DNA of 36,630 nt from an uncultured bacterium (lineage in GTDB: Bacteria; Hinthialibacterota; Hinthialibacteria; Hinthialibacterales; Hinthialibacteraceae). Positions 1-36,630 of this stretch are shown in pieces. How positions within the stretch are numbered: the stretch's first letter is position 1; the number at the start of each line of letters is the position of its first letter. The translations under genes were made by a program, and so were the position numbers. The notes under the pieces are model-generated. The model had not been told where the DNA came from. It was given only the letters and a program-made list of their open reading frames with translations, and did no database searches. Where the stretch lies: assembly GCA_964449065.1 (NCBI GenBank), contig CAYVAZ010000010.1, positions 1-36,630 of the forward strand, given 5' to 3'.

Positions 1-59
1 TGGTATGTTGCCGCGTCCCCCTACAATTTCACATTTCTTCACAAAAAGTTTCTTCACAA

Positions 60-88
60 AAAAGCCCCGAAACAAGTTCGGGGCTTTT
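60..88 (-). terminator. Intrinsic terminator downstream of the 126..1187 gene
   Basis: Perfect 12-bp stem AAAAGCCCCGAA(60-71)/TTCGGGGCTTTT(77-88) with a 5-nt loop. On the minus strand it ends in a U6 tract, ~40 nt after the stop codon. Confidence 0.85.
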
Positions 89-125
89 GCATGATTACCG
101 TATAAGTGACAAAATAAGTGACAAA

Positions 126-1187
126 TTAACGGATTGACCAATCTCTTACATTGGAGCCACCATCGCCACCGGTATTGTTGATGGTCGCACCGAGAATCAA
201 CCCGGTTAAGCTTTCGCTGCTGTTCCAGTTGCCGGCCACACCAGTTGTGTTGGTTTGATGCTCACGTCCACCATCCGGCCAAATGTCACCGTCATTTTGC
301 TGTGGCGAAAATCCGATTACTTTTCCTTCTTCCAAATCCAAGGGATCATGGACTTCATCGGTGAAGTAACTGTCAAACCCTTCAGAGATGTTAGCGGGGT
401 CGTCGATATCAAACCCTAAGTCACCGGCACCCACCAAAAATTCAAACGGAACAATTTTCATTTCCCAGTTATACTCAACCGGTGCTTCAATCCACTCGGA
501 TGCGCTGTCATCCGTTACACGGATTTGAGCAGCGGATTCAAAGAAATTGTCGCTGATATCCCAGGGAGCATGGGCACCTCCCAAGTTTAGAGAGCCTTCA
601 ATGCGTTCAAATGTTGGAACATCAATGAAATCGGTGGATACCGGCACACCGCCATCAGCCGTGTTGAAAAAACCAACTTGTTCATTGATAAAGACATTGT
701 TTTCTAAATCATTGTCAGCTGACCAAGAATCCCAGGTATTGGGCATATCAAGGGTGTATTGTTGGTGAAAGCCACTGGTGGTGGTAGAGTTAGGATCGCC
801 TGTGTTTAAACCGTCGATCACAATCTCTAACCGTTCATTTTGCCAGCCAGAATTGCCACCTGTTGAACCGATACCTTGAAACAAAACCAATGAATCATCG
901 ATCACATTCAAACCAAGATACAACGCATTGGTTTCTTCATCCCAAGCGACCTTGAGAGTGATATCCAAATCACCGGAACCATCTTCAGCCGCGGGACTAT
1001 CACCGTCTTGATTCATCGGAACGCTAAATTCAGGAATATCAGCCCAATCGCTTAAGTCACCGTCGATGGTGGGGACGGTAGACAACTCAGGGGCTTCACC
1101 GGAATTCACGTTAACGCTGGTGTCTTGAGCCACCGCTGGGGCGAGGGCTAAAGACAGAGATAGGGCAGTAAATAATGCTTTCTTCAT
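126..1187 (-). CDS. Secreted acidic protein with CBM9-like/DOMON-like sugar-binding domain and C-terminal SNVRDWSIR tail
   Basis: Signal peptide MKKALFTALSLSLALAPAVA|QD. Motifs PTIDGDLSDW, KVAWDEETNALYLGLNVIDD, LEIVIDG, WEMKIVPF and GKVIGFSPQQNDGD resemble CBM9-like domains. GGAGG RBS at 1195-1199. Confidence 0.7.
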   Translation of the reverse strand: MKKALFTALSLSLALAPAVAQDTSVNVNSGEAPELSTVPTIDGDLSDWADIPEFSVPMNQDGDSPAAEDGSGDLDITLKVAWDEETNALYLGLNVIDDSLVLFQGIGSTGGNSGWQNERLEIVIDGLNTGDPNSTTTSGFHQQYTLDMPNTWDSWSADNDLENNVFINEQVGFFNTADGGVPVSTDFIDVPTFERIEGSLNLGGAHAPWDISDNFFESAAQIRVTDDSASEWIEAPVEYNWEMKIVPFEFLVGAGDLGFDIDDPANISEGFDSYFTDEVHDPLDLEEGKVIGFSPQQNDGDIWPDGGREHQTNTTGVAGNWNSSESLTGLILGATINNTGGDGGSNVRDWSIR

Positions 1188-1234
1188 AGACTTTCCTCCA
1201 CAAAATAAGATCGATAATATGTATTACTGATAGA

Positions 1235-1263
1235 ACTTTATCAAAACATAATCTTAATGTCAA
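1235..1263 (-). promoter_or_regulatory. Sigma70-type promoter for the 126..1187 gene
   Basis: Minus strand TTGACA-17 nt-TAAAGT with an extended -10 TGn. Confidence 0.7.
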
Positions 1264-1396
1264 GTAAATTTTTATTTTTTTTTGATTGGAATCTTGACTT
1301 AACTGCCTATATTTAAACATTTTATAATACTATTTTAACCAAATCCATCCCAAAAAGTGAAAAAATACTATATCGAACAATAGATAAAATCATTTA

Positions 1397-1747
1397 TTAC
1401 CAGGGATGCTCGTTACGTATGTATTTCCCGTTTTGAAAGGCGGAAAAGAATAAATCCAAAAGTGGATGGTTGACCGGTTCTTCTGAAGAATCAGGCATGA
1501 GGCTGGTTTCGGCAGCATAAGTGTTCACAGTTGTATTGTGCACAAGCACATGGTACCAAGGCTGGTTGCGGTCCGGCTTGGTTTGGTTGGCTTGATACCA
1601 ATCTTCATCCGCCTTGCAGGATAAATCGCACTCAACCACGACCCCGCGGTAGTGATAGCGGCGGTGTTTGACCAACTGGCCGGGTTGGAATTTTGGTTCT
1701 TTTTGAAAAACAGAATCACGATCTTTGTCGTCGTTGGGCATGATCAT
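1397..1747 (-). CDS. hspQ: Heat shock protein HspQ (YccV-like domain)
   Basis: PKFQPGQLVKHRRYHYRGVVVECD, QPWYHVLV, TYAAETSL and VNHPLL match the HspQ/YccV pattern. GGAGAAAG RBS. Confidence 0.9.
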   Translation of the reverse strand: MIMPNDDKDRDSVFQKEPKFQPGQLVKHRRYHYRGVVVECDLSCKADEDWYQANQTKPDRNQPWYHVLVHNTTVNTYAAETSLMPDSSEEPVNHPLLDLFFSAFQNGKYIRNEHPW

Positions 1748-1811
1748 GGGCTTTCTCCATGTTAAAGTTATTTATCATGATTTTAACAGAGTTAATTTTA
1801 TTAGAAAATGG

Positions 1812-1916
1812 ACTTACCGAAACATGATTGAAGATACGATATGACAAAGCATTCAAGAAGAATTGTCACTTTGGCAAGTTACTCTGCAGGATGGATTGGA
1901 ATGTGATTCTTCATAA
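1812..1916 (+). pseudogene. Possible antitoxin remnant
   Basis: Frame reads YRNMIEDTI*QSIQEELSLWQVTLQDGLECDSS*. It resembles the W-x-x-T-L-x-D-G-L C-terminus of small RHH-type antitoxins. Internal TGA at 1842-1844 and no intact N-terminus. Confidence 0.35.
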
Positions 1917-2087
1917 TGTTCTTGTTTAGTTCGTCAAGTATACAAATTGCATTGATGATTAAATCTCCATTACAAATCCCCGCTCACCTGTTACGAATGC
2001 GTTCTCCCGTTAAACTATTGCTGTTATTTGTATTGTAAGATTCAATCCAAAAAAACCAAAATTCCATACCCTATATAGGAGAGAGAC

Positions 2088-2852
2088 ATGCGTAAATTAA
2101 TTATTGCAGGCAATTGGAAACTCAACGCGGGAACCGCGGAAGACGCTAAAGCATTGGCTAACGGAATCAAAGAAAAACACGGCCAAACATCGGCGGTAGA
2201 TATCGTTCTTTGCCCACCGTTTACGGCTTTGCGGGAAGTGGCGTCGGTGATTAGCGGTTCGGTGATTGAGTTGGGCGGCCAAAATATGTACCCCAAAACC
2301 GATGGGGCGTTCACCGGTGAAATCTCTCCTACATTTTTGAAAGATACCGGCTGCAAATACGTGATCATCGGCCATTCGGAACGCCGCACGATCTTTAAGG
2401 AAAGCAACGATTTCATTAACGAAAAAGTGAAATGCGCTTTGGAAAATAACCTATCCCCAATACTTTGCATTGGGGAAACCGAGCAGGAACGGACGGATGG
2501 CAAAACCGAAGCCGTGGTGGAAGATCATCTGAAAGGCGGCTTGAAGGACATTACCGCGGAACAAGTTCGTGGCATTGTCATCGCGTACGAACCGGTCTGG
2601 GCCATCGGTACGGGCAAAACCGCCACTCCGGAAGACGCACAAGCCGTGCACGCGCATTGCCGTAAAATCCTGGCTGAATTGTATAACGAAGACACCGCGC
2701 AAGCCATTCGCATTCAATACGGCGGCAGCGTGAAGCCGGATAACGCCGGCAAACTGTTGACCCAGCCGGATATCGACGGCGCCTTGGTCGGAGGAGCCAG
2801 TTTGAAAGTGGATTCGTTCTGCGGGATTATTGAAAATTCCGGTGCGTTGTAA
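2088..2852 (+). CDS. tpiA: Triosephosphate isomerase
   Basis: AGNWK, IIGHSERR, AYEPVWAIGTG, YGGSV and LVGGASL motifs. AGGAGAG RBS. Confidence 0.99.
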   Translation: MRKLIIAGNWKLNAGTAEDAKALANGIKEKHGQTSAVDIVLCPPFTALREVASVISGSVIELGGQNMYPKTDGAFTGEISPTFLKDTGCKYVIIGHSERRTIFKESNDFINEKVKCALENNLSPILCIGETEQERTDGKTEAVVEDHLKGGLKDITAEQVRGIVIAYEPVWAIGTGKTATPEDAQAVHAHCRKILAELYNEDTAQAIRIQYGGSVKPDNAGKLLTQPDIDGALVGGASLKVDSFCGIIENSGAL

Positions 2853-2862
2853 GCATTATTAA

Positions 2863-3333
2863 ATGAAAAAGCCGTCGCGCACGTATGTTGATACATCCGT
2901 CATTGGCGGAGTATTTGACGAAAAATTTAAAGAGCATAGTCTGCAATTTTTTCGTTATGTACACAATGGTCATTTTGAAACCGTTATATCAACTTTGGTA
3001 AGAGACGAAATTGAAGAAGCACCGGTTCATGTGAAAGAGTTTTTTACAGAGTTACGTAAAAAATCAGAACCGGTGTACATATCCAAAGAAGCCCTATTTC
3101 TTCAACAGGCATATTTGGATGCCGGAATTGTTCATCCCAAACGGGAAAACGATGCATTACACGTTGCTATGGCAACCGTTCTTTCGTGTAATATGATTGT
3201 GAATTGGAATTTCAAACATATTGTCAATTTCCAAAAAATACCGCTTTACAACGCCATCAATTAAATTCACGGTTATAATGTAGTAGCCATCTACAGCCCG
3301 ATGGAGTTGAAAGTTGATGAAGAAATCTTTTGA
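2863..3333 (+). pseudogene. PIN-domain (VapC-like) toxin with in-frame premature TAA at 3262-3264
   Basis: YVDTSVIGG, E-I and DALHVAMA...IVNWNFKHIVN PIN motifs. After the TAA the same frame continues IHGYNVVAIYSPMELKVDEEIF* (to 3333), matching the GYxxxxIxSPxE end typical of this subfamily. Confidence 0.7.
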
Positions 3334-3466
3334 TTGTGTTGAAATGAAGCACAATGCCGCAGAGAAAATTCATGAGCAATTAAAAAACCTTACACACAAA
3401 GAAAAGACATCTTATTGGGTAAGACGAAATGAAATTTTCAAGCAAGAACAAAAAGATTTAGTGTAA
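3317..3466 (+). CDS. Small (49 aa) putative antitoxin partner of the PIN toxin (not in ORF track)
   Basis: MKKSFDCVEMKHNAAEKIHEQLKNLTHKEKTSYWVRRNEIFKQEQKDLV*. KxFDCVEMK-type N-terminus, GGAG RBS at 3303-3306, overlaps the read-through end of the PIN gene. Confidence 0.7.
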   Translation: MKKSFDCVEMKHNAAEKIHEQLKNLTHKEKTSYWVRRNEIFKQEQKDLV

Positions 3467-3519
3467 AAGCATACAGTTTCAAATCATGATTAACTCTCAA
3501 TAAATTGGAGGTGTTTCCA

Positions 3520-4146
3520 TTGAATACGATAACCAAATGGAGTGTATTTGCCCTTGTATTTTGCTTGGTCAGTTGTGTGTCGCTGACGGTGAACATCAAT
3601 TTCCCGGCTGCGGAAATCAAAGACGCGGCGGAAAATATTGAAGACGCTGTCCGCAGCGGTGAAGGTTCCAGCGGACTGCAAAGCTGGCTTCCCGCGCTTC
3701 AACCCAACCGGTCCGCTTATACTATTGCAATCGGCTTCGGCCCAAAAAGCGCGTATGCCCAGGATGTAGACATTTCCGTGCAGTCACCCGAAATCAAAGC
3801 GTTGGTGGATTCGAGAGCGAAACGCTACAAAAAAGAACTGGAACCGAAACTCGATAGCGGTACATTGGGCGAAGGCATGGATGGACTTATTACCATTCGT
3901 GATGAGAAAGCCCATGATCTAAAAACTCTTGCCGGATTAAAGAAACTGGTCAAAGCGGAAAACAATGACCGGCTGGCGATGTACAACGCGATCCTAAAAC
4001 TGAATTCGCTGGAAGCCAACAAAGAAAACATAAAAAAAGTGCAGGAACTGTTCTTTGAAGCCATCATAAAAAAAATGAAGCCGGGGCACTGGTATCAAAA
4101 AGATAAAGATACCTGGGTGCAAAAGAAAAAAGACGAAGATCAATAG
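3520..4146 (+). CDS. YdbL family (DUF1318) lipoprotein with N-terminal YnbE-like segment
   Basis: Lipobox-like LVSC followed by VSLTVNINFPAAEIK. DUF1318-like LGEGMDGLI, LVKAENNDRLAMY and PGHWYQ. Start moved to TTG 3520 because GGAGGT lies at 3507-3512. Confidence 0.75.
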   Translation: MNTITKWSVFALVFCLVSCVSLTVNINFPAAEIKDAAENIEDAVRSGEGSSGLQSWLPALQPNRSAYTIAIGFGPKSAYAQDVDISVQSPEIKALVDSRAKRYKKELEPKLDSGTLGEGMDGLITIRDEKAHDLKTLAGLKKLVKAENNDRLAMYNAILKLNSLEANKENIKKVQELFFEAIIKKMKPGHWYQKDKDTWVQKKKDEDQ

Positions 4147-4152
4147 TGAAGT

Positions 4153-4950
4153 ATGAATACAAGAGCATTTTGCTTGGTATTGATGCCCTGCATGTTGCTG
4201 ATGGGCTGCACAACCACAGGTCTGCTGGGTGACTTCAACCTCATCTCACCCCAGCAGGAAATGCGTTTGGGCGAGGAGTTGCATCAGGATATCGCCCAGC
4301 AAAATTTGGTGACCGATCCCGGGATTAACGGCTACGTTCAAGAAATTGGCAAGCGGTTAATCTCGGTATCTCTTACCCCCTCACAACCCTATTCGTTTTA
4401 TGTGCTGAAGGACGATCAGGTCAACGCGTTTGCCATCCCCGGCGGCAAATTGTATGTGTATACCGGGCTCATCAGCCGGGCGGAAAGCGAAGCAGAATTG
4501 GCATCGGTCATGGCGCATGAACTGGGACACGCCGAAGAACGCCATCCGACCGAAGCAATGTCGCGCCAGATGGGGACGCAAGTATTGACGGGCATTTTGT
4601 TAGGAGAAAACCCCGGCGCGGCCAGCCGCTTGGCAGCGGGTTTGCTTGCCAATGGGGGATTAAGCGCCTACAGCCGCGGCGCCGAACTGGAAGCTGACCG
4701 GATCGCCTGTTATTTGCTCAACCGTTCCGGATACGACCCTGCAGCCCTCATCACATTTTTCCAGAAGCTGATGGAAGAAGAACGCAAACACGGGGGCGGC
4801 GGCCGCAGTCTATTTGCTACGCATCCCCCCACCCAAGAACGCATCAATGCCGCGGCCCAACTCATTCAATCCTTCGGTGACGCCCGGCAATACGGCAAAG
4901 AAGTTGTTGGGGGATTTGAAGCCCTCCAACAACAAGTCCGCGGTTTATAG
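4153..4950 (+). CDS. M48 family zinc metallopeptidase lipoprotein (BepA/LoiP-like)
   Basis: Lipobox LMGC, VNAFAIPGG, zinc motif HELGH, YSRGAELEAD and FATHP. Confidence 0.92.
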   Translation: MNTRAFCLVLMPCMLLMGCTTTGLLGDFNLISPQQEMRLGEELHQDIAQQNLVTDPGINGYVQEIGKRLISVSLTPSQPYSFYVLKDDQVNAFAIPGGKLYVYTGLISRAESEAELASVMAHELGHAEERHPTEAMSRQMGTQVLTGILLGENPGAASRLAAGLLANGGLSAYSRGAELEADRIACYLLNRSGYDPAALITFFQKLMEEERKHGGGGRSLFATHPPTQERINAAAQLIQSFGDARQYGKEVVGGFEALQQQVRGL

Positions 4951-5040
4951 ACAAAGATTTCTTTCCTTCCTCATTCGCCAATTGACTGATTTCAATTGTT
5001 TGTGTTATGGTAATTTCATTTATCATTGCTTGAAACAAGG

Positions 5041-6876
5041 ATGAAAACCATGAAACCATTTCTCGCTGCTTGCTGTATGTTACTCACTATTCCCTTCGTA
5101 CATGCCGCCGAAACAGATGTGCTCATTTACGGAGGCACTCCGGCGGGGATTGCGGCTGCTATATCTGCCAGCGGCAATGACACAAATGTCTTGTTGGTCG
5201 AACCAACCGGCCGCATTGGAGGAATGACCACCAACGGTCTGTCCCACACGGACTTCCGCTCGTTTGAGGGAATATCCGGCATGTATTATGAATTTACCCA
5301 ACGCATCCTTCAGTATTATAAAGATGAATACGGGGAAGACTCGAACCAAGTCAAGCAATGCTTTCGCGGGACACATGGCGAACCGAAAGTAAATCTCGAA
5401 ATTTTTTATGAAATGCTTGGGGAACATCCCACCATAACAATCAAACACGGATGGTTGATCGAGGATGTGGAAACCGAAAACAACCACAAAATCCTAGCGG
5501 TTTCGTTCCAAGACAAACAAGGCGTTCTTCATCAAGTAAAAACCGGGATATTTATCGATGCCACGTATGAGGGAGACTTGATGGCAAAAGCGGGAATCCC
5601 CTACCGCATCGGCCGGGAAGCCCGCAGTGAATATGGCGAATCCCTGGCCCCGGAGAAAGCAGATAACCAAGTGCAGGGGTATAACTTCCGTTTGATTATG
5701 ACCAAAGAATTAGATAACTTGGTCCTTCCACAAAAACCGGCGGGATACGACCGGGAAATGTATACCGGAATCCTCCCCCTGATGAAAGATGGGCGCATTA
5801 AAGGCGTGTTCGGCTACAGTCCTCCGGTATATATTTATAAAGCCCAAATTCCACATTTGCCAAATGGGAAGTATGACATTAATGATGTGTCTCATTCTCC
5901 CGTACGATTATCCATGCCGGATATTAATAACCCTTATCCCAATGGCAGCACTTCCATCCGGCGGCAAATAGTTGAAGAACATGTTCGGTGGAATATGGGC
6001 TTGCTTTACTTTCTGCAAAACGATGAAGCCGTTCCCGAACCGTTTCAAGCCGAAGCCAGGGAATGGGGTTGGTGCAAAGATGAATTTGTTGAGAATGACC
6101 ACATTCCGGTTCAACTCTACATTCGCGAAGCCCGCCGCATGATCGGGCAATATGTGTTTACGGAAAACGATACCGAGTACGCCCCCGGCGATGCCCGCAC
6201 AGTATTGCACAAAGACGCCATCGCGATGGGTGATTATGGCGAAAACTGCCACGGCACCGGCCGTGAAGGTACGCGCTTTAACGGAAAACATACCGGTGAG
6301 TTTTATAAAGCTGTGGCTCCCTATCAAATTCCATACGGTGTATTGATCCCTAAAGATGTGCGGAATTTATTGGTACCGGTTGCCGCCAGTTCCTCCCATG
6401 TTGGTTTTTGCGCGCTGCGGTTGGAACCGATATGGTCACTCATGGGGCAAGCGGCGGGATACGCCGCGAATATTGCTGTACAAGAAGAAATGGATGTACA
6501 AAATGTTCCGGTGAAACGAATTCAATCAATCCTACATAAACACGGTGCGGCTACCATCTATTTCGGCGATATCACACCCGGCCACCCGGACTTTGAGATG
6601 GCGCAGTGGTGGGGCACCGCGGGCGGGTTTCATGGTTTAGCACCCACACCCGAAAAAAAGGGACAGCGTGGAAAGCATATCCTGGGCCAGTATTTTGAAG
6701 CTTTCCCCCATCATGACGCGAACCTTGACCAACCGATGGACAAAGAATTGGCCGCAAAATGGATCGCGGTTGCAAATGAATTGGACATTTCAGATACCCA
6801 TATACCTCAAACTCATACAAACAAAACCAGACGGGATTGGTTGAAGCGAGTATGGCAGCACCGGCCTCAACCATAA
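5041..6876 (+). CDS. Exported FAD-dependent oxidoreductase (FAD_oxidored-type)
   Basis: Signal peptide ending VHA|AE, Rossmann motif VLIYGGTPAGIAAA, FIDATYEGDL, YIREARRMIG, PYQIPYGVL and SSSHVGFCALRLEP. Confidence 0.88.
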   Translation: MKTMKPFLAACCMLLTIPFVHAAETDVLIYGGTPAGIAAAISASGNDTNVLLVEPTGRIGGMTTNGLSHTDFRSFEGISGMYYEFTQRILQYYKDEYGEDSNQVKQCFRGTHGEPKVNLEIFYEMLGEHPTITIKHGWLIEDVETENNHKILAVSFQDKQGVLHQVKTGIFIDATYEGDLMAKAGIPYRIGREARSEYGESLAPEKADNQVQGYNFRLIMTKELDNLVLPQKPAGYDREMYTGILPLMKDGRIKGVFGYSPPVYIYKAQIPHLPNGKYDINDVSHSPVRLSMPDINNPYPNGSTSIRRQIVEEHVRWNMGLLYFLQNDEAVPEPFQAEAREWGWCKDEFVENDHIPVQLYIREARRMIGQYVFTENDTEYAPGDARTVLHKDAIAMGDYGENCHGTGREGTRFNGKHTGEFYKAVAPYQIPYGVLIPKDVRNLLVPVAASSSHVGFCALRLEPIWSLMGQAAGYAANIAVQEEMDVQNVPVKRIQSILHKHGAATIYFGDITPGHPDFEMAQWWGTAGGFHGLAPTPEKKGQRGKHILGQYFEAFPHHDANLDQPMDKELAAKWIAVANELDISDTHIPQTHTNKTRRDWLKRVWQHRPQP

Positions 6877-6971
6877 CCCAAAATGGAACAGTAACGAGAA
6901 CCTGTTCCCTTCCCGATCTCTCCATTTATAATATTTCAATGGATCTAACAAACGCAAAAAGAGTGTATCGC

Positions 6972-8384
6972 ATGAAACGAAGACATTTTATTCAATCCAG
7001 CTTAGGCGGGCTTGCGATTGCGGGTATTCCATCCGTATTTGCAAAAGAAGAGCAAAGCAAACATTCCCCCAACATTGTACTGATCATGACAGATGACCAA
7101 GGGCAATGGGCGCTGGGGTGTTATGGCAATGAAGAAATCCACACTCCCCATATCGATCAGTTGGCGTCAGAGGGGATTCGCTTTACCCATTCGTATTGCA
7201 CCAGCCCGGTTTGCTCACCCAGCCGCGCAACGTTTATGACAGGACTCATTCCCAGCCAGCATGGAATTCACGATTGGATTAATGAAGAAAATGAAGGCGA
7301 GCGTGCCGAATCCTTGGTGCAGCGGTTCACTACACTAACAGATGTGCTGCACGCGAATGGATACGAATGCGCGTTATCCGGCAAATGGCATCTAGGGGAT
7401 AACATGACCCCATTCCGCCACCATGATTACTGGTTCACCATCCCCACCGGCGGCGGACCTTACAAAGACGCCAGAGTGGCATTTAATGGAGAAGAATACA
7501 CTGCTGAAGGCTATTTAAGCGATCATATTACCAATCACGCGATTGAATTCATTCAACAAGACCACAGCCAACCATTCTTCTTAAATGTGCAATACACCGC
7601 CCCGCACGGCCCGTGGAGGCATCATCCCACAACTTATTTGGAGATGTATGAGGATTGTGAATTCAACTCGCTGCCGGATGAACCGCGGCATCCCTGGGCC
7701 TCTGCCTATTTGGGTAATTTGGGGAATAAGGATGTCTTAAAGCAATACTTCGCCTCCGTTTCTGCTGTGGATGAGGGAGTCGGGCGGATTGTGCGAACGC
7801 TGGATGAGTTGGGGATACGCGATAACACCGTGGTGGTGTTTATGAGCGATCATGGGTTTCAATGCGGGCATAACGGATTGTTCGGCAAGGGCAATTGCTC
7901 GAATCCGCGCAACATGTATGAGGAATCCGTCTTGGTTCCCCACATTGTGAGTGCGCCGGGATTGCTGCCTAAGTTTACGCATGGACAAGTTAACCACAAC
8001 TACATCAACGGCCATGACCTCATGCCGACACTGCTTGATATCGCCGGGGCATCCATGCCGGATGGCCGTTATGCGGGAAGAAGTTATTTGCCCATCATGC
8101 AGGGCAAACGGATTGCTTGGGATAACACCGCCTATGCGGAATACGGACGGGCGCGGATGATCCGTACGCCGGAATGGAAGTATGTGCACCGCGCGGATGG
8201 CGGGCCGAACGAGTTTTATGATATGCAAAGCGATCCCAATGAAAACAACAACTTAGCCACTGTGCCGAAATACAATGAACAAATGGTCGAGATGCGCAAG
8301 CGGTTGTTCGAGTGGTTTCGCCGTTACGCGGAAGGCGACGCCGACCCGGTGGGGCATGAGTATTTAAGGCCGGATATGCGGTGA
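6972..8384 (+). CDS. Tat-exported formylglycine-dependent sulfatase
   Basis: Twin-arginine signal MKRRHFIQ at ATG 6972, PNIVLIMTDD, CSPSR (C-x-P-x-R), GKWHLG and SDHG. Confidence 0.93.
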   Translation: MKRRHFIQSSLGGLAIAGIPSVFAKEEQSKHSPNIVLIMTDDQGQWALGCYGNEEIHTPHIDQLASEGIRFTHSYCTSPVCSPSRATFMTGLIPSQHGIHDWINEENEGERAESLVQRFTTLTDVLHANGYECALSGKWHLGDNMTPFRHHDYWFTIPTGGGPYKDARVAFNGEEYTAEGYLSDHITNHAIEFIQQDHSQPFFLNVQYTAPHGPWRHHPTTYLEMYEDCEFNSLPDEPRHPWASAYLGNLGNKDVLKQYFASVSAVDEGVGRIVRTLDELGIRDNTVVVFMSDHGFQCGHNGLFGKGNCSNPRNMYEESVLVPHIVSAPGLLPKFTHGQVNHNYINGHDLMPTLLDIAGASMPDGRYAGRSYLPIMQGKRIAWDNTAYAEYGRARMIRTPEWKYVHRADGGPNEFYDMQSDPNENNNLATVPKYNEQMVEMRKRLFEWFRRYAEGDADPVGHEYLRPDMR

Positions 8385-8479
8385 ATTGCAATCAAAAAAC
8401 ACTTTATTGAATCATTTCCTAATTGCCAAATATACATACAGGCTTTTCATCAAATCGTGTTCGCATTACTCTACCCATC

Positions 8480-9721
8480 ATGATAAAAACGCCCCCAATA
8501 GCATGCCGCGTGTTTGTATACGGCCATTTGTTCGCCAACATCGCGTTTGGAACGATGGCGTATGTGATTCATGAACATTTAGACCATGATTTCGGCCACG
8601 ATCTCATCATCGCCATGATCGCCTTTGTGGCGCCGGTGTTTTTCGCCACCTATTTTTTTCCCCGTTATATTTATCTAATCACCTTGGCGATTACCTGCCT
8701 GTCAATTACCGCGACTGAATTTATGTTAGAAGATATAGATTCGCACGATTTTTACGTAATCGGGGTGATTACATTTATTTTATTGATTGTCAGTGAAGCG
8801 CTCTTCCGTTTGTTCCGCTGGATCAAGCAGTATGAAGAAGAGCGCAGCCGGCTTGCGGTGGCTGCCGCGGAAGAAACCTCGCGCGCCAAGAGTGAATTTT
8901 TGGCCAACATGAGCCACGAAATCCGCACCCCTCTGAACGGCATCATCGGCATGGCGCATCTCATGCATGATACCACCCTGACACCCCAACAAAAGAATTA
9001 CCTCGATGTGATTCAGCAATCCTGCGAATCGCTGCTGGTAATTATCGATGACATTCTTGATTTCACCAAAGTCGAAGCGCGGCGTATGGAGCTAAAGGCG
9101 GTACCAACCAATTTACGCGCGCTGATTTCAACCATTCACAAACGCTTTCTTCCTGAGGCAAAGCAGAACGAAGTTGAATTTTCTTATCATTATCCTCCAA
9201 CTGTTCCCAGCATGGCGGTAACGGATCCGGTTCGGCTGCAACAGATACTATCCAACCTGGTCAGCAACGCCATTAAATTTTCCGCGGATGGAACCGTCCG
9301 TATCGATGTAGATTTTGAACAGGATTCCAAATCCGAACCGCGGTTTATTTTCACCGTACGGGATACCGGAATCGGAATTTCCCTACACAAACAGCAGTAC
9401 ATTTTCGAAACCTTTACGCAGGTAGACCCATCCACAACACGAAAAGCCGGGGGCACCGGTCTGGGTTTGGCTATCGTAAAGGGATTATCGGAAGCGATGA
9501 ACGGGACGGTTGAAGTTAAAAGTGACCTAGGCAATGGAGCCGCGTTTATCGTTAAACTGCCTTTGCCAGTAGTTGATAACGAACTNNNNNNNNNNNNNNN
9601 NNNNNNNNNNNNNNNNNNNNNNNNNNNNNNNNNNNNNNNNNNNNNNNNNNNNNNNNNNNNNNNNNNNNNNNNNNNNNNNNNNNNNAACCGCATGATACAA
9701 GTGCTACAATCTTATCTCTAA
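8480..9721 (+). CDS. Membrane sensor histidine kinase, probably hybrid; interrupted by assembly gap
   Basis: N-terminal TM helices, KSEFLANMSHEIRTPLNG, NLVSNAIKF, DTGIGI and GGTGLGL. Gap at 9586-9685, then NRMIQVLQSYL*, which looks like the last helix of a receiver domain. Start and true length are uncertain. Confidence 0.85.
   Translation: MIKTPPIACRVFVYGHLFANIAFGTMAYVIHEHLDHDFGHDLIIAMIAFVAPVFFATYFFPRYIYLITLAITCLSITATEFMLEDIDSHDFYVIGVITFILLIVSEALFRLFRWIKQYEEERSRLAVAAAEETSRAKSEFLANMSHEIRTPLNGIIGMAHLMHDTTLTPQQKNYLDVIQQSCESLLVIIDDILDFTKVEARRMELKAVPTNLRALISTIHKRFLPEAKQNEVEFSYHYPPTVPSMAVTDPVRLQQILSNLVSNAIKFSADGTVRIDVDFEQDSKSEPRFIFTVRDTGIGISLHKQQYIFETFTQVDPSTTRKAGGTGLGLAIVKGLSEAMNGTVEVKSDLGNGAAFIVKLPLPVVDNEXXXXXXXXXXXXXXXXXXXXXXXXXXXXXXXXXXNRMIQVLQSYL
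9586..9685. other. Assembly gap (100 N)
   Basis: Exactly 100 Ns, the usual placeholder for a gap of unknown size. Confidence 0.99.
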
Positions 9722-9868
9722 TGAATTGATCTATAAAGACTTATTAAAAAAAGGCTTATTAAAGTAGTGGTCAAACGTATGTTCATTTTGGGAGGGCGAA
9801 ACTTACGCTTCGATTGAATTGGAACGCATTTTGGGCAATCACGATGACGGATTAGAAAGGACGAATTT

Positions 9869-10639
9869 ATGCAGTGGTTTGATACACATTGCCATCTCAA
9901 TCATCCCGATTTTTTGGGACGGGAACAAGACGTCTGGCAGCGGGCGCGGGAAGAGGGCGTAAAGCATACCGTAATCATCGGTTATGACCTGCCCAGCAGC
10001 CGCAAAGCGGTGGAGTTGGTGGATGAATTGGATGGTGTATACGCTTCGGTAGGCGTCTCACCACATGAAATATTGCAGGCGCCGGATCACTATATCGATG
10101 AAGTAAGGGAACTGGCAACGCATCCAAACGTGGTCGCGATTGGAGAAGCGGGGTTGGAATATCACTATCCCATCGGACAACATGACATACAGCAGCGGGA
10201 GTTTATGAAGCAGGCCAGGCTTGCCGATGAACTGAAAAAACCCATCGTCATTCATCTGCGGGACGGTGACGATGATTTTCTTCGGTTGTGGGAAGAATCG
10301 CCGCCCAAACAAGCGATTTTGCACTGCTTTACTGCTTCGGAAGCCGTTATGCGAAAGGCAGTCTCATTGGGGCATTATATATCGTTTTCCGGCATACTGA
10401 CTTTTAAGAAATCCACCGGTTTGCATGAGATGGCCTCAAAAATTCCACAAGACCGGATTTTGATTGAAACGGATGCGCCCTATTTGGCCCCGGTTCCCTT
10501 TCGGGGAAAACCATGTGAGCCGGGATTGGTGCTTCATACCGGAAAATTTTTAGGGGAATTGCTGGAACAGTCCGGTGAGGATATCGCAAAACAAACATTT
10601 CAAAATGCCATCAATGCTTTTCAACTGAACTCCCATTAG
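9869..10639 (+). CDS. tatD: TatD family deoxyribonuclease/hydrolase
   Basis: FDTHCHL, AIGEAGL, IVIHLRD, ILHCFT and LIETDAPYLAP. Confidence 0.95.
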   Translation: MQWFDTHCHLNHPDFLGREQDVWQRAREEGVKHTVIIGYDLPSSRKAVELVDELDGVYASVGVSPHEILQAPDHYIDEVRELATHPNVVAIGEAGLEYHYPIGQHDIQQREFMKQARLADELKKPIVIHLRDGDDDFLRLWEESPPKQAILHCFTASEAVMRKAVSLGHYISFSGILTFKKSTGLHEMASKIPQDRILIETDAPYLAPVPFRGKPCEPGLVLHTGKFLGELLEQSGEDIAKQTFQNAINAFQLNSH

Positions 10640-10640
10640 T

Positions 10641-11504
10641 TTATGAGGCGATATCAACAAACTCAGAGGCTTTTTCTTTTATGTATTCAATTGATTCTTC
10701 TTTAATTTCCTCGAATTGCTCTGCATTAATATTGACGGCTTTGAGAGCAAACTCTGAAACCGGGTATTTGAGTTGCTCACATTCCACCCCAAAACCGGAT
10801 TCCAATGCAATGGATTTGGACAGGTGCACCACCGAAGTCAGCAGCGATTTAGACGGCGCATCTTGTGGAGAGCGGTGAAAGCGAATGGCATGGACCAATT
10901 CTTCCGGGAAATTCCATTGATCTACCAAGTGACCGCCCAACTCGGCATGGGTAAACCCGAGCGCGTGACGTTCCGCTTCCAAATCATTCATATTTTGTTC
11001 GGTAATCATTTCCAATATCGTTTCGGCGGTGTCTTGGATTTTTAGGCCGATAATTAAATGGCCTACATCAATTAACAAACCAGCCGTAAACGCTGTATCG
11101 GCTTGTTCACGGCAAAAATTTTTGGACAGTTTTTCGCTCACCATTGCCGTCGCGACTGAATTTTTCCAAAGTCCGTTTTCTTCATAACCATAGATTTTAC
11201 GGTCCGCACTAAACAGATTGCTGACCGAACACGTAATAACCAGATTGCGTACTGTGTGAAATCCAAGGTACATTACCGCCTGTTGCAGTGAGGATACAAC
11301 CCGGGGCAATCCATAATGGGCAGAATTGCACAGTTTTAAGATGTTTCCGGTTAAGGCTTGGTCTTTTGAAATCACGTTTGTCAGATCGTTCGCGGTTGTA
11401 TCCGGGTTCCGTGACATCCGCATTACTTTTACTACCACATCGGGGAGAGGAGGTATTTCATCAATTTCTTGTATGATCTTTTTGGTAATATCATTCGATT
11501 CCAT
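10641..11504 (-). CDS. Stand-alone HDOD domain protein
   Basis: IPPLPDVV, ISKDQALTGNILKLCNSAHYG, AVMYLGF, AFTAGLLIDVG, GFTHAELG and WNFP...AIRFH. Confidence 0.93.
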   Translation of the reverse strand: MESNDITKKIIQEIDEIPPLPDVVVKVMRMSRNPDTTANDLTNVISKDQALTGNILKLCNSAHYGLPRVVSSLQQAVMYLGFHTVRNLVITCSVSNLFSADRKIYGYEENGLWKNSVATAMVSEKLSKNFCREQADTAFTAGLLIDVGHLIIGLKIQDTAETILEMITEQNMNDLEAERHALGFTHAELGGHLVDQWNFPEELVHAIRFHRSPQDAPSKSLLTSVVHLSKSIALESGFGVECEQLKYPVSEFALKAVNINAEQFEEIKEESIEYIKEKASEFVDIAS

Positions 11505-11566
11505 GTTGTAGTCCAGATAACATTGCCTGCTCTATTTTTACATCATAACATACAATAAAATCACGA

Positions 11567-11872
11567 TTAATGAGGATTGTTTTCATCCATTTTTTGATTG
11601 ATTTTTTCTTTCATCATTTGACCCGGCTTAAAACTGATGTGTTTCTTGGGAGGAACCATGATAATTTCGCTTGTTTTGGGATTACGGGCTTTTCGGGCAG
11701 GCGTATGCTTGACCTTGAAAATTCCAAAGTTGCGAATTTCAATATTTCCATCACGGGCTAATCCATGACTCATCGCATCAAACATGGTTTGAACTATCTG
11801 CTTCACACTTGCAATGTCAAAACCCGTTCTCGCTGCGACTTCCTTCACAAGATCTTTCTTTGTGGAAGTCAT
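11567..11872 (-). CDS. HU/IHF family DNA-binding protein (paralogue 1)
   Basis: TKKDLV...IEIRNFGIFKVKHTPARKARNPKT...FKPG. Start reassigned to ATG 11872 behind GGAGGCGG. Confidence 0.93.
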   Translation of the reverse strand: MTSTKKDLVKEVAARTGFDIASVKQIVQTMFDAMSHGLARDGNIEIRNFGIFKVKHTPARKARNPKTSEIIMVPPKKHISFKPGQMMKEKINQKMDENNPH

Positions 11873-12083
11873 ACCGCCTCCTTGTTCTGCTGTCAATACA
11901 TCCCAAATCATCAACATAAATAAATCCAATACGTTATCAACAATATACAGTATACGTTTTCTGGTTTCAAGTGATTTTTTCACTTTTTAACCAGTTTTCT
12001 CTCTTTACTTCAATATCCTTAAGATTTCAGCCGGCTGCTGCAAAGTTGCAGTAAAAATGTTCTATATAAATTGCCTTATTCTT

Positions 12084-12142
12084 GTAGAGGATGCCACCTG
12101 TGGCTGCCCTGCTGTGGGGTAACCACTGAGGATTAGCCCTAT
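12084..12142. repeat. Degenerate GTAG-type REP-like inverted doublet
   Basis: GTAGAGGATGCCACCTGTGGCTGCCC faces the imperfect inverted copy GGGGTAACCACTGAGGATTAGCCCTAT in an intergenic region. Confidence 0.4.
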
Positions 12143-12236
12143 AAAAGAAAAAATGGAATCACTCAATTTCTGTTTGCAACCTAATATGAGCGGTTTTCAC
12201 ACTTCCCAATCCAAAATAGAATTGGGATAAATCACA

Positions 12237-14261
12237 CTATTGGAAAACCGAATCTTTTTTCCCTAAATAATTCTGCAGAATCGTTTTGATTTCGGATTGT
12301 GACACTTCAGAAGATTTCGTAAACGTTTCTGGTTCTACTTGGTTTACTTCAATTGTTTCTGGTTTTTCATTGAATAAAAAGCGCTCTATAACCAGACGTA
12401 CAATTCCCAGATGCTTTCCCGCTGAGTAGGAACATTCCACATACGAACGGAAATTTTGCCGAAGAAATTGATAAAGGGTGAGTTGAATATCGTGCTCTAA
12501 CTGTGCCAAATTCATTGATTCCCCCCCCAACTGATCACAATGCAATGGCCGCCTACCGCCAAAGGTCTCTTTCAAATCATGCACTCCCTGCTGCGAACAA
12601 TCCTGAATTAGCATTTCGATAACCGGTTTTCCTCTTGCATTCCAATACACTCGTATTGTGATTGGTTTATGCGGATTGTTAGTATTCTCTTCGTCTCGCG
12701 TCACGGAAAGGACAATATCAAGAACCGATTGAACCATCTCATAAAACGCTAAGTCCGGTACTTTCACTTGTACATCAGACTCTACCGGTTGAGAAATCAA
12801 GTGCAATTGGTCAGGATAGGCTTCTTTCTCCGATACGATTTTTTGCAGCCACTGAGCCAATCGAATTCGTTGAACCGTTCCAACCTCTCCCTTCTCCATT
12901 TTTTGATAACGCTCAATTCGGCTTAGACACTCCCACAAGCGTTGATTTTGCTTTGTCTGATCCCCGTCCCTCCAAACGCTATCATCGTCTTCGCTGGTTT
13001 GGGTGTCATTCAGATGAGAAAGAATATCCAGCACCAAGCGGTGTGAGAAAAATTCCGGAGAATGTTGTTGGGGAAAACCGCTGTCTTCTTCAACAACTAT
13101 AAAAAACAATTTCGAATCATCCGGAGTAGGTATAGTAATCGCCCGAATCCGGCATGAAGCGGCACAGCCCAATGATGGCTGCGGCCATGCGCATATATCA
13201 TCAATTTTGTCAGCTGTACGAAATCGGACTAAAGGGGCCAAACTTCGCTTTAACCGCTCATCTTTCAGGATATCGTCATCAAAGTCGGCAAACCGCAACA
13301 ATCGTTCCGCCGGCTGGTTCATCCAATGGATATGATATTCATGATCAACAATCAAGAGGCCGCACGATAAAAGACTTAGTAAGCGGCTCACCCCCTCCTG
13401 AACTTCCGCGTAAACCGCTTCAATTTGTTTGGTTTGTTTGTCTAACGCGCGCAGGGTTTCATGATGATGCCTTTCCATTTGACGAAATGAATCTTGAGAA
13501 AGCATACGCTGTTTTCTTGCCTCTTCCAATTCAGACAACACGCGATTGATGTATGTGGAAATTTCCGCCACATCGCGTGAAAAGGACCGGGGTTCCAAAC
13601 GGTTGGAGTAATCACCGCTCACCAGCAATCCCAACTGACTGGAAAGCCTGTGATGTTCTTTGCTATACCGCTTCAATATCACAAAATACGAAAAAAGAAA
13701 CGCAAGGATCAAGCTGATTCCCGATACAATCAGGGTTAACCGGTTTAGCGTATGAACGATCATGCTTTCAGAATCCAGGTCCCATTGAATTCGAATTTTA
13801 CCCAATTCCTTCTTATCTTGGTTATCCGCGGTTAGAGGAAGTTCAACCATATTATCCGGCGAAAGGCTATTTGTGGATGTGAGAGATAAAAACGGCTGGG
13901 TTTCCAGGGAAAAAGACGGATTGACACGGTTAGGCCGGTCGATTTTAAACAATACCTTTTTAAAGGCATCAATAATCGCAAACGAATCAATAGAAGGATT
14001 GTGATCAAGATAGCGGCGCAATCGGTTTTGCATGATCTCCGTGTCGAATACGTCCTGAGGATTCGACAAAACCGATCGAATCGTTTCATCGCTTGCAATA
14101 AGATACGCTAAATATTGCGAGTCCTGAATGAGTTCAAGATTCCGTTTGTGATTAACGAGCACGCTCAGAATTATACCGCAACAAAACACCATGACCGATG
14201 TCGTTAACGCGTGAAAAACAGCGGATTTTAAGCGCAGTGTCATCATTGCATACCGATTCAT
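12237..14261 (-). CDS. Membrane sensor with HAMP + PAS and degenerate histidine-kinase-like C-terminus
   Basis: Two TM segments flank an extracytoplasmic domain. HAMP-like LVSGDYSNRL...DVAEISTYINRVLSEL, PAS-like LSCGLLIVDHEYHIHWMNQPAERLL, and a HATPase-like tail lacking N/G boxes. Confidence 0.65.
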   Translation of the reverse strand: MNRYAMMTLRLKSAVFHALTTSVMVFCCGIILSVLVNHKRNLELIQDSQYLAYLIASDETIRSVLSNPQDVFDTEIMQNRLRRYLDHNPSIDSFAIIDAFKKVLFKIDRPNRVNPSFSLETQPFLSLTSTNSLSPDNMVELPLTADNQDKKELGKIRIQWDLDSESMIVHTLNRLTLIVSGISLILAFLFSYFVILKRYSKEHHRLSSQLGLLVSGDYSNRLEPRSFSRDVAEISTYINRVLSELEEARKQRMLSQDSFRQMERHHHETLRALDKQTKQIEAVYAEVQEGVSRLLSLLSCGLLIVDHEYHIHWMNQPAERLLRFADFDDDILKDERLKRSLAPLVRFRTADKIDDICAWPQPSLGCAASCRIRAITIPTPDDSKLFFIVVEEDSGFPQQHSPEFFSHRLVLDILSHLNDTQTSEDDDSVWRDGDQTKQNQRLWECLSRIERYQKMEKGEVGTVQRIRLAQWLQKIVSEKEAYPDQLHLISQPVESDVQVKVPDLAFYEMVQSVLDIVLSVTRDEENTNNPHKPITIRVYWNARGKPVIEMLIQDCSQQGVHDLKETFGGRRPLHCDQLGGESMNLAQLEHDIQLTLYQFLRQNFRSYVECSYSAGKHLGIVRLVIERFLFNEKPETIEVNQVEPETFTKSSEVSQSEIKTILQNYLGKKDSVFQ

Positions 14262-14463
14262 ATAGACGAATAACCTGCTTCACTCTTTTTTACAGTGAAG
14301 GGATACTCGTCAGTCAATGATATAGGAGGGAAGTTAGACACGATGCAAAAAAGGTGAACTACACTACCCTCAACCTCAAATCAACAAAATACATGAGTGA
14401 ATTTTAATTGAATTTTGTTTCAAATTCAACTAAAAATCACCTCAACCCAAATAAGAGACAAGA

Positions 14464-14493
14464 AAAAAGCGGGCTGAATGCTGCCCGCTTTTT
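14464..14493 (-). terminator. Intrinsic (potentially bidirectional) terminator after the 1329-aa gene
   Basis: AAAAAGCGGGC / GCCCGCTTTTT inverted repeat with an 8-nt loop, 34 nt past the stop codon. Confidence 0.85.
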
Positions 14494-14526
14494 GCGAATT
14501 GTTCATCATATATTAGCCTATAAAAA

Positions 14527-17500
14527 CTAACGAAGAAGACTCAATCCAAATTCCAATTCACGGGCGATATCCAAACCGAGGAACGGAGCGTTTTCTACTT
14601 CCGGTGCTCCGCCAATCGCATGAAGACCGCCAAAACCGTCCAGAATATAATAGCCATCTTGATAATCGACGGTTCCGTCTCCGTTGCTGTCATCCGGATT
14701 TAACCGAATATCACGCGCGATATCAAAGTTAAAGTTCGTTGCTCCCAATACGCCGGTAAGATGACCTACGTTATCCGGATCCGTCACGCCGCCGGCTCCA
14801 AGCAATCCTGCGGGAAAGCCGAAGACTTGTCCGGTACCGCTCAACATGATGAAGTCAAGAATTCTGCCTTCCGGTGAAACCACCAGTTCAAAGGCTCTAG
14901 CCAAATCGGTATCAAAACTGCCGGCAGTTTCGGGAGGACGGACATTTTCAGCGCCGATATCATCCCCAAACGGCCACAATGTGCCAAACCCGTCAAGAAT
15001 AACATATCCGCGAACGTTACCATCTTCATCTTGAACAACTTCCAGTTCCTTTGAAATATCCGTTTCAAATCCTTGCACAAGGTTTGACGGGTTAACAATC
15101 GGTTCGCTGTCAAGAACTCCGTTTCCGTTGGCATCTTCTGTAGTAATCTCACCATTGAAATCCACTGAGAAATCAAGCGCGCCATTACCATTCGTGTCTT
15201 CCGTATCAAACACACCGTTTCCGTTGGTGTCTTCAAACAGCACATTGCTATCCTCAAACGGAATGCGGGCTACACCAATGGACTCGTTTTGAATGGATAC
15301 GATATCACCAAAGAAGGGCGCTCCACCGTAAGGAACAATCAAGCCGTTGCCCATTAATACATAGCCTTGGAATGGATCTTCATTGATCACAACCAAATCG
15401 CGGGCGAATTGACCGGACACGGTAATGATTTCACTTTCGTCAGGCAGTTTGCCGCCTTCACCGATACGGGTTATGCTGCCATCCGCTTGCAAGAGGTAGA
15501 ACAAGCTGGGGTTACCGGAAACATTAGCCAATGCCCGCACTTCATTCGCAGCGCTGATTCCGCTGTCTAATGTAGAAGAAGGAGTATGTATCAGACCCAG
15601 TTGATCTGCAATCAAAAATTGTGAGCCACGCGGTGGAAGAACGGGTTCTTCCACTGTTAGCCGAACGGTATTGCTTTCATTACCGGCTTGATCACGTACA
15701 GATATAAATACTTCGGATTCTTCAATGCTTAATCCAGAGATGGCAAACGCCCCGGTGCTGGTCGCTTGGGTTGAACCAAGCAAGCCGGTTTTGTCGGCAT
15801 TAGAAAAAACGGAAACCGAAGCAAACGCTTCTACAGAATCTTTGCCTCCAAAAACATCCACACCGCGCGCGATAATTAAGGAAGGATCCGGGTCAGCAAC
15901 AGATACATCCAAAAATACAGGAAGCGGATTGGGGCTTAAGTTACCAGCAGCATCAACAAGAGCGATAAAGACCACGCTGTTTCCACGTACGATGCCGTTT
16001 CTTGGATCCCAGCAATTCGAGCCAAGATTTAAGCCGGTCAATCCCGGGAATGGTAGGTTCCCCAATCCAAATTGGCCGCCAAGCAACGCGTCTAATGGCT
16101 TTACATCCAATTTCACCAAATCGGGTGACAATAAATCAATTTCCGTATCGTCATTTCCATCGGCTATGACAAAGATGAATGGCAGCGCGTCATCCGGCAA
16201 GTCAAACGAACTTCCGGTACCGGCCGGTAAAATATTTCGAATATTAAGGACATCATTAACCCCGCACCCACTTTCAACAAGTTGAAGATCATCGGTCGTT
16301 GGAACAAAATCAATGCGGGGACCAACACGGTCAAACCCTACATTCGTATCAATGAATTGAAAGCCGACTTCAAAGAAAGAAAAATCTTCCAGACGCCTTT
16401 CCATCGCAACCAAAAAGAAATCTTGAACAAATTCTTCGGAAATCGGTGAAAAGTCGGGGATATTCAAACTGAAGTTTCCATTAGAATCCACCTCTACCGC
16501 AGGGGAAGAAAGCGGTTCGACAAACGGAAGAACGGTCGGCGATTCACTGGGCGCTGCCGCTTCTAAAAAGGCATTGACAAAGACACCGCTCGTCACAGGA
16601 TTTTCAGAATTGGCATCCACCACTTGGCCGGTTAATACATCGCCCACTCCGGGCGGGTTATTGGTTACAGATAGATTACGGAATACAACCAAGTTACGGC
16701 TGATGGGTTCGCCTAAAGCATCGTCAAGATTCAACCCAACAAATTGACTTCGGTTGCCCAGCGGGTCAACCGACTGAACGAAGATGATCCGACTGATACT
16801 GCCGGGAACCGTTACGGAAAAGTTTCCAGATTCATCCGCCACGCCACCGCTCACAAAAAATGAATTCGCTGGCTGGTTGGCTTCGGTCGTAATTTGACCA
16901 GGAACTTGATCCAGCGGAAAGCCAAAGATCAACACATCCGATTCGGGTTCAACCGATCCGGTGATTTGAATATTTGGAAAAACGCCAAGCGCGGCCAAAT
17001 TTGTGGGATCAATGGTTGTTTGTTCCGCGTCAATTGTAACGTCCGGGCTGGTGTTGCCGGCTTGATCGATGGTGGAAACTGTATACGAAAACGCACTGGG
17101 AACAACAATGCTAAATGAACCATCCGCATTAGCGGTTGCGTTTCCAGCGTGAAACACGATTTCATTGTTGTTAGTCATTCCCGTGATCAGAATGAGTGAA
17201 GAAGGCTCTGCTACACCACTGATGGTAAACGTATTATCACCGTTATTGGTCGCGGTCGGGGCTGTGAATACCACCGCTTCGGTATCCAGTTCAACTTGGG
17301 TTAAGCCGTTTTCATTGCCGAAAATATCCAGCGCGCCTAAAAACACGTTTGGACGGTTTGTATAAATTCCTTCTTCATTAAAGATACCCGGCACGATCAT
17401 ATTGAATGAACCGGAGGCATCGGCAGTCGCTTGCGCGATCACATCGGAACTTCTGTCATTTTCCGCGTAGGCGGTTACAACAGCAAACGCATCTGCTGTA

Positions 17501-18516
17501 CCGGTAATCCGTGCTATCCCATCTGCCTGGGGAGCATCGGCGTTGCCTTGCGTGTTGTTATTGGTGACGGATGACTCGCTGATTGATGCTTCGATATCAT
17601 TATCAATCCGGGCAATAATAATACGCGGCGGCTGTCCGTCATCTCCATCCAATTGTCTGGCGGTAATGCGGAAAAATATGGAAGGAACGGCATCATTTTC
17701 ACTATTCGCGTCTTCAAGAGTAATGGGGAAAAACGATCCATTGCTGACAAAGCCACCCTGAAAGAATTGTTCGGTTTCGACAAAATCAATACGCTGTGTT
17801 CTATCGTCGGCTTGGGCCGATTCTAATGTGGTAAAAACGCCGATTCCGGAAAATTCCGGTACACTTTGAAAGCGGTTGTCCGCATCAAAGCCGCCATCCG
17901 ATAAGCCTTCAAATTGATCTACGATAATTGAACTATCGCCATCACCGACCAACGATTGTGTTAACAATACTTTTCCGAGAAGGGGCTGATCTTCCGCATC
18001 GATTGCTGTGATATTCAGCAAACGGTGGGGGGGGACACCTTGTGTACGCGCCGCAAGAGAATTTCCTTCTCTTATCAGTCTTTGATAGGTCAATAAATTT
18101 TGAAACACTTGAGGACTGGTAATATCCAGACTAAAGGTCCCGCTGATGATGGATCCACCGCTTTCAGCCGTAATGGATGCCGTTGCAAGATTAACCCCGT
18201 CAACGATTCGCACGGGATTATTTCGCACGGTAGGGAATTTCCCTAAAAAATTCGCGTTACGGTTAAGCGTTTGATCTCCAGCTTCAATGGTAACCACGCT
18301 GAATCCCGGCACCGATTCGGTCAGGCCGTACACCACAATGTCGTTTCCATCGACGGCCAATAACAAATCGCCGAATGCATCGGCATCGCTTCCCTCAATT
18401 TGAATCCGAGCGGCTTGGTCGGACTGAGCGAAAATCGTGTTTGGCACGAGCATAGCCATCAGCACGAGCACAGCCATTGCCTTCGCTATCAAAAACAGCC
18501 CGTAATATTTGGTCAT
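14527..18516 (-). CDS. Large secreted acidic surface protein: bacterial Ig-like repeats, DxNGNG Ca-binding-type motifs, C-terminal YxLDGxG repeats
   Basis: Signal peptide ending IFA|QS. About 5-6 repeats of I[TS]GxAE...AxAxGxFxxxVP...DxxGNxS. EDTNGNG x2, EDANGNG and DSNGDG. YVILDGFG and YYILDGFGG repeats. AGGAGG RBS. Confidence 0.75.
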   Translation of the reverse strand: MTKYYGLFLIAKAMAVLVLMAMLVPNTIFAQSDQAARIQIEGSDADAFGDLLLAVDGNDIVVYGLTESVPGFSVVTIEAGDQTLNRNANFLGKFPTVRNNPVRIVDGVNLATASITAESGGSIISGTFSLDITSPQVFQNLLTYQRLIREGNSLAARTQGVPPHRLLNITAIDAEDQPLLGKVLLTQSLVGDGDSSIIVDQFEGLSDGGFDADNRFQSVPEFSGIGVFTTLESAQADDRTQRIDFVETEQFFQGGFVSNGSFFPITLEDANSENDAVPSIFFRITARQLDGDDGQPPRIIIARIDNDIEASISESSVTNNNTQGNADAPQADGIARITGTADAFAVVTAYAENDRSSDVIAQATADASGSFNMIVPGIFNEEGIYTNRPNVFLGALDIFGNENGLTQVELDTEAVVFTAPTATNNGDNTFTISGVAEPSSLILITGMTNNNEIVFHAGNATANADGSFSIVVPSAFSYTVSTIDQAGNTSPDVTIDAEQTTIDPTNLAALGVFPNIQITGSVEPESDVLIFGFPLDQVPGQITTEANQPANSFFVSGGVADESGNFSVTVPGSISRIIFVQSVDPLGNRSQFVGLNLDDALGEPISRNLVVFRNLSVTNNPPGVGDVLTGQVVDANSENPVTSGVFVNAFLEAAAPSESPTVLPFVEPLSSPAVEVDSNGNFSLNIPDFSPISEEFVQDFFLVAMERRLEDFSFFEVGFQFIDTNVGFDRVGPRIDFVPTTDDLQLVESGCGVNDVLNIRNILPAGTGSSFDLPDDALPFIFVIADGNDDTEIDLLSPDLVKLDVKPLDALLGGQFGLGNLPFPGLTGLNLGSNCWDPRNGIVRGNSVVFIALVDAAGNLSPNPLPVFLDVSVADPDPSLIIARGVDVFGGKDSVEAFASVSVFSNADKTGLLGSTQATSTGAFAISGLSIEESEVFISVRDQAGNESNTVRLTVEEPVLPPRGSQFLIADQLGLIHTPSSTLDSGISAANEVRALANVSGNPSLFYLLQADGSITRIGEGGKLPDESEIITVSGQFARDLVVINEDPFQGYVLMGNGLIVPYGGAPFFGDIVSIQNESIGVARIPFEDSNVLFEDTNGNGVFDTEDTNGNGALDFSVDFNGEITTEDANGNGVLDSEPIVNPSNLVQGFETDISKELEVVQDEDGNVRGYVILDGFGTLWPFGDDIGAENVRPPETAGSFDTDLARAFELVVSPEGRILDFIMLSGTGQVFGFPAGLLGAGGVTDPDNVGHLTGVLGATNFNFDIARDIRLNPDDSNGDGTVDYQDGYYILDGFGGLHAIGGAPEVENAPFLGLDIARELEFGLSLLR

Positions 18517-18716
18517 CTTGTAACCTCCTCAAGGTGCCGCCTTAAACATAGTAAGACGGATTCTCTAAGAAAAGATATTCACAACCGAAAAGCGCTACTT
18601 TTCAGGTTTCATTTGTGTCTTCATTTAAACATGGCTTCATTAAAAAAACGTCACCACACAACTTTGATCTTTCACTATATCATTTTCAATCGTTTACTAT
18701 ATCATTAAGTGCGGAT

Positions 18717-19121
18717 TTAAACAGATAAACTTGCTGATTCCACCTGTTTTTTTTCGGATGATACATGCACATCCGCAACCAATATATTTACGGCCTTTAC
18801 AATATGCCCTGTCATTTCTTCAATAATATCTTTCACTTCACGCTGTACGGATTCAGCAACCTGTGGTATGGAACAGCCTTCTTCAATGATGATCGTCATA
18901 TCAACCGTTAAATCTTCATCTCCCGGAGTCACTTTCACGCCGCGCGCCGTTTCGCCCCGTCCCCACACTTTCGTTAGACTGTCAACCAACCCTTCTGCGG
19001 CATTCAACTCCACGACCCCTTTAATTTTTTTCGCGCAGATTAAAGAGACCGCCTCAAATACTTCATTTGAAACGCCGATTTCACCCAAATCATGCTGTAT
19101 CGAATCCTGCACACTAACCAT
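18717..19121 (-). CDS. Asp23/Gls24 family envelope stress protein
   Basis: LGEIGVSNEVFEAV, IKGVVEL, RGVKV, VDMTIIIEEGCSIPQVAESVQREVK and MTGHIVKAVNILV. Confidence 0.9.
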   Translation of the reverse strand: MVSVQDSIQHDLGEIGVSNEVFEAVSLICAKKIKGVVELNAAEGLVDSLTKVWGRGETARGVKVTPGDEDLTVDMTIIIEEGCSIPQVAESVQREVKDIIEEMTGHIVKAVNILVADVHVSSEKKQVESASLSV

Positions 19122-19407
19122 TTATTAAATCCGTCTTCTCAACCAAGTCTTTCATGCTTTTCCCTGCTTTAAATTGCACGATATTCCGCGCGGGCACATC
19201 CGCCGATTCTTTGGTTAATGGATTTCTGCCAACCCGTGCCGGGGTCCGTTTTACCTTGAACACACCGAAGTTTCTAACTTCGATCCGCCCTTCTTCCGCA
19301 AGGGTATCTACAAACACATCGAACACACATTCCACAATTGCTTTTGTATGATTCTTCTTTAACTTTGTCTGTTCAGAGACATACTCAACAATTTCTTTTT
19401 TCGTCAC
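19114..19407 (-). CDS. HU/IHF family DNA-binding protein (paralogue 2)
   Basis: TKKEIV...IEVRNFGVFKVKRTPARVGRNPLT...FKAGK. Probable GTG start at 19407 behind GAGTGGGG. Overlaps the Asp23 start by 8 nt. Confidence 0.92.
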   Translation of the reverse strand: MTKKEIVEYVSEQTKLKKNHTKAIVECVFDVFVDTLAEEGRIEVRNFGVFKVKRTPARVGRNPLTKESADVPARNIVQFKAGKSMKDLVEKTDLING

Positions 19408-19471
19408 GTCCGTAATACCCCACTCGTACCGCGTTCGATGCAAACAGCACCAACCAATTCAAAAAATAAAT

Positions 19472-19543
<72 letters not shown>

Positions 19544-19563
19544 TCATTTTTTACATGCTCTTT

Positions 19564-19615
19564 TGTGTGCGGTTTAAACTGTGCGCGGTTTAAACGACTT
19601 GTGTTCGGTTTAACC
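19564..19615. repeat. Three 16-bp direct repeats TGTG[CT][GT]CGGTTTAA[AC]C
   Basis: TGTGTGCGGTTTAAAC (19564-79), TGTGCGCGGTTTAAAC (19580-95) and TGTGTTCGGTTTAACC (19600-15). Confidence 0.85.
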
Positions 19616-19705
19616 GACATTCAATGCGCACAGTCTGGATACGATTCCCTTTGTGCATCTTGCATAAATGCATTTTCGTTAAGAGGTAAACCTCTCCATC
19701 AAAAT

Positions 19706-19734
19706 AAGTTACAGCCACCATAACGACTTGTCAA
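19706..19734 (-). promoter_or_regulatory. Sigma70-type promoter for tRNA-fMet/HU/Asp23
   Basis: Minus strand TTGACA-17 nt-TAACTT. Confidence 0.7.
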
Positions 19735-19813
19735 GGAATTTCCCTCTTTTTTTAGAAAAAACATAGAGTTCCGCTTATCGGCCAACTCCATCATTTGTAT
19801 TTTCGTATCAAAG

Positions 19814-20152
19814 TCATTTCCCATCATTCATTGAAATTTGATTTTCCATACGTGTTGAATGGAATTTAACCAAAATCTGTTCTTTTCCCAAATAATTCAT
19901 CTTTTCACGAGCCACAATTTCCCAAGCGTTCAAATCGCTTTCCAGGCGTTTCAACCACTTTTCTTTTTCCTGCTTTTGTTTATTCAGCCAGAGGATATCC
20001 CGTTCAATCTCCCTCAGGTTTTGAACATAAATATCGAGTTCGTCATGGCGGTTAAACACATGTGTAATCCCGCCAATCAGCAAAATGATGAGCGCCAACA
20101 GCAACAGCCAAGACACGCCATCAAATAAAAATGACCGTATAAACCTTATCAT
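19814..20152 (-). CDS. ftsB: FtsB/DivIC-like septum formation initiator
   Basis: One N-terminal TM helix, a coiled coil and EIVAREKMNYL. Lies directly downstream of eno, the common eno-ftsB synteny. Confidence 0.75.
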   Translation of the reverse strand: MIRFIRSFLFDGVSWLLLLALIILLIGGITHVFNRHDELDIYVQNLREIERDILWLNKQKQEKEKWLKRLESDLNAWEIVAREKMNYLGKEQILVKFHSTRMENQISMNDGK

Positions 20153-20158
20153 AAATCC

Positions 20159-21460
<1,302 letters not shown>

Positions 21461-21583
21461 TTACTCTCCTTCAATGAGATAACAGAATGAAAACCCTATT
21501 TTAGCCGAAGTCGGCATTTGGTTCATCCGCGGCAGAAACATTTAGTATACATTTCTGAAAGTTTAATCTTCAGTTAATTGTAA

Positions 21584-21612
21584 ACTATATAGATTTTTGA
21601 AGTTACTGTCAA
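21584..21612 (-). promoter_or_regulatory. Sigma70-type promoter for eno-ftsB
   Basis: Minus strand TTGACA-17 nt-TATAGT, ~130 nt upstream of the eno start. Confidence 0.75.
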
Positions 21613-21902
21613 TCATATTATGGTAATTTTAATATTTAGTTTTCTTCCCTGCTTCAAAACCTAATTCAGTCCATCCAATTCGGCTGCAAGAGAACGGTAT
21701 TGCCCCCGCTTGAAGAATATCCGCAGAATATAACGCTTGTTTTATGATACTCCGGCAAAAAGTGAAATGGAGAATAACTCAATGGCGTTTATTGTGGTGG
21801 GTGCATGTCACGTCTTTCGCTGGTTATGCGGCTTTATGCGGCTTAACCAATTTCCGATTGGGTTCGCGAAGTCGTGAATATCGAAGCGTATCCCAACGGC
21901 GC

Positions 21903-21949
21903 AAATCCCCCGGAGCCTGCGGCTCCACCCCCTTATGCAAGGGGGTTTT
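21903..21949. repeat. Intergenic double-hairpin element
   Basis: AAATCCCCC, then GGAGCC-TGC-GGCTCC, then ACCCCCTT-ATGC-AAGGGGGT-TTT. Confidence 0.55.
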
Positions 21950-22036
21950 GGAACGGCGCTCTTGCTAGTGATGAGGCTGAAGAACCTGGAACATCGTTTA
22001 ATCGTGGTTTAATCATAATGATAGACAGAAAACGGT

Positions 22037-24523
22037 TTATGCCCGACTGTTCTCGATTATGTTTCGTACCATTTGCAGCAGCGTGGATTGTGTGAACGGC
22101 TTCTGCAAAAAATAGACCCCTTCTTCCAGCACACCATGATGAATAATCGCCTCGCCGGTATATCCCGATATATACAATACCGGTAATGAAGGATGGGCAT
22201 TGGTTAGCAAATCAACCAGTTCTTTTCCGCTCATTTTCGGCAAGATCACATCGGTAATCAATAAATCAAAGTGCCCTTCTTGTTCAAAAATTTCAAGTGC
22301 TTCCGCGGCGTAAGACGCTTTAAAAACCGTATAGCCGGCATTGGTCAGAATGCGGTGCAGCAAGTTCCGCACAAGGGGTTCATCTTCTACAATCAATATA
22401 CGTTCCGTCCCGTGCATGGCTTCGGTTACCACTTCGGGGATGGTTACATCATCCGGCGATTCCTGGGTAGCAGGAAAATAAAGTTTAAAGGTAGTGCCCA
22501 TACCCGGTTCACTGTACACATAAATATTTCCCCCACTTTGTTTCACAATACCATGAACCATGGAAAGCCCCAGACCGGTTCCCTTGGCCCTATCTTTTGT
22601 GGTAAAAAACGGTTCAAAAATTTTATCCAAATCGCCGGGCGCAATTCCGGAACCGTTATCCGTTACAGCCAACATAACAAAGCGGCCGGGAACAGCCTCA
22701 GCATGTTGGTTTGCGTAATCTCCATCCAATTCCACATTATCCGTTTCAATGGTTAAATGTCCCCCTTTCGGCATCGCGTCGCGGGCATTCACAGCCAAAT
22801 TGAAAATGATTTGTTCCAACTGAGAAGGATCCGCCTTGATCTTCCAAAGATTCTCTTTCGGCAGCGTCACATATTCTATATCCTCGCCGATCATGCGCCG
22901 CAACATTTTGTCGACATCTAAAATGACCCGGTTTAAATCAACAATTTCGACTTTCATCACTTGTTTTCGGCTAAACGCCAACAATTGACTTGTTAACTTC
23001 GCGGCGCGTTGCGCGGCATCTTTCACTTCGTTTAAAAATTCATAGTTTTCGTCATGCGGAGACAAATCCTGCATGGCAAATTCCGTATTCGCCGAAATGA
23101 TCATGATGATATTGTTAAAATCATGGGCAATTCCACCGGCCAACCGGCCGATTGACTCCATTTTTTGCGACTGGCGAATCTGACTCTCTAATTTCTTTCT
23201 ATTGGAAATATCAATACCAATCGCGATACGGGAATCATCCGACAAGCGGACATTCATCCACAACGAGTCCAGCGTGGTTCCGTCCTTGCAACAAATTTGG
23301 GTTTCGTTCCATCCATCACTCTCTTTTTGCAAGGCCGTGCATGCCCTTTGGTAAAGTTCATCTTGGGGGAAGAGTTTTCGCAAAATATCGACATCGCGAA
23401 TTTCTTCCCATTTCCAACCCAGCGCATCTTCCCAAGCCCGGTTCACCCACTGGTGTTTCAAATCGGGCAATACATGGGCAATCATGATTGGAATATTATT
23501 GGTAATCACTTCAAAAAATTCGTTCTTTTTCTGCAATTTACGTTGGGCCTGAATTTTCTCAGTAATATCCTTGGCAACACTTATCACCTGTCGATGACCG
23601 TTGGGATCGGTTCCAAAGGGGGAAGAACTAAATTCCCATACCCGCTTCTCTCCATCTTTGCACGTGATTTCAAATTCCCCTTCATCCACAGGCTGCGAAA
23701 TGGAGTACAAGTTTTGCATCGCATTTCGAACTTTATCTTTTCCGTTTCCATAAGCCTTTGCGGTCCACTCTTCTATGGTAGGAATCTCATCTAATGAATA
23801 GCCGGATATTTCTCGCCAAGCGTTATTGATAAATTGAATGCGGCCTTCTTCCGTATGAAGTATTGTTGGAAAAGGAAGTTCAGTTAGCGCGTTCCGAAAC
23901 CGCTCTTCCCGTTCCTGAATATACCTCTCCATCTGTTTGCGCTGGCTGATGTCTTTCACAAACACCATTACGGCATACACTCCATCATATCGAATGGGGG
24001 TAGCGGAGACTTCAACCTCGATGGGGTTTTGATTCAAATCAAACCACACTTCATCCAACGATTCTACAGGCTGCATTTCTTGCGTGAGTGTCTGAATCCG
24101 CTGTTGCACAATTGCTTGGTAATCCGGATGAATCAGATCAAAGATAGATTTATGATAAAGTTCCTCTCTTGATCGCGCGCCGAATAGTTCCACCAGTCGT
24201 TCGTTAACATAAACAATGCGGTTTTCGGATTGAACAAACACACCGATGGGCGCATTTTCCTGCATAGTGCGGTAGCGTTCTTCGCTGCGAATCAGACGGA
24301 AAAAACTGTTCCGAACCAAGATATACATCACCACGGTAGTAACCAACACAAAAGCCGACCCTTTAAAAACTTGGTACAATATAATTTCTTGCTCTGTGAG
24401 CCCTGCCGCCGATAAGCTGTAATCACTAAGAAAAATCCAAATGATGCTAAAAATAAAATAAACAAATGGGATCAGTAAAACTTTTTGATAATAATTTGGA
24501 TAGATATTCCGCAAATGTAACAT
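22037..24523 (-). CDS. Hybrid sensor histidine kinase/response regulator with three PAS domains
   Basis: Two N-terminal TMs, three PAS/PAC units, GRLAGGIAHDFNN H-box, NLAVNARDAMP, DNGSGI, GTGLGL, and a receiver domain LLITDVILP...FLQKPF. Confidence 0.95.
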   Translation of the reverse strand: MLHLRNIYPNYYQKVLLIPFVYFIFSIIWIFLSDYSLSAAGLTEQEIILYQVFKGSAFVLVTTVVMYILVRNSFFRLIRSEERYRTMQENAPIGVFVQSENRIVYVNERLVELFGARSREELYHKSIFDLIHPDYQAIVQQRIQTLTQEMQPVESLDEVWFDLNQNPIEVEVSATPIRYDGVYAVMVFVKDISQRKQMERYIQEREERFRNALTELPFPTILHTEEGRIQFINNAWREISGYSLDEIPTIEEWTAKAYGNGKDKVRNAMQNLYSISQPVDEGEFEITCKDGEKRVWEFSSSPFGTDPNGHRQVISVAKDITEKIQAQRKLQKKNEFFEVITNNIPIMIAHVLPDLKHQWVNRAWEDALGWKWEEIRDVDILRKLFPQDELYQRACTALQKESDGWNETQICCKDGTTLDSLWMNVRLSDDSRIAIGIDISNRKKLESQIRQSQKMESIGRLAGGIAHDFNNIIMIISANTEFAMQDLSPHDENYEFLNEVKDAAQRAAKLTSQLLAFSRKQVMKVEIVDLNRVILDVDKMLRRMIGEDIEYVTLPKENLWKIKADPSQLEQIIFNLAVNARDAMPKGGHLTIETDNVELDGDYANQHAEAVPGRFVMLAVTDNGSGIAPGDLDKIFEPFFTTKDRAKGTGLGLSMVHGIVKQSGGNIYVYSEPGMGTTFKLYFPATQESPDDVTIPEVVTEAMHGTERILIVEDEPLVRNLLHRILTNAGYTVFKASYAAEALEIFEQEGHFDLLITDVILPKMSGKELVDLLTNAHPSLPVLYISGYTGEAIIHHGVLEEGVYFLQKPFTQSTLLQMVRNIIENSRA

Positions 24524-24841
24524 GATGGATTCACCGCTTTGATCTTAAAGTTGACCGGGATGAAAATCCAATCATGGATAATCAGCGACCGGGAAGTAAC
24601 GAACACATGATTTATTATCAATCAAATCTTGTCATTTTTCAAGAAAAAACGCTTTTACATGCGCAAAGATTTTCAATTTTGCGCCAAATTTTCTCAAGTC
24701 ATTGGCTTGAATATATAAAATCTTCAAACAGTTGCACACAGATTTCATTGAAATTCGAAAAAACACCATACACTTTTTTTAGGTATGAGATATGATAATG
24801 AGATAAGAACAATTAGATAAACTAAAAATGCACAAGAAACA

Positions 24842-25190
24842 GGGGGCGTAATGGGTTCGACGGAAATGGCGTGGCGAATAAGAGCATGCCGGGGAACCGC
24901 CGGCCCCGTAATCAAGGCGGATAAATAATAACTGCAGATTACGAAACTTTACCTCTAGCCGCGTAGTCGGCTAGCGTCACGTTCGGTTCCGCTCTTTCGG
25001 CTGAACAAGTGGCGTCAAACAGATGGAGCTAGCAGGCTCATCTGCCTTCGCTGAGTTTGCGAACCCTTAGAAGGCTGGCTGTCCAGGCGTTGTCTCCGTT
25101 CGCCGGGCAGTGAGATCAATCGGAGACTAAGCATGTAGTGCTTATTGGTTGACCCATTTTCGGACGCGGGTTCAATTCCCGCCGCCTCCA
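24842..25190 (+). ncRNA. ssrA: tmRNA; tag peptide (A)ADYETLPLAA at 24934-24966
   Basis: 5' GGGGGCG...GGTTCGAC and 3' GGACGCGGGTTCAATTCCCGCCGCCTCCA form an Ala-type acceptor stem with G3.U70. The resume codon GCA follows ATAACT and the tag ends LAA-stop. Confidence 0.96.
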
Positions 25191-25350
25191 CTTTCTTTTC
25201 TCTATCGTAAAGCATTTTAAATAAAGAACTTGCAACTTTTTTGCTTTCAACACACTTCATTTGTTGGCGGTATATTGGCGTTTTATTTTGTTCAGTAGTT
25301 TCCACTTTAAACGGATTCAAATAAATTCTGTGTGATTCTTCCATAAAAGG

Positions 25351-25374
25351 GTAGCATCGGCTTCCAGCCGGTAC
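25351..25374 (+). repeat. GTAG-type REP-like hairpin
   Basis: GTAG immediately followed by the imperfect hairpin C-ATCGGCT-TCC-AGCCGGT. Confidence 0.45.
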
Positions 25375-25554
25375 CGCTCACCGCATATCATTTCATTGAA
25401 GCGGTATAATATGATGTTTTGTCCAAATCTGGAAGAATCAGTTCATAGACAAGATTCACGATATCATTCAAACTTCCCTCAATATTCTTTGTATAAATCC
25501 GGTACATAAGACTGGCATGTATTTTGGCAATCGCTAAAACAAACATGATGGTCA

Positions 25555-26319
25555 TCATTGCGGTTTGATTGCTGCAAGTAGATACAAAACCGTTTCAGTC
25601 GAGTAAATCACAAATCCCGCGCAATCCCCCGTGATTGCCCTGATCCTGCGTAAAAAGTAGAACCGGGCAGCGATTGGAATTATAAGAAAGACAACCGGTA
25701 CGATGATCAAATGATCTGGCATGATCATCCCTAAAATGATGATTGTATTGGCCAACCCGGCAAAAAAACACAGCCACCGGTTGGAGAACAATACCGTACG
25801 GTTCATACTTTCGGGTGGGAGTTCATGCTTTTGTGCCAGGGTTAAAAACAATACACCCGCCAACCGTGAAACGGATGCAAACGCAATCAAACTCGTTGCC
25901 GCCGTTGCGGGGCTCATCGCCGTGAGCGCAGCGTATCGTAATACATAAGAAGAAATTAACGCGAATGCTCCATAAGTTCCAATACAACTATCCCGCATAA
26001 TAGCAAGAATTTTTTGCGGAGTATTTCCTCCCATACCATCGGCGGTATCCGCAAGTGCATCTTCATGAAAGGCTCCCGTAATCCAACCATAAACAAAAAG
26101 CGTTATGGCTACCGAAACCGTATACGGAAAGAAAAGCGTTGAATAGCTTAAAACCAAGGCGGCAATTCCACCTAAGAGCGCCCCAACGATTGGAAAAAAT
26201 ATTCCCATACGGTAAAGCGCATGTCCCGTATATCCCCACTTGGGAATCGGGATCCACGATAAAAAGGATACGGTCGTTAAAACCAATTGAAGGATGTAAA
26301 TTAATCGTTTTATTTTCAT
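25555..26319 (-). CDS. cobS: Cobalamin (5'-phosphate) synthase
   Basis: Polytopic membrane protein with FPIVGALLG, TGAFHEDALADTADG, IMRDSCIGTYG and ITGDCAG. Confidence 0.92.
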   Translation of the reverse strand: MKIKRLIYILQLVLTTVSFLSWIPIPKWGYTGHALYRMGIFFPIVGALLGGIAALVLSYSTLFFPYTVSVAITLFVYGWITGAFHEDALADTADGMGGNTPQKILAIMRDSCIGTYGAFALISSYVLRYAALTAMSPATAATSLIAFASVSRLAGVLFLTLAQKHELPPESMNRTVLFSNRWLCFFAGLANTIIILGMIMPDHLIIVPVVFLIIPIAARFYFLRRIRAITGDCAGFVIYSTETVLYLLAAIKPQ

Positions 26320-26321
26320 GA

Positions 26322-27338
26322 TTAACGGCTCACATTCGCCGATTTGAAGGTAGCCATTTCGTTAAAAACCGCCGCGGCCGCGTCTAAAATAGGGAGCGCT
26401 ATGAGGGCGCCGCTCGCTTCTCCCAACCGCAGGTTCAAATCAAGCAAAGGGTCTAAATCTAAATGATCCAGAACCAATCGGTGTCCACGTTCAGCGGAAA
26501 TATGCGCCGCAATGAGATTTTGCTGCACAGAAGGTTCCATTTCACAGGCGATTAACGCCGCGGCAGAGACAATAAAACCATCCAATACTATGGGGATGGT
26601 GTGTTTTGATGCTTCTAACATGGCGCCTACCATTGCCGCAATTTCAAATCCCCCCAAACAAGATAACACGGTTTCCACACCAGTAATTTGATGACTATGC
26701 AATGCGTTTTCAATGATGCACTTTTTGTGATTCCATCCTTCATGATTCAATCCGGTCCCGCAGCCCGTGATGTTTTCAACCGGTATATTCAAAACCGCCG
26801 CGCTAATGGCAGCGGCGGAGGTGGTGTTGCCGATCCCCATTTCGCCCAAAAGAATCAACTTGGTTCCTTCTTCAACCTCTTCAGAAACGGTTTGCCTACC
26901 GACCGCAATACCTTGCCGGCATTCATCCAGGGTCATTGCAGGTTGGTTGGTAAAGTTTCGCGTCCCGTTTCGAACAAGTTTTCGCTCCACTCCAGGCATC
27001 TCTTCATTCTCCGGCAACATGCTGCCCACATCGATAATCCGTAATTTGGCTTGATGCAGTTTGGATAACACACTCACAGCGGCTCCACCATTTGCCATGT
27101 TTTTCATCATTTCTATAGTCACCGGTTGGGGAAACGCGCTTACACCTTCTTCGCAAACGCCATGATCACCGGCAAAAATGATTACACTTCGGGGCTTGGT
27201 TTGCGGCTGTTTTGTCTTTTGGATGCCGCATAGCCGCGCGGCGGTTTCTTCAACACGTCCCAAACTTCTTGGCGGTTTGGTCAGTTGGTCAAGATGCCGC
27301 CATGCGGCATCGATATCGTGTTGGTTATTCGTTAGCAT
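26322..27338 (-). CDS. cobT: Nicotinate-nucleotide--dimethylbenzimidazole phosphoribosyltransferase
   Basis: LTKPPRSLGRVE, FAGDHGV, GEMGIGNTT, LDGFI and LRLGEASGA. Confidence 0.96.
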   Translation of the reverse strand: MLTNNQHDIDAAWRHLDQLTKPPRSLGRVEETAARLCGIQKTKQPQTKPRSVIIFAGDHGVCEEGVSAFPQPVTIEMMKNMANGGAAVSVLSKLHQAKLRIIDVGSMLPENEEMPGVERKLVRNGTRNFTNQPAMTLDECRQGIAVGRQTVSEEVEEGTKLILLGEMGIGNTTSAAAISAAVLNIPVENITGCGTGLNHEGWNHKKCIIENALHSHQITGVETVLSCLGGFEIAAMVGAMLEASKHTIPIVLDGFIVSAAALIACEMEPSVQQNLIAAHISAERGHRLVLDHLDLDPLLDLNLRLGEASGALIALPILDAAAAVFNEMATFKSANVSR

Positions 27339-27864
27339 TTGGTGTTGTCCCCTTTACCGCTAGCGGTATTCCCGCCACAAACAAAATCACGTTTTCACAT
27401 ACCGCCGCGATACTTTGATTGATTTTGCCTAATAGATCGCGGTATTGCCTGCCGGATTCATATTCAGGATGAACTCCCATCCCTACCTCATTGGTTACGA
27501 TGACAATCTCTGTCTTAATCCTTTCGATCTTATTGATTAAGGGTATTACATGGTTTTGGATAACTTGATCTTGAGTCGGGGCCTCATTCATAATCAGGGC
27601 AGTCCACACAGTGAGGCAATCAATCACGATGATATCGGCTGTCTTATGAGCGGATTGCAATGCCTTTACGATATCTTTTCCTGCTTCAATCGTTCTCCAA
27701 CGATCTCCCCGCTCTTGTTGATGGCGATTAATGCGTTCTTTCATATCCTCATCGATGGCGCTGGCTGTCGCAATAAACACTTTGCGGTTAAACCGCTGCG
27801 AGTACCGAACCGCCCAAGCACTTTTTCCGCTGCGGACCCCTCCGATGACTAATGTGCTGGACAT
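27325..27864 (-). CDS. cobU: Bifunctional adenosylcobinamide kinase/guanylyltransferase (CobU/CobP)
   Basis: GGVRSGKS, FIATA, RINRHQQER, IDCLTVW, TNEVGMG and YRDLLG. Start set at ATG 27864 behind GGAGG. Confidence 0.96.
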   Translation of the reverse strand: MSSTLVIGGVRSGKSAWAVRYSQRFNRKVFIATASAIDEDMKERINRHQQERGDRWRTIEAGKDIVKALQSAHKTADIIVIDCLTVWTALIMNEAPTQDQVIQNHVIPLINKIERIKTEIVIVTNEVGMGVHPEYESGRQYRDLLGKINQSIAAVCENVILFVAGIPLAVKGTTPNANE

Positions 27865-28622
27865 GTGTTTTCCTCCATCTGCCATACATTCATCATCCGG
27901 TTCTGAACCGTCTTCATCGGGAGATCAAATCCTTCTGCAATCGTAGTGGGATTGATAACTTCATGGGGATCACCTTGTTTGATGATTTGTCCCTGTTTGA
28001 TCATTGCCGCCCGGTCGGATATGCGCAGCGCGCCATTTAAATCATGCGTCACGTTGATGATGGTTTTCCCCTCATTTCGCAGCCGGATCAAAATGTCTTC
28101 AAACAATATTTGATGTTTCAAGTCCAAATAGCGGGCAGGTTCATCCAACAGAATAATAGGGGTGTTTTGCATAATGACCTGTGCCAGCAAAACCCGCTGA
28201 AATTCCCCCCCGCTTAGCGTACCGACAACCCTGTGGCGAAATTCATCCATCCGGCAAATCAAAAGGGCATCACGAAGACGGTTTTGCAATTCAATCTTTG
28301 AGACCATTCCTACCCACGGAAAATGCCCCATGAGAATGTATTCTTCCACTGTACATTGCGTGTTTGTAGGAATCGTTTGCGGCAAATAAGCGATCTGCCT
28401 TGCAAGCTGTTTGAGCGTCATGGATTGGATATCTTGGTTTTGAAGAGTAATGCAGCCGGATTGAATTGGCACAAAACGCAAAACAGCGCGCAACATTGTG
28501 CTTTTCCCTGCGCCGTTTTGTCCGACAATCGAAACCAAGTTGCCCGCATCGGCTTGCAAAGAAACATTTTGAATGATGCGGTGATTCTTGATGGTCACGG
28601 ATAGATTTTGGATGCGCAACAT
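27849..28622 (-). CDS. btuD: Cobalamin/iron-chelate ABC transporter ATPase
   Basis: GQNGAGKS, LSGGEFQRV, LLDEP and THDLN. Substrate inferred from the B12 operon context. Confidence 0.85.
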   Translation of the reverse strand: MLRIQNLSVTIKNHRIIQNVSLQADAGNLVSIVGQNGAGKSTMLRAVLRFVPIQSGCITLQNQDIQSMTLKQLARQIAYLPQTIPTNTQCTVEEYILMGHFPWVGMVSKIELQNRLRDALLICRMDEFRHRVVGTLSGGEFQRVLLAQVIMQNTPIILLDEPARYLDLKHQILFEDILIRLRNEGKTIINVTHDLNGALRISDRAAMIKQGQIIKQGDPHEVINPTTIAEGFDLPMKTVQNRMMNVWQMEENTCPAH

Positions 28623-28628
28623 AGTGGG

Positions 28629-29606
28629 TCATGCCTCTTTCCGAACAAACATCCATAAAAATGTCACACTGCCGATCAATCCGGTGATGACTCCCAACGG
28701 CAATTCAATAGGGGCAAACGCATTCTTCGCGATTAAGTCACAAAACAGCACGAAGGAGGCTCCACCCAAAATACACAAGGGAAACAAGACCCTGTGCTGC
28801 GTTCCGGCGGGGTAGCGTATGATGTGCGGAATCATTAATCCCACAAAACCGACGATGCCTACCGCAGCAACACATGCACCTGTAACCATGCTGGATATGA
28901 AAAATACTTCCCGGCGTAAATGGCCCGCATTTACACCCAATGATGCCGTTTTTTCTTCTCCCATGCTTAATAAATCCAATTCTTTCGCTTTGCGGAACAT
29001 CAACAAACAACCGGCAATAACAACCACGCAGGCGGTTGCCAGCATTGAGGTGGGAGCAGAACCCAAATCGCCCAACAACCACATCAATGCACCATGAGCG
29101 CGGTTGCTTGATGAAAGTGAAATGAGCATCATGAGCAGCGATTGAAAAAAATATCCCAACATTATACCGCACAAAATAAGCGCCGATTGAGAAAACCGGG
29201 TGTGCTGGGATAACACAAACACCAGGGCCGTCACAATCACGGCGCCGACCATGGCACTCACGGAGACCCATATCCCCGCCGTCACTCCGGAAACAATCGC
29301 CAATACGGCTCCAAAGCCCGCACCACCAGAAATGCCCAGCGTAAATGGTTCCGCCAATGGATTGCGAAAAAGCCCTTGCAGCGCCAAACCGCAAGCAGCC
29401 AGTCCCATCCCCGTTATGACTGCATAGACCGCGCGCGGCAGCCGCAACTTCCACAAAATCGCCCCGGAGGGAGACGACGGATTCAACAATCCATGCATGA
29501 CTTCATTCCATGACAAGTCGGCCGGTCCCGAAACCACATGCGCAACAAAGACAGCGATCAACATGAACAACAGGCCTGTAAACAAAAACCAAAACGTGTT
29601 CTTCAT
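28629..29606 (-). CDS. btuC: Cobalamin ABC transporter permease (FecCD/BtuC family)
   Basis: LRLPRA, QGLFRNPLAEPFTLGISGGA, GFVGLMIPH and ELPLGVIT. Confidence 0.88.
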   Translation of the reverse strand: MKNTFWFLFTGLLFMLIAVFVAHVVSGPADLSWNEVMHGLLNPSSPSGAILWKLRLPRAVYAVITGMGLAACGLALQGLFRNPLAEPFTLGISGGAGFGAVLAIVSGVTAGIWVSVSAMVGAVIVTALVFVLSQHTRFSQSALILCGIMLGYFFQSLLMMLISLSSSNRAHGALMWLLGDLGSAPTSMLATACVVVIAGCLLMFRKAKELDLLSMGEEKTASLGVNAGHLRREVFFISSMVTGACVAAVGIVGFVGLMIPHIIRYPAGTQHRVLFPLCILGGASFVLFCDLIAKNAFAPIELPLGVITGLIGSVTFLWMFVRKEA

Positions 29607-30472
29607 GGCAGCAAGTCCTGAAGCGGCGGCATGGTTGGAATCTCAACCGTGGGATGAAGAATGGCGGCAAAATACTCCACCGCGTTGACAAACGCCGTTA
29701 AACTGGGCTGCGACAATTCCGAAGCATCGGTTTGGTGAACGATTGCATCTTGCAATTGCGGGTACTCACGGTATTTGTAAACACGGTCGTCATCAAACAG
29801 GGAATGGGTTAAGATAAATATGGCATCGGGTTTTTGGGCGATGACAGATTCCATTGAGGTTTTAGGATACGCTATTAGGGCATCCGCAAAGATGTTGTTC
29901 CCTCCCGCCATATCTACAACATGATGGATAAACCCCAGTCTGGAAACGGTGGTCAATGGCTGGTGCCAAACTTCGACAAACACACGTTTTCGTCCTTGGT
30001 CTTTTACTAATCTTTGGATGTTACGCAGATGGTTTGTAACACGCTTAATTAGCGATTTTGCACTCGCGCTACGGTTCGTGATTTCAGCGACTTTTTCGAC
30101 ATCCCGAATGATATCTTCTAATGATTGAGATGGCCCCAAACGCACCAAGGGCAATCCTACCGATTCGATCTTATCCAACGTCTCCACCCGGTTTGATTCT
30201 ACATTGCCTAACACCAATGTTGGTTTCAGCGTGGTAATGAACTCGATATTGGGGTGCGTTATGGTTCCGGTCACAACAGCCTTGGATGCGTTTTTAGGCA
30301 AAACACAATATTTTGTGATTCCCAATAAGAATTCGCCCAACCCTAGATCGCGGACAATCGCTGTGTTGGATGGCGCCAACGATACTATGCGGATCGCTTC
30401 TGAATTTGCAGTTGCACTCAAAGCGCACACCAACCAAATAAGCATCCATTGCCATAAATAATTTCGTTTCAT
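29603..30472 (-). CDS. btuF: Periplasmic cobalamin-binding protein
   Basis: Signal peptide, RIVSLAPSNT, GITKYC, PNIEFI, AGGNNIF and ESVIAQKPD. The 2nd Cys of the E. coli-type disulfide is not obvious. Confidence 0.85.
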   Translation of the reverse strand: MKRNYLWQWMLIWLVCALSATANSEAIRIVSLAPSNTAIVRDLGLGEFLLGITKYCVLPKNASKAVVTGTITHPNIEFITTLKPTLVLGNVESNRVETLDKIESVGLPLVRLGPSQSLEDIIRDVEKVAEITNRSASAKSLIKRVTNHLRNIQRLVKDQGRKRVFVEVWHQPLTTVSRLGFIHHVVDMAGGNNIFADALIAYPKTSMESVIAQKPDAIFILTHSLFDDDRVYKYREYPQLQDAIVHQTDASELSQPSLTAFVNAVEYFAAILHPTVEIPTMPPLQDLLP

Positions 30473-30481
30473 TTCGAATAC

Positions 30482-31168
30482 CTACTTTTCTTTCTTTTGC
30501 TCCCATCGATTTACATAGCAAAGGTCATGAAGTGGAATCTTTTGTCTCCACCCTTTTTGTTCTAACTCCGGTATGGAGAAAAAAACTTTGGGATATCCCA
30601 CACATAAGTACGCAATCAATTGAATCGATTTTGGAATATGGAGAATTGATTTCACAATATCGGGTTCCAAAATACTGACCCAGCCGACACCGATGTTTTC
30701 TGCCCGTGCCGCCAACCACAAATTTTGGATCGCGCAACATACACTAAAAAGTCCGGTTTCGGGCATGGTATTTCTGCCCAGCACATGGGGGCCGCCCCGT
30801 TTTGGATTATAGGTAACCACAATGTTGAGCGGAGACTCTACTATCCCTTCTAACTTCAATGAATCATACAATGCTCGTTTCTCTTCCGAATAATGCTGTG
30901 CGGCAAGTGAATTTTGCTGCTGAACGTGTTCAGCGATTTTTTCGCGCATGCATTGATCCTGAATCAAGATAAAGTTCCAAGGCTGCATGTACCCCACAGA
31001 GGGCGCCGCATGAGCGGCGTTGAGAATGCGAAGCAGCACTTCTTCCGGGATACATTCAGGACGAAACTGCCGCACATCTCTTCTGTGATGAATAACGTCA
31101 TAAAGTGACTGTCTTTCATCTTTACAAAATCGTTTATGGGTTTGCAATGTGGGTTTCTTGTTCATCAT
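30482..31168 (-). CDS. bluB: 5,6-dimethylbenzimidazole synthase
   Basis: RRDVRQF, APSVGYMQPWNF, LKLEGI, HVLGR and AIQNLWLAARAENIGVGWVSI. Confidence 0.93.
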   Translation of the reverse strand: MMNKKPTLQTHKRFCKDERQSLYDVIHHRRDVRQFRPECIPEEVLLRILNAAHAAPSVGYMQPWNFILIQDQCMREKIAEHVQQQNSLAAQHYSEEKRALYDSLKLEGIVESPLNIVVTYNPKRGGPHVLGRNTMPETGLFSVCCAIQNLWLAARAENIGVGWVSILEPDIVKSILHIPKSIQLIAYLCVGYPKVFFSIPELEQKGWRQKIPLHDLCYVNRWEQKKEK

Positions 31169-32657
31169 TTATTTCCGCTAAAATTGTGTTCATGTTGATA
31201 TGCATTTGTATTGTGGTTGCCAAGAGTTCATATACATCCTTCTCCGGTGTTGAAACGGTTTCTGTCATGCCAAAATGCTGTGCGATATGGTTTCGAAAAT
31301 GGATGGAATCGAAAATACCGTGAACGTACGTTCCCCATACCAACCCGTCTTCAGAAATCATCCCTTCTTTTCTAAAGCAAGATACCGACTGTTCTTGTTG
31401 AATTTCAATCAATGGCTGCGCAACCGATGAAACGGTTCGTCCGCAATGAATTTCATACCCACGAATTTCTTTCCCGTTTGGAATGAAGGTTCCGATTATG
31501 TTTTGGGTAATCTTTTTCGGTAAAAGGGTGGTCTCGGCATTCAACAACCCCATCCCTTCGCACGAGCCTATATTGGATTCCACACCGTATGGGTCTTGTA
31601 CAACTGTGCCCAGCATTTGATAGCCGCCGCAAATTCCCAAAATTAACTTTCCTTTGGTGTTTTGATGAATAAGATAGGAATCCATACCTTTGTTCTTGAG
31701 TTGAACCAAATCTTCTATTACATTCTTTGAACCCGGTAAAATATAAAACGCTTTTTCTTCATCGGATGGTTCATACAACAAATCGACATCAAAGCGGGGG
31801 TCGGCAATCAGTGCTTCCACATCGGTGCTGTTTGAAATATGCGGTGTCATGATGACACCAACACGGATGACGTTGCGCTCCCGTTTTTGACCGGCTTGTA
31901 TTCTTCTAGCTTGAAACGAAGCCCCATCTTCATCGGGCAGGTGATGGTTTTCGATATAGGGAAGTACACCCAATACCGGAATGCCTGAACGTTCTTCCAA
32001 AATCCGGACACCGTCTTCGAACAATTCAGGCGTACCCCGAAATTTATTCACAACCAGACCAATGATTCTCGACCGTGCTTCATGGCTCAATAAATCAAGC
32101 GATCCTAAAAGCGACGCGAACACACCGCCACGTTCGATATCTCCGATTAAGATAACCTTTGCGTTTGCATAGTCTGTAATCCATTCATTGGCTAAATCGC
32201 GGTGACGAAGGTTGAGTTCCGCGCACCCGCCTGCGCCTTCGATCAATACCACATCATGCCGCGAAGCCAAACGGTCATACGAATCCGCAATCAACCGTTT
32301 GAATTCATCCAACCGTGTGATTCCGAAATCGGAGCCAATGGAGCCTTTTACTTTGCCTTGCAGCACGACTTGAGATTGCTTCTCGCCGGTTGGTTTTAAC
32401 AGCAAAGGATTGAGATCATTGGTTACGGCAACACGGCAGGCTTCTGCCTGGCACGCTTGCGCCCGTCCAATCTCTCCCCCTTCTTCTGTCACGGCAGAGT
32501 TATTCGACATGTTCTGCGCTTTAAATGGAGCGACACTATATCCTCGGTTTGAGAGAACCCTCCCCAATCCAGCGCAGAACAAACTCTTGCCGACATGTGA
32601 AGACGTTCCCCATACGCTAATTGCTGTTGCTCGATGTGAATTCTGTTGATGCTTCAT
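31134..32657 (-). CDS. cobQ: Cobyric acid synthase (CobQ/CbiP)
   Basis: GTSSHVGKS, PFKAQNMSNNS, EGAGG, DIERGGVFA, GICGGYQMLG, GYEIH and GTYVHG. Confidence 0.96.
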   Translation of the reverse strand: MKHQQNSHRATAISVWGTSSHVGKSLFCAGLGRVLSNRGYSVAPFKAQNMSNNSAVTEEGGEIGRAQACQAEACRVAVTNDLNPLLLKPTGEKQSQVVLQGKVKGSIGSDFGITRLDEFKRLIADSYDRLASRHDVVLIEGAGGCAELNLRHRDLANEWITDYANAKVILIGDIERGGVFASLLGSLDLLSHEARSRIIGLVVNKFRGTPELFEDGVRILEERSGIPVLGVLPYIENHHLPDEDGASFQARRIQAGQKRERNVIRVGVIMTPHISNSTDVEALIADPRFDVDLLYEPSDEEKAFYILPGSKNVIEDLVQLKNKGMDSYLIHQNTKGKLILGICGGYQMLGTVVQDPYGVESNIGSCEGMGLLNAETTLLPKKITQNIIGTFIPNGKEIRGYEIHCGRTVSSVAQPLIEIQQEQSVSCFRKEGMISEDGLVWGTYVHGIFDSIHFRNHIAQHFGMTETVSTPEKDVYELLATTIQMHINMNTILAEINDEQETHIANP

Positions 32658-33244
32658 TAAAACTCAATTCCCCTTTGGGCTTTGATTCCTTGCTTGAATG
32701 GATGCTTAACCATCTGGATTTCCGAGACCAAATCCGCGAATTCTTTTAATTCTTCGGGGGCATCTCTGCCGGTGCAGATCACATGCATCCAAGACGGACG
32801 GTTTTGCAAAGTCTCCAACACGGGATCAACCGGTAGATAGTTGTAGGCAAATACATAGTTGATCTCATCCAGGATGATCAAATCATGCTGGGCGCGGATT
32901 ATCTTTTCTTCCGCGAATTTCCAGATTGATTCTGTGGTTTGAATATCTTGTTCGGGATTTTTTGTATCCCAGGTGAAACCATCCCCTAATGCATGCAGTT
33001 CGATATCCAAGGGCAAAGCGTCGCAAATCCGTTGTTCTCCGGTGGTCCATTTGCCTTTGATAAATTGAATGATGCACACCTTCCAGTTCCAACCCAGCGA
33101 ACGAAACGCCACGCCCAAGGCGGCGGATGATTTTCCTTTGCCGTTTCCGGTATTCACCAGCACCAGCCCCCGCCGCCGGGAGCGGGGAGGCTGTGCTTCA
33201 CAGGTCATTAATTCATTTAGCGTTAAACCGTTTTCTTTATTCAT
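32657..33244 (-). CDS. cobO: Cob(I)yrinic acid a,c-diamide adenosyltransferase (CobO/BtuR)
   Basis: NTGNGKGKSSAALG, QFIKG, GDGFTW, ILDEI, TGR and KHPF...AQRGIEF. Start reassigned to ATG 33244, overlapping the upstream stop. Confidence 0.95.
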   Translation of the reverse strand: MNKENGLTLNELMTCEAQPPRSRRRGLVLVNTGNGKGKSSAALGVAFRSLGWNWKVCIIQFIKGKWTTGEQRICDALPLDIELHALGDGFTWDTKNPEQDIQTTESIWKFAEEKIIRAQHDLIILDEINYVFAYNYLPVDPVLETLQNRPSWMHVICTGRDAPEELKEFADLVSEIQMVKHPFKQGIKAQRGIEF

Positions 33245-34595
33245 ATTGATTCCAATTCTGGATGGAGGATTCGATCTGCGAAGAAAGCATATACAGTTCC
33301 ACATTCCCATCCCGTTCGCTTTGCCACACCACAACCACTTCACCGCTGGGGGCAATATCGATCGCAGGCTGGCCGTCAACCGTAAGGATTTTTTCCGTCA
33401 AACGTAGTTCATCTGAAAGTTGTTGGGTTGCGGGATCATAAACACGCAGGAACAAATCGCCTTCGGTATCGCGAAAATCGGACCACACCACATATACCAT
33501 GCCGTTCGGTGCAATCGCGATATCCGCACGCTCGACAACATCCGGTGAAGCAAAGCCGGTGATGGCGATGGGAGACTCAAAGGAGTCAGCACCAGGCCCC
33601 TTTTTGGCGATATGGATGTTGTGGTTGACCCCATCGGTCCGGTCGGTCCAAACAATCCAAATATTGTCATCCTGATCTGCATAGATTTTTGGCGGATCAC
33701 CAAAAGCCCCGCCGTTCGGGCTGATTTCAACACTGCTGCTCAGCGTTCTGGATGGTGGAGAGGCAACCACGCCATAACTCAAATTGGCATCCGCATCGGT
33801 AAAACCTTTGGTCCACACCGTTTGCAATCTTCCTTGACTGTCATAGACAAAATCCGGAATCACAACTCCAAGAGTTAAATGAGGGTCAGGGGCTGGATTA
33901 CCATCCAGGTTTGCGCCTTGCACCAAACGCTCTTCAAGCGGTTCGTTCGAATCAAAAAATCCACTCTCATCAGAAAACGTGACAAGCATATCGGGTCCGG
34001 AATCTTGAAAAAAATCATACCAACCAATTGCCAATTGATTGTTCGAAAAACCGCGAATTTTGGGGCGCCATTGGTTGCCGTCATGCGATGTGATCTGCTG
34101 TTCTTTATCTTCAAACTGTCCGTTTGGCAGTAAGCGGCGGTAAAATACATCCACATTGTTTGTGCCTAAGCTGCTGGTGCTGTTGCGGTAATCATGCCAG
34201 ACAAAATGCACGCTGCCATCCGGCGCCGGGTACAACGATGGATTGCCTCCGCTGTTAAGGGGTACACGGTCACCCGTTTCGCTGCGAAACGGCAACGGTT
34301 CGCTCCATACTCCATCGCGGTGCACTTGATACAGCATGAACCCGGGTAGGCCGCTGCCGGTTCCTTCTTCATTCCGTTCGGTGTAAACCAGATGCAATGC
34401 ACCGTCATCACCAAACATCAAGCTCCCGTGTGTGTTGCGTGACAACACGGTATCAGTTTCTGATACGGTCAGCCTTACAGGATCAGTGAACGTGGGTAGT
34501 TCCGGCTGCGTGTATGCCAGAGAACCGCCAAGCAGCATTCCCATGCATAAACAGGTCATCTTTCGTGTGGATGTTCTTTGTAGGTCTTGTTTCAT
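33237..34595 (-). CDS. Secreted seven-repeat beta-propeller protein, first gene under the cobalamin riboswitch
   Basis: Start at ATG 34595 behind GAAAGGGAG (452 aa). Signal-peptide-like N-terminus, seven P-x-[IL]-x(4)-G-x-x-x-x-[VG]-[WY] repeats and C-terminal tail SSIQNWNQYE. Confidence 0.8.
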   Translation of the reverse strand: MKQDLQRTSTRKMTCLCMGMLLGGSLAYTQPELPTFTDPVRLTVSETDTVLSRNTHGSLMFGDDGALHLVYTERNEEGTGSGLPGFMLYQVHRDGVWSEPLPFRSETGDRVPLNSGGNPSLYPAPDGSVHFVWHDYRNSTSSLGTNNVDVFYRRLLPNGQFEDKEQQITSHDGNQWRPKIRGFSNNQLAIGWYDFFQDSGPDMLVTFSDESGFFDSNEPLEERLVQGANLDGNPAPDPHLTLGVVIPDFVYDSQGRLQTVWTKGFTDADANLSYGVVASPPSRTLSSSVEISPNGGAFGDPPKIYADQDDNIWIVWTDRTDGVNHNIHIAKKGPGADSFESPIAITGFASPDVVERADIAIAPNGMVYVVWSDFRDTEGDLFLRVYDPATQQLSDELRLTEKILTVDGQPAIDIAPSGEVVVVWQSERDGNVELYMLSSQIESSIQNWNQYE

Positions 34596-34874
34596 GTGAT
34601 ACTCCCTTTCTTGAATGTATTGATTATCCATAACCAGAGATGGAATGGACAATAAACGGAACCATTCGAAGAAACGGGAATAGCAACAATCCGCGATGGA
34701 AGGCGGGCAAACGTTTCGCCTGAATCGGTTGCATAGTACGTAGTAAGAAGCCATTGCGTTTCCTCGAACACAATGAACCATTAGCCAATTACAGAGCGGG
34801 TATATTTGAACGAATAGGGATAGATCTTCGTCCGTCAGCCTTCTCCGCGGTCGGCGTGTCGGTTCATGAGATTG

Positions 34875-35057
34875 ATGAAAGGCAGGTCTCCTGGCTTCTG
34901 GGCTTTGTTATTCCTACTTCCCCGCCTTCTCGCTCAAAACTAAGCAATGGCATTCGGGGTTTCGTTCCCAGTTACAGTGGCGGGACCGCGCCGGACTCAC
35001 ACCGGCTTCCCATTTTAAGTGCTTCGCTCAACAGGCATTGAACGACACACCTTTCAT
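34875..35057 (-). promoter_or_regulatory. Cobalamin (B12) riboswitch
   Basis: Minus strand: P1 ATGAAAGG/CCTTTCAT, then AAATGGGAAGCCGGTGTGAGTCCGGCGCGGTCCCGCCACTGT, GAGAAGG, and B12 box AGCCAGGAGACCTGCC. Confidence 0.96.
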
Positions 35058-36048
35058 GTGGAGAGGATAATAACAATACATACCCAATCTTGTCAACTAG
35101 AAAAGATGAAAATATGAAAATAATGAAAACAGTCATTCCAACGAAGAGGACTGATGAGATAAACATCAGTTTCCATGCTTTGGGGATATCATCCGGTTGG
35201 GCTTGTTTTCCCTGTTCATGGAGAACCGCTTTATGACTTATCACACCTTGATAGGTACTCGTTCCTCCTAAGCGAATATCCAACGCGCCCGCGAATGCGG
35301 CTTCCGCATGACCCGCATTGGGGCTGTTGTGTTTTAGCCGTTCTTTCCATCCCACCTGCCATGATTTATTTCCATTCAATTTGCCAAACACCGCGGCAAG
35401 CGGGATGATCAAGATGGACAACCGTGCCGGGATGAAATTGCATACATCATCCAACCGCGCGGATGCCCAGCCAAATTGTTTGTATCTCTCATTCTTATAT
35501 CCAATCATCGAATCCAATGTGCTGACCGCTTTAAACGCCATCGCGAGAGGCGCGCCGCCAATGGCGGCAAACACCAATGGAGAAACGATTCCATCAACGG
35601 TGCCTTCTGCCACAGTCTCTACTGCCGCGCGGGAAATTTCCGGCTCATCCAATTTATGAGTATCCCGTCCAACAACCAACGAAAGGCTTTGACGCGCGTG
35701 AAACATATCTTTCCGCCGCAGGGATTGATAAACCGGTTTGGTTTCATCATACAAACCGCGAATAGATATGCACTGATAGATCAGAAATACTTCTGCCATC
35801 CATGCCCATTCATGATGAATTGAGTTTGCCATCCATATAACAAACCATGTAAGCCAATATGCAAGCCAAGGGAGAAGAACAGCCAATCCAATACCGCTTA
35901 TCCACAATGGAACGGGTGCGTTTCGAAACGACGCTTCATACCGTTTAATAAACCACCCCATCCAACGCACGGGATGGGGCAGCCATTTCGGATCACCGAA
36001 TAGGAGATCAAGCAAAAAAGCGGTAACCAGGGTGGATATAGAAATCAT
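34972..36048 (-). CDS. cbiB: Adenosylcobinamide-phosphate synthase CbiB, with C-terminal extension into the riboswitch
   Basis: DLLFGDP...HPVRWMG, VVGRDT, ETVAEGTVDG, STLDSMIGY, ARLDDVCNFIPARL and SPNAGHAEAAFAGAL. Confidence 0.95.
   Translation of the reverse strand: MISISTLVTAFLLDLLFGDPKWLPHPVRWMGWFIKRYEASFRNAPVPLWISGIGLAVLLPWLAYWLTWFVIWMANSIHHEWAWMAEVFLIYQCISIRGLYDETKPVYQSLRRKDMFHARQSLSLVVGRDTHKLDEPEISRAAVETVAEGTVDGIVSPLVFAAIGGAPLAMAFKAVSTLDSMIGYKNERYKQFGWASARLDDVCNFIPARLSILIIPLAAVFGKLNGNKSWQVGWKERLKHNSPNAGHAEAAFAGALDIRLGGTSTYQGVISHKAVLHEQGKQAQPDDIPKAWKLMFISSVLFVGMTVFIIFIFSSFLVDKIGYVLLLSSPHERCVVQCLLSEALKMGSRCESGAVPPL
35067..35096 (-). promoter_or_regulatory. Internal sigma70-type promoter inside the cbiB 3' end, driving the riboswitch transcript
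   Basis: Minus strand TTGACA-18 nt-TATTAT with extended -10 TGn. Predicted start ~35060, immediately before riboswitch P1. Confidence 0.75.
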
Positions 36049-36630
36049 ACAGACATCTCTTTGAATTCGCTGGATTGTAGAGTCTCCAGTAGGTAGGTGT
36101 TGCTCTCATGATCTCTTGCGCCGATGCGAATATTGGATTCATCCAACCCTTCATAATTTCCACAGTTGCGAACCATGATTCCTTTTTGTGCCAAGAGCTC
36201 TTGAAACCGGTTTGCATAAATTACGTTTTCAAACGAAAGCAGAAAATAACTGGTTGCTGTTGGATGAACCTGTATGCCGTTTAGCGTTTTAAAGAAATCC
36301 ATGAGTTTTTGGGCTTGTTGTTTCCAAGTTTCTCCTACCTGATAAAAATAAGAGGAATGGTTCAGCACCCATTCACCGGCTTTTTGAGATAACCCATTCA
36401 GCGGCCATGGCGGAATGAATGACCGAATCTTAGCGGCTGTGTCGGGGTGCGCAGCCAAATAACCACAGCGCAAACCGGCTAACGCGAAAAATTTTGTTAG
36501 AGACCGCAAAACAATTAAATGTTGATGATGTAATACCGCCTGCATCATACTTTCGTTTGGGACAAACTCGATAAACGCTTCATCAACAATCAACCAGCTG
36601 TTTCGTTGTGAAACCATTTCAAGTATTTTA
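36045..36630 (-). CDS. cobD: Threonine-phosphate decarboxylase (PLP-dependent), 5' part outside window
   Basis: IVDEAFIEF, LRSLTKFFALAGLRCGY and IMVRNCGNYEGL...IRIG. The frame is open to the window edge and has an ATGA overlap with cbiB. Confidence 0.88.
   Translation of the reverse strand, partial: KILEMVSQRNSWLIVDEAFIEFVPNESMMQAVLHHQHLIVLRSLTKFFALAGLRCGYLAAHPDTAAKIRSFIPPWPLNGLSQKAGEWVLNHSSYFYQVGETWKQQAQKLMDFFKTLNGIQVHPTATSYFLLSFENVIYANRFQELLAQKGIMVRNCGNYEGLDESNIRIGARDHESNTYLLETLQSSEFKEMSV

Follow-up and report, generated by a model that had tools for sequence, protein, structure and literature searches.

What does an exported beta-propeller do at the head of a corrinoid salvage operon, behind a cobalamin riboswitch? 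The window, the whole stretch of 36,630 nucleotides from a Ca. Hinthialibacterota genome analysed here, raises this question for P0001, a 452-residue protein of clade A in an unnamed BNR-like family, which the initial annotation had proposed as a functional analogue of BtuG. With somewhat better than even confidence, we read P0001 as an exported and probably surface-displayed protein that would capture corrinoids within a B12-repressed, pilin-linked uptake module.

Riboswitch, leader and salvage operon

All features described here lie on the minus strand. The cobalamin riboswitch aptamer (34864..35069) matches the full Rfam model RF00174 with 106.1 bits and E 8.6e-26, and a sigma-70-like promoter, TTGACA-18-TATTAT with TG (35067..35096; 11/12 matches), ends at the aptamer 5′ end; position alone argues for this promoter, because the region contains 3 such sites vs 2.6 expected. 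Upstream of the riboswitch on the same strand are cbiB (34972..36048; TIGR00380 over cut-off), whose frame extends about 100 nt into the aptamer, and a cobD-like aminotransferase/decarboxylase gene (36045..36629), which is cut by the contig end and has TIGR01140 as best NCBIfam match of its partial protein. In the leader, a predicted hairpin (34599..34684) is a candidate translational expression platform that pairs the RBS (34602-34610) with an anti-RBS (34671-34680). The RBS bases are paired with probabilities of 0.84-1.0, the z-score of the platform vs shuffles is -2.7, and the leader has a single weak terminator candidate.

P0001 is encoded at 33237..34595, from ATG at 34595 to TAA at 33237, and the claim of a cobalamin riboswitch ahead of a 452-aa exported protein is borne out. 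A longer ORF-finder frame of 514 aa, starting within the riboswitch leader, was rejected because homologues begin at position 34595. Residues 1-29 (34509..34595) form a predicted Sec signal peptide with one hydrophobic stretch at residues 13-22, after which no further such stretch occurs; homologues suggest cleavage before Q30. A lipobox-like motif occurs in one of 66 family rows and is absent from P0001, in agreement with the earlier remark that no clear lipobox is present. At the other end, P0001 carries the motif S-x-I-x-x-W-x-x-Y (33240..33269), a C-terminal tag common to other exported proteins of the lineage.

The 8-nt overlap with cobO described before is found between the P0001 stop codon (33237-33239) and the cobO ATG (33244), and the downstream genes match the families of the previously listed unit, with btuF, btuC and btuD as -like members. 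These are cobO/btuR corrinoid adenosyltransferase (32657..33244; PF02572, TIGR00708 over cut-off), cobQ cobyric acid synthase (31134..32657; TIGR00313 over cut-off), bluB dimethylbenzimidazole synthase (30482..31168; TIGR02476 over cut-off), a BtuF-like periplasmic binding protein (29603..30472; PF01497, best NCBIfam match BtuF, below cut-off), a BtuC-like ABC permease (28629..29606; PF01032, best NCBIfam match BtuC, below cut-off), a BtuD-like ABC ATPase (27849..28622; PF00005), cobU cobinamide kinase/guanylyltransferase (27325..27885; PF02283, NF004469 over cut-off), cobT phosphoribosyltransferase (26322..27338; TIGR03160 over cut-off) and cobS cobalamin-phosphate synthase (25555..26319; PF02654). 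Chelatase and ring-synthesis genes were not found among the genes of this operon. Moreover, the ring-synthesis marker CbiC/CobH is absent from 35/35 genomes, and MetH is present.

Fold and recurrence of the propeller family

All seven repeat cores listed in the initial annotation were located in P0001, at residues 64, 126, 185, 254, 309, 364 and 417. The AlphaFold2 model is all-beta (pLDDT 78.8, pTM 0.83), and its best matches are seven-bladed propellers of the BNR/Asp-box-like type, with Z 28-34 and rmsd 2.7-3.6 over 310-360 residues. These include PL42 lyase (7ESK), GH145 (5MUM, 5MUK), CylK (7RON) and the Photorhabdus PLL/PHL lectins, which share the overall fold of P0001; they differ in having 9-14% identity and a glycan rather than corrinoid context. 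No B12 binders were among the best fold matches.

BtuG is a lipoprotein that forms a lid over BtuB. In Bacteroides thetaiotaomicron, BtuB-BtuG is accompanied by a BtuJ/BtuH/BtuK relay (PMC13616437). Like BtuG, P0001 is an exported, overall acidic seven-bladed propeller in a B12-riboswitch operon with btuFCD; unlike BtuG, it has a C-terminal tag instead of a lipobox, and its regulon has a pilin-like protein as partner and no BtuB. The earlier statement that the repeat family is not that of BtuG also stands, as no sequence similarity was found by Pfam, by PDB profile search or among the family rows. The family profile (66 rows) against all PDB sequences found a xylanase as its sole match at E<=1, and no BtuG; in three fold searches, BtuG was absent from the best 50 rows, which were filled by other seven-bladed propellers.

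Could the propeller be a BNR-type propeller enzyme acting outside the cytoplasm, which trims corrinoids or releases them from carriers before import? We regard this as very unlikely. PL42/GH145-type enzymes and CylK are the top folds, BNR_4 (PF15892) matches 37/66 relatives at E<=0.01 (best 5.6e-9), and R53, H68, H134, D135, D194 and D300 are well conserved in the family. However, identity to those enzymes is low, several of the conserved residues are part of the repeat, and the best solved-structure match to the family profile has an E of 0.0056. The BNR_4 score seen in one relative is 25 bits, below the 27.3 cut-off; P0001 itself has no Pfam family match, and ESM Atlas gave BNR-type leads only, under 0.9. 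D135, R137, W192 and D194 are invariant across the family and lie in the W-x-D repeat signature, suggesting that they may be structural. W448 is conserved in 98% of the rows. By net charge, every one of the 66 aligned members is acidic; for P0001 the excess of negative charges is 36.

The case made for P0001 at the outset depended on homologues recurring behind cobalamin riboswitches, and they do: 32/48 family members, coming from 26 genomes and belonging to three distinct clades, are within 2.6 kb downstream of such a riboswitch on the same strand, where linkage by chance would be about 5e-4 per gene, with related genomes not being independent. Another 8/48 are in hmuS-type operons and constitute clade B. 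The remaining eight members, which are not riboswitch-linked, comprise two true orphans, one of which is C2 in the source genome, and others at contig ends or with a riboswitch directly downstream. A riboswitch was also present 1.3-1.6 kb upstream in 6/8 metagenome loci chosen by protein motif. From the side of the riboswitches, 61/77 have a pilin, a propeller or a second exported protein within 3.5 kb downstream. The clades come from a quick IQ-TREE result, in which deep branches between them are not resolved. One representative-library match is labelled Ca. Sumerlaeia, and a scan of named genomes with the propeller patterns gave no match. These data, with a dedicated pilin and a transcobalamin-fold protein in the position that the outer-membrane B12 receptor has in other bacteria, point to a family of probable capture proteins in an uptake module typical of Ca. 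Hinthialibacterota, and to an undescribed kind of B12-type cofactor scavenging.

Partner proteins and passage of the outer membrane

In the source genome P0001 is the first ORF after the riboswitch, as originally described. This does not extend to its three closest relatives, where a pilin-like gene is located between the riboswitch and the P0001 homologue. Deletion of a pilin gene at the P0001 locus is suggested from these relatives only, because no pilin remnant was found in the 268-nt leader of P0001.

Members of the pilin subfamily number 44 and occur in 34/35 genomes: 33 follow riboswitches, 8 belong to hmuS-type operons and 3 lie at contig edges. In the source genome, only 2 of 114 pilin-like ORFs are of this subfamily. 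It has the class III signal peptide G|FTLIE with E5 of type IV pilins and pseudopilins, and its alignment matches TIGR02532 in 35/37 rows and has a GspG-like N-terminus in 37/37. A scan of named genomes with this alignment returned, among the matches listed, from which close genomes may be missing, generic prepilin N-termini only and no full-length relative. Among the proteins of the source genome, seven match secretins and 11 match T2SS/pilus ATPases. A comparable association is the MUL2 pilin locus of Akkermansia, which concerns glycans and was read as attachment (PMC13174399). It likewise links a pilin-like protein with substrate acquisition in a diderm, but has neither cofactor uptake nor riboswitch control.

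A second partner, co-regulated across the phylum, is a 278-aa protein whose fold is that of the beta-domain with which transcobalamin, intrinsic factor and haptocorrin bind B12, and is also seen in 3U7Z. In the fold search it reached Z 14.1-13.5 with rmsd 1.6-2.1 over 97-101 residues, and the next unrelated row had Z 7.6. It differs from transcobalamin-type proteins in having two domains in tandem, 13-18% identity and the lineage tag at its end. No Pfam DUF4430 match was obtained, and ESM Atlas gave weak SCO2322/DUF4430 leads only. With this fold, the second riboswitch-controlled protein could be the actual corrinoid binder instead of the propeller. As a point against the corrinoid-capture reading, pilin, transcobalamin-fold gene and propellers are spread over four loci in the source genome.

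With such a fold in the module, as a rule in the gene immediately ahead of a clade C propeller, and with no B12 lead among the propeller's own structural neighbours, the propeller might be a non-binding scaffold or adaptor that holds the transcobalamin-fold binder together with the pilin or the export machinery. We consider this rather unlikely. Clades A and B have no transcobalamin-fold binder in the operon, and clade D propellers are paired with unrelated upstream proteins. In clade B, no exported candidate with the tag other than the propeller is available, because all eight operons consist of pilin and propeller, then MotA/ExbB, DUF2149 and an HmuS-like chelatase, and nothing else.

The C-terminal tag is found at 40/5191 ORF ends in the source genome, mostly of exported proteins, vs 0.48 on average for internal cut points; no NCBIfam model for such a tag was found in 11 proteins scanned. 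Tagged proteins are encoded beside pilins in 13/64 cases vs 188/2686, which weakly supports a general neighbourhood of tagged proteins and pilin genes. The dedicated pilin-like protein, the tandem transcobalamin-fold protein and the tag had all been overlooked in the initial annotation.

The comparison with BtuG holds in part. Recurrence behind cobalamin riboswitches, together with a repeat family differing from that of BtuG, makes a capture role plausible. The analogy does not extend to the partner, as the constant one is a pilin-like protein and the ORFs in the 7 kb that follow each of the 77 riboswitches gave no TonB-receptor match, some of these stretches ending at contig ends. The review of BtuG (PMC13616437) does not mention pilin, pilus or transcobalamin in its text.

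Alternatively, the propeller may bind corrinoids in the periplasm or medium, while an unlinked TonB receptor or other channel crosses the outer membrane and the pilin is a co-regulated adhesin for contact with B12 producers. The source genome has six TonB receptors, one of which could carry corrinoids without riboswitch control. Weak BtuB-model matches occur in 11/35 genomes; the model, TIGR01779, is too strict to prove a lack of BtuB, since only E. coli passed among the controls. In addition, pilin and propeller are often apart, with 20/41 recovered pilins having no propeller within 1.3 kb. However, the lack of TonB receptors downstream of the riboswitches, the near restriction of the pilin subfamily to riboswitch and hmuS-type loci, and the common tag, which may sort proteins past the periplasm, make this arrangement unlikely in our view.

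Proposed ligands and biological meaning

The most probable course for a surface-displayed P0001 would be as follows. At low B12 the operon would be translated, P0001 would cross the inner membrane via Sec, and its tag would send it either to the cell surface or to the pilin machinery. A corrinoid may then bind to one acidic face of the protein, a pilin-containing filament and secretin may carry the cargo into the periplasm, BtuFCD would import it from there, and CobO, CobQ, CbiB/CobD, CobU, CobT, CobS and BluB would finish it.

Which corrinoid is bound may differ between clades. cobQ occurs in 5/35 genomes, four with intact clade A and one with a truncated clade-A remnant; this co-occurrence is not independent evidence, because both are in one operon. 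Since clade A occurs only with the salvage operon, gene content suggests that the P0001 ligand is likely an incomplete corrinoid (cobinamide or cobyrinate), instead of or besides intact cobalamin.

Clade B, the closest sister clade (41-44% identical to P0001), widens the picture. Its operons resemble the hmuYRSTUV and btuS operons of Bacteroidota (PMC12583661, PMC11681262) in MotA/ExbB (HmuU-type), DUF2149 (HmuV-type) and chelatase, whose best match among solved proteins is HmuS (458 bits vs 396 for CobN). They differ in that pilin and propeller take, in 8/8, the place held there by hmuY-hmuR (PMC11681262, PMC12583661), the hemophore and TonB receptor, and in that 8/8 are preceded by a NikR-type box that matches the consensus of PMC545781. 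At the clade B locus of the source genome, no cobalamin riboswitch was found even at E<=1. Because clade B carries NikR-type boxes, the family extends beyond B12; since these boxes stand ahead of hmuS-type operons, a ring that lacks the nucleotide loop may be the ligand, not an intact cobamide.

These boxes and the HmuS/CobN-like chelatase would also fit an A/B clade that scavenges cobalt or nickel itself, as free or chelated metal, and not a whole ring. This we hold to be highly improbable: the P0001 operon has BtuFCD-like and loop-assembly genes without chelatase or ring synthesis, and no NikR-type box was found in the P0001 leader (best score -4.2).

Extending the corrinoid-capture reading, we tentatively suggest a bolder scheme, which as one joint claim is doubtful. 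In Hinthialibacterota, metallo-tetrapyrroles would enter with no TonB receptor involved: capture proteins bearing the tag would dock on a dedicated pilin and be pulled in via a secretin. The module would have been duplicated and re-tuned, so that clades C and D, together with their transcobalamin-fold partner, would serve intact cobamides and clade A incomplete corrinoids for salvage. Clade B, controlled by NikR, would take a nickel tetrapyrrole (F430, for example), from which the HmuS-like enzyme would strip the metal. The tag S-x-V-x-x-W-x-x-Y would act as a sorting signal, so far undescribed, for a family of more than 100 pilins.

For outer-membrane passage of B12 in diderms without recognisable BtuB, this phylum offers a highly conserved candidate set of three: one pilin, one propeller and one transcobalamin-fold protein. 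Because all three are soluble after signal removal, binding is testable even though the organisms are uncultured, and the sister operon with NikR boxes opens nickel tetrapyrrole scavenging to direct test. If binding is true, the propellers would be a B12-binding family other than BtuG, possibly cobinamide-selective; if the pilin step is true, type IV filaments would have a role in cofactor import.

The propeller operon and its leader

In the window, which is the entire contig C10 of genome G000, the cobalamin riboswitch fits the full Rfam model at 35069-34864 on the minus strand, and a near-consensus promoter stops at its 5′ end. The next gene, at 34595 to 33237 on the same strand, encodes P0001, an exported protein of 452 aa with one hydrophobic stretch, at the N terminus, and no membrane segment further on. 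The seven repeat cores quoted in the initial annotation are present at residues 64, 126, 185, 254, 309, 364 and 417. The 8-nt overlap of its stop with the cobO start was likewise borne out, and the genes identified downstream (cobO, cobQ, bluB, btuF/C/D-like, cobU, cobT and cobS) agree with P0001 heading one unit. Structure prediction places its ribosome-binding site within the paired part of a long hairpin, which suggests translational control. In Pfam P0001 matched nothing, and in NCBIfam it matched two models weakly. Upstream of the riboswitch, on the strand of the operon, lie cobD (cut) and cbiB; the cbiB frame spans the promoter and overlaps the aptamer by about 100 nt (window 34972-35069), and is 358 aa long versus 317-338 in relatives. 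Just past cobS, on the other strand, is a tmRNA gene (24842-25193, plus strand); the window also has a tRNA gene at 19472-19543 (minus strand).

P0001 ends in SSIQNWNQYE (window 33240-33269). Of 5191 ORFs in G000, 40 end with the pattern S/T-x-V/I-x-x-W-x-x-Y/F/H, whereas cutting the sequences internally gave a mean of 0.48 matches; the number of G000 ORFs that carry this tag is about 40-60. A crude signal-peptide test was passed by 35 of the 40 tagged ORFs versus 880 of 2158 others. Tryptophan occurs among the last ten residues in 64 of 66 family rows, and a dockerin-like domain replaces the tag in some homologues, for example that of Sumerlaeia. Neither a family model nor, in the literature searched, a paper on the tag was found; it may be a sorting or docking signal.

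Recurrence behind cobalamin riboswitches

A propeller from a genome of the same family is labelled Ca. Hinthialibacter antarcticus at NCBI, which puts the lineage in the phylum Ca. Hinthialibacterota (OLB16). Among 35 genomes searched of this phylum, 33 contain the P0001 family at E<=1e-15. The 50 match rows gave 48 members recovered as ORFs, the two left out being pieces of one broken contig-start copy. Cobalamin riboswitches number 77 in 34 of the 35 genomes (about 50 candidates scored per genome), with one more cut by a contig end. Homologues do recur behind them: 32 of the 48, from 26 genomes, lie at most 2.6 kb downstream of a riboswitch and share its strand. The chance of such a link is about 5e-4 per gene, but related members do not count as independent. 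Chelatase operons hold another eight. Of the eight in neither setting, four begin less than 700 nt from a contig end; a fifth is followed closely by a riboswitch and pilin, a sixth is incomplete, and the copies at G020 C3 and G000 C2 are orphans. The link is present in three distinct groups of the family tree, clades A (that of P0001), C and D; support is 100% for A plus its sister B and for C, deeper forks are open, and profile comparison joined A/B with D-type members over their full length with a probability of 100. At six of eight metagenome loci picked by protein motif, two of the six being near duplicates, a riboswitch lies 1.3-1.6 kb upstream of the propeller; the other two, one arrangement found twice, have riboswitch and pilin downstream of it.

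Counted over the 3.5 kb that follow each of the 77 riboswitches, there are 33 pilin-like genes, 32 propellers, 24 genes for a 278-aa exported tandem protein, seven for another exported protein (family f6) and 14 cases of btuFCD. At least one module gene stands at 61 riboswitches, btuFCD alone at seven and none at nine; of these nine, one has a pilin missed by the ORF filter, three reach contig ends and one stands before nrdD. At L083 (G011:C6) a cobalamin riboswitch lies ahead of nrdD/nrdG-like genes, an ordinary arrangement for B12-independent ribonucleotide reductase. The module pilins share a conserved head and form a subfamily of their own. With up to 80 candidates scored per genome, 34 of 35 genomes gave 44 copies: 33 behind riboswitches, eight in chelatase operons and three at contig edges. 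The 114 pilin-like ORFs of G000 are near-identical at the N terminus and vary in the head; only two are of the B12-module kind. The genome also has seven secretin and 11 T2SS/pilus ATPase matches. A published account of the phylum lists Tad pili as well as an ABC transporter for cobalamin (PMC9324843, in part), and the portion of that account consulted does not mention a P0001-type module.

P0001 had been taken as the first ORF after the riboswitch. This holds in G000, but in its three closest relatives a pilin precedes the propeller, in the order riboswitch, pilin, propeller, cob/btu genes. The G000 pilin stands alone on C11 with its own riboswitch (C11:7566-8603, L035), which is unusually long (296 nt), and the tandem protein is on C387, also with its own (C387:1283-2146, L036). 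The tandem protein has the transcobalamin beta-domain fold: the best matches of its model (pLDDT 89), at Z 14.2-13.5, are 3U7Z, transcobalamin, intrinsic factor and haptocorrin; the row after these scores 7.6, and Foldseek agrees. P0001 might be a scaffold for this transcobalamin-fold binder, a reading that we regard as unlikely. At four loci (L049:6855-8012, L050:10171-12492, L205:4755-5906 and L200:786-2129), what lies between the riboswitch and a clade D propeller is not the transcobalamin-fold gene; other unannotated exported proteins take its position there and are candidates for further corrinoid binders.

Twelve receptor queries, run over the 7 kb that follow each of the 77 riboswitches, found no TonB receptor. 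G000 has six such receptors, on other contigs, and a btuB search, a weak test, gave no hit above the BtuB cut-off in 35 genomes. An alternative in which P0001 is the binder and a TonB receptor encoded elsewhere serves it is also unlikely, slightly more so than the scaffold role.

Candidate ligands and the chelatase operons

CbiC/CobH is absent from all 35 genomes, and thus the corrin ring is not made in them; MetH is present in G000. cobQ occurs in five of the 35 genomes, four with an intact clade A propeller in the same operon and the fifth, G012, with a truncated clade A remnant between pilin and cobO (L052, C50, ~35060-35230). This confinement suggests, short of proof, that clade A serves incomplete corrinoids.

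Clade B, 41-44% identical to P0001, is always in an operon of pilin, propeller, MotA/ExbB, DUF2149 and CobN-like genes. These are the only CobN-like genes of the phylum (8/35 genomes), and the chelatase is nearer HmuS than CobN. The G000 operon (C31:5059-12121, L034) encodes a B12-type pilin, a propeller paralogue (43% identical), MotA/ExbB, DUF2149 and the HmuS-like chelatase. A perfect NikR-type palindrome lies ahead of it, and a second NikR-like site was seen within the 5′ end of its propeller gene. All eight clade B promoters contain a 27-nt palindrome, which in G004 equals the NikR consensus GTGTTAC-N13-GTAACAC, delta-proteobacterial according to the part of PMC545781 consulted, and 33 of 35 genomes have a NikR gene. 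A NikR-box matrix gave nine sites scoring >=14 in G000, four of these >=24; one site precedes a DUF4198 gene and a divergent CobW-type GTPase. The top-scoring box is followed, after 35 nt, by the gene for an exported protein of 556 aa that bears the tag and matches nothing in Pfam (G000:C75:8910-10577; L209:4911-6578). At L047, L050 and L114 (G028, G029 and G030; family f6), the single nikR is convergent with and adjoins a clade D propeller. The NikR-type boxes of the sister clade could point to P0001 as a metal scavenger; the window leader holds no NikR-type box, and we consider this role very improbable.

The P. gingivalis genes for HmuU, which resembles MotA/ExbB, and HmuV, a DUF2149 protein, follow hmuY and the TonB receptor gene hmuR (PMC11681262 and PMC12583661, in the parts consulted). 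Hence, in riboswitch operons and again in hmu-type clade B operons, pilin and propeller stand where Bacteroidota have a surface binder and TonB receptor. CobN-like proteins have been proposed as nickel chelatases (methanogen genome paper PMC3087415, in part), and F430 might be the clade B ligand.

Propeller fold and proposed corrinoid capture

The AlphaFold2 model of P0001 from a 7-row alignment (pLDDT 78.8, pTM 0.83) has seven-bladed propellers as neighbours by Foldseek and VIA-align: CylK (Z 33.9, rmsd 3.1, 344 residues), PLL lectins, and GH145 and PL42 enzymes. P0001 could accordingly be imagined as an enzyme, which we think improbable; identity to all these neighbours, lectins included, is 9-14%. 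Searched with the 66-row family profile, solved structures gave E 0.0056 at best, and 37 of the 66 rows matched BNR_4 weakly. Thus the proposed analogy to BtuG stands for the fold class, and the sequence family is a different one. P0001 is not a BtuG, because it differs in sequence homology, lipobox and cognate BtuB (BtuG features from PMC13616437, in part), and it may be like BtuG in action.

The regulatory position of P0001, the layout of its operon, its fold class and its partners are supported by observation. We slightly favour P0001 as a corrinoid-capture protein that is exported and belongs to a pilin-linked module, which would feed BtuFCD and the salvage enzymes. Corrinoid binding, surface location and a role of the pilin are the proposed steps. 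For the pilin, Akkermansia MUL2 offers a comparison system (PMC13174399, in part). Our search, of largely open-access literature, found no description of a module of pilin and propeller under a B12 riboswitch. P0001 would probably represent a form of extracytoplasmic corrinoid capture, and, if the pilin step is true, the module would be a new category rather than a variant of such capture.
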